Origin: an uncultured Chloroflexia bacterium
Lineage (GTDB): Bacteria; Chloroflexota; Limnocylindria; Limnocylindrales; CSP1-4
Length of the DNA: 64,000 nt
Reading direction: 5' to 3'
Assembly: GCA_963752475.1 (NCBI GenBank)
Contig: CAVVYR010000008.1
Span: 320,001-384,000, forward strand
Part shown: positions 1 through 64,000 of the stretch, piece after piece
Position numbering within the stretch: position 1 is the stretch's first letter
How the letters are laid out: every line of letters begins with the position of its first letter
The notes under the pieces: model-generated
Told to the model about the DNA's origin: nothing
Seen by the model: only the letters and a program-made list of their open reading frames with translations
The model's database searches: none
Position numbers and translations under genes: made by a program

Positions 1-3000
1 TCTTGTCCGTGGCGTCCTCCACAGACGTCTCCTCGCCGACCACGAGGCCGGCATCGCTGATGACCGTGGAGGCGGCGCCCTTCTTCGAGCCGACCACGTT
101 CGGGACGACCACCGGCTTGGGGCCCTTGCTGATGGTCAGCGTGACCTCCGAGCCGACATCGACCGGCGAGCCGGCAGCGGGCTGGGTCTTGACGGCGTTG
201 CCCGCGGCCACTTTGGCGTTGTGGGCTTCGCGGGTGACGACCGAGAGACCTTCGGCCTCGAGGCTCGCCTGCGCGTCGCCAGCGGCCACGTCCCTGACCT
301 CAGGGACCACGATCTGTGGCGGACCCGAGCTCAAGGTGATGTCCACGGCCGAGTTCTTGTCGGCCTGACCACCGGGAGGGGGGTCCTGCGCGACGACGGT
401 GTTCTTGGCGGCAGTATCCTCCACCACCGCTTCGGCACCGACCTTGAGCTCGGCGCCGGCGAGGGCGGTCTCAGCCTCGCTCAGCGTCATGCCGACGACA
501 TCAGGGATGTCGACCTGCTTGGGGCCCTTGCTCACGATGAGCGTGACCTCGGCGCCGATCTCGGCCTCGGTTCCGGCGGCGGGCTCGGTCTTGACAGCCT
601 GTCCAGCCGGGTACTTGGCGTTGGTGCGCTCGACGGGCATGACCACGAGGTCTGCGGCCTCGAGCGCGGCCTGAGCGGCGGCGGCCTCCTGGCCGGCGAC
701 GTCCGGGACGGTGCGGAACTTGGTGCCTGTCGAGATGAAGAGCTTCACGGACTCGCCGAGCAAGATCTCCTCACCCTCGGCCGGGTTGGTCTTGATGGCG
801 TCGCCGGCTCCGACCTTCTCGTGCGTCTGCTGTGTGATCTCGCCGACCACCAGATCGGCGCCCTCGATCGCTGCCACTGCGTCGGCCTCCGGCAGATCGC
901 GAACGGCAGGGACCTGGACGAACGGCGTGGGACCATCACTGATGACGAAGTCGACCGCCGAGCCCATGTCGACCTCCATCCCGGCGGACGGGGACTGGCT
1001 GACGACGTTGCCGGCGACGATGGTCTCGTCGTAGGCGTCGGTGATAGCGCCGACACTGAGGCCGGCGGCCTCGATGGCAGCGGCTGCGTCGGCTTCGGGG
1101 CTATCGACCACGTCCGGTGCGGCCACCTGTTCGACCCCGAGGCTGATGACGTAGTCGACGGCCGAAGCGGCGTCGACGGTGGTGTCGGCGGAAGGGCTGG
1201 TGCTGGTGACGTTGCCCGCGACGATGGTGTCGCTGAAGGCCTCGGTGCGGTTGCCCGCGGCGAGGCCGGCGTCGTCGATGGCGGCGAGCGCGTCGGCCTC
1301 GGCCATCTCGACGACGTCGGGCACCGTCGACCTGCTCGGGACCGATGCTCATGAAGAGGGAGACGGCGGAACCGATATCGACCATCTCACCGGCTCCTGG
1401 ATCCGTGCGTAGGGCGGCTCCGGCGGGCACGTTGGCATGGTTGCGCTCGAGGACCTCACCGACGGTCAGGCCGGCGGCTTCGATGGCACTCGTGGCGTCC
1501 TCCTGGGACAGCTCACGCACCTCGGGCACGGCGGCCTGCTCCACGCCGAGGGACTCGACGTAGCTGACGGCGGTGCCGAGCTCGACCTCGGTGCCGGCGC
1601 TCGGCGACTGGCTGATGACGTCGCCCGCGGCGACGGTGTCGCTGTATGCCTGGGTCGCGTCACCGACGCTGAGGCCGGCGGCGCTGATGGCATCGGGGGC
1701 ATCGGCGGCGGGCCCCGCGAGATCGGGCACGGCCACGGTCTCGACCCCGAGGCTGATGACGTAGTCGACGGCCGAAGCGGCGTCGACGGTGGTGTCGGCG
1801 GAAGGGCTGGTGCTGGTGACGTTGCCCGCGACGATGGTGTCGCTGAAGGCCTCGGTGCGGTTGCCCGCGGCGAGGCCGGCGTCGTCGATGGCGTCGAGCG
1901 CGTCGGCCTCGGCCAGGTCGACGATGTCGGGCACCGTCGACCTGCTCGGGACCGATGCTCATGAAGAGGGAGACGGCGGAACCGATATCGACCATCTCAC
2001 CGGCTCCTGGATCCGTGCGTAGGGCGGCTCCGGCGGGCACGTTGGCATGGTTGCGCTCGAGGACCTCACCGACGGTCAGGCCGGCGGCTTCGATGGCACT
2101 CGTGGCGTCCTCCTGGGACAGCTCACGCACCTCGGGCACGGCGGCCTGCTCCACGCCGAGGGACTCGACGTAGCTGACGGCGGTGCCGAGCTCGACCTCG
2201 GTGCCGGCGCTCGGCGACTGGCTGATGACGTCGCCCGCGGCGACGGTGTCGCTGTATGCCTGGGTCGCGTCACCGACGCTGAGGCCGGCGGCGCTGATGG
2301 CATCGGGGGCATCGGCGGCGGGCCCCGCGAGATCGGGCACGGCCACGGTCTCGACCCCGAGGCTGATGACGTAGTCGACGGCCGAAGCGGCGTCGACGGT
2401 GGTGTCGGCGGAAGGGCTGGTGCTGGTGACGTTGCCCGCGACGATGGTGTCGCTGAAGGCCTCGGTGCGGTTGCCCGCGGCGAGGCCGGCGTCGTCGATG
2501 GCGTCGAGCGCGTCGGCCTCGGCCAGGTCGACGATGTCGGGCACCGTGACCTGCTCGGGACCGATGGAGATGGAGTAGTGCGACCTCGGAGCCGACGGCG
2601 AGCCATCTCACCGGCTGCCGGGCTCTCGTGCGTAGGGCGCTCACCGGCCGGGACGGTGTCGCATGGTTACCTCGAAGGGGTGCCGACGGCGAGGCCGGCG
2701 GCGGTCGATGGCACTCGTGTCGGCTTCATCGGCGGGCCCCGCGAGGTCCGGCACGGCGGCCTGCTCCACGCCGAGGGACTCGACGTAGCTGACGGCGGTG
2801 CCGAGCTCGACCTCGGTGCCGGCGCTCGGCGACTGGCTGATGACGTCGCCCGCGGCGACGGTGTCGCTGTATGCCTGGGTCGCGTCACCGACGCTGAGGC
2901 CGGCGGCGCTGATGGCATCGGGGGCATCGGCGGCGGGCCCCGCGAGATCGGGCACGGCCACGGTCTCGACCCCGAGGCTGATGACGTAGTCGACGGCCGA

Positions 3001-6000
3001 AGCGGCGTCGACGGTGGTGTCGGCGGAAGGGCTGGTGCTGCTGACGTTGCCCGCGACGATGGTGTCGCTGAAGGCCTCGGTGCGGTTGCCCGCGGCGAGG
3101 CCGGCGTCGTCGATGGCGTCGAGCGCGTCGGCCTCGGCCAGGTCGACGATGTCGGGCACCGTGACCTGCTCAGGGCCGATGGAGATGGTGTAGTCGACCT
3201 CGGAGCCGACGGCAGCCATCTCACCGGCGGCCGGGCTCTGGTCGTTGACCTCACCGGCCGGGACGGTGTCGCTGTTCACCTCGAAGGTGGTGCCGACGGC
3301 GAAGCCGGCAGCGGTGATCCTCGCGTCGGCTTCATCGGCGGGCCCCGCGAGGTCCGGCACGGCGGCCTGCTCCACGCCGAGGGACTCGACGTAGCTGACG
3401 GCGGTGCCGAGCTCGACCTCGGTGCCGGCGCTCGGCGACTGGCTGATGACGTCGCCCGCGGCGACGGTGTCGCTGTATGCCTGGGTCGCGTCACCGACGC
3501 TGAGGCCGGCGGCGCTGATGGCATCGGGGGCATCGGCGGCGGGCCCCGCGAGATCGGGCACGGCCACGGTCTCGACCCCGAGGCTGATGACGTAGTCGAC
3601 GGCCGAAGCGGCGTCGACGGTGGTGTCGGCGGAAGGGCTGGTGCTGGTGACGTTGCCCGCGACGATGGTGTCGCTGAAGGCCTCGGTGCGGTTGCCCGCG
3701 GCGAGGCCGGCGTCGTCGATGGCGTCGAGCGCGTCGGCCTCGGCCAGGTCGACGATGTCGGGCACCGTGACCTGCTCAGGGCCGATGGAGATGGTGTAGT
3801 CGACCTCGGAGCCGACGGCAGCCATCTCACCGGCGGCCGGGCTCTGGTCGTTGACCTCACCGGCCGGGACGGTGTCGCTGTTCACCTCGAAGGTGGTGCC
3901 GACGGCGAAGCCGGCAGCGGTGATCCTCGCGTCGGCTTCATCGGCGGGCCCCGCGAGGTCCGGCACGGCGGCCTGCTCCACGCCGAGGGACTCGACGTAG
4001 CTGACGGCGGTGCCGAGCTCGACCTCGGTGCCGGCGCTCGGCGACTGGCTGATGACGTCGCCCGCGGCGACGGTGTCGCTGTATGCCTGGGTCGCGTCAC
4101 CGACGCTGAGGCCGGCGGCGCTGATGGCATCGGGGGCATCGGCGGCGGGCCCCGCGAGATCGGGCACGGCCACGGTCTCGACCCCGAGGCTGATGACGTA
4201 GTCGACGGCCGAAGCGGCGTCGACGGTGGTGTCGGCGGAAGGGCTGGTGCTGCTGACGTTGCCCGCGACGATGGTGTCGCTGAAGGCCTCGGTGCGGTTG
4301 CCCGCGGCGAGGCCGGCGTCGTCGATGGCGTCGAGCGCGTCGGCCTCGGCCAGGTCGACGATGTCGGGCACCGTGACCTGCTCAGGGCCGATGGAGATGG
4401 TGTAGTCGACCTCGGAGCCGACGGCAGCCATCTCACCGGCGGCCGGGCTCTGGTCGTTGACCTCACCGGCCGGGACGGTGTCGCTGTTCACCTCGAAGGT
4501 GGTGCCGACGGCGAAGCCGGCAGCGGTGATCCTCGCGTCGGCTTCATCGGCGGGCCCCGCGAGGTCCGGCACGGCGGCCTGCTCCACGCCGAGGGACTCG
4601 ACGTAGCTGACGGCGGTGCCGAGCTCGACCTCGGTGCCGGCGCTCGGCGACTGGCTGATGACGTCGCCCGCGGCGACGGTGTCGCTGTATGCCTGGGTCG
4701 CGTCACCGACGCTGAGGCCGGCGGCGCTGATGGCATCGGGGGCATCGGCGGCGGGCCCCGCGAGATCGGGCACGGCCACGGTCTCGACCCCGAGGCTGAT
4801 GACGTAGTCGACGGCCGAAGCGGCGTCGACGGTGGTGTCGGCGGAAGGGCTGGTGCTGGTGACGTTGCCCGCGACGATGGTGTCGCTGAAGGCCTCGGTG
4901 CGGTTGCCCGCGGCGAGGCCGGCGTCGTCGATGGCGTCGAGCGCGTCGGCCTCGGCCAGGTCGACGATGTCGGGCACCGTGACCTGCTCAGGGCCGATGG
5001 AGATGGTGTAGTCGACCTCGGAGCCGGGCGCGACCTCGGCGTCGGCGGCGGGATCGGAGCTGCTGACGTTGCCCGCGACGATGGTGTCGCTGAAGGCCTC
5101 GGTGCGGTTGCCCGCGGCGAGGCCGGCGTCGTCGATGGCGTCGAGCGCGTCGGCCTCGGCCAGGTCGACGATGTCGGGCACCGTGACCTGCTCAGGGCCG
5201 ATGGAGATGGTGTAGTCGACCTCGGAGCCGGGCGCGACCTCGGCGTCGGCGGCGGGATCGGAGCTGCTGACGTTGCCCGCGACGATGGTGTCGCTGAAGG
5301 CCTCGGTGCGGTTGCCCGCGGCGAGGCCGGCGTCGTCGATGGCGTCGAGCGCGTCGGCCTCGGCCAGGTCGACGATGTCGGGCACCGTGACCTGCTCAGG
5401 GCCGATGGAGATGGTGTAGTCGACCTCGGAGCCGGGCGCGACCTCGGCGTCGGCGGCGGGATCGGAGCTGCTGACGTTGCCCGTGACGATGGTGTCGCTG
5501 AAGGCCTCGGAGCGGTTGCCCGCGGCGAGGCCGGCGTCGTCGATGGCGTCGAGCGCGTCGGCCTCGGCCAGGTCGACGATGTCGGGCACCGTGACCTGCT
5601 CAGGGCCGATGGAGATGGTGTAGTCGACCTCGGAGCCGGGCGCGACCTCGGCGTCGGCGGCGGGATCGGAGCTGCTGACGTTGCCCGTGACGATGGTGTC
5701 GCTGAAGGCCTCGGAGCGGTTGCCCGCGGCGAGGCCGGCGTCGTCGATGGCGTCGAGCGCGTCGGCCTCGGCCAGGTCGACGATGTCGGGCACCGTGACC
5801 TGCTCAGGGCCGATGGAGATGGTGTAGTCGACCTCGGAGCCGGGCGCGACCTCGGCGTCGGCGGCGGGATCGGAGCTGCTGACGTTGCCCGTGACGATGG
5901 TGTCGCTGAAGGCCTCGGAGCGGTTGCCCGCGGCGAGGCCGGCGTCGTCGATGGCGTCGAGCGCGTCGGCCTCGGCCAGGTCGACGATGTCGGGCACCGT

Positions 6001-7197
6001 GACCTGCTCAGGGCCGATGGAGATGGTGTAGTCGACCTCGGAGCCGGGCGCGACCTCGGCGTCGGCGGCGGGATCGGAGCTGCTGACGTTGCCCGCGACG
6101 ATGGTGTCGCTGAAGGCCTCGGAGCGGTTGCCCGCGGCGAGGCCGGCGTCGTCGATGGCGTCGAGCGCGTCGGCCTCGGCCAGGTCGACGATGTCGGGCA
6201 CCGCGACCTGCTCGGGACCCTGGCTCACCACGAGGTCGACGGTGCTGCCCTCGGGCAGCTCGGAATCGGTGACAGGATCGGTGCTGATGACACCCCCGGC
6301 GGGGACGTCATCGTCGTAGACGTAGTCGATGTTGCCGACCGCGAAGCCGGACTCGTCGAGGACGGTCTCGGCGTCTTCTTCGCTCAGACCCGACACGTCG
6401 GGCACAGAGCCGGTGGGCACCGCCTGTGCCACTGATAGGTCGATGGTGGAACCTTCCTCGACCGGCTCTCCGGGCTCGGGTTCCTGCGAGAGGACGGTCC
6501 CGGGTTCGGCGTCGTCGGTGTTGACGGTCTCGACACGGATGACCAGGCCATAGTCGCCGGCCGTCGCTTCCGCCTGCTCGAGCGTGAGGCTGACGAAGCT
6601 CGGCGTGTCGACGATCGTGATGCCGGGGCTTTCGCTGGCTTCTTCGGTCGCGGCCGGGCTGGGCGAGAGTGAGGCGTCGACGTCGCTCAGGTTGTCGAAC
6701 GGGCGGAAGAGGATGAGCACGATGGCCAAAGCCACGATGAATGCACCCACGAGGATGCCGCCCACCAGCAGCACGGGCGTGCCCTCGTCCTCGGGCTCTT
6801 CGCCGGGCGGGATGGGGGGTGTCTCAGGCGGCTCGAGGGTGACCTCGGGCTTGGCGGCGAGTGCGGCGAGTGCAGCCTCAGTGGCCTCGGGATCCGGTGC
6901 CACGGGCGTCGTCGTCCAAGCAGCTCCGGCAGCAGCGGCGTCAGCTGCCTCGGCCTCGGTCTCGGCGACGACGTCTGCGGCAGCCTCCTCGTCCGCGGCA
7001 GGCGCGTCACCGACCGGTTCTGCGGGCTCGCCCTCCTCGGTCATGCCTGCGGACTCTTCGGCCGCTTCGGACTCTCCGGCCGCTTCGGCCTCCTCGGGCT
7101 GCTCGGTCGCCATCTCGGCCTCCTCGGGCTCGGGCGGCGTGCTCTGGGGATCGGTGGACATGTTGTCGTCGCCGGCGTCCGGCCTCTTCTCTGTCAT
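1..7197 (-). CDS. Giant PASTA-repeat membrane protein without a kinase domain (frameshifted; runs off the window start)
   Basis: Acidic N-terminus, one TM helix (VLLVGGILVGAFIVALAIVLILF), then about 32 PASTA-like units (VPDIVDLAEADA...GNVSSSDPAAD...VDYTISIGP). ORFs 2641-7197, 1660-2544 and 1101-1934 are joined by frameshifts at ~2550-2720, ~1938 and ~1328; the frame reads open from ~1325 toward position 1. Confidence 0.85.
1325..4980. repeat. Tandem ~606-615-bp units (three PASTA domains each)
   Basis: Identical 63-aa shadow ORFs start at 1573, 2183, 2798, 3404, 4010 and 4616 (periods 610, 615, 606, 606, 606). Confidence 0.95.
4980..6204. repeat. Six near-identical tandem 204-bp units (one PASTA domain each)
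   Basis: gacctgctcagggccgatggagatggtgtagtcgacctcggagccgggcg recurs at 4981 and 6001, which is 5 x 204 bp. Confidence 0.95.
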
Positions 7198-7337
7198 GGC
7201 AGGCGGACCTTATGCCAACCCGAGTGGGTCTGTGGGGCGATCCGGGAACCCATCTGGGTCTTTCCCGACGCAAGTGTCCGTTTCTTCATCGTCCGCCGCT
7301 CCTCGCTTCACTCGCAGGCGGCTCGCGATGTCAGAGG

Positions 7338-8603
7338 TCAGAGACCGAGGGTGTCCTTGAGAGTCCCCAGGGTCGCGTCGCTGTCGGCCACCAGGACGAG
7401 TACTGGAGAGGATAGTCCTCCAACGACATCGGCATTCGTCGCGCTATGCGCCCCAGGCAGGTCATTCATGGCCTTCCGAGCCGTGGAGCGGAACTCCTTC
7501 TGGTCCGCCGTGCTATCCCAGGCCGTCTGCCACACCACGGCCCATGCCCCGTCAGGTCCGTCGAGGCTCACGAGCCGGTCTCCACCCCAGCCGGCCGCGG
7601 CGTCGGCGTTGGGCAACTGCGCAGGCAGCGCCGGGAACAGCGATCGCGTCTTCTTGCCGTCGGCGAGCCAGATGTGTGTCTGCATCTCACCCATCGTCTG
7701 CTCGTAGCTGGAGACCCAGTCCGCACCGAGCGCCGATGCGATGTCGGGCAACTCGATCTCGACGGGCAGTTCCTTGGGGTAGAGCTCGGGGTGCAGGATC
7801 TGCTCCGTCGAGACGGGCGGGTCAGCGAAGGCGGCGTCGACCGCACCCCAGTCACCCTGGCCACGGAGCGCATTGACGAAGGTGTAGCCGTCGATGTAGG
7901 CGAACTCGAGCGGGCGCGTGACGATGTCCGGGAGGCGATCCAGCTTGTTTGCATCCTGTTGCGTGAGCGCCTGCGCCGAGACCGAGATGAGGTCGCGGAG
8001 CTTGAGCTCGCGCGCGGCCCAGTCGTACATCACGGCCGTGGCGTCCCCCTCGACCAGTGCCGCCTCGGCCCAGATGCGATCGGCCATGTCTGGGTCCTCG
8101 TCGTAGAACGTGTCGAGATCGAAGGCCTGATCCTGCAGGGCATGGCCGTACTCGTGAGCCACGATGATCTTCTCGGTGGGGCCGATCTTCTCGACCGGGC
8201 CGATGATCGAGAACGTCTCGGTCTCCGGATCGTAGGCCGCGAGCGCCTGCTGGTCGTAGAGCTTGAGGGTGAGCTTCTCGAGGTCCTGGTTCGGACCGAT
8301 CAGCCCGAGGCGCTTGTAGGTGTTTTCCTCGGCCTCGATGAACTCGGGCGGGTATTCCTCTAGCAGAGACTCCTTGAGCCCGGTCAGGAACGCCTCCGAG
8401 TCGATGACCTCATAGGTCACCCCCTCGGCCGCCGGCAGGCGGCGGATCGCAGGGACCGCGTCCGTGACCTCGGCCACGCGGTCGGCCATCTTCTGGGTGA
8501 AGCCTTCGGGCAGCTCGGACGCTTCCTCTTGTGCCGCGGCGGGCGTGACGACGAGCGTCGTGAGCAGGAGGGCAGGAGCGAGGGTGTGTCGGAGAGATGC
8601 CAT
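7338..8603 (-). CDS. Secreted HExxH-containing putative zinc metallopeptidase
   Basis: Signal peptide MASLRHTLAPALLLTTLVVTPAAA-Q, motif AHEYGHALQDQ and downstream ALVEGDA. ATG at 8603 is preferred over 8693. Confidence 0.7.
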   Translation of the reverse strand: MASLRHTLAPALLLTTLVVTPAAAQEEASELPEGFTQKMADRVAEVTDAVPAIRRLPAAEGVTYEVIDSEAFLTGLKESLLEEYPPEFIEAEENTYKRLGLIGPNQDLEKLTLKLYDQQALAAYDPETETFSIIGPVEKIGPTEKIIVAHEYGHALQDQAFDLDTFYDEDPDMADRIWAEAALVEGDATAVMYDWAARELKLRDLISVSAQALTQQDANKLDRLPDIVTRPLEFAYIDGYTFVNALRGQGDWGAVDAAFADPPVSTEQILHPELYPKELPVEIELPDIASALGADWVSSYEQTMGEMQTHIWLADGKKTRSLFPALPAQLPNADAAAGWGGDRLVSLDGPDGAWAVVWQTAWDSTADQKEFRSTARKAMNDLPGAHSATNADVVGGLSSPVLVLVADSDATLGTLKDTLGL

Positions 8604-8736
8604 TGCCGCATTCTGCCAGCCCTTCGCCCAAACACCAGCGGGACGAATGGGTCGTTTCGCCGAACGTGCACCAGATGTGCGTTTCTTCATCATTCGGGGT
8701 CTGGTGCCTTCACGCTCGATGTCTACTCTTCTCGAT

Positions 8737-8827
8737 ACGGAACCGCGAAGATGATCTTCACAGTTCCCTCTCCCTCCCTCTTGGAACGAGGGGCGCTGAT
8801 TGGGCAGGCGTCCCTCGTTCCTTCTTT
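8737..8827 (+). ncRNA. Candidate small RNA (hairpin, C/U-rich linker, intrinsic terminator)
   Basis: TACTCT -10 at 8724-8729; hairpin 8739-8767; CUCUCCCUCCCUCUU 8768-8782; 14-bp stem 8783-8821 followed by TTCTTT. No + strand gene lies upstream. Confidence 0.5.
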
Positions 8828-8872
8828 GTGTGCCTCCGGTGGGCCGCGCGCGCCTGTGGCACCATCGGATTC

Positions 8873-9559
8873 ATGGAAATCACCTGGTTCGGCGGCTCAT
8901 GTGTTCGTCTCAAGGGACGTGAGGGGGTCGTCGCCGCAGACCCGTTCCGGTCCATCGCTGGGCCCACGGGCCGTGGCCTCACCGCAGATATCGTCTCGTA
9001 CGGCCACCCCGACGAGTCGGTCGTGACCGGGCGTGGTTCCAAGGCCAAGGCCGGTGTGACCTCACACCAGCTCGGTGTGCCGCTGCCGACGAGCCTGGAG
9101 AGGGCCTTCGTGCTCGACTCCCCCGGAGAGTACGAGGTCCACGACGTGATGGTCGTGGGTGTGCGCACGTTCCGGGACAACGAGCAGGGTGCCGCCCGCG
9201 GGATGAGCACCTCGTTCGTATACGAGCTTGACGGGATCTACGTCGCTCACCTGGGCGAGGTCGGGCATCTGCTGGACCAGGACACCGTCCGCGAGATGGG
9301 CCACGTCGACGTGGTCTGCCTTGGCGTAGGGCCGCAACTGAGCGCCCCTCACGCGGCTGAGATCGTGGGGCAACTCGATGCCCACATGGTGGTGCCGATG
9401 CCGCTGACCGAAGCCGCTGCCGCGCCGGGGGGCGACCTCGAGAAGTTCCTCAACGAGATGAGCGCGACCGAGGCCCAGCCAGTGCCCAGCCTGAAGGTGA
9501 CCATCTCGACCGTGCCCAACGAGACCACGGTCGTGCTGCTGGAGCAGCGCGGACGCTAG
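8873..9559 (+). CDS. MBL-fold (Lactamase_B_3-like) protein with degenerate metal ligands
   Basis: MEITWFGGSCVRLKG...DPF, PGEYEV, HLGEVG, VVPMP. Confidence 0.75.
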   Translation: MEITWFGGSCVRLKGREGVVAADPFRSIAGPTGRGLTADIVSYGHPDESVVTGRGSKAKAGVTSHQLGVPLPTSLERAFVLDSPGEYEVHDVMVVGVRTFRDNEQGAARGMSTSFVYELDGIYVAHLGEVGHLLDQDTVREMGHVDVVCLGVGPQLSAPHAAEIVGQLDAHMVVPMPLTEAAAAPGGDLEKFLNEMSATEAQPVPSLKVTISTVPNETTVVLLEQRGR

Positions 9560-9581
9560 CAGCCGCTCCTGCGGACGCCAG

Positions 9582-10556
9582 TCAAGACCGCTCTCGTGCC
9601 TGTTCCAGCCTGACCTCGAGGACCATGCTCGGGTCGTAGCGCCTGATACGCAGCCATGAAGCTGCCTCCAGCAAGCGCTGCTCGGCGGTGTGGAACGAGG
9701 CCGAGCCGATGTGATCGGCTACCGCCACCAGCGCCGCGGCAGGCATCAGACCGATGAGCTCCGAGTCGAGCAGGCTCACGCCTTCCTCGGCGGCCAATCG
9801 CTCCGCCTCTTCCCACACCCGCCAGAGCGGGCTCACCTCGTGGTCGAGGATGTTCATCGAGAGCTGTGCACAGCCTTGCGAGACGAGGTCGATGCCGAGC
9901 GCCTGAACGGCCTCGAGTCCGCCATCACTGGCTCGGATCCGTGTCGCGATGCGCCGAGCGACGGCCACGTCGGCGGTCGAGAGCTGGATGTTCCAGGCGA
10001 TGAGGAACGGGCGGGCACCGACGACGGCGGCGCCGGCCGTGGGATGCGGTCGGGCCGGCCCGAAGTCGGGTGCACCACCAGGCTGTGCCATGGCTTTGGC
10101 CAGGCCCTCATAGCGTGGGCGCCGGACGTCGGCGAGGTTCGCGCGCTCCGGCGAGCGGGCGGCGCGAGCGTAGAGGTAGACGGGGAGTTCGAAGCGATCG
10201 GCGATGCGCTCGGCGAACTCACGGGCACCGGCTACGCACTGCGCCATGGTGGTGTCACCGAGGGGCACGAAGGGGATGACGTCGACAGCGCCGATGCGCG
10301 GGTGGCGTCCGACCTGTCGGTTCATGTCGATACGCTCGATGGCCACCTCCAGCGCGGCCTCCATGGCCCCCATCACGCGACCGGGGAATCCGGCCATCGT
10401 GAACACCGCTCGGCCGTGATCGACGTCGGCGCTGCGATCGAGGAGCCAGCAGCCAGCGTGCCCTTCGACCGCGTCGGCGATGGCGTCGAGCGTCTCGCTG
10501 TCGGCGCCCTCCGAGATGTTGGGCACGCACTCGACGAAGCTTTCCATGGGGTCCAT
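9582..10556 (-). CDS. ftcD: Glutamate formimidoyltransferase (FTCD N-terminal part)
   Basis: VECVPNISEG, DVDHGRAVFT, HPRIGAVDVIPFVP, GARPFLIAWNI. Confidence 0.9.
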   Translation of the reverse strand: MDPMESFVECVPNISEGADSETLDAIADAVEGHAGCWLLDRSADVDHGRAVFTMAGFPGRVMGAMEAALEVAIERIDMNRQVGRHPRIGAVDVIPFVPLGDTTMAQCVAGAREFAERIADRFELPVYLYARAARSPERANLADVRRPRYEGLAKAMAQPGGAPDFGPARPHPTAGAAVVGARPFLIAWNIQLSTADVAVARRIATRIRASDGGLEAVQALGIDLVSQGCAQLSMNILDHEVSPLWRVWEEAERLAAEEGVSLLDSELIGLMPAAALVAVADHIGSASFHTAEQRLLEAASWLRIRRYDPSMVLEVRLEQARERS

Positions 10557-10571
10557 GAAAGCGATGCTAGC

Positions 10572-11708
10572 TCAGCGAGACGAGCGGCTCGGAGCGGGTT
10601 CGGCAGCGGTGGCCGTGTCGATCACGCTGCCCGCGGGCTCTGGCGCACGCCGCCCGAAGGCGACGGTCTCGATCTCGCGCAGCGTGACCCGGACGTGGTC
10701 ACCGATGCCGAGGTGGCGGACCCGGCCGCCGGCCTCCACCCACAAGCGCTCGCCATCGTCGGCGCGCACCTCGAGCAGGATCTCCGAGCCGGAGAAGCGC
10801 CGGGCGATGACCTCCCAACCGTCGTCCTCGGCCGGGCCGTCGGGCGCCTCGGCGATGGCGAAGTGCTCAGGACGCAGTAGCACCAGACCGTGGCCCGACA
10901 GCTGACGACGGCCGGGGTCGATGAGCGGCACCGGCCCGAAGCGTGTGTCGGCGGCACCTGGGCGTACGTCGCCGGGCACGAGGTTGGCCACGCCCACGAA
11001 GGTGGCCACGTATGGGGTCGAAGGCTCCGCGTAGATGAGTTCCGGTGGCGCCACCTGCAGGACCCGGCCGCGCGTCATGACCGCGACCCTGTCGGCCACC
11101 GTCAAGGCCTCGCCCTGATCGTGGGTCACGAAGATGGCGCTCTGACGCGCCGCACGCAGGATCTCGCGCACCTCGGCCCGGAGCTGGGTACGCATGGCCT
11201 GGTCGAGCGAGGAGAAGGGCTCGTCGAGCAGGAGCACATCCGGTCGCGGCGCCAAGGCTCGTGCCAACGCGACACGCTGTTGCATGCCACCCGAGAGTTC
11301 GTGGGGCATGCGTTCGCCGTCGCCCGCGAGGCCGACCATCTCGAGGAGCTCATCGGTGCGCACGCCGTGGTCGGGTTCGCGCCGGATCCCGTAGGCCACG
11401 TTGCCGCTGACCGAGAGATGCGGGAAGAGTGCCAGGTCCTGGAACACCAACCCGATGCGACGCCGCTCCGGTGGCACCATCGCGGTCGACGAGGCCACGC
11501 GGCGGCCGTTGACCTCGATCGTGCCCTGGTCCGGACGCTCGAAGCCCGAGATCAGGCGCAGTGCGGTGGTCTTGCCGCAACCCGACGGTCCGAGCAGGGC
11601 CAGCACGGTGCCGGCCTCCAGCTCGAGGCTTACGTCGTCGAGCGCCAGGACATCGTCGTAGGACTTGCTGATGCCGTCGAGACGGACCGCGGGCGTGACC
11701 TCGGTCAT
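10572..11708 (-). CDS. Fe3+ ABC transporter ATP-binding protein (FbpC/PotA-like)
   Basis: GPSGCGKT, LSGGMQQRV, LLLDEPF and a C-terminal TOBE-like region. The start overlaps the permease stop. Confidence 0.88.
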   Translation of the reverse strand: MTEVTPAVRLDGISKSYDDVLALDDVSLELEAGTVLALLGPSGCGKTTALRLISGFERPDQGTIEVNGRRVASSTAMVPPERRRIGLVFQDLALFPHLSVSGNVAYGIRREPDHGVRTDELLEMVGLAGDGERMPHELSGGMQQRVALARALAPRPDVLLLDEPFSSLDQAMRTQLRAEVREILRAARQSAIFVTHDQGEALTVADRVAVMTRGRVLQVAPPELIYAEPSTPYVATFVGVANLVPGDVRPGAADTRFGPVPLIDPGRRQLSGHGLVLLRPEHFAIAEAPDGPAEDDGWEVIARRFSGSEILLEVRADDGERLWVEAGGRVRHLGIGDHVRVTLREIETVAFGRRAPEPAGSVIDTATAAEPAPSRSSR

Positions 11709-13297
11709 GTCTCGAGCTCTCCACGTCGGACGAGGAGCCCGACCGAGATGAAGGAGACGACGAGCAGCAGCGCGGCCGGGACCGCGGCTTGGGCGTAGAA
11801 GGCCTCGCGCGCGGCGTCCCACAGCTCGGTGGCGAGGGTGGAGGTGCCCGGCGGGGCCAGCAGCAGGGTCAGCGGCAGCTCCTTGAGACCCGACAGCAGC
11901 ACGAGCATGGCGCCGGCGACGATTCCCGGCCGCAGCAGCGGGATGGTCACGGTCCGAAGCACACCGAGGTTCCCCTCACCCAGCGAACGAGCAGCTTCCA
12001 CCGTGCGCGGCGAGACCTGCATCATCGGGCCTCGCAGGGCCCCGACGGCCTGCACCAGATAGCGCAGGCCGATAGCCATCACCAGGGCGAACAGCGTCTG
12101 ATACAGCACGGGCACGCCGTTCAGCGTGAAGAACACGATGGCCAGAGCCAGGCTCACAGCGGGGATGGCGTAGATGGCGTAGAGGAGGCGATCGGTGAGC
12201 ATCGACGCTCGACCCGGGAAGTGGCTGATGAGGCGAGCGAGCGGTAGCGCCAGTGACACCGCCAGAAGAGCGGCGGCAGCGGCGATGACGATCGAGTCGC
12301 CGAGGGCGTCGAGGCCGAACGCGAGAGTCTGATCCGCGCGCAAGCCATCGAGGACCCAGAGACTGATCGTAGCCACTGGGATACCGAGCGCGAGCGCGGC
12401 CACAGCGAGGCAGAAGAGGACGGCCGGGATGCGCCAGGGCCCGAGACGGACCGGAGCCGGCACGCGACGCCGACCGTGTGGCGTGGCCAGCGCGACGCGT
12501 CGTCGGATGCGTCCTTCAGCCCATACCAGGACCAGAGCCAGGACCAACAGCAGGAGCGCAAGCGCGGCCGCGCTGGACCGATCGAAGGAGAAGCGGTACT
12601 GCGAGTAGATGGCCGTGGCCAATGTGTCGTAGCGCAGGATCGACACAGCTCCGAAGTCGCTGATGGCATAGAGGCAGGCGAGGAGCGCTCCCGCACCGAT
12701 GGCCGGCACCAGCACGGGCAGGACGGCCGTTCGTGCCGCCGCCCACGGGCCGCGACCGAGCGAGCGAGCCGCCTCTTCGGTCGCTGGATCCAAGCGCATG
12801 AGCGCTGCGCGCGTGGCGATGACGACGTAAGGCATCGTGGCCAGGCTCAACACCAGCGCCGCGCCCCAGAAGCCGTACACCGAGGTCACGCCCAGGCCGG
12901 CAAGCCAGCCGCGCGGCGCGAAGGCCCCGACGAAAGCGAACGCGAGCAGGTACGAGGGCACGGCCAGGGGCGCGATGGCGAGCACGGATAGGACACGCCG
13001 GCCCGGCAGGTCCGTACGCACGGTCAGCCACGCCAGCGGGACGCCGAGGGAGACGGCGCCAGTGATCACGGCGCCGGCAAGAGCCATCGTCGAGATGACG
13101 AGCTCGACAGTGCGCGGTCGTGCCAGCGCCTCGAGCGCGTCGGTGCCACCGTCGACGGCCCGTAGCACGAGGTAGATGAGCGGCAGCAGGGCGAGTACAG
13201 CCACCGTAGCGGCCACGGCCAGCAGCGGCCACGGCGGAGCCGCCCGTCGCGAGGACGGGTGGACCAGGGCGGCGCGGATGCTGGCGAGGCTGGTCAT
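11705..13297 (-). CDS. Fe3+ ABC transporter permease (FbpB-like)
   Basis: Duplicated membrane domain with two EAARSLG loops. Confidence 0.88.
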   Translation of the reverse strand: MTSLASIRAALVHPSSRRAAPPWPLLAVAATVAVLALLPLIYLVLRAVDGGTDALEALARPRTVELVISTMALAGAVITGAVSLGVPLAWLTVRTDLPGRRVLSVLAIAPLAVPSYLLAFAFVGAFAPRGWLAGLGVTSVYGFWGAALVLSLATMPYVVIATRAALMRLDPATEEAARSLGRGPWAAARTAVLPVLVPAIGAGALLACLYAISDFGAVSILRYDTLATAIYSQYRFSFDRSSAAALALLLLVLALVLVWAEGRIRRRVALATPHGRRRVPAPVRLGPWRIPAVLFCLAVAALALGIPVATISLWVLDGLRADQTLAFGLDALGDSIVIAAAAALLAVSLALPLARLISHFPGRASMLTDRLLYAIYAIPAVSLALAIVFFTLNGVPVLYQTLFALVMAIGLRYLVQAVGALRGPMMQVSPRTVEAARSLGEGNLGVLRTVTIPLLRPGIVAGAMLVLLSGLKELPLTLLLAPPGTSTLATELWDAAREAFYAQAAVPAALLLVVSFISVGLLVRRGELET

Positions 13298-13340
13298 GAA
13301 GGGCCGGGACCGTTGGGGCCGCTAGTCGATGGCGGGGCCG

Positions 13341-14348
13341 CTAGTCGATGGCGCCGACCTCGCGCAACAGCTCGACCGTGCCCTGCAGGTCGGCCAGTGC
13401 CGAGAGGTCGACCTCGGGAGCCTCGATGGAGTCGATGTGCGGGAGCCGAGGATCGGCCCCGACACCCTCGACGAGCGGGAACTCGTACGTCGACTCGCTG
13501 AAGTACGTTTGAGCCTCATCGCTGAGCAGGTACTCGATGAACGCCAGTGAGTCCTCGGGCTGATCGGTCGAGGCGATCTGACCGACACCGGCGACGTTCA
13601 CCAGCGAGCCCGGATCACCGCCGCCGAAGAACCGCTGGGCGACGGGGTAGTCCTCACCGTGCTCGGCCTGCAAGCGCAGCAGGTAGTAGTGGTTGACGAA
13701 GGCGACGTCGACCTCGCCGGCCGCGACGCCTTCGACAGCGGCCGTGTTCTTGGGGTAGACCACGGGGTCGTTGACCAGGATGCCTTCGAGCCACTCACGG
13801 GCGACGTCCTCACCCTCGATCACCCGTAGCGCGGTGACGAAGGCCTGGAAGCTGCCGTTGGCCGGAGCCCAGCCGATTCGGCCGGCCCACTCAGGGTCGG
13901 TGAACTCGAGGATCGACTCGGGCAGCTCCAACTCCTCGGTCGTGGTGTAGGCGGCGGTGCGAGCGCGGCCGCTGACGCCGGCCCACTCGCCATCGACATC
14001 GCTGAACCCGGCTGGCACGGCCGCCAACACGTCCTCGGGCAGGGCGGCCAGCAGACCAGCGCCAGCCACGGCGCCAAGGGCACCGGCGTCCTGTGCGAAG
14101 TAGACGTCGGCCGGGGATCGGTCGCCTTCCTCGAGAAGAAGGGCTGCCAGCTCGGCGGTGTCGGCGTACTTGACCTCGACCTCGACACCCGTGGACTCGG
14201 TGAAGGACTCGATGACGGGGCCGACCAGCGATTCGCTACGGCCGGAGTAGACGGTGAGCGGCTCATCGGCATCCTCGGCCAGCGCGACCGAGGGTACGAC
14301 GAGGACGGCAGCGAGCACGGGCGCTGCCAGGGTGCGAGAACGGAACAC
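13341..14348 (-). CDS. Fe3+ ABC transporter substrate-binding protein (FbpA/FutA-like)
   Basis: Signal peptide, LTVYSGRSE, EGDRSPADVYFAQD, iron-ligating NHYY. Confidence 0.88.
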   Translation of the reverse strand: MFRSRTLAAPVLAAVLVVPSVALAEDADEPLTVYSGRSESLVGPVIESFTESTGVEVEVKYADTAELAALLLEEGDRSPADVYFAQDAGALGAVAGAGLLAALPEDVLAAVPAGFSDVDGEWAGVSGRARTAAYTTTEELELPESILEFTDPEWAGRIGWAPANGSFQAFVTALRVIEGEDVAREWLEGILVNDPVVYPKNTAAVEGVAAGEVDVAFVNHYYLLRLQAEHGEDYPVAQRFFGGGDPGSLVNVAGVGQIASTDQPEDSLAFIEYLLSDEAQTYFSESTYEFPLVEGVGADPRLPHIDSIEAPEVDLSALADLQGTVELLREVGAID

Positions 14349-14421
14349 AGGCTTTCTCCGAGGGGATGGAGCTGGGAGCCGGGTGGCGAGAGGCCGGATA
14401 TCTGACCTTCCGGCTCAGCGA

Positions 14422-14484
14422 TAGCCTGTGCAGGCTACGTCAGTGCGACGGCTTGCGTCAACTCGACATGCAACTCAGTCTCAA
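14422..14484 (-). promoter_or_regulatory. Promoter of the iron ABC operon with a palindromic operator and a Fur-like box
   Basis: Minus strand TTGACG (14456-14461)-N18-TAGCCT (14432-14437); perfect inverted repeat TAGCCTG-TG-CAGGCTA at 14422-14437; TTGAGACTGAGTTGCA at 14469-14484. Confidence 0.45.
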
Positions 14485-14502
14485 GTTACCTTGATACAGG
14501 AC

Positions 14503-15258
14503 TCAAGCGAGTTCGCGACGCATGACCGGGAAGCGCTCGTCGGAGGCGACCAACTCGAAGCCGTGTGCCTCCCAGAAGGCCGGAGACGCCGTTGACGCCT
14601 CATCTGGTGCGAGCGTCAGGTCAGGATAGACCTCGATGGCGGAGAAGCCGCGGCCCTCGAGGTCGTGGATGACCTCATCGATGAGCCGGCTGGCAAGACC
14701 CTGGCCCCGGGCGTCGGCTGTGGCGGCGACGCAGGTGATGACCGCGGGCAGCGGTGCACTCGGGAGCCGGGGGTAGAGGTCACGCACGTGCTGTGCGCGT
14801 GGATACGCCGACAGCGGCCCGAACTGCGCGTAGACCGCAGGCTGACCGTCGATGGTCAGGACCTTGGCGTAGGACCCGAAGACGGTTCGGCCGCGCTGGA
14901 GCAGCCGCAGCTTGGTCGGCGTGCGGGGCTCGCTGGTGATGGACTCGACCTCGGGCTCGGGGGCGAAGGGATTGACGGCCGGCTCGGCCTCGGACGCGGA
15001 TGGGTCGAAGGGATTGAAGGCGACGTCGTCCTTCGGGGCCGGCGCGAAGGGGTTGTCGGATCGCGGCGGACGCTTGGGTGCCGCTGCGGGCTTGGCCGGC
15101 TGCCACCAGGCAGGGCGAGAGGCCTTGGAGCCTCGCACCTCGTCCTCCCAGTAGTCGCAAGAACGATGATCGAAACGCGGGTCAGCGCACGGAGGCAGCC
15201 GGCCAAAGGTCGCTGGATCGGTGACGTCGAGGATCTCGACAGCGGCGTCGTCGTTCAC
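14503..15258 (-). CDS. GNAT family N-acetyltransferase
   Basis: ITCV...ARGQGLASRLI acetyl-CoA motif; FWEAHGF. Confidence 0.8.
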   Translation of the reverse strand: MNDDAAVEILDVTDPATFGRLPPCADPRFDHRSCDYWEDEVRGSKASRPAWWQPAKPAAAPKRPPRSDNPFAPAPKDDVAFNPFDPSASEAEPAVNPFAPEPEVESITSEPRTPTKLRLLQRGRTVFGSYAKVLTIDGQPAVYAQFGPLSAYPRAQHVRDLYPRLPSAPLPAVITCVAATADARGQGLASRLIDEVIHDLEGRGFSAIEVYPDLTLAPDEASTASPAFWEAHGFELVASDERFPVMRRELA

Positions 15259-15277
15259 GCCACAGAGTGTAGGTCGC

Positions 15278-15988
15278 TCAGGCCCCGAACTGAAGGCTGT
15301 CCTGGATGGAGTCGAAATCCGGGGCCGCAGCGTCGGCCAGATCGGCGGAGGCCACGAAGTTCACGAGGTAGACCGTCTTGCCGAAGCGGAAGAGGTAGGA
15401 GCGGACGCGGATCTCACCGAGCGCCGGGTCGGAGATCATGTAGTCATAGCGCACGCCTCTAGCCTTGGGCAGCCGGACGTCGTGGGGTGCCAACCCGCCG
15501 CTCAGGCCGGGCAGATCACTGATGCGCGCGTAGACGTCGTCCTTGATGGCGTGGTTCTTGCGACCCGCGACCGGCTCAGCCAGCACCAGCAGCACTGGCG
15601 CGACCTTGCCCTCGATCACGCCCCTGGCGGCGATGGCGCTGACGTGCACGTCACGGCCGCCGATGACCTCGTCGATGCGCTCACCGAGGCCGGCGTTTGC
15701 GTCGTCCACGGCACTGATGACCTCGTCGGTCTGGTCTGGGTCCACGGCCACGCCCGACCAACCGGCGGGCAAGACCATCTCGTAGCCGCTCGGATGCTGC
15801 CACCACGTCGAGGCCTCGCTGCCATCGGCAACGCCATCGGCGGGGTCGGCCTCCGGCGACGACACGGCGGTGCCGCTGGGGTCGACCAGAGCTTGGAACA
15901 CGGCAGCCGTCGGGGCGCTGCAGCCAACTGCGATGAGGCCTGCCAGCGCGAGGACAAGGATGCCGACTGGGGTCGTCCGGCTCGTCAT
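15278..15988 (-). CDS. Hypothetical lipoprotein
   Basis: Lipobox-like ILVLALAGLIAVG-C; PsbP/DcrB-like C-terminus (YLVNFVAS...FDSIQDSLQF). Confidence 0.6.
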   Translation of the reverse strand: MTSRTTPVGILVLALAGLIAVGCSAPTAAVFQALVDPSGTAVSSPEADPADGVADGSEASTWWQHPSGYEMVLPAGWSGVAVDPDQTDEVISAVDDANAGLGERIDEVIGGRDVHVSAIAARGVIEGKVAPVLLVLAEPVAGRKNHAIKDDVYARISDLPGLSGGLAPHDVRLPKARGVRYDYMISDPALGEIRVRSYLFRFGKTVYLVNFVASADLADAAAPDFDSIQDSLQFGA

Positions 15989-16115
15989 TCGGCTCACAGC
16001 ATGCCCCAGAACCGGGGAACCTGCAGGCGATCGTTCGGCCCTCCGCGACGGTGACCAACGCCCCATGGGTGGGTCCGCTAGGCACTGCTATAGTCGAGGA
16101 ACATTCGCATACAAG

Positions 16116-16257
16116 CCTCGCCTTCGGGGTCGGGTGAAATCCCCTACCGGTGGTCGGTGGAACCGCTCCGCCAGCCCACGACCCGCGCACCATTTCGAGT
16201 CGCGGTGGATTCCCTCGCAGGGAGCCGACGGTCATAGTCCGGATGAGAGAAGGAGAG
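16116..16257 (+). ncRNA. FMN riboswitch (RFN element)
   Basis: CTTCGGGGTCGGGTGAAATCCCCTACCGGTGGT...AGCCCACGACCCG...GAGCCGACGGTCATAGTCCGGATGAGAGAAGG; extended -10 TGCTATAGT at 16086-16094; hairpin GTGTGGCC-GGA-GGTCACAC covers the RBS. Confidence 0.95.
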
Positions 16258-16387
16258 AGGCGCCACCGATGCGCCAGCCGCGTCGGTGTGTGGTCGCTCG
16301 TCGAGCGCGACCGACCCGTTTCGACGGGACCAGTCCGCTCGCTTCTCTTCTTGATGCCTCGATGGTGTGGCCGGAGGTCACACGTAG

Positions 16388-17164
16388 TTGGACGCCATCG
16401 AGCTCCACGACATCTCGCGCAGTTTCAGCATCGACGGTGCGCCGCTGCATGTCCTCGATCGACTCGACCTTCGCGTAGCCGAGCGCGAGATCGTATCGAT
16501 CGTCGGACCGAACGGCTGTGGCAAGTCCACGCTCTTGCGCGTCATCAGTGGCTTGCTCGCACCCGACCACGGCAGCGTCCTGGCTTTCGACTCCACGGTA
16601 GCCGGCCCAGAGCCACGCATCGGGCTGGTGTTCCAGGAACCCCGCTTGCTGCCTTGGCGTGACGTGCTGACCAACGTGGCCTTCCCCCTGGAGTTGGCCG
16701 GTGTCGCGCGCGCAGAGCGGGAGGAGCGTGCGCGAGAGGCACTACGGCTGACGGGCCTCGACGGCTTCGCCGCCGCATACCCGGACCAACTGTCGGGTGG
16801 GATGGCCCAACGTGCGGCCCTCGCACGTGCGCTGGCCCCTGAGCCTGATGTGTTGCTGCTCGACGAGCCCTTCAGCGCGCTCGACGCCATGACCCGCGAG
16901 CGGCTCGATGACGAGTTGCTGCGCCTGTGGGGCGAGACCGGCTCCACGATCGTGCTGGTGACGCACAGCATCTCCGAAGCCGTGTTCCTGTCGGATCGCG
17001 TCTTGGTGATGTCGCAGCGACCGGGTCGCATCGTGGCCGAAGTGGCGGTCGAGGCAGAGCGGCCGCGCAGCCTGTCGGGCAGCGGTGCCACGATGTTCAG
17101 CGCCGCCGCTGACGAGGTGCGAGCACTCCTGGGGCGAGCCGACGAGCGAGAGGTGGCAGCGTGA
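16388..17164 (+). CDS. NitT/TauT family ABC ATP-binding protein (riboflavin uptake)
   Basis: GPNGCGKS, LSGGMAQR, DEPFSALDAMTRE; directly downstream of the FMN riboswitch. Confidence 0.88.
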   Translation: MDAIELHDISRSFSIDGAPLHVLDRLDLRVAEREIVSIVGPNGCGKSTLLRVISGLLAPDHGSVLAFDSTVAGPEPRIGLVFQEPRLLPWRDVLTNVAFPLELAGVARAEREERAREALRLTGLDGFAAAYPDQLSGGMAQRAALARALAPEPDVLLLDEPFSALDAMTRERLDDELLRLWGETGSTIVLVTHSISEAVFLSDRVLVMSQRPGRIVAEVAVEAERPRSLSGSGATMFSAAADEVRALLGRADEREVAA

Positions 17165-17988
17165 CCACGGCTTCGCCTGAGGCCGCCACGACGACCCCGC
17201 GTTCGGACGAGGTCCGGACCCGTCCTCGCTGGCGAGGATTGCTGCAGGACATCGCACCGGTGGCCGGGGCCGCTCTCCTCTTCGTGGTCGCGTGGCAGGC
17301 CCTCGTGCTCATCGGCGACTACCCGTCCTACATCCTGCCGGGTCCCGCGGTCGTGGCCGAGCGCTTCATCAGTGGCTGGACCGACGGCATCATCGGGCCG
17401 CATTTCTGGACCACGCTCAGCGAGGTGCTACTGGGGCTCACGCTCGGTGGCATCGCCGGCATCCTGACCGGCATCCTGCTGGCTCGTTCGCGCCTGGCTG
17501 CACGCATGCTCTCGCCCTACATCGTGGCCGCGCAAGCCACGCCCATCCTGGCACTGGCACCACTCATCGCACTCTGGTTCGGGACCGGGCTCGGCAGCCG
17601 CGTGCTCATCTGCGCGCTCATCTGCTTCTTCCCCATCGCGGTCGGCACGATGGTCGGCATCCGCTCGGTCGACCCCAAGCTCATCGAGCTCGGCCGCAGC
17701 TTCCGTGCCTCTCGTCGGCAGCGGCTGATGCGGATCGAAGTGCCCTCGGCATTGCCGCAGATCCTGGGCAGCCTGCGCATCGGCGTCACGCTCGCGGTCG
17801 TGGGTGCCATCGTCGCCGAGTGGGCCGGGGGCGACTCAGGTCTCGGCGTGCTCATCAACCTCGCGCGCGGATCGATGTTCGACATCCCACTGATGTTCGC
17901 GACGCTCACGACCATCGGACTCATGGGCATCGCGCTGTACCTCATCGTCGTCGCCATCGAGCGACGACTCATTCGCACACCCTCCTGA
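17161..17988 (+). CDS. ribX: NitT/TauT family ABC permease, RibX-like
   Basis: ILPGP, PILALAPL, GAIVAEW; part of the FMN-riboswitch operon. Confidence 0.75.
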   Translation: MTTASPEAATTTPRSDEVRTRPRWRGLLQDIAPVAGAALLFVVAWQALVLIGDYPSYILPGPAVVAERFISGWTDGIIGPHFWTTLSEVLLGLTLGGIAGILTGILLARSRLAARMLSPYIVAAQATPILALAPLIALWFGTGLGSRVLICALICFFPIAVGTMVGIRSVDPKLIELGRSFRASRRQRLMRIEVPSALPQILGSLRIGVTLAVVGAIVAEWAGGDSGLGVLINLARGSMFDIPLMFATLTTIGLMGIALYLIVVAIERRLIRTPS

Positions 17989-18010
17989 TCGCAGAAAGGA
18001 CCGACTTCCG

Positions 18011-19033
18011 ATGTCTCGTGTCTCCATCCCGCTTCGCCGGCTCCTTCCCGCGCTGGCCCTCACCGCCAGCCTCGCCGTCGGCGCCATCGGTGCGACGACG
18101 GGCCAGGAGGACGCGGCCGAGCCGACCCCGTTGACGGTCGGGCTGGGCTACATCCCCAGCGTCCAGTTCGCACAGTTCTATCTGGCCGATGAAGCCGGCT
18201 ACTACGCTGATGCGGGGCTGGAGGTGGTCTTCCAGAACAAGATCGACCCCGAGCTCATCACCCTGCTCGCCCGCGGTGCGGTGGACATCGGCATGGCCGA
18301 TGGCACCAGCGTCATCCCGGCGGTCAGCCAGGGCATCCCCGTGCGCTATGGGGCGACCATCTACGGCCGTGACCCCAACGTCGTCTTCTCCCTGGCCGAG
18401 ACCGGGATCGAACGCGCTGAGGACCTTGCCGGGGCCAGCATCGGTATCCCCGGTCGCTATGGCTCGTCATGGGTGGCGCTGCAAGCGCTGCTGTCGTCGG
18501 CCGGGCTCACCCCCGACGACGCCGAGATCGCGACGTACCCAGACTTCGGACAGGCTGTCGCCGTGGGTGCCGGTCAGGTCGACGCGGCCACCGGCTTCAT
18601 CACCAACGAGCCGGTGCAGCTCGGCCTGCGCGGCCAGGAGGTGAACGTCTTGCGCGTCGCCGATGTGGCGCCGCTCCCCGGCCCCGGTCTGGTCGCCGGC
18701 GTGGACACCATCGAGCAGAAGGGTGAGGCGCTGGCTGCCTTCACCGCGGCCACCATCCGGGCCATGGAAGAGATCACGGACGACCCGCAATCCGGTCTCC
18801 GGGCGGTCTTCGCACGCGTGCCTGAGCTGGCTGAAGACCCCGAGACGCAGCTGGCCATCCTCGAGGCCACCATCGAATCGTGGACGGGTGACTACGCGGC
18901 CGAGCACGGGCTCGGTGCGGTCGATCCGGCTGCCTGGGAGTCGGGCCTGGAGATCATGCGCTCGCTGCCGGACTCGACCGTGAGCGATGAGCTCACGGTC
19001 GATGATCTCCTGACTGACGCGCTGGACTCCTGA
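18011..19033 (+). CDS. ribY: NMT1/THI5-like substrate-binding protein, RibY-like
   Basis: GYIPSVQFAQFYLA, GIPGRYGSSW, TNEPVQL; signal peptide. Confidence 0.78.
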   Translation: MSRVSIPLRRLLPALALTASLAVGAIGATTGQEDAAEPTPLTVGLGYIPSVQFAQFYLADEAGYYADAGLEVVFQNKIDPELITLLARGAVDIGMADGTSVIPAVSQGIPVRYGATIYGRDPNVVFSLAETGIERAEDLAGASIGIPGRYGSSWVALQALLSSAGLTPDDAEIATYPDFGQAVAVGAGQVDAATGFITNEPVQLGLRGQEVNVLRVADVAPLPGPGLVAGVDTIEQKGEALAAFTAATIRAMEEITDDPQSGLRAVFARVPELAEDPETQLAILEATIESWTGDYAAEHGLGAVDPAAWESGLEIMRSLPDSTVSDELTVDDLLTDALDS

Positions 19034-19035
19034 CG

Positions 19036-19230
19036 ATGGCCGATACTGGGGCCATGTCCGACGCAGAAACCACCCACGCCCCGGCCGACGGGCACGATGA
19101 GGGTCACGGCCACGCTCAGACCGGCGCGGCACTGGGTCCCATCGACTGGGAAGCTTGGGCCTACGCCATCGGCGGTGGCGTGCTGGGCGCGCTGGTAGCG
19201 CTGGCACTCTACATCGCCAGCGGGGTCTAG
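19036..19230 (+). CDS. Small membrane protein with His-rich N-terminus
   Basis: HAPADGHDEGHGH followed by LGPIDW and one TM helix; starts 2 nt after ribY. Confidence 0.55.
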   Translation: MADTGAMSDAETTHAPADGHDEGHGHAQTGAALGPIDWEAWAYAIGGGVLGALVALALYIASGV

Positions 19231-19239
19231 CCTCGAGGG

Positions 19240-19911
19240 CTACTCCCCTTCCGGTCTTCGGAGCGTGCCCTTGGCCACGCGCTCGCGTGCCCGATCGGCT
19301 GTGCTCTGGATCTTCTGCAGCCGCTGGTCGAGTTCGGCCGTGACAGCGCTGGCGAAGCCCTCGTCACCGATGGACGGGAGGTTCACACGGACGTTGGCTG
19401 CCGCTGCGCGCGCGGCGCTATCAAGCAGGAGCGCGGCTACCTCGAGATCGCTGGCCACGTAGAGGTTTGTCCGTCCGGCGCAGCGGTCGATCAGCTCCAT
19501 CTGCACATGACAGGCCTTGACCGTTGCCAGTGGCACCTTGGTCGCGACGCGGGCAGCGTCTCGGGTGGCCGCTTCCCGCACCTCCTTCTCTGCCTCGGTG
19601 TCCCTGGGCATGCTGCGCGCGGCACGGTAGGCCGCGTAGGCCGAGGCGTCTTCGTCAGCGAGCTCCAGGAACCGGGTACGCGAGGCATCCGAAGCAGTGA
19701 GGGCCTCGGTGTGCAGATCGGCGAAGTCTGCGTACTTGGGTCGGTCGAGCGAGAGCCTCACCACCATGGCCGTGAGGCTCGAAGCGAGTGCGGCCGAGAC
19801 CGCGGCGGCGGCCCCGCCGCCAGGCACCGGCTGCTCGGATGCGAGGGCTTCGAAGAAGTCGCCCAGGCGTTGGTCGGCGACGGGATCGGTCGGTGCGGTC
19901 ATGGCTCGCAT
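19240..19911 (-). CDS. Formiminotetrahydrofolate cyclodeaminase (FTCD_C family)
   Basis: FFEALASEQPVPGGGAAAA, DEDASAY, SDLEVA, ANVRVNL. Confidence 0.85.
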   Translation of the reverse strand: MRAMTAPTDPVADQRLGDFFEALASEQPVPGGGAAAAVSAALASSLTAMVVRLSLDRPKYADFADLHTEALTASDASRTRFLELADEDASAYAAYRAARSMPRDTEAEKEVREAATRDAARVATKVPLATVKACHVQMELIDRCAGRTNLYVASDLEVAALLLDSAARAAAANVRVNLPSIGDEGFASAVTAELDQRLQKIQSTADRARERVAKGTLRRPEGE

Positions 19912-19944
19912 TCTCGCACGCGCCCGACTCCCCAGGTGGGAGCT

Positions 19945-20220
19945 CTAGGCCGCCGGTGCCAGGACCACCGCGTGGCCATCGAGGTCCTCGATCGTCCAGC
20001 GCCGATCATCCAGCTCATGGGTGAGCCGGAAGCGACGACCGGCGGCATACACGACGAAGACCGTGCGGGGACCGGACTCGAGCGGGTAGGCGGACGTCTC
20101 ATCACGCACCGACTCGAGGCCTGTGACAGCCAGGCGCTGTCCGTCAGTGCGGATCTCTCGGGGCCGGCCTGTCGCGTTGTCGACGGACACGGATGTGAAG
20201 GCGGGGATGAGGTTGAACAC
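19945..20220 (-). CDS. Small SOS-regulated protein, DUF6504-like
   Basis: GTG start after GAGGAG; G.P.....G....V and FRL......RW.IE..D pattern; two SOS boxes upstream. Confidence 0.6.
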   Translation of the reverse strand: MFNLIPAFTSVSVDNATGRPREIRTDGQRLAVTGLESVRDETSAYPLESGPRTVFVVYAAGRRFRLTHELDDRRWTIEDLDGHAVVLAPAA

Positions 20221-20272
20221 GTGCGGGCTCCTCTTTCGGCGACGCGTCCGAGTGGCACGGTTCGGACCAATG

Positions 20273-20330
20273 TCGAACATCTGTTCTGTTACGGCTCAGG
20301 CAACGTATCGAACATCTGTTCGATTGTCAA
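20273..20330 (-). promoter_or_regulatory. Sigma-70 promoter with two LexA boxes
   Basis: GAAC-ATCT-GTTC at 20275-20286 and 20310-20321; minus strand TTGACA (20325-20330)-N17-TACGTT (20302-20307). Confidence 0.88.
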
Positions 20331-20401
20331 GCCCTGGCCGCGATCTGGTCGCAGAGTGAGGTGCGACCGTGCCACCTCACTTGTCACACTCCCGCTGGAC
20401 C

Positions 20402-21649
20402 TCAGCGATCGGGAGGGTCCTCCTCGCGACCGCGCCCGATGCTGCCACCCTCGGGCGCGGTCATCGGGTCACGTTCGAACGGCTCGGCCACGCCGCTCTC
20501 GATGAGCCGGGCGCGCCTGATGGCCTTGGAGCCGTAGCGCTTGCGGATGGCATCGGCCGCGGCGGTGGCCTTGCGGCGACGCTCGTCCTTGGCCGCGAAG
20601 AGCCCCATCTGCTCGCCCTCGCCCAGGTGTGAGGCACCCACGCCGAGCAACCGCACACGGATGCCCTTGAGCTCCGGGCGAGCCAGCTCGAGCGCCGCCG
20701 CGAAGATGACCTCGGTCTGGTCGGTCGGTTCGGACAGGGTCCGCTGCCGCGAGACCGTGCGGAAGGACGAATCGCGTACCTTGACCGCGATGGTTCGGGC
20801 CTTTACGCCGCCGTTGCGCAACCGCCCGGCCACGCCCTCGGACAGCGCCAACAGCGTGCGCTCGAGCGCTTCGGGGTCGGCCGTGTCGACGTGGAAGGTG
20901 TGCTCGTGGCTGACCGATCGGGCCGGCTCGGCCCCGGAGACCGATGAGGAGTCGATGCCTCGGGCGCGCAGGGCCAGGACCGGCCCCATCTTGCCGAAGC
21001 GGCGCGCCAGCAGGTCGTCGGGTAGTGCCGCGAGGTCCCCGATGGTGCGCACGCCGAACTCGCTCAGCACGGCTGCGGTCTTCTCGCCCACACCCCACAG
21101 GCGCGAGATGGGCAAGGGCGCGAGGAAGGCGGCTTCGGTGCCGGGGGCGACCACCACGAGCCCGTCGGGCTTCTCCAGGTCGGAGGCGACCTTGGCCACG
21201 AGCTTCGTCGCGGCCACGCCCACCGAAGCGGTCAGTTCGAGCTCGCCGGAGATGGTCGACCTGATCGATCGCGCCATGTCGGACGGCGTGCCGTGGAGAG
21301 CCTCCGAGCCATGGACGTCCAGGAAGGCCTCGTCGATGGAGATCTGCTCGACCGCTGGGGTGTAGCGGCGCAGGATCCCCATGACCTGCTTGCTGACGCG
21401 GCCGTACTTGCGTCCGTCGACGGGCACGAAGACGAGCTCGGGGCAAAGGCGCGCGGCAGTACGCAGGGGCAGCGCCGAGTGGACGCCAAAGCGGCGGGCC
21501 TCGTAGGAGGCAGCTGAGACGACGCCGCGGTCGTTGGCGCCCCCACCCCCGACCGCTATGGGTCTCCCGCGCAGCTCAGGACGGTCCCGCTGCTCGACGG
21601 CAGCGAAGAACGCGTCGAGATCGACGTGCAGGATAGTGGCGCGGCTCAC
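20402..21649 (-). CDS. dinB: DNA polymerase IV
   Basis: ILHVDLDAFFAAVEQ, AASYEAR, SIDEAFLD, KPDG. Confidence 0.95.
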   Translation of the reverse strand: MSRATILHVDLDAFFAAVEQRDRPELRGRPIAVGGGGANDRGVVSAASYEARRFGVHSALPLRTAARLCPELVFVPVDGRKYGRVSKQVMGILRRYTPAVEQISIDEAFLDVHGSEALHGTPSDMARSIRSTISGELELTASVGVAATKLVAKVASDLEKPDGLVVVAPGTEAAFLAPLPISRLWGVGEKTAAVLSEFGVRTIGDLAALPDDLLARRFGKMGPVLALRARGIDSSSVSGAEPARSVSHEHTFHVDTADPEALERTLLALSEGVAGRLRNGGVKARTIAVKVRDSSFRTVSRQRTLSEPTDQTEVIFAAALELARPELKGIRVRLLGVGASHLGEGEQMGLFAAKDERRRKATAAADAIRKRYGSKAIRRARLIESGVAEPFERDPMTAPEGGSIGRGREEDPPDR

Positions 21650-21688
21650 CGCACCATGATGTCTTGGCAGGCAACCCTGCCGGCTGGA

Positions 21689-22135
21689 CTAGCCCTTGGG
21701 CTCGACCTCGACGGTGACCTCGGAGACCGTGTCCTGGTACACCTTGATCGCGACCTTGTAGGTGCCCAGCTGACGCAGTGGCTCCTCAAGGTCGATCTTG
21801 TGACGGTCGATCTCGATGCCGCGGCGCGCGAGCGCGTCCGCGATGTCCTTGGCGGTGATGGAGCCATAGAGCTTGCCGCCCTCGCCGACCTTCACGCCCA
21901 TCGTGAGCGTGGTGCTGCTGATGCGAGTGGCGTTGATCTCGGCTTCCTCGCGCTCCTTCTTGCGCTGCTCCTCGCGACTGGCGATGTCATGCAGCCAGGC
22001 GCGGTAGGTGCCGCCGGCAGCCGGGACAGCCAGATTGCGCGGGATGAGGTAGTTGCGGGCGTAGCCGTGAGCCACGTCCTTGAGCTCACCGCTCTTACCG
22101 AGCGGATCGACATCCGCTGTGAGGATGACCTTCAC
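21689..22135 (-). CDS. rplI: 50S ribosomal protein L9
   Basis: MKVILTADVDPLGKSG...GYARNYLIP, GKLYGSIT. Confidence 0.97.
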   Translation of the reverse strand: MKVILTADVDPLGKSGELKDVAHGYARNYLIPRNLAVPAAGGTYRAWLHDIASREEQRKKEREEAEINATRISSTTLTMGVKVGEGGKLYGSITAKDIADALARRGIEIDRHKIDLEEPLRQLGTYKVAIKVYQDTVSEVTVEVEPKG

Positions 22136-22629
22136 GCTGAGATTGCCTCCTTGTCCTGTTCTGTGATCTCGAGATAGCCGCGTGCTTCCAATTCACCACG
22201 GACGACATCGGCGCTGGCCTCGATGAGTGCCGGCAGTCGTCGCGCGAGTGAGCGGATGGGCAGCGGGAGGAAGCGTCGAGCGGCCTCCATGTCGCGCTCC
22301 AGTTCACGGCCGTCGATACCAAGGGTATACATCTTCTGGATCATGAGCTCTCTGGGCACTCCTTCGAGGAAGAGGTCGAGCGCGATGATCGTGACCATGA
22401 CGTCGTCGATCCTGCTGATGAAGGGGACGAAATCGGGGATGAGGTCGATGGGTGATACGACGTATGCCACCGCCATCCCCAGGATCGCCTTCCTGGACCA
22501 GGGCACCCTCCGGTCGATCGCGAGCTCGTAGATGAGCCGGCCATAGACAGGCGCACGCGAGGCGATCGGTAGGAATGGCCAGAAACTGAGCGCGGTCAGT
22601 CCCAGCCTGAAGGTGCTTCTCAGGGCCAT
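22132..22629 (-). CDS. DUF1232/YkvA family membrane protein
   Basis: AYVVSPIDLIPDFVPFISRIDD. Confidence 0.85.
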   Translation of the reverse strand: MALRSTFRLGLTALSFWPFLPIASRAPVYGRLIYELAIDRRVPWSRKAILGMAVAYVVSPIDLIPDFVPFISRIDDVMVTIIALDLFLEGVPRELMIQKMYTLGIDGRELERDMEAARRFLPLPIRSLARRLPALIEASADVVRGELEARGYLEITEQDKEAISA

Positions 22630-22712
22630 CGGGAGCGCGAGTCTAGCATCCGAGGGCCCTTGGCCACGTGCGCGTCCGCGCTCCACACCAGCGTTGGCTC
22701 AGCGTGTCGCCC

Positions 22713-22741
22713 TTGACAACCGAACAGGTGTTCGGTACTGT
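22713..22741 (+). promoter_or_regulatory. lexA promoter with autoregulatory SOS box
   Basis: TTGACA (22713)-N17-TACTGT (22736), with CGAAC-AGGT-GTTCG at 22721-22734 in the spacer. Confidence 0.92.
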
Positions 22742-22760
22742 CCATGCGACAGGAGGTCCC

Positions 22761-23411
22761 GTGACCAAGCACGACGCACTGCGCAAGCAGCGGATCATCG
22801 AGTACATCGCCACCACCGTGCGCGAGAGCGGCTACCCGCCGTCCGTGCGGGAGATCGCCGCCGCCGTCGGGCTGGCTTCAACCTCGGCCGTGCACCACCA
22901 CCTCTCGGCCCTGGAGAAGGAGGGCCTGCTCGAGCGTGACGCCACGCAGTCGCGCGCGATCCGCCTGACGCCCGCCGCCTTGTTGTCCAGTGGCGCCGGC
23001 GGGGACGTGCTCACGCGCGGCGCGGAGCCGCTGGCCAACGCCATCCCCGTCATCGGCGAGATCGCCGCCGGTGGTCCGATCGAGGCATATCAGGACGCCA
23101 GCGAGTCCGTCAGCGTTCCGGATCTGATCAACACCAGTGCCAGCACGTATGTGCTGCGTGTACGCGGCGATTCGATGGTCGACGCTCACATCATGGATGG
23201 CGACCTCGTGGTCATCCGCGAACAGCAGACCGCCCGTGACGGTGACATCGTCGTGGCCCAGGTGGAGGAGAACTCGGTCACCTTGAAGCGGTTCTTCAAG
23301 GAGCGGAACCAGGTCCGCCTGCAGCCGGCGAACGAAGCCTACGAGCCACAGTTCTATGACGACGTTCGCATCCAGGGCAAGCTCGTCGGAGTCATTCGCC
23401 GGGTCGATTAG
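22761..23411 (+). CDS. lexA: SOS repressor LexA
   Basis: GYPPSVREI, Ala-Gly cleavage site (IAAG), GDSM, TLKR; AGGAGG RBS before the GTG. Confidence 0.96.
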   Translation: MTKHDALRKQRIIEYIATTVRESGYPPSVREIAAAVGLASTSAVHHHLSALEKEGLLERDATQSRAIRLTPAALLSSGAGGDVLTRGAEPLANAIPVIGEIAAGGPIEAYQDASESVSVPDLINTSASTYVLRVRGDSMVDAHIMDGDLVVIREQQTARDGDIVVAQVEENSVTLKRFFKERNQVRLQPANEAYEPQFYDDVRIQGKLVGVIRRVD

Positions 23412-23436
23412 GAACGTTCACGCCTGTCCTGTGCGT

Positions 23437-23456
23437 TTGTCCACGGGTTATCCACA
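23437..23456 (+). promoter_or_regulatory. DnaA boxes upstream of dnaB
   Basis: Perfect TTATCCACA at 23448-23456; degenerate TTGTCCACG at 23437-23445. Confidence 0.6.
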
Positions 23457-23585
23457 GAAATGGTGGAGAGAATGGGTCAAACCGTGGAGATGCGTATTGC
23501 GGGAGCGCTCCCACACCCGCGAACATCGGAGGCAGCCCCTCGGCAGCCCCTGTGAACCCATGCCTTAGCCCCGGAGAACTTGCGC

Positions 23586-24945
23586 GTGTCCATCGACCGT
23601 CTGCCACCGCAATCCGTCGAAGCCGAACAGTCGGTGCTGGGCGCGATGCTCATCGACAAGGACGCGGTGACCGAAGTCGCAGAGATCCTGAAGCCGGAGG
23701 ATTTCTACCGCGGACACCACGGCACCATCTATGCCGCCGCTCTCGAGCTCTACGAGAAGCGCGAGCCGGTCGACATCATCACCATCAGCGAGGTCCTTGA
23801 GCGACAGGGTCGGCTGGATGAGATCGGCGGGTCGGCGTACCTCACGAGCCTGATGAACCTCACGCCCACTGCGGTGAACGTCGTCCATTACGCCCGGATC
23901 GTCGAGCGGAAGGGCGTGTTGAGGAACCTCATCAGCGCGGCAGGGCGGATCGCTGGCTACGGCTACGAAGAGGACGGTGAGGTCGGTGAGGTCATCGACA
24001 AGGCAGAGTCGGAGTTGTTTGCGGTCTCTGAGAAGCGCGTGCAGTCCGGCTTCTCACCGCTCGACTCGCTATTGCATAGCGCCTGGGACCGGCTCGACTA
24101 CCTCCACCAGCACAAGGGTGAGATCAGCGGCATCCGCACCGGGTTCACCAAGCTGGACTCGCTGACCACCGGACTGCAGAAGTCAGACCTCGTGCTGGTG
24201 GCGGCACGCCCCTCGGTCGGCAAGACCAGCCTGGCGCTGAACTTCGCCGAGCACGCGGCCGTCAACGAGGGCAAGGTCGTGGGCGTGTTCAGCCTAGAGA
24301 TGAGCAAGGAGCAGCTCGTGCTGCGCCTGCTGTCGTCGGTGAGCGGCGTGGATTCCAACCTGCTGCGAACCGGCTGGCTCGAGGAGATCCACTTCGCACG
24401 CCTCGCGCCCGCCATGAGCAAGATGGCGGCGGCGCCGATCTTCATCGACGACACACCCAACATCAGCGCCATGGAGCTGCGCACCAAGGCGCGCCGACTC
24501 CAGGCTGAGTCAGGCCTCGACCTCATCCTCGTCGACTACCTGCAGCTGATGCAGTCGGGTGTCACGTCCAAGGACGCCAACCGCGTACAGGAGGTCAGCG
24601 ACATCTCCCGGTCCCTGAAGGCGCTCGCACGCGAGCTGCAGCTGCCGGTCGTGGCGCTCTCGCAGCTCTCCCGCCAAACCGAGAACCGCGGCGAGAAGGG
24701 CGAGCCTCGCCTCTCTGACCTGCGCGAGTCGGGAGCCCTGGAGCAGGACGCGGACATGGTCATGTTCCTGTGGCGCGACAAGGAGCGCAGCCCCGAGGAA
24801 GACGACGCGGAAGGCGAGATCATCAACCTGAAGCTGGCGAAGCACCGTAACGGCCCCACCGGCGAGATGCAGCTGTACTTCAAGAAGCGCCAGACCCGCT
24901 TCGAGAACGTCGAGGAGGACCATTACGCGGAGAGTGCATACGCAG
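23586..24945 (+). CDS. dnaB: Replicative DNA helicase; native stop lost at the IS630 junction (ORF reads on to 25235)
   Basis: [50 protein letters not shown]. Confidence 0.95.
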
Positions 24946-25590
24946 TTGAGCACCGACCCCGCCCTCGAGGCCAAGATCCGCGACGTCGTGGGCCTCTACC
25001 TCGACCCGCCCGAGGGCGCGGTCGTGCTGTCGGTCGACGAGAAGACCCAGATCCAGGCGCTCGACCGCACCCAGCCGATGCTGCCGATGCGCCCGGGCCA
25101 GGCGGAGCGCCATACCCACGACTACGAGCGCCACGGCACGACCTGCCTGTTCGCGGCACTCGAGGTGGGCACCGGGCAGGTCACGACCGACCACCGCCGT
25201 CCGCCACACCGGGGCCGACTTCCTCGCCTTCATGAAGCGGGTGGCGAAGGCCTACCCGGAGGGCGAGCTCCACGTCGTGCTCGACAACGTCAGCAGCCAT
25301 ACGACACCCGCTGTCCGCAAGTGGCTGAAGCGGCACAAGCGCATCACCTTCCACTTCACGCCCACGAGCGCGTCGTGGATGAACCAGATCGAGACCTGGT
25401 TCGGCATCCTCACCCGTCAGGCCATCCGCCGCGGCAGCTTCAAGAGCGTCAAGGAACTCATCGCCATGATCGACGCCTTCACCCACCAGTGGAACGAGGG
25501 CGCCAGCCCCTTCACCTGGGTCAAGTCCGCCGACCAGATCCTCGCCAAGGCGGTCCGCAAGCCGCCAGCAACAGTGAATACTAGGGACAC
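24943..25590 (+). mobile_element. IS630-family transposase remnant (DDE half only, frameshift at ~25200)
   Basis: [67 protein letters not shown]; ends in GGGACAC, resembling an IS630 right terminus; no N-terminal HTH. Confidence 0.9.
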
Positions 25591-27037
25591 TCCCCGTGCA
25601 TTGATGCTCCAGGGCACGGGCTCCGACGTCGGCAAGTCCGTGCTCGTGGCAGGGCTTTGTCGTGCGCTGGTCGACCGCCGGCTGACCGTCCGTCCCTTCA
25701 AGCCCCAGAATATGTCCAACAACGCGGCGGTCGCGGTCGAGGGTGGCGAGATCGGCCGGGCGCAATGGCTCCAGGCGGTGGCTTGTCGGGTGCCACCGAG
25801 CGTTCACATGAACCCCGTGCTCATCAAGCCGGAGAGCGACATCGGGGCGCAACTCGTCGTGCAGGGCCAAGCGGTCGGCACATCCATGGCGGCCGACTTC
25901 AACCGCAAGAAACCCGAACTGTTCGCGAAGGTGCTGGAGTCGTTCGAGACGATCGCATCCGAGGCGGACATCGTCGTGGTCGAGGGCGCCGGCAGCCCTG
26001 CCGAAGTGAACCTGCGCGAGGGCGACATCGCCAACATGGGCTTCGCCTTGCCCACGCAGACCCCGGTCGTGCTCATCGGCGACATCGACCGCGGAGGGGT
26101 CATCGCGTCGCTCGTGGGTACGCACGCGATCCTGCCGCCAGAGGAGCGTGCGCTGGTCCGCGGGTTCATCGTCAACAAGTTCCGCGGTGACGCCGCGCTG
26201 TTCGACGAGGGCATGCGCATCATCGAGGACCGCACCGGTTGGGCCGGCTTCGGCGTCGTGCCCTTCCTGCCGACAGTGACGCGTCTGCCGGCGGAGGACG
26301 CAGTGGTCCTGGAGGGCCCTCGGGCGCGCGGGGGTTCGCGCTACGTGATCGCGGTCCCGATGCTCTCGCGCATCGCCAACTTCGACGATGCCGACCCGCT
26401 TCGTCTACACCCGGAGATCGACCTTCGGTTCATCCCGCCCGGCCGGGCCATTCCGTCAGAGGTGGACCTCATCATCATCCCCGGCACCAAGTCCACCATC
26501 GCCGACCTGCGATTCCTTAGGGCGCAGGGCTGGAGCGCGGACATCGCGGCCCACCACCGGGCCGGCAAGCCCGTCATCGGACTCTGTGGTGGCTATCAGA
26601 TGCTGGGCACGGTGGTAGCCGATCCAGAGGGTACTGAGGGCCCGCCCGGTGAGGAGCCGGGTCTGGGGTTGCTGGCGGTGAAGACGGTATTGGAGTCCCC
26701 CAAGACCGTGCGTACCGTCAGCGCGCTCGAGGCGGACTCGGGTCTCGAAGTGCCGGGCTACGAGATCCACTGCGGGCGGACCGAGGCCATCGGGGCGATC
26801 GAGCCGTTCCTCAGTGTCGACGGGGAGGTCGTCGGTCTGCGCTCCGCTGATGGTTTGGTCTACGGCGCCTACGTGCATGGCCTCTTCCTCGACGACCGCT
26901 TCCGGAGCGAGATGCTCGCCCGGCTGGGGATGCCGGTGGCCGCGGGGCTGTCCTATCAGGCGTCGGTCGAGACCGCACTCGACGAGCTGGCGGCGGCGCT
27001 GGAGGAACATCTCGACATCGAGGCCATGCTCGGCTGA
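25588..27037 (+). CDS. cobQ: Cobyric acid synthase, fused in frame to the IS630 C-terminus
   Basis: LMLQGTGSDVGKS, PFKPQNMSNN, EGAGSPAEVNL, IANFDD, GLCGGYQMLG, YVHGLF. Confidence 0.93.
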
Positions 27038-27094
27038 CCGCCCTACACTCGGGGCTAACCACTGGGACATCACATACGACAGAGGAGACGCGCG

Positions 27095-27301
27095 ATGGGC
27101 GTCATCATCATCCGGGAGATGGTCGGCAGCAGCCCCGAGTCATGGAGCGCAGCGGCCGCCGATGCCGTGGCGCGAGCGGCTTCGACCGTTCGCAATATCC
27201 GCCAGGTGGAGGTCGTGCGCCACACGGCGCGGGTCGACGAGGATCGCATCACCGACTACGAGGTCGAACTGAAGATCTTCTTCGAGTACGAGGGCACCTG
27301 A
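27095..27301 (+). CDS. Dodecin family flavin-binding protein
   Basis: 68 aa; EMVGSSPESWSAAA...AASTVRNIR...YEVELKIFF; GAGGAG RBS. Confidence 0.85.
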   Translation: MGVIIIREMVGSSPESWSAAAADAVARAASTVRNIRQVEVVRHTARVDEDRITDYEVELKIFFEYEGT

Positions 27302-27359
27302 CCGCACTTTTCCACACCCTGGTAAGCGTGGGATGAGTAGGCATCGCGATGATGCGGCC

Positions 27360-30300
27360 ATGCCCTATCAGTCGCTGACTCCCGAACAAGATCGAGCACG
27401 TCCAGAGGCGCCTCCGGCGACGGTGCCTGGGCTGAACACGCCCGAGCCACACCCGTCCGGCTTCGCCATCATCGGCAGCAAGATCGGTCCGGCTGCGCCA
27501 GCGCGCTCGATCCTGGCTCGACCCAGGTTGGTCGACTGGTTCGACCAGCACGCGCGAGCGCGCGTCGTGTTCGTCTCGGCAGAGGCCGGGTACGGCAAGA
27601 CCACGCTCCTTGGCGAGTTCGCGAACCACACACGGGACCGGGTCGTCTGGTATCGGCTGGAACGCTCGGACGGCGACTGGATCACGTTCCTCAGCTACCT
27701 CGTCGCCGCGCTACGCGACGTCTGGCCGGAGTTCGGCAAGTCGACCGAGGCGCTTCTGCGCAACGTCGCGGCGATGGGCTCCTCGCGCGAGGTCGTCCTC
27801 GCACAGTTCCTCGCGGATCTGAGCTCGGCAGAGGCCAGTCGCGTCGCCGTGATCCTTGACGACTACCACCTCGTCGGCGAGTCGCCGGACGTGCGCATGA
27901 TCGTGAGCCGGATGCTGGAGCGCGCGCCGGAGGGCATGTACTTCGTCCTCTCCGGCCGCAGCGTACCGATGCTGTCGGTCGGCCGTCTACGGGGACAGGG
28001 TCGCGTCAACGGCCTGAACATCGATGACCTGCGGTTCACGCTGTCGGAGATCGAACAACTGTTCGCGACGACGTATGGGCTACCCCTCGACGGTCGAGCG
28101 TGTCGCCTGATCGCCGAGAAGACGGAGGGATGGGCGGCCGGACTACAGCTTGTGGCTGCGTCGATCGCGGTCAGCCAACCTGATGAGGTCGCCGAGTTCC
28201 TGGCTGCGCTCAATGGTGCGACTGGTCCCATCTATGACTTCCTCGCCGAAGAGGTCCTGACGCGTCTCGCGCCGGAGACGCAGCGGGTGCTGATGCATGC
28301 ATCGTTGGTGGAACGCGTGCAGACGGACTATGTCGCCGTCGCTCTCGAGGCAGGTGGCACGCCAGTGGAGTCATCCGTCATCCAGGCCTCCCTGGATAGG
28401 GCTGAATCGCTTGGATTGCTCGGCGTGCGCAGTGAGGCCGCTCGCGGAATGCGGATGCAAGCGCTGTTCCGCGAGTTCCTCGAGGTCCACCTGGAGCGGG
28501 AGGTGGCGCCCAAGACCATCCGGCAGATGCACCAAGCGATCGCGCACGCCTCCGAACAGGACGACTGGCTGATGGCGGCGCGTCACTTTGCCAAGGCGGG
28601 TTGCCACGACGATTCGATGCGCGTCATCGGCTCGGCCGCGGGCGAGGCACTTGGAACTGGTGCCTGGGGAGCTGCGGTCGAGATCGTGGACTCCATGCCG
28701 GCGACGGAGCCGCCACCGGCCGTGAAGGTCATTCAGGCTCGCGCACTCATCAGTGATGAGCACCCGGAAGCCGCGGTCGAGGTCCTGTCGAGCATCGATC
28801 GCACGAACCTGAGCCCCGAAGAGCGCGGCCTCGTCGGTCTCACATGGGCTGCCATCCACCACATCAACGGCGAGACCGAGTTGCACAAGGGTGAGATTGT
28901 CCCAATCGCAGATGACGAGACGGTTCCGGCGTTGTTGAGAGACGTTGGTCATTGTTGGCAGCTGATGCTCGAAGCGGCAACCGGGGAAAGCATCTCGGAC
29001 GCCGTGACTGCACTCCGGCGTATGGCCGTTGAGCAATCCAAGCATGACCTCCACTACTTCGCAGGCGTCACCCTGCACAATGCTGCGACCGGCGAGCTCG
29101 CCCGCGGCAACTACGGTGATGCACAAGCATTGGCGAAGGACTCGGTGGCACACCTGGCGCGAACTGACGAGGGTGCCTCAATCAGCTCGTCTACTCGATC
29201 GTTGCAGGCGCTCGTAGTCGCGGAGCTCGGAGATCTGGAGGAAGGGCTTCGGCTTTCCAGTGCGGCCGCGACCGGTCCGGAGGCGGCCGCCGACGCCCTA
29301 GCGGACGCCGCGTATCTCCACGCAGTGTGCGGCAGAGGACACCAAGCCCGGACTCTGCTGTCCAGGTTCGAGCGCGGCGACGCGAGATGGGCTCGAGACC
29401 TATCGAGCAAGGCCGCCGGCTGCTATGCGAGGTTCGCGCTGGCGATGAGCGACGGCGCTACAGGCGACGCAGACCGAGCGCTAGCCGACCTCGACGAGTT
29501 GACGCCGGTCGACTTTGACACTGAGACGCGTCGAGCAGTGCTTGCTGCAACGCTGGCGGTGGCCGCACAGGACCCGGCTGCGTCAACCATCCTGCACACC
29601 GCCAAGGAGGTTGTCGCACGCCAGAACGCATGGCGCTGGATGATGCGCGTACGCCTTCTCGACGCCGTTCTTCAGCGTGACGGCAAGAGTCTCGCCCTCT
29701 GGATCACGGAGGCTGAGACCAATTCCGCACTGTCGGTTCTTGAGCTCGCTGACGCGATTGTCACGGCGGTGGGTGCTCTGGCTTCGATTCCGGAAGCTCT
29801 CGAACGGTCGGTCTTGCGAGAGCCCAGACGGTGGATAGGAGCTCTGACGCGGCAGGTGCAGGGACCTCCGAGTGAGGATGCTGGAGCAGCGGCAGCCATG
29901 ATCGCCAAGTTCGGTACCGCCGAGGACGCTGCCGTCCTTCGTGACTACGAGCGAACTGCAACCGGAAGGCCGCGTCGGCGAGGACTGGCGACGCAACTCA
30001 TCCGGAGAGTCAGCCCGACAGTCCGCGTGCACGACCTCGGCCTAACGAGCTACGAAGTTGGCGAGCGCATCGTTCGGCTGACGCAGACACGCCGGAAGAC
30101 AGCTGCGCTCCTCCTCTACTTGGTGACACGCCCGGACCTGGCCGCGAACCGGGAACAAGTGATGGAAGCTCTCTGGCCTGACCAAACGCCGAAGTCTGCT
30201 CTCAACAGCCTCCACCAGACCATCTTCTTCCTTCGCCGTGAGCTTGAGCCCTGGTACGAAGACGGTGCGACTGCCGACTACGTGCACATGGACACCGAGC

Positions 30301-30758
30301 TCGTGTTGCTCGACCCAGACCTGTTCCAAGTCGACAGTGTCGCGTTCGCTCGCCAGTCTGCCGACATCGTTGGAACAACGAGTGCCGGGAGCCGAGGCCC
30401 CGAGATGCTTGCCCTATATCGAGGCCACTTCGCGCCAGAGTTCGAGTACGAAGAGTGGGCTAGCGAGTGGCGAACGCATCTCCACACGAGCTACCTCCAC
30501 TTGGCTCACGCTACCTCAACCGCCCTGATCCACGAGCGCCGATACGGCGAGGTAGTCGAAGTGTTGACGCCTGTTGTTGCACTGGATCCGACTGCATTTG
30601 AAATCCGAGGGGCCCTCGTCGGATGCCTTGCGGTAGCTGGTGCGCGCGATGCCTCGGTCGCGCACTACCGAAGCATGGCGGCGGCCCACGAGCGCGAGCT
30701 CGGGCTGCCCGCGCGCCCGTACGATGAACTTGTCAGATCCGTCAGTTCTATGCCCTAA
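27360..30758 (+). CDS. MalT-like STAND ATPase / TPR / winged-HTH-BTAD (SARP-type) transcriptional regulator
   Basis: ARPRL, Walker A AEAGYGKT, Walker B ILDDYH, LRFT, TEGWAAGLQL, DFLAEEVL; C-terminal REQVMEALWPD...SLHQTIFFLRR and LYRGHF..EFEYEEWA. Confidence 0.88.
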   Translation: MPYQSLTPEQDRARPEAPPATVPGLNTPEPHPSGFAIIGSKIGPAAPARSILARPRLVDWFDQHARARVVFVSAEAGYGKTTLLGEFANHTRDRVVWYRLERSDGDWITFLSYLVAALRDVWPEFGKSTEALLRNVAAMGSSREVVLAQFLADLSSAEASRVAVILDDYHLVGESPDVRMIVSRMLERAPEGMYFVLSGRSVPMLSVGRLRGQGRVNGLNIDDLRFTLSEIEQLFATTYGLPLDGRACRLIAEKTEGWAAGLQLVAASIAVSQPDEVAEFLAALNGATGPIYDFLAEEVLTRLAPETQRVLMHASLVERVQTDYVAVALEAGGTPVESSVIQASLDRAESLGLLGVRSEAARGMRMQALFREFLEVHLEREVAPKTIRQMHQAIAHASEQDDWLMAARHFAKAGCHDDSMRVIGSAAGEALGTGAWGAAVEIVDSMPATEPPPAVKVIQARALISDEHPEAAVEVLSSIDRTNLSPEERGLVGLTWAAIHHINGETELHKGEIVPIADDETVPALLRDVGHCWQLMLEAATGESISDAVTALRRMAVEQSKHDLHYFAGVTLHNAATGELARGNYGDAQALAKDSVAHLARTDEGASISSSTRSLQALVVAELGDLEEGLRLSSAAATGPEAAADALADAAYLHAVCGRGHQARTLLSRFERGDARWARDLSSKAAGCYARFALAMSDGATGDADRALADLDELTPVDFDTETRRAVLAATLAVAAQDPAASTILHTAKEVVARQNAWRWMMRVRLLDAVLQRDGKSLALWITEAETNSALSVLELADAIVTAVGALASIPEALERSVLREPRRWIGALTRQVQGPPSEDAGAAAAMIAKFGTAEDAAVLRDYERTATGRPRRRGLATQLIRRVSPTVRVHDLGLTSYEVGERIVRLTQTRRKTAALLLYLVTRPDLAANREQVMEALWPDQTPKSALNSLHQTIFFLRRELEPWYEDGATADYVHMDTELVLLDPDLFQVDSVAFARQSADIVGTTSAGSRGPEMLALYRGHFAPEFEYEEWASEWRTHLHTSYLHLAHATSTALIHERRYGEVVEVLTPVVALDPTAFEIRGALVGCLAVAGARDASVAHYRSMAAAHERELGLPARPYDELVRSVSSMP

Positions 30759-30849
30759 CCACCCGTACGTACTAGTACTTATAGGGAGCAGACCACCCCG
30801 TACCTAACCTTGCCGAAGCATCAGTCGGATGACTGAGGCTCGAGGTCAC

Positions 30850-30942
30850 GGGGCAACAGCCGTGAAGACTCAGAGGGCTCGAGAGAGGGGACCTCCGAGT
30901 TCACGATTTGCCCCCAAGCACACCGGGCCGCCACCCGGCGGC
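30850..30942 (+). ncRNA. Structured leader upstream of the peptide gene (65-nt GNRA-capped hairpin plus a short hairpin)
   Basis: Pairings GGGGCAA/TTGCCCC, CGTGAA/TTCACG, CTC/GAG, GAGG/CCTC, CTC-GAGA-GAG (30850-30914); GCCGCC-ACCC-GGCGGC (30927-30942). Confidence 0.5.
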
Positions 30943-30999
30943 ACGAAAGAAGGGGTAAGACATGGATCCCATCGCCCACACGAAGCCCTGGTAGCTGAG

Positions 31000-31092
31000 A
31001 TGCCTCGCATGTTGATGTCGAGGCTCACGTTGCTTTCGACTCTCGTACTCACTCTGGTAATCGCGGGCAGCGCGGGCATCCGGCCCATCTGA
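31000..31092 (+). CDS. Small hydrophobic peptide, putative signalling-peptide precursor (MPRMLMSRLTLLSTLVLTLVIAGSAGIRPI)
   Basis: Basic N-region, hydrophobic core and a short GIRPI tail; lies between the regulator and the HD-GYP/DUF5317 genes. Start uncertain: 31000, 31009, 31015, or 30962 if one base is missing. Confidence 0.65.
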   Translation: MPRMLMSRLTLLSTLVLTLVIAGSAGIRPI

Positions 31093-31125
31093 AGGGACTA
31101 GCGCACTCCTAGTACATATGTTGGA

Positions 31126-31167
31126 TGGGGAGTTGTCGGTATCAATCGTGATACTGACGACTACCCA
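31126..31167 (+). other. Intercistronic stem-loop between the peptide and HD-GYP genes
   Basis: AGTTGTCGGTATCA-ATCG-TGATACTGACGACT (two G-U pairs), closed by TGGG/CCCA. Confidence 0.55.
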
Positions 31168-31191
31168 GTTGGGACTCAGGAGTCGCGACCT

Positions 31192-32589
31192 TTGTCGAGA
31201 AACCTTCGGATACTTCTGACGGTCGTACCGATTACGGCTGTCGCGTTGCTCGCGGTTAGCCTGCGAGCTTGGCCCGTCGACTTCGGCGGGTCAGTTTGGG
31301 TTTGGTCAGGCCAAGGCGGTACCGTCGCTGTACTGCTCTTCTGGATCGCGACTACCCTCGTCGCTTCGATGTTTCCGGTGCATATGCCGCGTGGGCCAGT
31401 TGTCAGCGTGGCGACGGCCCCAATCATCGCTGCAGCAATCCTCGGGGGCCCGAGTTCGGCCGCCATCGTTGCCATCCTTGGAACTATTGAGCTGCGCGAG
31501 CTTCAAGGACGTGTACCTTGGTACGGCGTGGTGTACAACCACACATTCCCGGCGATTGCTGCGGTTCTGTCAGGAGTCCTGTTCCTCTTCCTCAGCGGTG
31601 ATGAAGGAATCGCAAGTCCAGTAGGCCTCGCTGCGGGTGTTGCGGCTGGAATCGTGTTCGTTGGGGTAGACACTGGCATGTCGTCGCTCGCCGTTGCCCT
31701 TCGCGAGGAGCGGCCGTTCGGCGCCGTCGTGGCCAGCGACTTCCGGTCATTCGGGATGAGTCTGGTCGGCCTTACGCCAATGGCGTGGCTCATGGCGCTG
31801 GCATACATGTACATCGGACCCCTCGTTGCGCTCGTGTTCGCTCTGCCTCTCTACACGACACGGGCTGCCTACAAGGCGGTCGTGGATATCCGCGAGATGT
31901 TCACGCAGACCGTCAAGGCACTCGCGTCGGCCATCGACGCCCGAGACCCCAGCACGAAGAAGCACTCGGAACACGTCTCGGGCATCGCCGTCGAGATCGG
32001 CCAAGCCATGAACCTCAGCGAGCCGGAGCTCGAGCAACTCGAATGGGCCGGCCTGCTCCACGACATCGGCAAGATCGGCATCCGCGACTCCGTCCTGCTG
32101 AAGCCCGAGAAGCTCAGCCGTGAGGAGCGCATCCTCATGAACGAGCACCCCGCCAAGGGCGAGGAAATCCTCAAGGACGTCGATCAGCTCGCCGCCGAGC
32201 GTCCGCTCATCCGCCACCACCACGAGTGGTACAACGGTTCCGGCTATCCCGACCGCCTCATCGGCGACGAGATCCCGCTACTGGCCCGCGTCCTCCATGT
32301 CGCTGATGCCTTCGAGGCCATGACCGCGTCGCGCCCCTATCGCCCGATCCCGCTGTCCGGGGCCGAGGCCTTCGAGGAACTGGAGCGCTACGCAGGGATC
32401 CAATTCGACCCCGACGTGGTGGAGGCCTTCGGCCGCACCAAGACCGCCCAGGAAGCCTCCGAGCCAATCGACGACGAGCCTGGGGAGCCCGAGCGGCAGC
32501 TGACCCCGGTCCCGACGCTGGGACAGGTCGCGTCGGCCCGCGCCAAGGCTACGTCTCTGCCCACGAGCTCCGCTCCCGCCGAACCCTAG
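31192..32589 (+). CDS. HD-GYP c-di-GMP phosphodiesterase with an N-terminal multi-TM sensor domain
   Basis: About 7 hydrophobic segments in the first ~225 aa; DARDPSTKKHS, LLHDIGKIG, HHHEWYNGSGYP, VADAFEAMT; AGGAG RBS before the TTG. Confidence 0.92.
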   Translation: MSRNLRILLTVVPITAVALLAVSLRAWPVDFGGSVWVWSGQGGTVAVLLFWIATTLVASMFPVHMPRGPVVSVATAPIIAAAILGGPSSAAIVAILGTIELRELQGRVPWYGVVYNHTFPAIAAVLSGVLFLFLSGDEGIASPVGLAAGVAAGIVFVGVDTGMSSLAVALREERPFGAVVASDFRSFGMSLVGLTPMAWLMALAYMYIGPLVALVFALPLYTTRAAYKAVVDIREMFTQTVKALASAIDARDPSTKKHSEHVSGIAVEIGQAMNLSEPELEQLEWAGLLHDIGKIGIRDSVLLKPEKLSREERILMNEHPAKGEEILKDVDQLAAERPLIRHHHEWYNGSGYPDRLIGDEIPLLARVLHVADAFEAMTASRPYRPIPLSGAEAFEELERYAGIQFDPDVVEAFGRTKTAQEASEPIDDEPGEPERQLTPVPTLGQVASARAKATSLPTSSAPAEP

Positions 32590-32678
32590 TCGGGAGCTTC
32601 CGAGCACATGGCGGACCTGCCCCCGCACCTTCCACAGGCTGACCGAGCCTGCGCGACAGCTCCGGGGGAAGCTGCCTG

Positions 32679-34658
32679 ATGCTCTTCGTCGCCGTCATCC
32701 TGGGGCTCGGCGCCGGCCTCCTGGTCGGCGGCCGCCTCAGCAATCTGCTGTCCGCTCAGCTTCGTTTCGGCGGGCTGATCGTCGGCGGCCTGATCCTCCG
32801 CGTCGCAACCCAGTGGGGCCTGGACCAGGGCATCGACATCATCGAGTTCCTGCGCGCCCCGCTCTTCGCCGCTTCGTTCGGCTTGCTAGTCGTGGCCCTT
32901 TGGCTCAACCGCGGGCAACCGGGTCTGCTGCTGGCGATGGTTGGCATCGGCGCCAACGGCGTGGCAGTCATGATCAACGGCGGCCACATGCCGGTGTGGA
33001 TGCCGGCGGTGGAACTGGCGGGCCTCAGCAGCGCAGACCTCAACCCCGCCTTCCACGTCCTCCTGCCCGATGAGTTGAACGTCGAGTTCCTGCTCATGGC
33101 AGGACCCTTCGGCGACATCGTCCCCATCGCCATCCCCTTCCTCTCCAACGTGATCAGCCTCGGCGACGTCATGCTCGCCGCCGGCGTGGGCTGGTTCCTG
33201 TTCTCGGCCGTCGCTCGTGGCTCGACCGACCCGGACGAGGGCGTGGTCTCCCTCTGGAGCGCCCGGCCGGAGGCCGAGGTCCGAGCCGCCATCTACACCG
33301 ACCGCGCCGGCATCCAGCGGCCCATCGTCGGCGGCTCCAGCATGGGCACCGGCCTTCGCCCGTCGGCGACATCCGGCGCGGAGGCAGCCCTCCCACCCAC
33401 CGACAAGACCGCCGCCGAGCGCATCCGCGAGCACCCATACGTCCGGCTCGCGCGCGACGCCCGCTTCTCCGCGTTCTGGCTGGCCGGCACCATCAGCGTC
33501 TTCGGTGATCGCCTCCACCAGATCGCGCTCGGCGTGATGGTCCTGGCCCTGACGGGCTCGGCCATGCAGACGGGCTTCGTCTTCCTTGCCGCCACGCTGC
33601 CGAACCTGCTGCTCGGCCCCATCGCCGGAACGTTCGTCGACCGCTGGGACCAGAAGCGCGTGTTGGTCGTCAGCGATCTCCTGCGCGCCGGGCTCGTTCT
33701 GGCCCTCCCCTTCGTCGTGGAGATCAACGTCTGGCTGGTCTACCCGGTGGTCTTCATCGTGACCACGGTCAGCATCTTCTTCCGCCCGGCCAAGACGGCG
33801 ATCCTGCCACGCATCGTCCGGCGCGAGGACCTGACGCCGGCCAACGGTGCCATCTGGACGGGCGAGACCCTCGCCGACATCGCGGGCTACCCGCTGGCCG
33901 GCGTGATCGTGGCCTCGCTCGGCCAGAACTTCGCGCTCGCCTTCTGGATCGACTCATTCACCTACATCGTCAGCGCCGTCCTGCTCGTGGGCCTCTCCAT
34001 CCCGCCGGCGGCGCGTGCGGTCGGCCCTCGTGTCTCGGGCGCCGTGGCCGCGTTCGTAGAGGAACTGCGTGAGGGCTGGCACTTCCTGCGCGGCGAGGTG
34101 ACACTCTTCCAGAACACCCTCGTGAGCGTGTTCGCGCAGCTGTCGGTCGGCGCCACGCTCTCACTGATGGTCGTCTATGCCGAGCGCACGCTGTCGGGCG
34201 AGATCATCCCATACCCCGAGAGCTACGCCGTCATCGAGGCAGCCATCGGGATCGGAAACCTGGCAGGCGGCTTCGTCGTCGGCGCCATCGGCGCTCGGCT
34301 ACGCAAGGGCTGGCTGGTCATCAGCGGCTTCGCGGTCATGGGCGTCGCCACCATCGTCCTCGGTCTGACCTCGAACGAACTGCTGGCCGTGGGCGCCGCG
34401 GTGGTCATCGGCATCTTCAACCTGGTCTACGTGATCCCTAGCCAGACGCTCTTCGCCGAGCGCACGCCCGAGGGCATGTTGGGCCGCGTCGTGGCCATCC
34501 GCTCGAGCATCGTGATGGGTGCGCTGACGGGCGCGATGGCCGTCGCTTCCGGCCTGGCCGACACCATCGATGCGGGCGTCATCATCGCCTTCACCGGCGT
34601 GCTCACCGTCCTCGCGGCGGTCGTCGCCGCATGGCTGCCGGCGGTGCGTGACGCCTGA
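32679..34658 (+). CDS. DUF5317 domain fused to an MFS transporter (MFS_3/DHA3-like)
   Basis: N-terminus GGRLSNL...WLNR...GANGVAVMINGGHMPV...H...GDIVPI...ISLGDV; C-terminal MFS with FWLAGTISVFGD, GTFVDRWDQKRVL..SDLLRA, LGRV. Confidence 0.85.
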   Translation: MLFVAVILGLGAGLLVGGRLSNLLSAQLRFGGLIVGGLILRVATQWGLDQGIDIIEFLRAPLFAASFGLLVVALWLNRGQPGLLLAMVGIGANGVAVMINGGHMPVWMPAVELAGLSSADLNPAFHVLLPDELNVEFLLMAGPFGDIVPIAIPFLSNVISLGDVMLAAGVGWFLFSAVARGSTDPDEGVVSLWSARPEAEVRAAIYTDRAGIQRPIVGGSSMGTGLRPSATSGAEAALPPTDKTAAERIREHPYVRLARDARFSAFWLAGTISVFGDRLHQIALGVMVLALTGSAMQTGFVFLAATLPNLLLGPIAGTFVDRWDQKRVLVVSDLLRAGLVLALPFVVEINVWLVYPVVFIVTTVSIFFRPAKTAILPRIVRREDLTPANGAIWTGETLADIAGYPLAGVIVASLGQNFALAFWIDSFTYIVSAVLLVGLSIPPAARAVGPRVSGAVAAFVEELREGWHFLRGEVTLFQNTLVSVFAQLSVGATLSLMVVYAERTLSGEIIPYPESYAVIEAAIGIGNLAGGFVVGAIGARLRKGWLVISGFAVMGVATIVLGLTSNELLAVGAAVVIGIFNLVYVIPSQTLFAERTPEGMLGRVVAIRSSIVMGALTGAMAVASGLADTIDAGVIIAFTGVLTVLAAVVAAWLPAVRDA

Positions 34659-34726
34659 CCCGGCACGCTTCCCCGCTCCCCGCGATAATCGACGGAACGC
34701 GAACGCCCCAGGGAGAGCTCCGCTAG

Positions 34727-35622
34727 ATGACCGACCAGAACAAGCCTGAAGACGCGATACCCGAAGAGGAGATGCCCGAGGAGTCTGTCGACGAGTCCGC
34801 TGAGGCCGAAGAGCCGGCGGAGGATGTCGTCGAGGAGCCGACTGAAGAGGCCGCGGCTGAAGAGGCCCCAGCCCAGACCGAGCCCGTGGCCGGGGCGACG
34901 ACCGCGGCTGCGTCGTCGACATCGACGAGCGGCCCGGAGGAACCTCCGTTCATCGATGATCAGGTCAGCAAGTGGTGGATCGGCATCATCATCGCGGTAT
35001 TCGCGCTGATCTTCGTCGTGGTCGTCCTGTTTGGCCGCGGTGGCTTCCTCGCGGACGTCTTCGAGTCGGACGACCCCACGCCTGAACCGACCATCGAGGC
35101 CACAGCGGAGCCGGAACCGACCGACGCGGAGGAGAGCACCGAACCGGTCGACGCCACCATCGAACCCTCCGAGGCGCCGAGCGAGGAGCCATCGGAAGAG
35201 CCGACGCCCGAGCCGACCGAGGAGCCCGCACCGGAGCCGACGCCCGAGCCCACGCCCGAGCCGACGCCCGAGCCCACGCCCGAGCCCACGCCGGAGCCGA
35301 CCGAGGAGCCCACGCCCGAGCCGACCGAGGAGCCGACCCGGAGCCGACCGAGGAGCCCACGCCGGAGCCGACACCGGAGCCGACGCCCGAGCCCACGCCC
35401 GAGCCGACGCCCGAGCCGACACCGGAGCCCACGCCCGAGCCGACGGAGGAACCGAGCATCGGACCATGCCCGACGATCGACCCTGAGGCCAGCCTCGACC
35501 CTGACGCGAGCGCCGACCCCGAGGCCACGGATGAGCCCGAGGTCCCGTGCTACACCGCAGAACCGTCCGAGGAGCCGGAAGTGTCCGAGGAGCCGGGGCT
35601 CACGGCCGAGCCGGCTGACTGA
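34727..35622 (+). CDS. Acidic membrane-anchored protein with (EPTP/EPTE)n repeats; frameshift at ~35339
   Basis: TM helix WWIGIIIAVFALIFVVVVLF; restoring the frame gives ...EPSIGPCPTIDPE...EPAD with stop at 35620-35622. Confidence 0.7.
35189..35455 (+). repeat. 12-bp tandem repeat (gagccSacSccS / gagccgaccgag), about 22 units
   Basis: Directly visible; encodes EPTP/EPTE. Confidence 0.9.
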
Positions 35623-35631
35623 CGTCATGGG

Positions 35632-36321
35632 GTGACCGACGGCTCTCCGCAGCACCAGGATCGCTACGCTGCTGCGCGCGCGGCCATGGTTCGCGACCAG
35701 CTTGAGTCACGTGGTATCCGAGACCGACCCACGCTGGCGGCGATGTCGGTGGTTCCACGGGAGGCCTTCGTGCGCGAGGAGCGTACGATCGATGCCTATG
35801 CCGACAGCCCACTGACCATCGGCCACGGCCAGACCATCTCGCAGCCATACATGGTCGCGCGGATGACGGCCGCCGTCGGGCTGGAGGATGCCGGCTGGCC
35901 TTGGGAGCGCACACGCCCATCGGTTCTGGACGTCGGCACCGGCTCCGGCTACCAAGCCGCGGTCCTGGCCGAGACGGGCGCTCGGGTGACTTCGATCGAG
36001 CGCGATCCCGACCTTGCGGCCTGGGCTCGCCGGAACCTCGCGAGGGCCGGCTACGACGTCGAGGTGCTCATCGGTGATGGCAGCGTCGGCTATCCGGCCC
36101 ACGCACCCTATGCCGCCATCGTCGTGGGCGCGGGTGCGCCCGCCATCCCTGAACCGCTGAAGGATCAGCTGGCCGAGGGCGGGCGGCTGGCGATCCCGGT
36201 CGGCGACCGCCGCTCGCAACGCTTGATGGTCGTCCGGCGGCAAGGTCGAGCTTTCGAGGAACGTGCGGTGGATCGATGCGTCTTCGTGCCGCTCGTCGGC
36301 GCTCACGGCCACGCCGGCTGA
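35632..36321 (+). CDS. pcm: Protein-L-isoaspartate O-methyltransferase
   Basis: VPREAFV, GQTISQPYMVARM, VLDVGTGSGYQAA, FVPLVG. Confidence 0.93.
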   Translation: MTDGSPQHQDRYAAARAAMVRDQLESRGIRDRPTLAAMSVVPREAFVREERTIDAYADSPLTIGHGQTISQPYMVARMTAAVGLEDAGWPWERTRPSVLDVGTGSGYQAAVLAETGARVTSIERDPDLAAWARRNLARAGYDVEVLIGDGSVGYPAHAPYAAIVVGAGAPAIPEPLKDQLAEGGRLAIPVGDRRSQRLMVVRRQGRAFEERAVDRCVFVPLVGAHGHAG

Positions 36322-36355
36322 AACCGGTGATGGCCCGGTGCTATCCTCGCCCGCG

Positions 36356-37426
36356 ATGACACACGTCTTCGTAGCCCCCCATCCGGACGATGTCGCACTC
36401 TCGTGCGGCGGCCTCGTCTCCAGCCTGCGCGAGCTCGGCCAGTCGGTGACGATCCTGACGGTCTACTCCGGTGGACCCGGCGACTTCGACCTCGCGGACT
36501 ACCAGCGTGAAGCCGTGGGCTTCGGCACCAAGACCCTGCACCCCGCGACCCAGGCCTTCAACCGCAGCAACATCGGTTCCGAGTACCCGGTGTCCACGGC
36601 CACCGGCACCGGCGCCCCGTGGGAGGCGGACCCCTCCCGGATCGACGCGACACAGGAACGAGCCAATACACAGGCCCGCCAGTTCTGGCAGCGAGCGGCC
36701 TGGTCTCGCAGCGCCAACGTCACCAACGACGCGCACGAGGACCGCCCCCTGCGCGACGACCTGCCCACGCACGGGACGCTCGAGCGCTTCGAGCTCGCAA
36801 GGGCTGATGCAACGACGCTACGCAAGGCGGAGGACGAGCGCTGGGCCTACTTCATCGAAGCCGCACTCGTGGACCTGGATCTGCCCGATGCGGTCCATCG
36901 CGGTTACGGCAGTGACGACGAGTTGCTGGGCCCGCCCCGCGCCGAGGACGAGATCCCGGTCGACATCCTGCGCCGCGAGATCCTGCGCCTGGAGCCACAG
37001 CAGGTCTACTTCCCGCTCGGGGTCGGCGGCCACGTCGACCATCGCCTCTGCCGCGATGCCGGCTTGGCGCTCCTGGAGGACGAGGCCTCCTGGGTCATGC
37101 CGGCCGGCGGGTTCGCCGGTCGCCTCTCCTTCTACGAGGACTTCCCGTACGCCTGGTGGAGTGGCTTCTCCGGCCCGTCCGACCTCGCCGGACAGGACAT
37201 CGATGTCCCTCGTGGGTTGGCTCTCGAGGCACGTTACGCCGACATCAGCGACCAACTCGAGCGCAAGGGCGCTGGACTGAAGATGTACGCGCGTGAGGTG
37301 GAGCGCCTGTTCGACAGCGAGCAGGGCATGCTCGATGCGGTCGCTGGCTACGCTGCGCGCGTAGCCGACAGCGGCGGGCTCGGCACCGGTGCTGCCGAGC
37401 GGTACTGGAGCGTCGTCCGCTCCTAG
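36356..37426 (+). CDS. PIG-L/LmbE family deacetylase
   Basis: APHPDDVALSCGG, R..ED, PLGVGGHVDH, YEDFPY. Confidence 0.85.
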   Translation: MTHVFVAPHPDDVALSCGGLVSSLRELGQSVTILTVYSGGPGDFDLADYQREAVGFGTKTLHPATQAFNRSNIGSEYPVSTATGTGAPWEADPSRIDATQERANTQARQFWQRAAWSRSANVTNDAHEDRPLRDDLPTHGTLERFELARADATTLRKAEDERWAYFIEAALVDLDLPDAVHRGYGSDDELLGPPRAEDEIPVDILRREILRLEPQQVYFPLGVGGHVDHRLCRDAGLALLEDEASWVMPAGGFAGRLSFYEDFPYAWWSGFSGPSDLAGQDIDVPRGLALEARYADISDQLERKGAGLKMYAREVERLFDSEQGMLDAVAGYAARVADSGGLGTGAAERYWSVVRS

Positions 37427-37450
37427 CTGGCACCAACGACGCCGCCTGGG

Positions 37451-38283
37451 TCAGGCCGTGTCCGAGGTCTCCGCGGCAGGTGTCCCCGCACGAGTGTTGC
37501 GGTGGATGATGGGGATCCTGAGCAGGTCCCACAGCACGCTCAGACCGAGGCGCAACCGGACACGCATGCGTGAGCCGTGGATGTCCTCCCACATCACCGG
37601 CACGATGGCGTACTCGTAGCCCAGCCGACGCATGAGGTAGATGACTTCAGCGTCGAAGACGATGCCGTCGGTCTTGAGCCGGCTGAAGATGTCGTCGCCC
37701 GGCCGTTTGCCTCGAAGCCCTTGAAACCGCACTGGGTATCTGGCACGTCGCCGGTGACCCAGGCGCCGGCGAGCGCGCGATAGATGCGACCGAGCACACG
37801 CCGATACGTCGGCTGCGTCGCTCGTCGATCCGATCCGTCGGGCTGGATGCGGCTGCCGAGGGCGACGTCCGCGGTCGCGAGAGCCTCCGTCAGCAACGGG
37901 ATCTGGTCGGGCGGGGTGGCCATGTCGGCGTCGGTGAAGATGACCAGGTCGCCCTCGGCCGCCAGCACGCCCGCTGTCACCGCTGCGCCCTTGCCGGCGT
38001 GGCGGCGGCGAAGGACGCGCAGCTTCGGTGGCGTGCCATCAGGGCTCGGCTGCGCTTCTGGACGAGCCTCCACGATGTCGACCGTGTCATCGCTCGAGCC
38101 ATCGTCGACGACGAGCACGTCCCACTGGCCGATCTCAGCCGAAGAACGTCCGCTGCTGCGCGCAGGGCCGCCGCGCCGCAACCAACCGAAGAGTTCGTCG
38201 AGGGCAGGGCCGATCCGCTCGGCCTCGTTGTAGGCCGGCACCACGATCGTCAGGCAGGGCTTGCCATGGGCTTCGGTCGTCAC
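37451..38283 (-). CDS. GT2 polyprenol-phosphate glycosyltransferase (frameshift at ~37705)
   Basis: VVPAYNEAERI, VDDGSSD, GKGAAV, FTDADMATP, DTQCGFK; second frame FDAEVIY...VPVMWEDIHGS. Confidence 0.82.
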
Positions 38284-38517
38284 TCGCGCAGGCTACAGGG
38301 TGCCGTCCATGGTTGCGGATGGCTCCATGGTCCCATCGTGACCCCACCAAGCCGCACTCGACTGACCCTGAAGAGCCCCGTTCGATGACCCATTCGTACC
38401 ACCGAGCGACGCAGGCGCGCGTTGCTAGGGTGGATCGCACATGGTCATTCCTACCTCGTTGCCCAAGGTTGCCTCGGTCCCCGCGTGCCCCGGGCATGGC
38501 GAAGAGGGTCGAGTGAC

Positions 38518-40164
38518 ATGAGGTGGCTCATCCCGCTTGGGCTGTACGTCTTGGCCCTGGGCATCCGGCTCATCGCCGCCAGCGAGATCGCCTTCCCTGT
38601 CGCCGAACCGAGTGCCTACTACGTAGGCGTCGCACAGAACCTGGTGAGCGGCCACGGCCTCGTCAGTGATGCGGTCTGGAGCTACGCCACGCCTCGGCTG
38701 CAGGTGCCTGATCCGGCCTTCGACCTGTGGCTGCCGATGAGCACGTTCGTCTCGGCCGGCGCCATGGCTGTCCTGGGCGGCACCTTCTGGGCCGCACAGG
38801 TCGGCGGCGCGTTGCTGGGTGCGTTCGTGGCGCCCTTGGCTTGGGCCATCGGTCGCGAGGCTGCCAACGCGCAGGGACTCCGTGCCCGACGCGGTCGCGC
38901 GGTGGCCGTCACCTCCGGGCTGTTGGCAGCCGTGCTCAGTCCACTCGTGCTGGGCTCCGTCGTGCCCGACTCCTACATCCCATTCACCGTCTTCGTGCTG
39001 CTGGGTGCGCTCCTGGTGCCGCGCGTCATCGGAGCACGAGACGGCCACGACGACGTCATGCCGCCGAGTATCGTCGCCGCTCTCGGGCTGGGCCTCGCCA
39101 TGGGCCTGGCCTACCTCTCCCGTCAGGAGGTCATCTGGCTCGGGCTGGCGGTATTGCTGATGCAGGGCATGGTCCTGAAGTGGCGTCCCACGGGCGCTCG
39201 CCTGCGGGAGGCAACACAGCGACTCTGGCCGGTCTTCGTCGGTGGGCTGCTGGTGGTCGTGCCATGGCTGGCCCGCAACTGGGTCGAGTTGGGTTCGCCG
39301 CTGCCGGGGCAGGTAGTCGACAACATGGTCCTCGTCAGGAACGAGGACATCTTTGCCTTCGCCGAGCACCCCAGCTTCTCGACCTATCTGGCGCAGGGTG
39401 CCGGTACGGTGCTCATGAACCCTATCGAGGCAGCGCTCGACGGCATCATCAACGTCATCGTGTTGCCGCCCTTCCCGGTAGGCGTCGCCGGGATCATCGC
39501 GCTCATGGGCATGTGGCGAGCACCGTTCCTGCGGCGCCCGACGGCTCTCATGGCCGTGCTCATCAGTGGCGTCCTGACCTTCCTGACCACGGTCCTGCTG
39601 TTCCCGGTGGCGACGCTGTGGGGCACCTTCATGCATGCCTCGGGGCCACTGCTCGTCGGGCTCGCGGTCATCGCCGCGGTCGGAGGCGACGCACTACTGG
39701 CGCGCATCTCGGCCATCCGCGAGTGGGAGAAGCCGAACATCATCGTAGCCCCCATCGCGCTGGTTTCGACAGCCTTGCTCATGACGGCCTTCCAGATCAC
39801 CGTCCTTGGGCCACAGTCCAGAGATGACCAGGCTCGACTGCAGGCCGTAGCGGCATCGCTGGAGGACGCCTTGGGCAGGGACCATGAGCCGCGCACGTTC
39901 ATCACCGACCATCCGATGTGGCTGGCCGAAGTCACGGACGACTACGCCATCGTCCTGCCTGATGAGGATCTCGCGTCGGTGCGAGATCTGGCTTCGGTCT
40001 TCCAGGCTCCGCACGTCGTGGTCATCGACCGACACGGGCGATATCCAGAGGCGCTGCTGGCCGACGAAGCGCGCTCGTGCCTGGCGGCCGATCCGACCCT
40101 CCTCGAGACACCGGGGCCGGATGTCTGGCTGTTCGAGCTGGCACCGGATTGTCAGATCCCATGA
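38518..40164 (+). CDS. GT-C fold membrane glycosyltransferase (GT39/GT83-like)
   Basis: AYYVGVAQNLVSGHG, LAYLSRQE, PWLARNW...GSP; many TM helices. Confidence 0.7.
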   Translation: MRWLIPLGLYVLALGIRLIAASEIAFPVAEPSAYYVGVAQNLVSGHGLVSDAVWSYATPRLQVPDPAFDLWLPMSTFVSAGAMAVLGGTFWAAQVGGALLGAFVAPLAWAIGREAANAQGLRARRGRAVAVTSGLLAAVLSPLVLGSVVPDSYIPFTVFVLLGALLVPRVIGARDGHDDVMPPSIVAALGLGLAMGLAYLSRQEVIWLGLAVLLMQGMVLKWRPTGARLREATQRLWPVFVGGLLVVVPWLARNWVELGSPLPGQVVDNMVLVRNEDIFAFAEHPSFSTYLAQGAGTVLMNPIEAALDGIINVIVLPPFPVGVAGIIALMGMWRAPFLRRPTALMAVLISGVLTFLTTVLLFPVATLWGTFMHASGPLLVGLAVIAAVGGDALLARISAIREWEKPNIIVAPIALVSTALLMTAFQITVLGPQSRDDQARLQAVAASLEDALGRDHEPRTFITDHPMWLAEVTDDYAIVLPDEDLASVRDLASVFQAPHVVVIDRHGRYPEALLADEARSCLAADPTLLETPGPDVWLFELAPDCQIP

Positions 40165-40303
40165 GCGCGCGACCGGGTGCGACCAGCCACAGCGCCTATA
40201 CTCCGAGCCACAGGGACGGCGCCATGTCGCGCGTATGGCGACAGCAAGTATCAACAGGCCCGACGCTACGGCTCGAGCCTCACTCCAGGGAGAGGAGCGT
40301 GGA

Positions 40304-41050
40304 ATGACTCCGGGCGAGTACACAGGACCTGAACGACGCCGTGGTGGCCCCGACCGGCGAGAGCCGGGCGCACGGGTCAAGATCCTGCTCGTCGATGATC
40401 ACGCCCTCTTCCGCGTGGGCATGCGACAGATCCTCGACGCGGAGACCGACTTCGACGTCGTGGCTGAAGCCGACGATTCACGCAGCGCCATCGACGCTGC
40501 CGGGGCCCATACGCCGGACATCGTGCTGCTGGACCTCTCGCTGCCGGCGCCGGGTGGCATCGAGACCACGCAGCGCGTGAAGCGGGAGGTGCCCAGTGCG
40601 GGCATCATCGCCCTGGCCACCACCGAGGACGAGGACATGCTCTTCGAGGCCATCAAGGCTGGCGCGGCCGCGTTCCTGCTCAAGGACATCGGCCCCGAGG
40701 ACCTCGTCACCATCATCCGCCGCGTCAACGCTGGCGAGTACCTCATCAACGACAAGGTCTTCGCTCGCCCGTCGGTCGCCAACCGCGTGCTCAAGGAGTT
40801 CCGCGAGCTCGCGGTGTACGGCCAGGAGGCCGCACCCATCTTCGCTCCGCTCTCCCCGCGTGAAGTGGAGATCCTCGACAACATCGCCAAGGGCATGACC
40901 AACAAGCAGGTCGCCTACGCGCTGTCCATCAGCGAGCAGACGGTCAAGAACCACATGAGCTCCATCCTCCGAAAGCTCTCTGTGAATGACCGCACGCAGG
41001 CGGTGGTCTACGCCATGAAGCAGGGCTGGATCAGGATCCCCGAGGATTGA
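40304..41050 (+). CDS. NarL/DegU-type response regulator with an Arg-rich N-terminal extension
   Basis: ILLVDDH, VLLDLSLP, FLLKD, LSPREVEIL...GMTNKQVA...TVKNHMSSIL; GAGGAG RBS. Confidence 0.92.
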   Translation: MTPGEYTGPERRRGGPDRREPGARVKILLVDDHALFRVGMRQILDAETDFDVVAEADDSRSAIDAAGAHTPDIVLLDLSLPAPGGIETTQRVKREVPSAGIIALATTEDEDMLFEAIKAGAAAFLLKDIGPEDLVTIIRRVNAGEYLINDKVFARPSVANRVLKEFRELAVYGQEAAPIFAPLSPREVEILDNIAKGMTNKQVAYALSISEQTVKNHMSSILRKLSVNDRTQAVVYAMKQGWIRIPED

Positions 41051-42357
41051 GCGCCCCGGAGCCACCGCGCGCTCCAGGTCCTCAGCCGGCGCGGCACGGC
41101 CAATCGTCGGCGCCTGCGCCGTCCGGCGCGCCGCTCCAGCCAGGCATGCCGCCACCCCCAGGTCAGCCGCGAGGTGCTTCGCTGCCTGGCGCCGCCCCGT
41201 CGCAGGCCAGCCTCTTTGCGCTGCGCAAGGAGATCGAAGAGGACATCTCCCGCATCGAAGGTGAGAACAGCGAGATCGACCTGCTCATGGAGCAGGTCTA
41301 CGCCGAGATCGAGCGCTTCGAGGGCCGTCGCGCCAAGGTGGAGTCTCAGCTTGCAGCTCTCGAAGCCGCTGCCGCACCAGATCCCCAGGGACTGGCCGAG
41401 GCGCGGGACGGTCTGCTGGCGCTGACACGCCGCGAGATGCTCTTCGACGCGCAGCGCCAGGTGCTCGAAGGCAAGCAGCGCATCCAGGCCCGCTTCCTCC
41501 AGCGTCTCGTGGAGATCGACAACAGCCTCGCAGCCATGGGCGGTGGCCCTACCCGTCCGGCGCCCGTGGCATCCGCTGGGCTACGCCCGCTAGCGACGGC
41601 CGCGGGTGGCAGCGGCGCGCCGGGCATGAATCAGCCTGCCACGGTCATGCGGGGCGAAGAGGAGCTGCGCAAGGAGATCGTGCGTGAGTTGCACGACGGC
41701 CCGGCGCAGTCCATCGCCAACATCGGGATGCAGGCAGAGATCGTGGAACGCCTCGTCCAGAAGGAGGATGCCCGCGCCCTCGAGGAAGTCGAGTCGCTGC
41801 GGCAGATGGTGCAGGCGGCGCTGGCAACGACCAAGGACTTCATCTTCGAGATCCGACCGATGGTCCTTGATGACCTCGGGCTGGGCCCGACGGTTCGTCG
41901 CTTCGCCACCGACCGCGGGCAGCGATCCGGCATCAACATCGAATTCGACTCTCACGGCATCGAGGAGCGCGTGGACAGCGACGTCGAGAGCGCCCTGTAT
42001 CGATGCATCGTCGAAGCCATCGCCGGCTACATCGAGCTGCAGCCACCGTCGGTGCTGGTGCGGCTGGACTGGGGCGAGCACGAGCTCGTGTCCACCGTCG
42101 AAGGCACCTGGCCGCGCGTCGATCCCGAAGGTCAGGTCGAGGCTTCCTCGCGCTCGGTGGAGACCCCGCCGGCGCTGCTGGCGATGATGGAGGAGCACCG
42201 CTCAGCCGAGCACGAGGCCGGCCTTGCGCAACGAGCGCTGCCTGCGGCGCTGGTGGACGTCATCGGTCAGCGCGCCCGCGCGCTGGGTCTGAACATGACG
42301 ATGCGTGACGACGGACAGATCATGGAGCTGGTCGCACCCATCCGGCGCCAAGGCTGA
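41047..42357 (+). CDS. DegS-like cytoplasmic HisKA_3 protein with a degenerate ATPase domain
   Basis: Coiled-coil N-terminus; RELHDGPAQS; FEIRPMVLDDLGL; N box and DxGxG box not recognisable. Confidence 0.75.
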   Translation: MSAPEPPRAPGPQPARHGQSSAPAPSGAPLQPGMPPPPGQPRGASLPGAAPSQASLFALRKEIEEDISRIEGENSEIDLLMEQVYAEIERFEGRRAKVESQLAALEAAAAPDPQGLAEARDGLLALTRREMLFDAQRQVLEGKQRIQARFLQRLVEIDNSLAAMGGGPTRPAPVASAGLRPLATAAGGSGAPGMNQPATVMRGEEELRKEIVRELHDGPAQSIANIGMQAEIVERLVQKEDARALEEVESLRQMVQAALATTKDFIFEIRPMVLDDLGLGPTVRRFATDRGQRSGINIEFDSHGIEERVDSDVESALYRCIVEAIAGYIELQPPSVLVRLDWGEHELVSTVEGTWPRVDPEGQVEASSRSVETPPALLAMMEEHRSAEHEAGLAQRALPAALVDVIGQRARALGLNMTMRDDGQIMELVAPIRRQG

Positions 42358-42484
42358 CCCGGGGGGCAGCTGGGTCCGAGGTCCGGGGTCCCACGACCCA
42401 GCCGGGCTATTCGCAGCGACTCCTCTCGGCCCTAGGTTTCGAGGCGTCAAGACCAAGCCTGACCAAGGCCAACCTGGAGGCGTC

Positions 42485-42652
42485 ATGATCCTGTCCATCC
42501 TCAACAGCCTGTCCCACGACGACGAGCGTGGCCAGGGCCTCGCCGAGTACGCGCTGATCCTGGCGCTCATCGCCATCATCGCGATCGCCGCCCTCATCTT
42601 CCTTGGTGGCGAGATCTCCGGCATCCTCAACGAGATCGGCAACAGCATCTAG
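42485..42652 (+). CDS. flp: Flp family type IVb pilin
   Basis: DDERG/QGLAEYALILALIAI; GGAGG RBS. Confidence 0.93.
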   Translation: MILSILNSLSHDDERGQGLAEYALILALIAIIAIAALIFLGGEISGILNEIGNSI

Positions 42653-42766
42653 ACGAACACTCGCCGGTCGACGGAGGCCGTTGACCGCGCGCACGTCGAG
42701 CCCTGGTACCGACGGCCAGCCTGCCGCTTCGCCGGTGATCGGCCACCAGGACCCGTCGCCGACTGT

Positions 42767-42803
42767 GACGACGCCGACCCACGACGGGTCGGCGTCGTTT
42801 CTT
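42767..42803 (+). terminator. Intrinsic terminator after flp
   Basis: GACGACGCCGACCC-ACGAC-GGGTCGGCGTCGTT followed by TCTT. Confidence 0.75.
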
Positions 42804-42843
42804 CGTTGTGAGACCCCGCTCGGCCGAGGCCCAGGCGTGAGCC

Positions 42844-43767
42844 TCAGGCCTGGTCGCTGAAGTGCGGCCAGAGCGTGAGGTCGAGGTCCGGCACCAGCGC
42901 CCGCAGGCGCTCGACTTCAGGCGCGTAGTAGTGCTTCAACAGCTCGATGTGCTCGGGCGGCACGCCGACCTTTTCGAGCTTGGACTTGTTGCGGGGTCGA
43001 GCCAACTCCTCTGCCGACAGTGGATGAGGCTCGAGACCGAGGTACTCATGCGTCCGCGCGAGCTGCCCGGCGGGGTCGGCGGCGCAGGCCTCGTACTGCA
43101 GGACCAGCAGGTGGTCGGCCGCGTACTGCTGTAGCAGCCACTCGATCTGGGTGGCGTAGAGTCCCCGCTCGATGGCGTCGGTCACGACCCGCACGCGATC
43201 GCCGAAGACGCGTGACTGGCCCGCTGCGTCCTCCTCGTCGAGGAGCCCGCCCCGATCCTGATGGCTGAGGCCGGAGATGTAGCGCTCGACGGGATCACGC
43301 AGGAGCACGATGGCCCTGGCCTCCGGCGCGGCCAACTTGGCCATCGGTGGCACCCAGGCGCAGTTCATGTACTCCGGCGTCTTTTCACCCACCAGCTTCC
43401 CCTCGGGACGAGGGAAGTAGCGGTGGTACTGCGCGATCTGCTCATCGGTCGGCCATTCCGCCCAGAGGCGATCGAAGAAGTGCAGCTCGGGACGCTGATT
43501 GGCCGGCTGCACCACGCCCGGGTGCTGCTCGATGAGCCGGAACCACCAGGTCGTGCCCGACTTCTGCGCGCCGAAGATGACGAAGTCGGGAGCTCCGGTC
43601 GTCCAGCCCTCGGGACAGGACGGATGCTCGGGCAACTTCTCGAAGACCTTGCGTCGCTGGCGGACGCTGGCCTTGTCCATGGGCTTGGGCTGGGGTGCCG
43701 GGGGCTGGTAAAGGCCCAGTCGCCTGCGCAGTCTGCGCAGTCGGATCTGGCGCATACGGAACCTCAA
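42844..43767 (-). CDS. PAPS-dependent sulfotransferase
   Basis: 5'-PSB IFGAQKSGTT, ELHFFD, GEKTPEY, 3'-PB LLRDPVERYIS. Confidence 0.87.
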   Translation of the reverse strand: MRFRMRQIRLRRLRRRLGLYQPPAPQPKPMDKASVRQRRKVFEKLPEHPSCPEGWTTGAPDFVIFGAQKSGTTWWFRLIEQHPGVVQPANQRPELHFFDRLWAEWPTDEQIAQYHRYFPRPEGKLVGEKTPEYMNCAWVPPMAKLAAPEARAIVLLRDPVERYISGLSHQDRGGLLDEEDAAGQSRVFGDRVRVVTDAIERGLYATQIEWLLQQYAADHLLVLQYEACAADPAGQLARTHEYLGLEPHPLSAEELARPRNKSKLEKVGVPPEHIELLKHYYAPEVERLRALVPDLDLTLWPHFSDQA

Positions 43768-44063
43768 GGTCGTGGTGGGGATGTGGCACGAATCATAGCC
43801 GTCACCGCCATCGCGAGGCGCACGTGGCTCCTATACCCGATAGCACCATAGTCATATCGAAGACGCGGGAAGGGGTGCCTAGGATTCCGGTGACACTTGT
43901 CACATCAGTCGAGGTCCTGCTCTTTGTCGACGATTCCTGCCAGGCACGTGCACGTACCACTCCGGACTACAGCCAATCGTCCTACTGGCATTAGGCCTGC
44001 CCGACGTCTACCCTTGAGCACCCGAGATGGCCGCCTGCCTTCTACGGCCCTGAGGAACCGAGC

Positions 44064-45290
44064 GTGAGTGAACAGATCCGAGTCGTCATCGTCGACGACA
44101 TCGCAGAGACCCGAGAGCACCTGACCAAGCTGCTCTCCTTCGAATCCGATATCGAAGTCGTTGGCGCGGCTTCGTCTGGCGAGGAAGCCGTCGACCTGAC
44201 GGGCAAGCTGCAGCCAGACATCCTGCTCATGGATATCAACATGCCGGGCATGGATGGCATCGCCACCACCGAGCGCATCTCGGCCACCTTCCCTATGACC
44301 TCGATCATCATGATGAGCGTCCAGGGCGAGGCCGACTACCTCCGCCGGTCGATGCTCGCGGGCGCACGCGAGTTCCTGGTCAAGCCCTTCAGCTCCGACG
44401 AGCTGACGGCTTCCATCCGGCAGGTCCACGTGCGTGAGAAGCAGAAGCGTGGCCGCATGGTCGTGCCCTCACAGGACGGTGGCGGCGACGCAGCCAAGAA
44501 GCAGGGCAAGGTCGTCACGCTCTTCGCCCCCAAGGGCGGTGTCGGGCGCACCACGCTGGCGGTGAACCTGGCCGTGGCCATGGCCGGTGAACAGCGTCAG
44601 TCCGTGACGCTGATGGACGGTTCGTTCCAGTTCGGCGACGTGGGCGTGCTGCTCAACCTGAACCCCAAGAACAAGTCGATCATCGATGTCGTGGCTGACC
44701 CGGGAAGCACCGACGAGGACCTCGTCGACACCACGCTCATCAATCACAGCACCGGCATCAAGGTCCTGCTCGCGCCACCCAGCCCGGAGATGGCTGAGCT
44801 CATCACGGTCGACCAGATCCGCCGCATGATGGGTCGGCTGCGCGAGACCAACGACTTCACGGTCGTCGACCTGTGGCCGCACTTCAATGACGTCTCGCTG
44901 GCGCTGCTGGACATGTCGGATGTGATCCTCACGGTCCTCACCCTCGAGATCACCAACATCAAGAACGTACGACTCTTCCTCGAGGTCGCAGAGCAGCTGG
45001 GCTACGGCGATCGCCTCAAGCTCGTGCTCAACCGCGCCGACTCGGCTTTCGGTATCCGTGTGGCGGACGTCGAGAACTCGGTCGGTCGCAAGATCGACCA
45101 CCAGGTCGTCTCCGACGGTCGCACCGTGGTCTACGCCCTCAACCGCGGCGTCCCGTTCGTGTGGAGCAACAGCCAGGCTCCCGTGAGCGAGGACATCCTC
45201 AAGATCTCACGAGCACTCGTCCAGGGTGACGGCTCCCCCGAAGGCGAATCCGAGAAGGAGCCGGCACGCAAACTCTTCGGGCGGCGGTGA
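44064..45290 (+). CDS. cpaE: Tad pilus assembly protein CpaE/TadZ (receiver plus MinD-like domain)
   Basis: VIVDD...LLMDINMP receiver; PKGGVGRTT, QFGDV. Confidence 0.9.
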   Translation: MSEQIRVVIVDDIAETREHLTKLLSFESDIEVVGAASSGEEAVDLTGKLQPDILLMDINMPGMDGIATTERISATFPMTSIIMMSVQGEADYLRRSMLAGAREFLVKPFSSDELTASIRQVHVREKQKRGRMVVPSQDGGGDAAKKQGKVVTLFAPKGGVGRTTLAVNLAVAMAGEQRQSVTLMDGSFQFGDVGVLLNLNPKNKSIIDVVADPGSTDEDLVDTTLINHSTGIKVLLAPPSPEMAELITVDQIRRMMGRLRETNDFTVVDLWPHFNDVSLALLDMSDVILTVLTLEITNIKNVRLFLEVAEQLGYGDRLKLVLNRADSAFGIRVADVENSVGRKIDHQVVSDGRTVVYALNRGVPFVWSNSQAPVSEDILKISRALVQGDGSPEGESEKEPARKLFGRR

Positions 45291-45324
45291 AGTCGTCATG
45301 GATCCTCGCTAGGGAGATGCCGAT

Positions 45325-46794
<1,470 letters not shown>

Positions 46795-46803
46795 GAGTAC
46801 GTC

Positions 46804-47820
46804 ATGGATCCTGCCGTCCTTGTCGCTCTCATGGCCGCCGCCGCGGTCCTGTTGATGTTCTTCGGCCTCTTCGGGGGTCGCCGCACCTCGCCCACGGACC
46901 GTATCGAGCAGGTCGCCGTCGCGGCGGCCGATGCGCGCAACCGCGACGGTGGCGGGTCCAACCAGCGATCGCTTCGCTCGCGCCTGTTCGGTGGCCGCGC
47001 GGCATCAGCCGCCGACCGTGCCGTCGAGCAGCGAGACTGGGGTGCCAACATGGCCCGCGAGCTGGCTCGCGCCGACCTGCAGCTACGCCCGTCGGAATAC
47101 CTCGCCATCCGCGTCGGCGCCGTCATCGGCGCGCCGCTCGTGGTCTACCTTCTGGGCGCCAGCATCCTGCCTACGCTTGCCAACCCGGTGGCCTACCTCG
47201 TGGCAGTCATCCTCGGCTGGTGGGTCCCGCGCTTCTACGTCGGCCGGCGCAAGAGCCGCCGCCTGAACGCCTTCAACGACCACCTCGCCGACACCATCAC
47301 GCTCATCGCCAACGCCCTCCGCGCCGGTGCCTCGTTCCTGCAGGCCATCGAGCTGGTGGTGCGCGAGACGCAGCCGCCCATCTCCACCGAGTTCAATCGC
47401 GTCATCCGCGAGGTCAACCTGGGCCTGCCCTTCGAGCAGGCGCTGGCCAACATGGTCCGGCGCGTGCGTTCCGAAGACCTCGAGCTGATGGCCACCGCCA
47501 TCACCATCCAGCACCAGGTCGGCGGCAACCTCGCCGAGATCCTTGACTCCATCGCCTTCACCATCCGTGAGCGGATCCGCATCAAGGGTGAGATCCGGAC
47601 CCTGACGGCCCAGCAGCGGATGTCTGGCTACGTCGTAGCCGGCCTGCCCATCTTCCTGGTCGTCATCCTCTCGCTCATCGCGCCCACGTTCATGGAGCCG
47701 ATGTTCGGGCCGCCCGAGATCCTGGGTATCCCGCTGGGTGTCATCATCCTCGCCATGGGCGGCATCATGATGCTCATCGGCTTCCTGGCCATCCGCCGCA
47801 TCGTCGACATCGAGGTCTAG
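46804..47820 (+). CDS. tadB: Tad pilus membrane protein TadB
   Basis: T2SSF domain ALRAGASF...GGNLAEILD. Confidence 0.9.
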   Translation: MDPAVLVALMAAAAVLLMFFGLFGGRRTSPTDRIEQVAVAAADARNRDGGGSNQRSLRSRLFGGRAASAADRAVEQRDWGANMARELARADLQLRPSEYLAIRVGAVIGAPLVVYLLGASILPTLANPVAYLVAVILGWWVPRFYVGRRKSRRLNAFNDHLADTITLIANALRAGASFLQAIELVVRETQPPISTEFNRVIREVNLGLPFEQALANMVRRVRSEDLELMATAITIQHQVGGNLAEILDSIAFTIRERIRIKGEIRTLTAQQRMSGYVVAGLPIFLVVILSLIAPTFMEPMFGPPEILGIPLGVIILAMGGIMMLIGFLAIRRIVDIEV

Positions 47821-47823
47821 CCC

Positions 47824-48744
47824 ATGGGTCTGCCACTCCTCATGGCGCTGCTGGCTGCCGGCGGCGTACTGCTCATCGTCTGGGCCCTGCTGGGGGCTCG
47901 CACCAACGATCCCGTCCAGGCTCGCCTGACGCAGCTGGGCACCCTCGAAGGCGTCACCAGCCTGGAGGAGATCGAGCTGCAGCAGCCGCTCATGGACCGC
48001 ACGCTGCGTCCGATGATGCGGCGCCTCTCGGGCATCGGCACCCGGCTCACGTCTCGTGAGCGCGTGGGTCGCTACGAGCAACAGCTGGCCGAGGCCGGCT
48101 ACCCGTACGGCCTGCGCACGATCGACTTCCTGGGCCTGAAGGTCGTCGCGGCCATCGTGTTCAGTGGTCTCTTCTTCCTGCTCTTCGGCGTGGCCATGGG
48201 CAACTCGGCCGCCTCGAGCTTCATCTTCACGCTCATCGCGCTGGCCGTCGGCTTCTTCTTCCCGGACTACTGGCTGATCACGCGCATCCGCGCCCGCCAG
48301 AAGGCCATCCTGCTGGCCATCCCGGACACGCTCGACCTGCTCACCATCTCGGTCAAGGCCGGCCTCGGCTTCGATGCCGCCCTGGGCAAGGTCATCGAGA
48401 AGTCCGAGGGTCCCTTGACCGATGAGTTCCGCCGCGCTCTCGCCGAAGTCCGCATCGGCAAGCCGCGCCGCGATGCGCTCAAGGAGATGGTGGCCCGCAC
48501 CAACGTGCCGGCCCTGACCAACTTCATCGGCGCCATCGTCCAGGCCGAGCAGTTGGGTGTGGCCATCGCCAACGTGCTCGAAGTGCAGTCCGAGCAGCTG
48601 CGCATCGAGCGCCGTCAGCGCGCCGAGGAGATGGCTGCCAAGGCGCCCATCAAGATGCTCTTCCCGCTCGTCGGCTGCATCTTCCCGTCGATGTTCATCG
48701 TCATCCTCGGACCGGCCCTCATCCTCATCGTCAACAACCTCTAG
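47824..48744 (+). CDS. tadC: Tad pilus membrane protein TadC
   Basis: PDTLDLL...AGLGFDAAL, RQRAEEMAAKAPIKMLFPL. Confidence 0.9.
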   Translation: MGLPLLMALLAAGGVLLIVWALLGARTNDPVQARLTQLGTLEGVTSLEEIELQQPLMDRTLRPMMRRLSGIGTRLTSRERVGRYEQQLAEAGYPYGLRTIDFLGLKVVAAIVFSGLFFLLFGVAMGNSAASSFIFTLIALAVGFFFPDYWLITRIRARQKAILLAIPDTLDLLTISVKAGLGFDAALGKVIEKSEGPLTDEFRRALAEVRIGKPRRDALKEMVARTNVPALTNFIGAIVQAEQLGVAIANVLEVQSEQLRIERRQRAEEMAAKAPIKMLFPLVGCIFPSMFIVILGPALILIVNNL

Positions 48745-48762
48745 GGCATCCGCCACAGCACC

Positions 48763-49167
48763 ATGGCCGAGGGACGCTTGCGCCTGCGACGCGAGGGTGA
48801 TGACGCCATCATCTGCCACCACCTGGTCCTGGGCGAGTCGTTCATGCAGCGCTTTCGCGGGCTCATGGGCCGAGCCTCGATGCCCGAGGGCGAAGGCCTG
48901 TACCTGCCGGCGAACAGCATCCACATGATGTTCATGCGCTTCCCCATCGATGCGCTCTTCGTGTCCGAGGCTGACACTGACGGGCGTCGCTCGGTGGTGA
49001 GCCTGCGCTCGGACCTGCCCACCTGGCGCGGGATCGTGATGCCGGTGCGTGGTGCCGAAGGCGTGGTCGAGATGCCCGCCGGCACGCTGGAGAACCACGG
49101 CCTGGCCGAGGGTGACACGGTGGTCTTCGAAAGGGCGGAACGAGCACCGGACCAGGCCCCAGCCTAG
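48763..49167 (+). CDS. DUF192 family protein
   Basis: RFRGLMGR, IHMMFMRFPID, VVEMPAG. Confidence 0.85.
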   Translation: MAEGRLRLRREGDDAIICHHLVLGESFMQRFRGLMGRASMPEGEGLYLPANSIHMMFMRFPIDALFVSEADTDGRRSVVSLRSDLPTWRGIVMPVRGAEGVVEMPAGTLENHGLAEGDTVVFERAERAPDQAPA

Positions 49168-49246
49168 GTAGCCGGCCAGGCCCCAGCCAAGTCGCCGGAC
49201 GATCACAGCCAAGTCGATCGCGACCCGTGTCTGTCAACGTACGTAC

Positions 49247-49900
49247 GTGCGTGCCCTGCTCGATCTCCTACTGCCGCCGACGTGTCCCGGCTGTGGGTTG
49301 GAGGGTGCCCTGCTCTGCGACGACTGTGCGGCACCCTTGCGTCGGCGGGCCGACGAGCCTCCCGGCCTGCCCCTGGGCATGCCCGCGGCCATACCGCCCG
49401 GCCTGCTCCAGTTGGAGTGGTGCGCGATGTACAGCGGACCGGTGAGGGCCGCGCTCCACGCCCTCAAGTACCGGGGCCAGCGCCGCCTGGCCGACCCCCT
49501 GGCGTCGGCCTTGGCCGAGCGTTGGCGACGAGCAGGGCGCGGTGGCGACGTGGTCACGTGGGTACCGGTCCATCCGTCGCGGCGCCGCGAACGAGGCTTC
49601 GACCAGGCGGAGGAACTGGCACGACGGATGGCGGCCGAGCTCGGTCTCGCGGTCGCTCCCCTCCTCGAGCGCCGACAGCGGACGACCGCGCAGCACGCGC
49701 TGGGACAGGCAGAGCGGGCCTCGAACACCACGACCGCCTTCGGGCCCAGTCCCGTGCTCCGAGCCGCGTACGGTAACGCCTGGGCTGTTCTGGTGGACGA
49801 CATCCTCACCACCGGCGCGACGCTGGAGGGCTGCGCTGCGGCCCTCCTCGATGGCGGGGCCGGCGGCGTCTCGGCCGTGACCGTCGCCCGCGATCGCTGA
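49247..49900 (+). CDS. comF: ComF family protein (zinc ribbon plus PRTase)
   Basis: CPGC...CDDC, LKYRG, RGFDQA, LVDDILTTGAT. Confidence 0.9.
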   Translation: MRALLDLLLPPTCPGCGLEGALLCDDCAAPLRRRADEPPGLPLGMPAAIPPGLLQLEWCAMYSGPVRAALHALKYRGQRRLADPLASALAERWRRAGRGGDVVTWVPVHPSRRRERGFDQAEELARRMAAELGLAVAPLLERRQRTTAQHALGQAERASNTTTAFGPSPVLRAAYGNAWAVLVDDILTTGATLEGCAAALLDGGAGGVSAVTVARDR

Positions 49901-50011
49901 GCGTGGTGCGCTGGGGCCATCGGTCCCGCTTCGTAGCGTCGTCCGGACGCGGCGAGCGAGGTCGACGACGCCTATCATCGGTACTCCAATCGGATAGCGG
50001 AGGTGCCGTCG

Positions 50012-50602
50012 GTGCGAACCACGATCAGAGGCAAGAGCCTGACCGTCTCGGACAAGGACCGCGCCTACATCGAGCGCAAGATGCAGCGGCTCGAGCGTAT
50101 GCTCGATGACCGCAGCGAGGCCGAGGTCGAGTTGCGCCTCGAGGGCAATCGCAAGGTGGACGACAGCCACATCGTGGATGTCGCGGTCGACGTGGCCGGG
50201 CAACACCTCAGGGGTGTCGGAACCGCCTCGTCCTTCCGCGTCGCCGCCGACGACGTCATCGACAAGATCGAGCGGCGCGTCGTAGAGGCCCGCCAGCGTC
50301 CGCGCGACAAGCGACGCTCGCAGCAGGCGCGCTACAACGAGACGTCCAGGCCCATGGAGCCGTTCGACGTGTCCGCGGAGCCGGTCGAGGCCGATCCCGA
50401 GTCCCAGGTCGTGAAGATCAAGCGCTTCGCCATCGAGCCGATGTTCGAAGAGGACGCCATCACCCAGATGGAAGAGCTGGGGCACGCCTTCTTCGTCTTC
50501 GTCAACGCCGAGAACGAGCGGGTGGCCGTGCTCTATCGGCGCAAGGACGGCCGCTACGGCCTCATCGAGCCGACCATCGGTGGTGGCTACAGCAGCGAAT
50601 AG
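50012..50602 (+). CDS. hpf: Long-form ribosome hibernation promoting factor
   Basis: IRGKSLTVS...YIERK; C-terminal KRFAIEPM.EEDAITQMEELGHAFFVF...YGLIEP. Confidence 0.92.
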   Translation: MRTTIRGKSLTVSDKDRAYIERKMQRLERMLDDRSEAEVELRLEGNRKVDDSHIVDVAVDVAGQHLRGVGTASSFRVAADDVIDKIERRVVEARQRPRDKRRSQQARYNETSRPMEPFDVSAEPVEADPESQVVKIKRFAIEPMFEEDAITQMEELGHAFFVFVNAENERVAVLYRRKDGRYGLIEPTIGGGYSSE

Positions 50603-50783
50603 ACCGCGCCGGTGGCGCTCTGACGCCGGCTGAAGGGCCCACAGGGACCCCGGCCCCAGCGGTACCCCGTACCAATGGGCCACTAGCGTGTGGCGTTCAG
50701 GCACCGATGATGGCAGGGCCGCCGAACGGTGGCTACACCCGGTGATTGACCAGGTGTCCGATCACAGACGCTGACGGGGTGCC

Positions 50784-51227
50784 ATGAGCGTCCAGAACCC
50801 ACGGGCCTTCAATGAGTGGCTTCGAGCCCAGCTCAAGGCCAAGAAGATGTCTCAGCGCCAACTGGCGCAGCAGTCCGGCGTGGACCACTCCACGATCTCT
50901 CGGCTGCTCCGCGGTGACCGCACGCCCTCCCTGGGCACGGCCACGAAGTTGGCCAAGGGCCTGCGCGAGCTGCGTGACGACACCGACTCACCGCAGTACT
51001 TCGGCTTGACGTCCTCCTCGAGCACGCACCCCACCGCGCGCGTCGAGTACGCCCTTCGCTCGGACGAACTGATGAGCGAACCGCAGGTCCGCCAGGTCAT
51101 GGAGTACTACCTCGCCCTGCGCATGCGCCGCCTCTCGGTGCGCCAAACCGGCCGCTACGCCCCGGTTCGCCCGGTGGCTGCCGTCCGATCGGTTCCACGT
51201 TCGGGCGCGCCCAACAAGAAGCACTGA
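50784..51227 (+). CDS. XRE-family HTH transcriptional regulator
   Basis: MSQRQLAQQSGVDHSTISRLLRGDRTPS. Confidence 0.85.
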   Translation: MSVQNPRAFNEWLRAQLKAKKMSQRQLAQQSGVDHSTISRLLRGDRTPSLGTATKLAKGLRELRDDTDSPQYFGLTSSSSTHPTARVEYALRSDELMSEPQVRQVMEYYLALRMRRLSVRQTGRYAPVRPVAAVRSVPRSGAPNKKH

Positions 51228-51305
51228 TCCTCGCGGCCCCTGCGCCGCTCCTTGCGAGTCGCCTCGACCACGGCCCGGTCGCGCCTGCCCGGCGCGGTGC
51301 CCAGA

Positions 51306-52526
51306 CTAGGCCGTGGTCGCTTCCTGTTCGGCAGGTTCGTCGTCGGTCGTCGGGCCCCCCTCTGACTCCGCCGCGACCGGGTCTTCGTCGGTCGGGTCCT
51401 GCGGACGCCCGCCCTTGGTCTTGGGCGAGAGCAGGTAGGCGATGAAGCCGAGGACGATGACCGAAAGCACGCTGATGGCACGGTCGACGAGGGCGATGGC
51501 CGCGGCCTCGTTGGGATCGGCACCGTAGACGCCGACGAGCAGACCCACGATGCCCGCCTCGACGATACCCAGGCCGGCCGGCGTGAAGGGCACGGCCGTG
51601 AGCAGCGACGCCACCAGAGCCACGAAGAAGGCACCGCTGATGCCGAGCGAGATCTCGAAGCCGAGGGCATAGGTGACGAACAGCAGGCGGATGGCCTCGG
51701 TCGTCCAGATGGTCAGCGTCAGGATGCCGATGAGCGGCATCGAGCGCCGGTCCATGGAGAAGACGCCCTCCTCGAAGCGCTCGTACAGCTCCACGGCCCT
51801 CTCCGGGAGCGGCAGGCGCTCCACCAGTCGGGAGCCGAAGTTGCGCAGCGTGAGGAGTCCGATGGCGATGACGACCACGACCACGATGCCCAGGAGCATG
51901 ATCGCGCGCACGGTGTCGTCGAGGCCGGTGCGGAAGGACCAGAAGGCCGCACCCAAGCCCAGGATGACGATGGCGAAGATGTCGAACATGCGCTCGATGA
52001 AGATCGTGCCGAAGGTCGCGGATAGCGACACGGGGAAGTTGATCTTCAGGAGCCAGGCGCGGTAGACCTCGCCCAGCTTGGCCGGGACCACGCTGTTGAC
52101 GAGCCAGCTGACGAAGAGGATCTCGGTCGAGTCGCGGACGCTGACCCTGGCGCCGATGCCGCGGAGCAGCAGCGACCAGCGGTAGCCGCGCAGGGGGAAG
52201 CCGATGTAGTAGATGACGAACGCCGCCACCAACCAGAAGGGATCGGCGGCGAGGACGTAGCCCACCAGCGTGTCCAGCTCGAAGCCCGGCAGAGCCAGCA
52301 CGAAGAGCAGGAGGACGATGACCGGGACGATGATCGAGAGCTGCGTGCGCCGGTTGCGCAGGCGAGCCGTGAGCGGGACCGCGCCCTCCGAGAAGTCGTC
52401 CTCGATGAGCGGGTCCTCCTTGACGGCGTCGCCGACCTCCGGTGTCTCGTCAAGAGCCATGACCCAGGGCTCGCCACGATGGTCGATGCCCGGCTCCTGT
52501 CGCTCCGGAGGTCGCTGGTCGCTCAC
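51306..52526 (-). CDS. UPF0104 / lysylphosphatidylglycerol-synthase-TM (flippase-like) membrane protein
   Basis: RGYRW, NSVVPAKLGEVYR, ERMFD, TPAGLGIVE; the GTG overlaps the PHP stop. Confidence 0.82.
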   Translation of the reverse strand: MSDQRPPERQEPGIDHRGEPWVMALDETPEVGDAVKEDPLIEDDFSEGAVPLTARLRNRRTQLSIIVPVIVLLLFVLALPGFELDTLVGYVLAADPFWLVAAFVIYYIGFPLRGYRWSLLLRGIGARVSVRDSTEILFVSWLVNSVVPAKLGEVYRAWLLKINFPVSLSATFGTIFIERMFDIFAIVILGLGAAFWSFRTGLDDTVRAIMLLGIVVVVVIAIGLLTLRNFGSRLVERLPLPERAVELYERFEEGVFSMDRRSMPLIGILTLTIWTTEAIRLLFVTYALGFEISLGISGAFFVALVASLLTAVPFTPAGLGIVEAGIVGLLVGVYGADPNEAAAIALVDRAISVLSVIVLGFIAYLLSPKTKGGRPQDPTDEDPVAAESEGGPTTDDEPAEQEATTA

Positions 52527-53270
52527 GAGGCCTCCTCGGGGCCCGCTGGGCGGATGCGGCCGTTGTCCTTGTACCGGTTCACGAGCTTGGCCAGTGGCGT
52601 CCACAGTCGCACGTAATACGAGGCACGACCGGGTGTGATGCGTGCCTGTGGCAGCAGCGCCAGCAGCTCCTGGGCGGTGGTGAAGCCTTGCGGCAGGACC
52701 GTGCTGGCCACGCCCACTTCGGTGATGCTGTGGGCGTCGGAGGAAGCCACGCCGGGCAGCCCGTGACGCTCGGCGAAAGCACCCGCGAGAGGGTTGGCGT
52801 CGCGATAGGCACGCGCGTTATGGACTTCCACGTAGTCAACGATAGTGGCCAGCTCGTCGAGCTTCTGCTCGGCCTCGCCGGCCTGGCTGCCGCCGGAGCT
52901 GCGGAAACCGTCGAACGGGTGCGGCAGACCGACCACGCCACCCTGCTCACGGATGGCGGCCGCGGTCTCGGCCGCGGAGAGTCCGGGCGGCACGACCTCG
53001 GTCAGGAAGAGGCCGAGCATGTCGCCATCGGCGGTGCGGATCTCCTCCCCTACGATGAGCTGCAGCCCAGGTGGAGCCAGCTCGGCCGCTCGCTGGGCGC
53101 CGTCGATGCGCTCGTGGTCGGTGATGGCCAGATGCGTCAGGCCCAGGCGCACGGCCTTGGCCATCATCTTGCGCGGATCCGCGAGCGAATCGAACGAGGC
53201 CGAGCTGTGGCTGTGCAGATCGACGAACGACCGACTGCGGGCGATCGGCCGCCCCGGCCTCGAGATTCAC
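52523..53270 (-). CDS. PHP-domain phosphoesterase (1-bp frameshift near the start)
   Basis: FVDLHSHSSASFDS upstream of the listed ORF; AITDH, GEEI, PHPFD, SSDAH. Confidence 0.82.
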
Positions 53271-53271
53271 G

Positions 53272-54261
53272 CTAGACCTTCTGAACCAACGAGGCCTTGA
53301 AGAAGTCGAAGTGCTCCATGGCCAGGCCCGTGCCCAGGGCCACGCAGTTGAGAGCGTTCTCGGCTACGTGACAGGGCACGCCGGTGACCTGCGTCAGGAG
53401 GCGGTCCATGTTGCGTAGCAGCGCTCCGCCGCCGGTCATGACCATGCCCTTGTCGATGATGTCGCTGGCCAGCTCCGGTGGTGTCTCCTCGAGCACGGCG
53501 CGAACCGCTGTGACCACCTGCTGCAGCGGCTTCTCCATGGCTTCCATGATCTCGGAACTGGTCATGGGGATCGTGCGCGGCAGGCCCGCGATGAGGTCTC
53601 GGCCGCGGACGTCGAGCGTCAGCTCACGCTCGAGCGGCAGGGCCGTGCCGATGGCGATCTTGACCTCTTCGGCGGTGCGCTCACCGATCATGAGGTTGTA
53701 CTTGCGGCGGATATAGCTGGCGATCGCCTCGTCGAAACGATTGCCACCGACGCGCAGCGAGCGGCTGACCACGATCCCGCCGAGCGCGACCACGGCGATC
53801 TCGCTGGTACCGCCACCGATGTCGATGACCATGTTGCCCGAGGCGCCGCTGATGGGCACGTTGGCGCCGATGGCAGCGGCCAGGGGCTCTTCGATCAGAT
53901 AGGCCTCACGGGCACCGGCCTTGAGCGCGGCGTCACGCACGGCGCGTTTCTCCACGCTCGTCACGCCCGAGGGCACACAGACCATCACATCCGGCTTGGT
54001 GAAGGTGCGGCCGGCCTTGCGGATGAAGTAACGCAGCATGGCCTCGGTGATGACGTAGTCGGCGATGACGCCATCCTTCATGGGTCGGATGGCGCTGATG
54101 TTGTCCGGCGTACGGCCGATCATCTCGCGCGCCTCCTCGCCCACGGCCACGATGTGGTTGGACTCGCTGATGGCCACCACCGAGGGCTCGCGGATGACGA
54201 TGCCCTTGCCCTTGACGTAGACGAGCACGTTGGCCGTGCCCAGGTCGATGCCGATCTTCAT
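53272..54261 (-). CDS. mreB: Rod shape-determining protein MreB/Mbl
   Basis: [41 protein letters not shown]. Confidence 0.95.
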
Positions 54262-54270
54262 GCCGACGGC

Positions 54271-55554
54271 CTAGGCCTCGGGCTCCTCTTCGATGCCCGC
54301 GCCGAGCTCAAGCAGCTTGCCCTCGATGCCCTCGTAGCCACGCCGCACGTGGTGGACACCGTGGATGATGGAGCGACCTTCGGCCGCCAGCGCCCCGAGG
54401 ATGAGCGAGGCACCGGCGCGCAGGTCGCCGACCTCCACCTCCGCACCCTGCAGGCGCGCCGGGCCGGTGATGACCGCGTGATGAGTGTCGCTGATCTCTG
54501 CCTGCGCGCCCATGGCCCCGAGGTCAGTGAGCCACTCGAGGCGGTCTTCGTAGATCGTCTCGTGGACGGTGCTGGTGCCTCGGGCCTGGGTAAGGAGCAC
54601 GCCCGTGGGTGGCTGCAGGTCCGTGGCCAGTCCTGGGTAGGCGGCGGTCTCGATGTCGGTGGCGACGTAGGTACCGCTGCCCGGCTCCGCGCCGCGCACG
54701 GTGATCCACTCGCCATCGGCGCTGACGTCGACGCCGACCTCCTCGAGCACGTTCAGGAAGGCGCCCAGGTGCTCCGAGGGTGCGCCCCGCAGGGTCACGT
54801 CGCCACCGGTGATGGCAGCCGCCACAGCGAAGGTGCCGGCCTCGATACGGTCGGCGATGGTGCGATGCTTGGCGCCACGGAGCCGGCGACGACCCTCGAC
54901 CTCGATGACATCCGGGGCGGTGCGCTCGATCTCCGCTCCCATGGCCTGGAGCAGCTTGATGAGGTCATCGATCTCCGGCTCTTGCGCTGCCGGGCGGATG
55001 GTCGTGTGACCGTCCGCCAGCGTGGCCGCGAGCATGGCGTTCTCCGTGCCCATGACGGTCACGTGAGGGAAGACGACGTCGCCGCCACGCAGCCGACCGG
55101 GGGCCTGCGCGAAGTAGTAGCCGTTGCGGTACTCGACGGTGGCACCGAGAGCCTCCATGGCCTTGACGTGCAGGTCCACCGGCCGTCGGCCGATGCGGTC
55201 GCCGCCGGGGTTGCTGATGATGACCTTGCCCACGCGCGCCAGGAGCGGGCCCAGCAGGATGAAGCTGGCGCGCATCTTGGCCGCCGCCTCGAGGGGCACG
55301 AAGCTCCAGTCGATATCGCCGGCGCTGACCTCGTAGGTATTGGGCGCGGGATGCTCCACGACCACGCCGAGATCGCTCAGGACCTCGGCCATGAGAGCCA
55401 CGTCCACGATCTCCGGCATGTTGGTGAAGCGGCAGCGCTCGCCGGTGAGGGTCGCGGCCGCCATCAACTTGAGAGCCGCGTTCTTCGAACCGCTGATGGC
55501 GACATCGCCACGCAGCGGCTGGCCCCCCTCGATACGGATGGTCTCATCCGCCAT
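54271..55554 (-). CDS. murA: UDP-N-acetylglucosamine 1-carboxyvinyltransferase
   Basis: SGSKNAAL, MRAS, PGGDRIGRRPVDLH, DRIEAGT, YPGLATDLQ, DLRAGA, RGYE. Confidence 0.95.
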   Translation of the reverse strand: MADETIRIEGGQPLRGDVAISGSKNAALKLMAAATLTGERCRFTNMPEIVDVALMAEVLSDLGVVVEHPAPNTYEVSAGDIDWSFVPLEAAAKMRASFILLGPLLARVGKVIISNPGGDRIGRRPVDLHVKAMEALGATVEYRNGYYFAQAPGRLRGGDVVFPHVTVMGTENAMLAATLADGHTTIRPAAQEPEIDDLIKLLQAMGAEIERTAPDVIEVEGRRRLRGAKHRTIADRIEAGTFAVAAAITGGDVTLRGAPSEHLGAFLNVLEEVGVDVSADGEWITVRGAEPGSGTYVATDIETAAYPGLATDLQPPTGVLLTQARGTSTVHETIYEDRLEWLTDLGAMGAQAEISDTHHAVITGPARLQGAEVEVGDLRAGASLILGALAAEGRSIIHGVHHVRRGYEGIEGKLLELGAGIEEEPEA

Positions 55555-55624
55555 GGGTGGGGCCTGATACTCCCAGTGGAACGGCCGAGGAACTGCCATC
55601 AGGGCCTAGTCTCAGCCATCTGCG

Positions 55625-56053
55625 CTATCGGCGCTGACGCGGACCCTCGCGATGCCGTCGCTCCGCGACGCGGATGCGCAGCAAGGCGCGATCCATGGCG
55701 GCCCGGGCCTGAGCCAGGTCGGCCGGCTCGTCGAAGCCAGCGGCGATGGCGCGCTCCGCCTCTTGGCGCGCGTCCTCGGCGGCCTCGAGGTCGATCTCCG
55801 CGGCCAGGTCGGCCAATTCGGCCATGACCACGACCTTGTCGGGTAGAACCTGCACGAAACCACCAGCGATGGCGAAGAACTCCTCCTCGCCACCCTTCTG
55901 GATGCGCAGCTCGCCGACGCCGAGCATCGAGAGCAGGGGCGCGTGATGCGGAAGCACGCCGAACACGCCCTCGGTCCCGGGGCAGTAGACCGCGTCGACC
56001 GTGTCCGAGTACGCCTCGCGCTCGGGGGTGACGATCTCCAGCAGCAGCGGCAT
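55625..56053 (-). CDS. atpC: ATP synthase epsilon subunit
   Basis: LEIVTPER, GVFGVLPHHAPL, GGFVQV. Confidence 0.95.
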   Translation of the reverse strand: MPLLLEIVTPEREAYSDTVDAVYCPGTEGVFGVLPHHAPLLSMLGVGELRIQKGGEEEFFAIAGGFVQVLPDKVVVMAELADLAAEIDLEAAEDARQEAERAIAAGFDEPADLAQARAAMDRALLRIRVAERRHREGPRQRR

Positions 56054-56060
56054 GTCGCTC

Positions 56061-58365
<2,305 letters not shown>

Positions 58366-58373
58366 GTTTCCTC

Positions 58374-59903
<1,530 letters not shown>

Positions 59904-59927
59904 GCGTGTTCCTCTTGGGCGTCGGCG

Positions 59928-60473
59928 TCAGATAGCGATGTTCATGAAGTCGTTGCGAAGGCGTTCGAGGCGGCCGGCGACGGAGCCGTCGATGAGCTGG
60001 TCGCCGACACGCACCTGCACGCCGCCGAGGAGCTCGCGGTCGAGCCGCTGCGAGAGCTCGATGTGCTTGCCGGTGATGATCTCGAGGCGAGCGCGCAGGG
60101 CTTCGATCTCCGGGTCCTCGAGGGTGATGGCCGAGGTCACGGTGGCCTCCATGATGCCCTCGCGCTGGCGGTACAGGCGGCGGAACTCCCGGATGACCGC
60201 GGGGAGCTGGTCCCACCGTCCACGACGGATCATCAGTGCGAAGAGGTTGCGCGGGGCGCCCTGGACGTCGTCGCCCACGATGCGCTCGAGCACCTCCACG
60301 CGTGAAGCCGTCGGCACGGACGGGTTGGACAGGAGGCGTGTCAATCCAGGGTCCAGCAGGCGCTCCTGGGCGATCTCGAGCGCAGCCAGCCAGGCCTCCA
60401 TCGAGTCATCGCGCTCGGCGATCTCGAAGGCGGCCTCGGCATAGCGGCGCGCGGTGCTGCGGGCTAGCGCCAT
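59928..60473 (-). CDS. atpH: ATP synthase delta subunit
   Basis: ARRYAEAAF, LLGGVQVRVGDQLIDGSV. Confidence 0.95.
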   Translation of the reverse strand: MALARSTARRYAEAAFEIAERDDSMEAWLAALEIAQERLLDPGLTRLLSNPSVPTASRVEVLERIVGDDVQGAPRNLFALMIRRGRWDQLPAVIREFRRLYRQREGIMEATVTSAITLEDPEIEALRARLEIITGKHIELSQRLDRELLGGVQVRVGDQLIDGSVAGRLERLRNDFMNIAI

Positions 60474-60483
60474 CGATCACCCA

Positions 60484-61071
60484 TCAGTTGCGGTCGTCTC
60501 CCGCGGGAGCCTCTGCCGAGACCTGCGTCAGGAACTCGTCCACGAGGCGCTTCTCGCGCTCGTCGCTCATGGTCTCGCCCACGACCTTGCCGGCGGCGGC
60601 CAGCGCCAACTCAGCGACCTGGTTTCGGACGTCCGCGAGGGCGCGCTTGCGCTCGGCATCGATCTCGGAGACCGCGCGCTCGCGCATGCGATCGATGTCC
60701 GCCTGCGCTTCGGCTACGCCCTGCTCGCGGGTCTCATCAGCGAGCTTCTGGGCACGCTGCACGATGTCGCTGGCCTCACGACGACCCTCGTTGAGGACCG
60801 CCTGCCGCTGGTCGGCCGCGGACTCGCGGTCACGTCGGGCCGCGTCCGCGTCCTTGAGGCCCTGCTCGATCCGCTCACGCCGCTCCTGCAGGCGCTCACC
60901 GAGCGGCTCGATGGCGATCTTCCAGGCCAACAGGAAGAAGACCAGGAAGTTGGCCGCGGCCACGATGACCCAGAAGAGGTTGACGGTCAGGCCGCCGCCC
61001 TCTTCGGATGCCGCGGCCGCGAGCACTTGCTGCGCCTCGGTCAGGCCTTGCGCTACGGCTAGGATCTCCAC
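60484..61071 (-). CDS. atpF: ATP synthase b subunit
   Basis: TM ...NFLVFFLLAWK..IEP followed by a coiled coil; operon position. Confidence 0.93.
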   Translation of the reverse strand: MEILAVAQGLTEAQQVLAAAASEEGGGLTVNLFWVIVAAANFLVFFLLAWKIAIEPLGERLQERRERIEQGLKDADAARRDRESAADQRQAVLNEGRREASDIVQRAQKLADETREQGVAEAQADIDRMRERAVSEIDAERKRALADVRNQVAELALAAAGKVVGETMSDEREKRLVDEFLTQVSAEAPAGDDRN

Positions 61072-61092
61072 GATGACTGCGTGTCCGGCCGC

Positions 61093-61464
61093 TTATCCGA
61101 CGAACACGAGCGCGAGCGCGACCACCAGCGCGATGATGCCGAGGCCCTCGGCAAATGCGGCCATGAGGACCGCGACGCTACGGATCTGGCCGGCTGCATC
61201 CGGGTTGCGGCTGATGGCGCTGGCGCTCATGCCGGCGAGGATGCCGATGGCCAGGCCGGGACCGACGATGCTGATGGCGGCGAGGCCGGCACCGATCGGC
61301 GCGAGGTCGAGGGGCTCAGCGGCGGTGGTGGCTTCCGCGGCCTCCTGCGCGAAGGTCGGCGAGACCAGCACCGCGAGCGCGACCAGCGCGATGCCGAACG
61401 CGACCGTGAAGTAGACGGGCCAGCGGCTCGCCATACGGGACATCGTCTGTGCTGCTACGTGCAT
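61093..61464 (-). CDS. atpE: ATP synthase c subunit with an N-terminal signal-like extension
   Basis: GAGLA..GPGLAIG, RNP loop, FAEGLG. Confidence 0.92.
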   Translation of the reverse strand: MHVAAQTMSRMASRWPVYFTVAFGIALVALAVLVSPTFAQEAAEATTAAEPLDLAPIGAGLAAISIVGPGLAIGILAGMSASAISRNPDAAGQIRSVAVLMAAFAEGLGIIALVVALALVFVG

Positions 61465-61541
61465 TTCCTGGGCTTCCTCCTGTTTGGGGCCTGCTTGAAG
61501 GGTGGATGTGGTGATGCGGGCGACGTGCCCATGACGGATGA

Positions 61542-62624
61542 TCAGGCGGCGGCGGCCGCCCCCTGCTCGCTGTCCCTGCCGGTGACAGCCTCTCCTGCGA
61601 GGACCTCTTCCTCCTCGTGTCCCTCCTCGCTATGGCTCTCGATGGCAGCGAGGATGAACATCAGGGTCAGGGTGGCGAAGATGAGCGCCTGGATGGTGGT
61701 CAGGATGATCTCCAGACCGTATAGCGCGACCGGGATGAGGAAGGCGCCGGTGAGAGCGAGGACGATGGCGAGCGCGACCTCACCGCCGTAGATGTTGCCG
61801 AAGAGTCGCATCGACAGTGTGATGGGCTTGACGAACTCGAGGATGAGCTCGACGAAACCGACGAACATGGCGATGAGGCCGGCGCCGATGCCGTGCCGGA
61901 ACTCGTGGACCGGGAAGTACTTCGAGAGGTAGCCGCCGACACCGAGTGCGCGGAAGCCCTGGAACTGGAAGTAGACCCACGCGAAGACAGCCAGCCCGAG
62001 GGTGACGTTGAGATCGCTGGTAGGTGCGCGGGTGTTGGGGAAGTAACCGATGCCCGGGATGAGGCCGCTCCAGTTGAAGGCCAGGATGAGCACGAAGAAG
62101 GCGGCAAAGATGGGCAGGTACTTGACGGCCTTGCTGCCGCCCATGCCGATGGACCAGCCGCTCATCGACTCGTGGGCCCACTCGGCGAAGTTCTGGAAGA
62201 AGCCGGGCACGTCCTTGCGGCCGCGGGTAGCGAGGATGAGCGCGATGGTCACGAGCACGGTCAGGGCGAACATCGTGATCAAGGTGTCGGTGAGGCTGAT
62301 CTGGAAGGTGATGAGGCCGGTGTCAGCCTTCTCGCCGCCGGCGATCCAGGCCTCATGCGGGCGTGGCAGGTGCAGCGTGCCGGTGACGAGGCAGCCGATC
62401 ACCTCGGAGATGCCGCCGACTTCCGGGCAAGCCTGGTCCGGGTTGCCCGACTCGAAGGGCGGCAGGAAGATGAAGGCCGCGAGGTTCAGCGGGATGAGCG
62501 CCCCGACGGCCACGAGGATCGTGCGCATCGAGATGCGACTCTTCTTGTCGGTCGAGAACTCGACGATGTCTTCGGGTTCGTCCGGCAGGTTCTGGGCGTC
62601 TGCCGGTACCGGATCGTTGGACAC
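61542..62624 (-). CDS. atpB: ATP synthase a subunit
   Basis: PTSDLNVT, KPITLSMRLFGNIYGGE, IQALIFATLT. Confidence 0.95.
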   Translation of the reverse strand: MSNDPVPADAQNLPDEPEDIVEFSTDKKSRISMRTILVAVGALIPLNLAAFIFLPPFESGNPDQACPEVGGISEVIGCLVTGTLHLPRPHEAWIAGGEKADTGLITFQISLTDTLITMFALTVLVTIALILATRGRKDVPGFFQNFAEWAHESMSGWSIGMGGSKAVKYLPIFAAFFVLILAFNWSGLIPGIGYFPNTRAPTSDLNVTLGLAVFAWVYFQFQGFRALGVGGYLSKYFPVHEFRHGIGAGLIAMFVGFVELILEFVKPITLSMRLFGNIYGGEVALAIVLALTGAFLIPVALYGLEIILTTIQALIFATLTLMFILAAIESHSEEGHEEEEVLAGEAVTGRDSEQGAAAAA

Positions 62625-62659
62625 GCTAGCTCCGTTGGGACGGACCGCACAGGTGTCGG

Positions 62660-62878
62660 TCAGTCATCTATGTTCGCGAGGAACCGGCGTAGGACCCGCC
62701 AGTTCGCGACCGCTCCGATCATCATCCCGAGCAAGAACCCACCGATGACGAACCAGGGATTGGTGCCGAGCTGCTGGTCGAGCCAGCGGCCAAGCAGGAG
62801 CCCCCCGAACGTCGTCACGAAGAGGACGAGCCCGATCTCGCTGAACAGGGCGAAGTATGCGAATGATTTCCCGTCCAT
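62660..62878 (-). CDS. AtpZ/AtpI family small membrane protein
   Basis: GRWLDQQLGTNPWF; first gene of the atp operon. Confidence 0.82.
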   Translation of the reverse strand: MDGKSFAYFALFSEIGLVLFVTTFGGLLLGRWLDQQLGTNPWFVIGGFLLGMMIGAVANWRVLRRFLANIDD

Positions 62879-62938
62879 GGGGGCACCCTCTCGGGCGGCT
62901 AGGAGTATAGCAGCACGTTCGTGCTGCACCTTCGTGCG

Positions 62939-64000
62939 TCAGTCATCGCGGGTCTCGACCTCCGGGCCCTGCGGCAGGGCCACACCCTCGGCATCCTCGT
63001 AGGTCATGGCCTCCAGCGCTTCATCGGTGCCCCGGAAGGTCACGATGAGGAGCAGGATGCCTGAAGCAACGACGATGGCCAGGAAGGCGTAGATGGGGCC
63101 GGCGCCGCCGGCCAGGACCAGGCTGAGCACGGCCAGCACGGCCGTGATGGCATAGATCAGCAGGACCACGCCCCTGTGGCTGAGGCCCAGGTCGAGGAGG
63201 CGGTGGTGGATGTGGCCGCGATCGGGGGTGAAGGGTGAGTGGCCGCTGAGCAGGCGCCGCAGGATGATGAAGAAGGTGTCGATGATGGGCACGCCCAGGA
63301 TGAGCAGCGCCACAGCCACCTTGGCCGAACCGAGGATGGCCAGCACGGCCAGCAGGTAGCCCATGACCATGACGCCGGTGGTGCCGATGAAGACCTTGGC
63401 CGGGTTGAAGTTCCAGGGCAGGTAGCCCAGAAGCGCTCCCGCGAAGACGGCACACAAGAGAGCCACGATGAGCTGGTAGGACGACTCGTAGCCGAGCGAG
63501 ACGAAGCCGAGGGTCAGGGCCGCGATGATGGCCACACCGGTCGAGAGTCCGTCGAGCCCATCGATGAAGTTGATGCTGTTGACCATGCCCACGATCCAGA
63601 GAGCGGTGATCAGGCTGGCCAGGACACCCTCGAACTCGAGCGTGTCGTCGGCGAAGACCCCGCCCAACCACTCGAGCGGGTTGTTGATCTCCAGGATCTG
63701 CAGCCCGAGCACGATGGCGAAGGCGGCGAGGACCACCTGGAACCCGAATTGCCAACGTGCACGGATCTGCCACTTGTCGTCGATGAACCCGAAGACCGCA
63801 GCCAGCGCGGCTCCACCGAAGACGGCCAGCAGGACCTGCTCTGTGGACGGCCCCTGGAAGCCGAACCAGCGCTCCGGCTGCCAACGCCAGCCGCTGCCGA
63901 AGAGCTCGGTCTGGGCCTGCAGCAGCAGCGCGATGCCACCGACCACGATGAAGGCGGTGACTACCGCCAGGCCCCCGGCGCGCGGGATGGGCCGGAGGTG
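62939..64000 (-). CDS. MraY/WecA/TagO family undecaprenyl-phosphate GlcNAc-1-phosphate transferase (5' end outside the window)
   Basis: IPRAGG at the window edge, GFIDD, NSINFIDGLDGL, WNFNPAKVFIG, PDRGHIHHRL. Confidence 0.9.
   Translation of the reverse strand, partial: HLRPIPRAGGLAVVTAFIVVGGIALLLQAQTELFGSGWRWQPERWFGFQGPSTEQVLLAVFGGAALAAVFGFIDDKWQIRARWQFGFQVVLAAFAIVLGLQILEINNPLEWLGGVFADDTLEFEGVLASLITALWIVGMVNSINFIDGLDGLSTGVAIIAALTLGFVSLGYESSYQLIVALLCAVFAGALLGYLPWNFNPAKVFIGTTGVMVMGYLLAVLAILGSAKVAVALLILGVPIIDTFFIILRRLLSGHSPFTPDRGHIHHRLLDLGLSHRGVVLLIYAITAVLAVLSLVLAGGAGPIYAFLAIVVASGILLLIVTFRGTDEALEAMTYEDAEGVALPQGPEVETRDD

What the first reader, a model, noticed from the sequence alone, without database searches (positions are those of the whole stretch)
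32679..34658. DUF5317 resembles a signal-peptidase-II-type aspartic protease and is fused to an exporter
Seen: GIGANGVAVMINGGHMPV...GDIVPI...NVISLGDVMLAAG, then a linker and a full MFS domain in one ORF. Known: LspA has the pattern GAxGNxxDR..G.VVDFI...VFNxAD...G, with the VVD and NxAD aspartates catalytic. Inference from a by-eye alignment: GDIV and SLGD supply the two aspartates. The protein would then be a peptidase-transporter fusion, the MFS analogue of peptidase-containing ABC exporters.
Basis: inference. Interest (0 to 1): 0.78.

Follow-up and report, generated by a model that had tools for sequence, protein, structure and literature searches.

The report
DUF5317–transporter fusion with outward aspartate pair
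A real, conserved fusion of an uncharacterised five-helix membrane domain to an efflux-type transporter: the domain is not a lipoprotein signal peptidase, but it copies that enzyme's two-aspartate layout and is inherited with a tiny signal-peptide-like gene and a c-di-GMP-degrading enzyme, so it is a testable candidate for a new membrane protease.

Summary
Window 32679-34658 (+) is one 659-aa ORF: DUF5317 (residues 27-174), a linker of about 80 residues, then a full MFS_1/MFS_3 domain (260-651). The fusion is conserved: 16/16 genomes of the window's family, 13/15 of a sister family, and some Actinomycetota.

The LspA reading is only partly supported. Both aspartates are near-invariant (D146 234/235, D163 221/221), and topology places them on the outer membrane face. 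Homology to LspA is not supported: no PF01252 hit, HHalign probability 1-6% (barely above decoys), and a pLDDT-95 model with no PDB match. The genome's own LspA model retrieves 5DIR/6RYO/6RYP at about 1e-10.

New context: DUF5317 travels with a 25-48-aa signal-peptide-like micro-ORF (window 31000-31092; 49/80 loci across phyla). It also sits beside a membrane HD-GYP c-di-GMP phosphodiesterase (45/46 non-Chloroflexota loci). In 19/20 close relatives a c-di-GMP-II riboswitch precedes the operon, but not in this window.

Best reading (about 0.4): a new outward-facing intramembrane aspartyl peptidase acting on the micro-protein. This scan found the same module earlier on other DNA.

The parts
27333..30758 (+). 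Large STAND-type regulator (AAA/NTPase, TPR-like middle, Trans_reg_C and BTAD at the C-terminus), first gene of the conserved cluster
   Evidence: Pfam BTAD 2.5e-09, AAA_22, AAA_16, Trans_reg_C. A homologue lies upstream in 17 of 20 fused-type loci, in 14 of 31 standalone loci and in 17 of 34 further Chloroflexota loci.
30962..30994 (+). Mini-ORF 1: 10 codons (MDPIAHTKPW, stop) with a GAAGGGG Shine-Dalgarno-like string 6-12 nt upstream; the 'twin' of the micro-ORF
   Evidence: An 8-10-codon ORF ending (K/R)-x-(W/F) precedes the micro-ORF in 13 of 17 loci by regex, plus 3 looser cases (L069, L077, L080). Translation is not shown.
31000..31092 (+). Micro-ORF 2: 25-30 codons (start at 31000, 31009 or 31015 not settled); basic N-terminus, one hydrophobic helix, small-residue motif IAGSAG, 4-residue tail IRPI, stop
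   Evidence: The canonical form is in 17 of 20 fused-type loci against about 0.3-0.4 expected by chance. Coding signature. Family found next to DUF5317 in 49 of 80 cross-phylum loci. In run X3's strain the stop is kept and 5 of 7 substitutions are at third codon positions. Not present in the protein collection under three candidate starts.
31126..31167 (+). 17-bp hairpin between the micro-ORF stop and the HD-GYP start
   Evidence: Shown as the alignment of a chance 'mir-5856' match. Function not tested.
31192..32589 (+). Membrane HD-GYP c-di-GMP phosphodiesterase: multi-TM MASE9-like N-terminus (about residues 1-230) plus HD_5 (243-409)
   Evidence: Pfam HD_5 7.6e-39, HD 2.5e-19, MASE9 0.0071 which is below its cut-off. 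MASE9 passes its cut-off in the relative L087. A homologue is directly upstream of DUF5317::MFS in 20 of 20 fused loci.
32679..33218 (+). DUF5317 domain, residues 1-180: five TM helices, N-terminus outside and C-terminus inside. Conserved outer-face residues: N93 (32955-32957), NGGHMP 100-105, D146 (33114-33116), S160-L-G-D163 (D163 = 33165-33167)
   Evidence: Pfam; alignment A1; 271-domain count; AF2 model with pLDDT 95.4; K+R density by loop.
33219..33455 (+). Low-complexity cytoplasmic linker, residues 181-259
   Evidence: No Pfam match. pLDDT drops after residue 180. Linker length varies among relatives: MFS starts at 213-339, and only about 13 residues after DUF5317 in L131 and L153.
33456..34658 (+). 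MFS domain, residues 260-659, MFS_1/MFS_3 (DHA3-like efflux type), plus stop codon

Best explanation
Shown: the ORF is a genuine, conserved fusion. A five-helix DUF5317 domain (N-terminus outside, C-terminus inside) is joined by a cytoplasmic linker to a 12-TM efflux-type MFS. DUF5317 is not a detectable homologue of LspA, and its confidently predicted fold has no solved relative. It carries a near-invariant constellation on the outer membrane face: N93 on TM4, NGGxMP at the end of TM4, D146 at the start of a beta-strand, and S-x-G-D163 at the N-terminus of the last helix. The two aspartates sit in the same strand-hairpin-helix arrangement as LspA's catalytic dyad, with spacing 17 against 18. 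Across at least six phyla DUF5317 is inherited with a signal-peptide-like micro-protein: a basic N-terminus, one TM helix, a near-invariant small-residue motif such as L-A-G-G-A, and a 3-12-residue tail that usually carries an aromatic residue. It is also inherited with a membrane (MASE9-type) HD-GYP c-di-GMP phosphodiesterase. MFS is linked to the same set three ways: fused to DUF5317, fused to HD-GYP, or encoded 3-10 nt upstream.

Inferred mechanism (my commitment, about 0.4): DUF5317 is a new outward-facing intramembrane aspartyl peptidase that works like LspA without being a member of its family. Its substrate is the co-encoded micro-protein, inserted N-in/C-out and cut at the small-residue motif at the outer leaflet. 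The products are the short tail outside and/or the helix remnant in the bilayer. They act on the intramembrane MASE9 sensor of the adjacent HD-GYP enzyme and so tune c-di-GMP turnover. The MFS exports the cytoplasmic twin mini-peptide or clears the products. In 19 of 20 close relatives the operon is under a c-di-GMP-II riboswitch, which makes the module a c-di-GMP feedback device. This window has lost or replaced that riboswitch.
For: Fusion and conservation.

Catalytic-looking site: N93, M104, P105, D146, G162 and D163 are invariant in 47 diverse domains. In 271 domains, D146 is 234/235, D163 221/221, S160 221/221, G162 221/221 and N93 256/259.

Outer-face placement: the model shows five helices with a strand at 146-150, a strand at 157-160 and a helix at 161-179. 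K+R density is 0.21 in loop 1, loop 3 and the C-terminus against 0.06-0.08 in loop 2 and the big loop. The MFS N-terminus must be cytoplasmic (established MFS topology).

Local LspA-like layout: the own-LspA model has strands at 137-145 and 148-153 and a helix at 155-172, with D139 and D157. HHalign's only local alignment pairs D146 with D139 and D163 with D157. [quoted passage not shown]

Candidate substrate: the micro-ORF is in 17 of 20 fused-type loci against about 0.3-0.4 expected. Its coding signature is entropy 1.26/0.79/1.62 bits by codon position, with a synonymous fraction of 0.31 in frame against 0.05 and 0.08 out of frame. It was seen in 14 of 14 BTAD-type loci by eye, in 12 of 15 other loci, and in 49 of 80 cross-phylum loci by HMM. 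Of those 49, 29 were outside the seed set, with 1 hit elsewhere among 15,506 frames. Many members have Pro right after the G-A motif. By recalled knowledge, type I signal peptidase does not cut before Pro, which argues for a dedicated enzyme if the peptide is cut at all.

Link to c-di-GMP: HD-GYP is adjacent in 20/20 fused loci, 14/31 standalone loci and 54/80 cross-phylum loci, including 45/46 outside Chloroflexota. The own-genome paralog overlaps a GAF-GAF-GGDEF cyclase gene. The riboswitch is in 19/20 fused loci. The HD-GYP census preprint proposes that MASE9 binds its ligand within the membrane (10.1101/2021.11.05.467447, passages).
Against: There is no statistical support for homology to any protease: no PF01252 hit, HHalign probability of 1.1-6.2% with a score barely above decoys, and no LspA, presenilin or prepilin-peptidase fold match. 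No cleavage product or activity has been observed, and the peptidase role is inference only. The Asp-Asp distance was not measured because no coordinates are exposed; proximity is inferred from hairpin register. The tail of the micro-protein is conserved across phyla, with an aromatic residue, usually Trp, 4-5 residues after G-A. The A-G-G-A motif is also a classic small-residue helix-packing motif. Both facts fit a stable single-pass subunit at least as well as a substrate. GGDEF/GAF-type paralog loci (L094, L097, L098) keep the Asp pair but show no micro-ORF nearby. 31 of 80 cross-phylum loci gave no micro-ORF hit, and 18 of those had at least 1.5 kb of upstream sequence available. Two outward-facing carboxylates plus an Asn could equally bind a cation or a basic side chain. 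An outward-facing site does not explain why an exporter is attached.
Confidence: 0.4

Rival explanations
1. Non-proteolytic membrane signalling complex. The micro-protein is a stable single-pass subunit or regulator, of the MgrB/AcrZ kind (recalled analogy), that packs through its A-G-G-A motif against DUF5317 and/or the MASE9 domain. The outward Asp pair binds a ligand, a cation or the tail's basic residue. DUF5317 then transmits that state to the adjacent c-di-GMP enzyme and to the transporter.
For: DUF5317 always sits beside a c-di-GMP enzyme: HD-GYP or GGDEF. The tail and its aromatic residue are conserved across phyla rather than diversified. The small-residue motif is typical of helix packing. 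Paralogs next to GGDEF genes keep the Asp pair without a micro-ORF.
Against: Near-absolute invariance of two acidic residues, an Asn, a Ser and several Gly across phyla is more typical of catalysis than of a packing interface. The strand-hairpin-helix placement of the pair mirrors a known aspartyl peptidase.
Confidence: 0.3
2. DUF5317 is an accessory or enzymatic domain unrelated to peptides. One option is a cation- or proton-binding module that gates the MFS. Another is an enzyme acting on a lipid or cell-envelope small molecule, whose product the MFS or AI-2E transporter moves and the MASE9 domain senses.
For: Transporters recur next to it or fused to it: MFS_3 is fused or adjacent, and an AI-2E family transporter lies downstream in 5 of 30 loci. 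Conserved Asp/Asn at a membrane boundary also occur in ion-coupled and lipid-modifying proteins (general knowledge).
Against: This reading does not explain the tight, cross-phylum linkage to the micro-ORF. Most DUF5317 genes have no transporter beside them.
Confidence: 0.15
3. DUF5317 is a true but extremely diverged member of the LspA (A8) family, in effect a second signal peptidase II for an atypical class of lipoprotein-like precursors.
For: HHalign's single local hit uses the catalytic register and scores above all 27 decoys. The local secondary structure is the same. The micro-protein motif L-A-G-G-A resembles a lipobox without its cysteine.
Against: Foldseek finds no LspA chain although the positive control works. 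DUF5317 has 5 TM helices rather than 4 and no beta-cradle motif. Most of LspA's 14 conserved residues are absent. There is no PF01252 hit and HHalign probability is at most 6%. The precursors lack the lipobox cysteine that LspA substrates require. The genome has a canonical LspA of its own.
Confidence: 0.04
4. The fusion is an artefact (a frameshift or misassembly joining two genes).
For: None found. One relative (L074) has the two domains in different frames.
Against: The same architecture is in 29 of 31 genomes of two families, in 18 of 20 fetched loci and in Actinomycetota. Contigs of three runs cover the junction without indels.
Confidence: 0.01

Closest known systems
LspA, lipoprotein signal peptidase II (MEROPS A8, Pfam PF01252; structures 5DIR, 6RYO, 6RYP)
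   Same: Both are small polytopic membrane proteins with two conserved aspartates at the outer membrane face. One Asp is on a beta-strand and one is at the N-terminus of the last TM helix, with similar spacing (17 against 18). A conserved G-x-x-x-N sits on the preceding helix. The likely client is a signal-peptide-like helix ending in small residues.
   Different: DUF5317 has five TM helices rather than four and no beta-cradle motifs (D-x-x-x-K, N-x-G-x-x-F, G-N-x-x-D-R). An insert of about 40 residues carrying NGGxMP lies between the Asn helix and the first Asp. There is no sequence or fold match. The client lacks the lipobox cysteine.
Peptidase-containing ABC transporters (C39 peptidase fused to an ABC exporter; recalled)
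   Same: A putative processing domain and an exporter lie in one polypeptide, with a small dedicated precursor encoded nearby.
   Different: There is no C39 domain and no ABC domain. The putative active site faces outwards, not the cytoplasm. The precursor is a membrane helix with a C-terminal tail, not a double-glycine leader with a C-terminal cargo.
Rgg-SHP / PlcR-PapR type peptide signalling with the Eep intramembrane protease and a dedicated exporter (recalled)
   Same: A regulator gene is followed by a tiny hydrophobic pre-peptide whose C-terminal end would be the active part. A membrane protease and an exporter would take part.
   Different: The regulator here is a BTAD/STAND protein, not an RRNPP protein. 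The candidate protease is Asp-type with a new fold rather than a zinc site-2 protease. The tails are conserved across phyla rather than strain-specific. The output is a c-di-GMP enzyme.
Small single-pass membrane proteins that regulate sensors or pumps (MgrB-PhoQ, AcrZ-AcrB; recalled)
   Same: A membrane protein of 25-48 residues is encoded beside its polytopic partner. A small-residue motif is available for helix packing.
   Different: Those partners have no invariant acidic pair at the interface. None is tied to HD-GYP enzymes or to a c-di-GMP riboswitch.
c-di-GMP-II riboswitch operons (Rfam RF01786) and MASE9-HD-GYP phosphodiesterases (10.1101/2021.11.05.467447)
   Same: Relatives of this operon start with a bona fide RF01786 aptamer (53.6-68.3 bits) and encode a MASE9-type HD-GYP enzyme.
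   Different: The window itself has no detectable aptamer. The census preprint does not mention DUF5317, a small protein or a riboswitch (0 occurrences each).

Membership tests
LspA / Peptidase A8 (PF01252) | Significant match to the family profile | tested here: not met
   No PF01252 hit at E<=0.1 for the 659-aa protein; the genome's own LspA scores 5.2e-33. The DUF5317 profile finds no LspA among PDB sequences at E<=10, while the LspA profile finds them at 5.1e-40 to 1e-36. HHalign probability is 1.1% or 6.2%.
LspA / Peptidase A8 (PF01252) | Four-TM bundle plus beta-cradle fold as in 5DIR/6RYO | tested here: not met
   The DUF5317 model (pLDDT 95.4, 5 TM helices) has 0 PDB matches at E<=0.001 and no LspA among 53 matches at E<=10. 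Control: the own-LspA model hits 6RYP, 5DIR and 6RYO at 4.5e-11 to 2.2e-10 with TM 0.64-0.83.
LspA / Peptidase A8 (PF01252) | Two conserved catalytic aspartates at the outer membrane face (strand V-x-D; helix start N-x-A-D) | tested here: inconclusive
   Two near-invariant Asp residues lie in an equivalent local layout and on the outer side. Their mutual distance and catalytic role were not measurable.
LspA / Peptidase A8 (PF01252) | The other conserved active-site residues (14 in all in PMC6952399: TM1 Asp/Lys, cradle Asn/Gly, G-N-x-x-D-R, Val, Phe-Asn-x-Ala) | tested here: not met
   Invariant columns of A2 (D38 K42 N72 G74 F77 G123 N127 R131 V137 D139 N154 D157 G163) were compared with those of A1 (N93 M104 P105 D146 G162 D163). 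Only the two Asp residues and possibly the G-x-x-x-N Asn have counterparts.
LspA / Peptidase A8 (PF01252) | Substrate with a lipobox cysteine (diacylglyceryl-modified) | tested here: not met
   The co-encoded micro-proteins have G/A/S at the motif and no conserved Cys.
LspA / Peptidase A8 (PF01252) | Globomycin-sensitive peptidase activity | not testable with these tools
   Needs a biochemical assay.
DUF5317 (PF17248) | Match above the curated cut-off | tested here: met
   72.1 bits against a cut-off of 25, residues 27-174.
Major facilitator superfamily, MFS_1/MFS_3 (DHA3-like efflux type) | Full-length match to the MFS profiles; match to the TIGR00900 subfamily | tested here: met
   MFS_1 scores 96.2 bits (cut-off 33.4) and MFS_3 71.7 bits (cut-off 27). 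TIGR00900 scores 205.6 bits, below its 319.6 cut-off, so the subfamily assignment is only approximate.
Peptidase-containing ABC transporters | C39 peptidase domain plus ABC transporter domains | tested here: not met
   Neither domain appears in Pfam or NCBIfam scans.
GxGD intramembrane aspartyl proteases (presenilin/SPP, prepilin peptidase A24) | Shared fold with the Y-D / G-x-G-D helices | tested here: not met
   The only such PDB match is SPPL2a (9k92) at E 7.9 and TM 0.16, which is noise. No profile comparison with A24 was run.
c-di-GMP-II riboswitch-controlled operon (RF01786) | Aptamer upstream of the operon | tested here: not met
   Window: no hit at E<=10 with Rfam on 30700-31250. The best hit with the lineage model, filters off, on 26000-36000 is 8.4 bits at E 0.71 and lies elsewhere. 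Relatives: 19 of 20 fused-type loci have it, and 11 reach Rfam's gathering score.

The most novel reading that the evidence does not exclude
DUF5317 founds a new family of outward-facing intramembrane aspartyl peptidases, convergent with LspA. Its dedicated substrate is a co-encoded signal-peptide-like micro-protein. Cleavage generates an intramembrane or extracellular ligand for the MASE9 sensor of the neighbouring HD-GYP phosphodiesterase. Together with a c-di-GMP-II riboswitch, a cytoplasmic twin mini-peptide and an exporter, this would form an undescribed peptide layer of c-di-GMP feedback control present in at least six bacterial phyla.
Probability: 0.25. Interest if true: 0.9.

Novelty: new variant of a known kind. 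Interest (0 to 1): 0.72.

Why it matters
DUF5317 is a widespread family. One search found 1,219 relatives at E<=0.001 among cluster representatives, and one search confirmed 535 loci in species genomes, including cultured Bacillus, Mesobacillus, Desulfallas and Symbiobacterium. The Thermus thermophilus and Thermotoga maritima control genomes are also positive. No paper in the searched library mentions it.

If the Asp pair is catalytic, DUF5317 would be a fourth structural solution for aspartyl proteolysis at or in the membrane, after LspA, presenilin/SPP and prepilin peptidases. It would come with its own genetically encoded substrate, which makes the hypothesis directly testable.

Whatever the chemistry, the data tie unannotated micro-proteins to c-di-GMP turnover: HD-GYP or GGDEF neighbours, a c-di-GMP-II riboswitch, and gene fusions that link DUF5317, MFS and HD-GYP. 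They also offer a candidate ligand source for the orphan intramembrane sensor domain MASE9.

On annotation, the window's two tiny ORFs are not in the protein collection under the starts tried. Relatives that were called carry only 'hypothetical protein' or no name.

Tried and rejected
1. Complex prediction of the DUF5317 domain (A1) with the micro-peptide (A5) gave 'no answer' with a score of 0.02, and the controls were not run. It is evidence neither way.

2. BLASTP of DUF5317 against the own LspA gave one 25-residue hit (E 0.002 for that single comparison), between DUF5317 residues 10-34 and LspA's G-N-x-x-D-R stretch. I rejected it. In DUF5317 that stretch lies at the cytoplasmic end of TM1 and in loop 1, it lacks the Asp, and HHalign does not recover it.

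3. My own idea that S-L-G-D is a G-x-G-D motif of presenilin or prepilin-peptidase type got no fold support.

4. I first read the recurring 'CTGGTA' string upstream of the micro-ORFs as a regulatory hairpin. It is the codons G-W-stop of mini-ORF 1.

5. ESM Atlas gave no usable named cluster and holds no structure model for this sequence.

7. RNA-library contigs of run X10 cover parts of the operon (31090-31636, 33100-33250 and others). I make no claim of transcription from them, because DNA can be present in such libraries. I also make no habitat claim from the small-share runs.

8. The promoter/terminator scan of 30700-34900 found nothing above its shuffles.

9. The Rfam 'mir-5856' and 'mir-504' matches are chance names, although the first marks a real hairpin.

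10. No model coordinates are exposed to scripts, so the Asp-Asp distance and a local superposition on LspA could not be computed.

11. The search of earlier findings by place returned nothing.
Full report
OBSERVATION. Pfam finds DUF5317 at residues 27-174 (E 6.5e-20), MFS_1 at 267-607 (E 2.4e-27) and MFS_3 at 260-651 (E 5.5e-20). NCBIfam's best model is TIGR00900, an H+ antiporter of the efflux type. It scores 205.6 bits, below its 319.6 cut-off, and is followed by weak Mef/EntS/Tet(V) hits.

IS THE FUSION REAL? An exhaustive search with residues 1-190 found 1,219 relatives at E<=0.001.
- Of the 20 longest full-domain hits that I scanned, 16 have DUF5317 followed by MFS (10/10, 6/10). The other 4 have DUF5317 and no Pfam-recognised tail.
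- In 301 Chloroflexota genomes, 92 have DUF5317. This tally includes the unpublished genome G227.
- The match lies in an open frame of at least 600 aa in 16/16 genomes of the window's family f1 (G000 included) and in 13/15 genomes of the same-class family f3. Elsewhere the protein is a standalone of about 180-250 aa.
- In 20 fetched fused-type loci, 18 have both domains in one frame. L074 has them in different frames, and L079 is a divergent paralog.
- The same order of domains, with a linker of only about 13 residues, occurs in two Actinomycetota records (L131 with an 800-aa frame, and L153 cut by the contig end) and in L121.
- Contigs of public runs span DUF5317, the linker and the MFS start. 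X1 covers 32563-33662 with 0 differences, though it may be the source sample. X3 (32901-33413) and X2 (33320-33544) come from other studies. No indel is listed inside the ORF.

IS DUF5317 RELATED TO LspA? The genome has a canonical LspA (L001:1411-1971, PF01252 at 5.2e-33). PMC6952399 (passages read) states that LspA has four TM helices plus a beta-cradle. Its catalytic dyad (Asp118/Asp136 in S. aureus) lies towards the outer membrane surface, and 14 conserved residues line the site. These map onto the invariant columns of my 33-sequence LspA alignment A2. A2 used 33 of the 34 sequences I had; L057 was dropped because its genome is unpublished.

Every test of relatedness was negative or insignificant.
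- There is no PF01252 hit at E<=0.1.
- The DUF5317 profile A1 finds only bacteriorhodopsins (E 0.61-2.3) among PDB sequences. The LspA profile finds LspA entries at 5.1e-40 to 1e-36.
- HHalign of A1 against A2 gives probability 1.1%. A local re-run gives 6.2% with score 23.8, against 16.4-22.2 for 27 decoys (2 reversed, 25 block-permuted).
- The AlphaFold2 model of residues 1-190 is very confident (pLDDT 95.4, pTM 0.87). Yet it has no PDB match at E<=0.001. The best match has E 1.3, TM-scores are at most 0.30, and no LspA chain is among the 53 matches at E<=10.
- As a positive control, the model of the genome's own LspA (pLDDT 86.4) retrieves 6RYP, 5DIR and 6RYO at 4.5e-11 to 2.2e-10 with TM 0.64-0.83.
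- The ESM Atlas gave no named neighbour.

DUF5317 is therefore not a member of the A8 family, and its fold has no solved relative.

A1 holds 47 domains, chosen for diversity and short tails from about 200 available. In it N93, M104, P105, D146, G162 and D163 are invariant. Over all 271 domains collected, D146 is Asp in 234 of 235 covered sequences. D163 is Asp in 221/221, S160 and G162 are 221/221 each, and N93 is 256/259. That set is dominated by two clades, so A1 is the better measure of breadth.

The model has helices at 2-25, 31-49, 59-76 and 83-99, an extracytoplasmic region at 100-160, strands at 146-150 and 157-160, and a last helix at 161-179. K+R density is 0.21 in loop 1, loop 3 and the C-terminal stretch, against 0.06-0.08 in loop 2 and the big loop. 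The MFS N-terminus must be cytoplasmic, which is established MFS topology. Together these give an N-out/C-in topology with the conserved residues on the outer face.

In the LspA model the dyad sits at the third residue of strand 137-145 and the third residue of helix 155-172. In DUF5317 it sits at the first residue of strand 146-150 and the third residue of helix 161-179. The spacing is 18 against 17 residues. HHalign's only local alignment pairs exactly these residues. So the local two-aspartate unit looks like LspA's while the rest does not. The proximity of the two carboxylates is inferred from hairpin register and was not measured, because no coordinates are available.

The window reads as follows:
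- a BTAD/STAND regulator (27333-30758);
- a 10-codon mini-ORF (30962-30994);
- a 25-30-codon micro-ORF (31000-31092);
- a hairpin (31126-31167);
- a membrane HD-GYP phosphodiesterase (31192-32589);
- DUF5317::MFS (32679-34658).

In 20 fused-type loci, an HD-GYP homologue is directly upstream in 20/20 and the regulator is present in 17/20. Among 31 standalone loci, 14 have HD-GYP adjacent, 14 have the BTAD regulator, and 5 have an MFS gene ending 3-10 nt upstream. In all, 25 of 31 share at least one of these components.

In those five loci the MFS is itself fused to a MASE9-like HD-GYP, in frames of about 850 aa, and an AI-2E-family transporter follows DUF5317. The own-genome paralog (contig C6, 196 aa) overlaps by 4 nt the start of a GAF-GAF-GGDEF diguanylate cyclase gene.

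Across 80 further loci from species genomes of at least 9 phylum-level groups, an HD-GYP-type gene lies on the same strand next to DUF5317 in 54. That figure is 45 of 46 outside Chloroflexota. It rests on jackhmmer with the catalytic domain and was not verified locus by locus with Pfam.

THE MICRO-ORF. A regex for 'hydrophobic run, small-residue motif, short tail, stop' hits the regulator/HD-GYP gap in 16 of 20 fused-type loci. L066 adds a 17th. L074 has a read-through variant, and L070 and L079 have none. The genome-wide background of that regex is 0.022 hits per kb per strand (190 hits in 4.25 Mb), which predicts about 0.3-0.4 hits for the 20 gaps.

The 17 sequences analysed are the window plus 16 loci; L082 and L074 were left out. 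They end in (L/I)-(A/G)-G-G-A-(S/G/T) plus exactly four residues. The window's version ends I-A-G-S-A-G plus I-R-P-I. They show a coding signature. Entropy by codon position is 1.26, 0.79 and 1.62 bits. Synonymous differences are 31% in frame, against 5% and 8% in the shifted frames. Several have GGAG-type Shine-Dalgarno strings.

In run X3's divergent strain, 5 of 7 substitutions in the micro-ORF are at third codon positions. A 1-nt deletion there turns TGA-A into TAA, which keeps the stop.

The same kind of ORF was seen by eye in 14 of 14 BTAD-type loci and in 12 of 15 other loci. The three misses are the GGDEF/GAF-type paralog loci.

Thirty-five such peptides from five phyla align as one family. 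An HMM built from them finds a member beside the module in 49 of 80 cross-phylum loci, 29 of which were not seeds. Only one hit lies elsewhere among 15,506 frames. That hit (L148) is 2.85 kb upstream on the same strand, just outside my distance window. Of the 31 loci with no hit, 13 have less than 1.5 kb of upstream sequence.

Three of the 8 micro-peptide sequences I looked up exist in the protein collection, named 'hypothetical protein' or unnamed. The window's own is absent under three candidate starts.

TWIN MINI-ORF AND RIBOSWITCH. An 8-10-codon ORF ending (K/R)-x-(W/F) precedes the micro-ORF in 13 of 17 loci by regex, with looser cases in L069, L077 and L080. Its tail often matches that of the micro-ORF in the same locus.

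Rfam finds a c-di-GMP-II riboswitch (RF01786) at gathering score upstream of these ORFs in 5 of 7 f3-type loci and 6 of 7 f1-type loci scanned. A lineage model built from 12 hits finds it in 19 of 20 fused-type loci, 7 of which were not in the training set, plus a weak hit in L085.

The window is the exception. Rfam gives nothing at E<=10 on 30700-31250. The lineage model with filters off gives at best 8.4 bits at E 0.71, elsewhere in 26000-36000. The window's intergenic DNA does not align with that of its closest relative.

HOW IT MOST LIKELY WORKS. These points are shown: a conserved fusion, a new fold, a near-invariant outward Asp/Asp/Asn site, and genetic linkage to a signal-peptide-like micro-protein and to c-di-GMP enzymes. 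Three kinds of linkage also tie the MFS to DUF5317 and HD-GYP.

The following is inferred, at about 0.4. DUF5317 is an intramembrane aspartyl peptidase that works like LspA without belonging to its family. It cuts the micro-protein at its small-residue motif at the outer leaflet. The products then act on the MASE9 sensor of the HD-GYP enzyme. The census preprint proposes that MASE9 binds its ligand within the membrane (passages read).

Many micro-proteins have Pro just after the G-A motif. By recalled knowledge that excludes type I signal peptidase as the processing enzyme, which fits a dedicated one.

The main rival, at about 0.3, is a non-proteolytic complex in which the micro-protein is a stable subunit. 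The cross-phylum conservation of the tail's aromatic residue and the A-G-G-A packing motif favour that view. So does the fact that paralogs beside GGDEF genes keep the Asp pair without a micro-ORF. A species-specific secreted quorum signal is unlikely, because the tails are too conserved.

PRIOR KNOWLEDGE. No paper in the searched library contains 'DUF5317'. 'MASE9' occurs in 2 papers. The relevant one does not mention DUF5317, a small protein or a riboswitch. No paper combines at least 3 of the terms c-di-GMP-II riboswitch, HD-GYP, small membrane protein, micropeptide and Chloroflexi. Subscription journals and supplementary files were not searchable.

This scan had already noted the module on other DNA, with 31 notes in at least 26 genomes. 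These include 'LspA-like motif, different fold' and 'riboswitch-gated twin micropeptides'. I re-derived the first independently before reading the notes, and I tested the twin-peptide lead afterwards.

Claims that include unpublished genomes are the tallies 92/301 (G227) and 60/61 for LspA (G038). No sequence from either genome was used in an alignment.

VERDICT.

Noticed in passing
window 30700-31000, compared with L064-L083: 19 of 20 close relatives carry a c-di-GMP-II riboswitch (RF01786) about 100-140 nt upstream of the micro-ORF. This window has none, and its intergenic DNA does not align with that of its nearest relative, so the aptamer seems lost or replaced here.
   Followed up: yes
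window 30962-30994: A 10-codon mini-ORF (tail K-P-W) with a Shine-Dalgarno-like string lies just before the micro-ORF. Relatives have 8-10-codon ORFs whose tails often match the micro-ORF tail of the same locus.
   Followed up: partly
window 31126-31167: A 17-bp hairpin lies between the micro-ORF stop and the HD-GYP start. It surfaced as a chance 'mir-5856' match and could set the ratio of peptide to enzyme expression.
   Followed up: no
L089-L093 (for example L090:4172-6727, minus strand): There is a second fusion in another Chloroflexota family: a MASE9-like membrane domain, HD-GYP and MFS_3 in one frame of about 850 aa. It is followed by standalone DUF5317 and an AI-2E-family transporter, with the micro-ORF upstream.
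   Followed up: yes
G000 contig C6 (L002:1423-2013; L094:6616-9212): The genome's second, standalone DUF5317 (196 aa) overlaps by 4 nt the start of a GAF-GAF-GGDEF diguanylate cyclase gene. No micro-ORF was found nearby. L097 has two DUF5317 genes flanking such a gene.
   Followed up: partly
L006:1986-2261, L010:1178-1450 (minus strand), L025:2038-2361 and others: A conserved ORF of about 90-107 aa lies just downstream of DUF5317 in BTAD-type loci. It matches the 'Os1348 family NHLP clan' model NF038399 at E 1e-6 to 6e-6 (26-29 bits, below the cut-off of 40). I did not look for one in the window.
   Followed up: partly
L085:3628-3894, L106:4159-4470, L171:3025-3224: These loci carry tandem duplicate copies of the micro-ORF.
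   Followed up: no
L131:1160-3559, L153:4462-5892: DUF5317-MFS fusions with a very short linker occur in Actinomycetota (Gaiellales-type records), so the fusion is not confined to Limnocylindria. Whether this reflects an independent origin or transfer was not tested.
   Followed up: partly
window 34727-35635: A 302-aa ORF has an acidic N-terminus, one hydrophobic segment and a long P/E/T-rich repeat, with no Pfam family. Weak homologues sit in the same position in L072, L075, L080 and L083. PCMT (35632-36321) and a PIG-L-like gene (36263-37426) follow.
   Followed up: no
window 16116-16258: An FMN riboswitch (RF00050) scores 79 bits on the plus strand.
   Followed up: no
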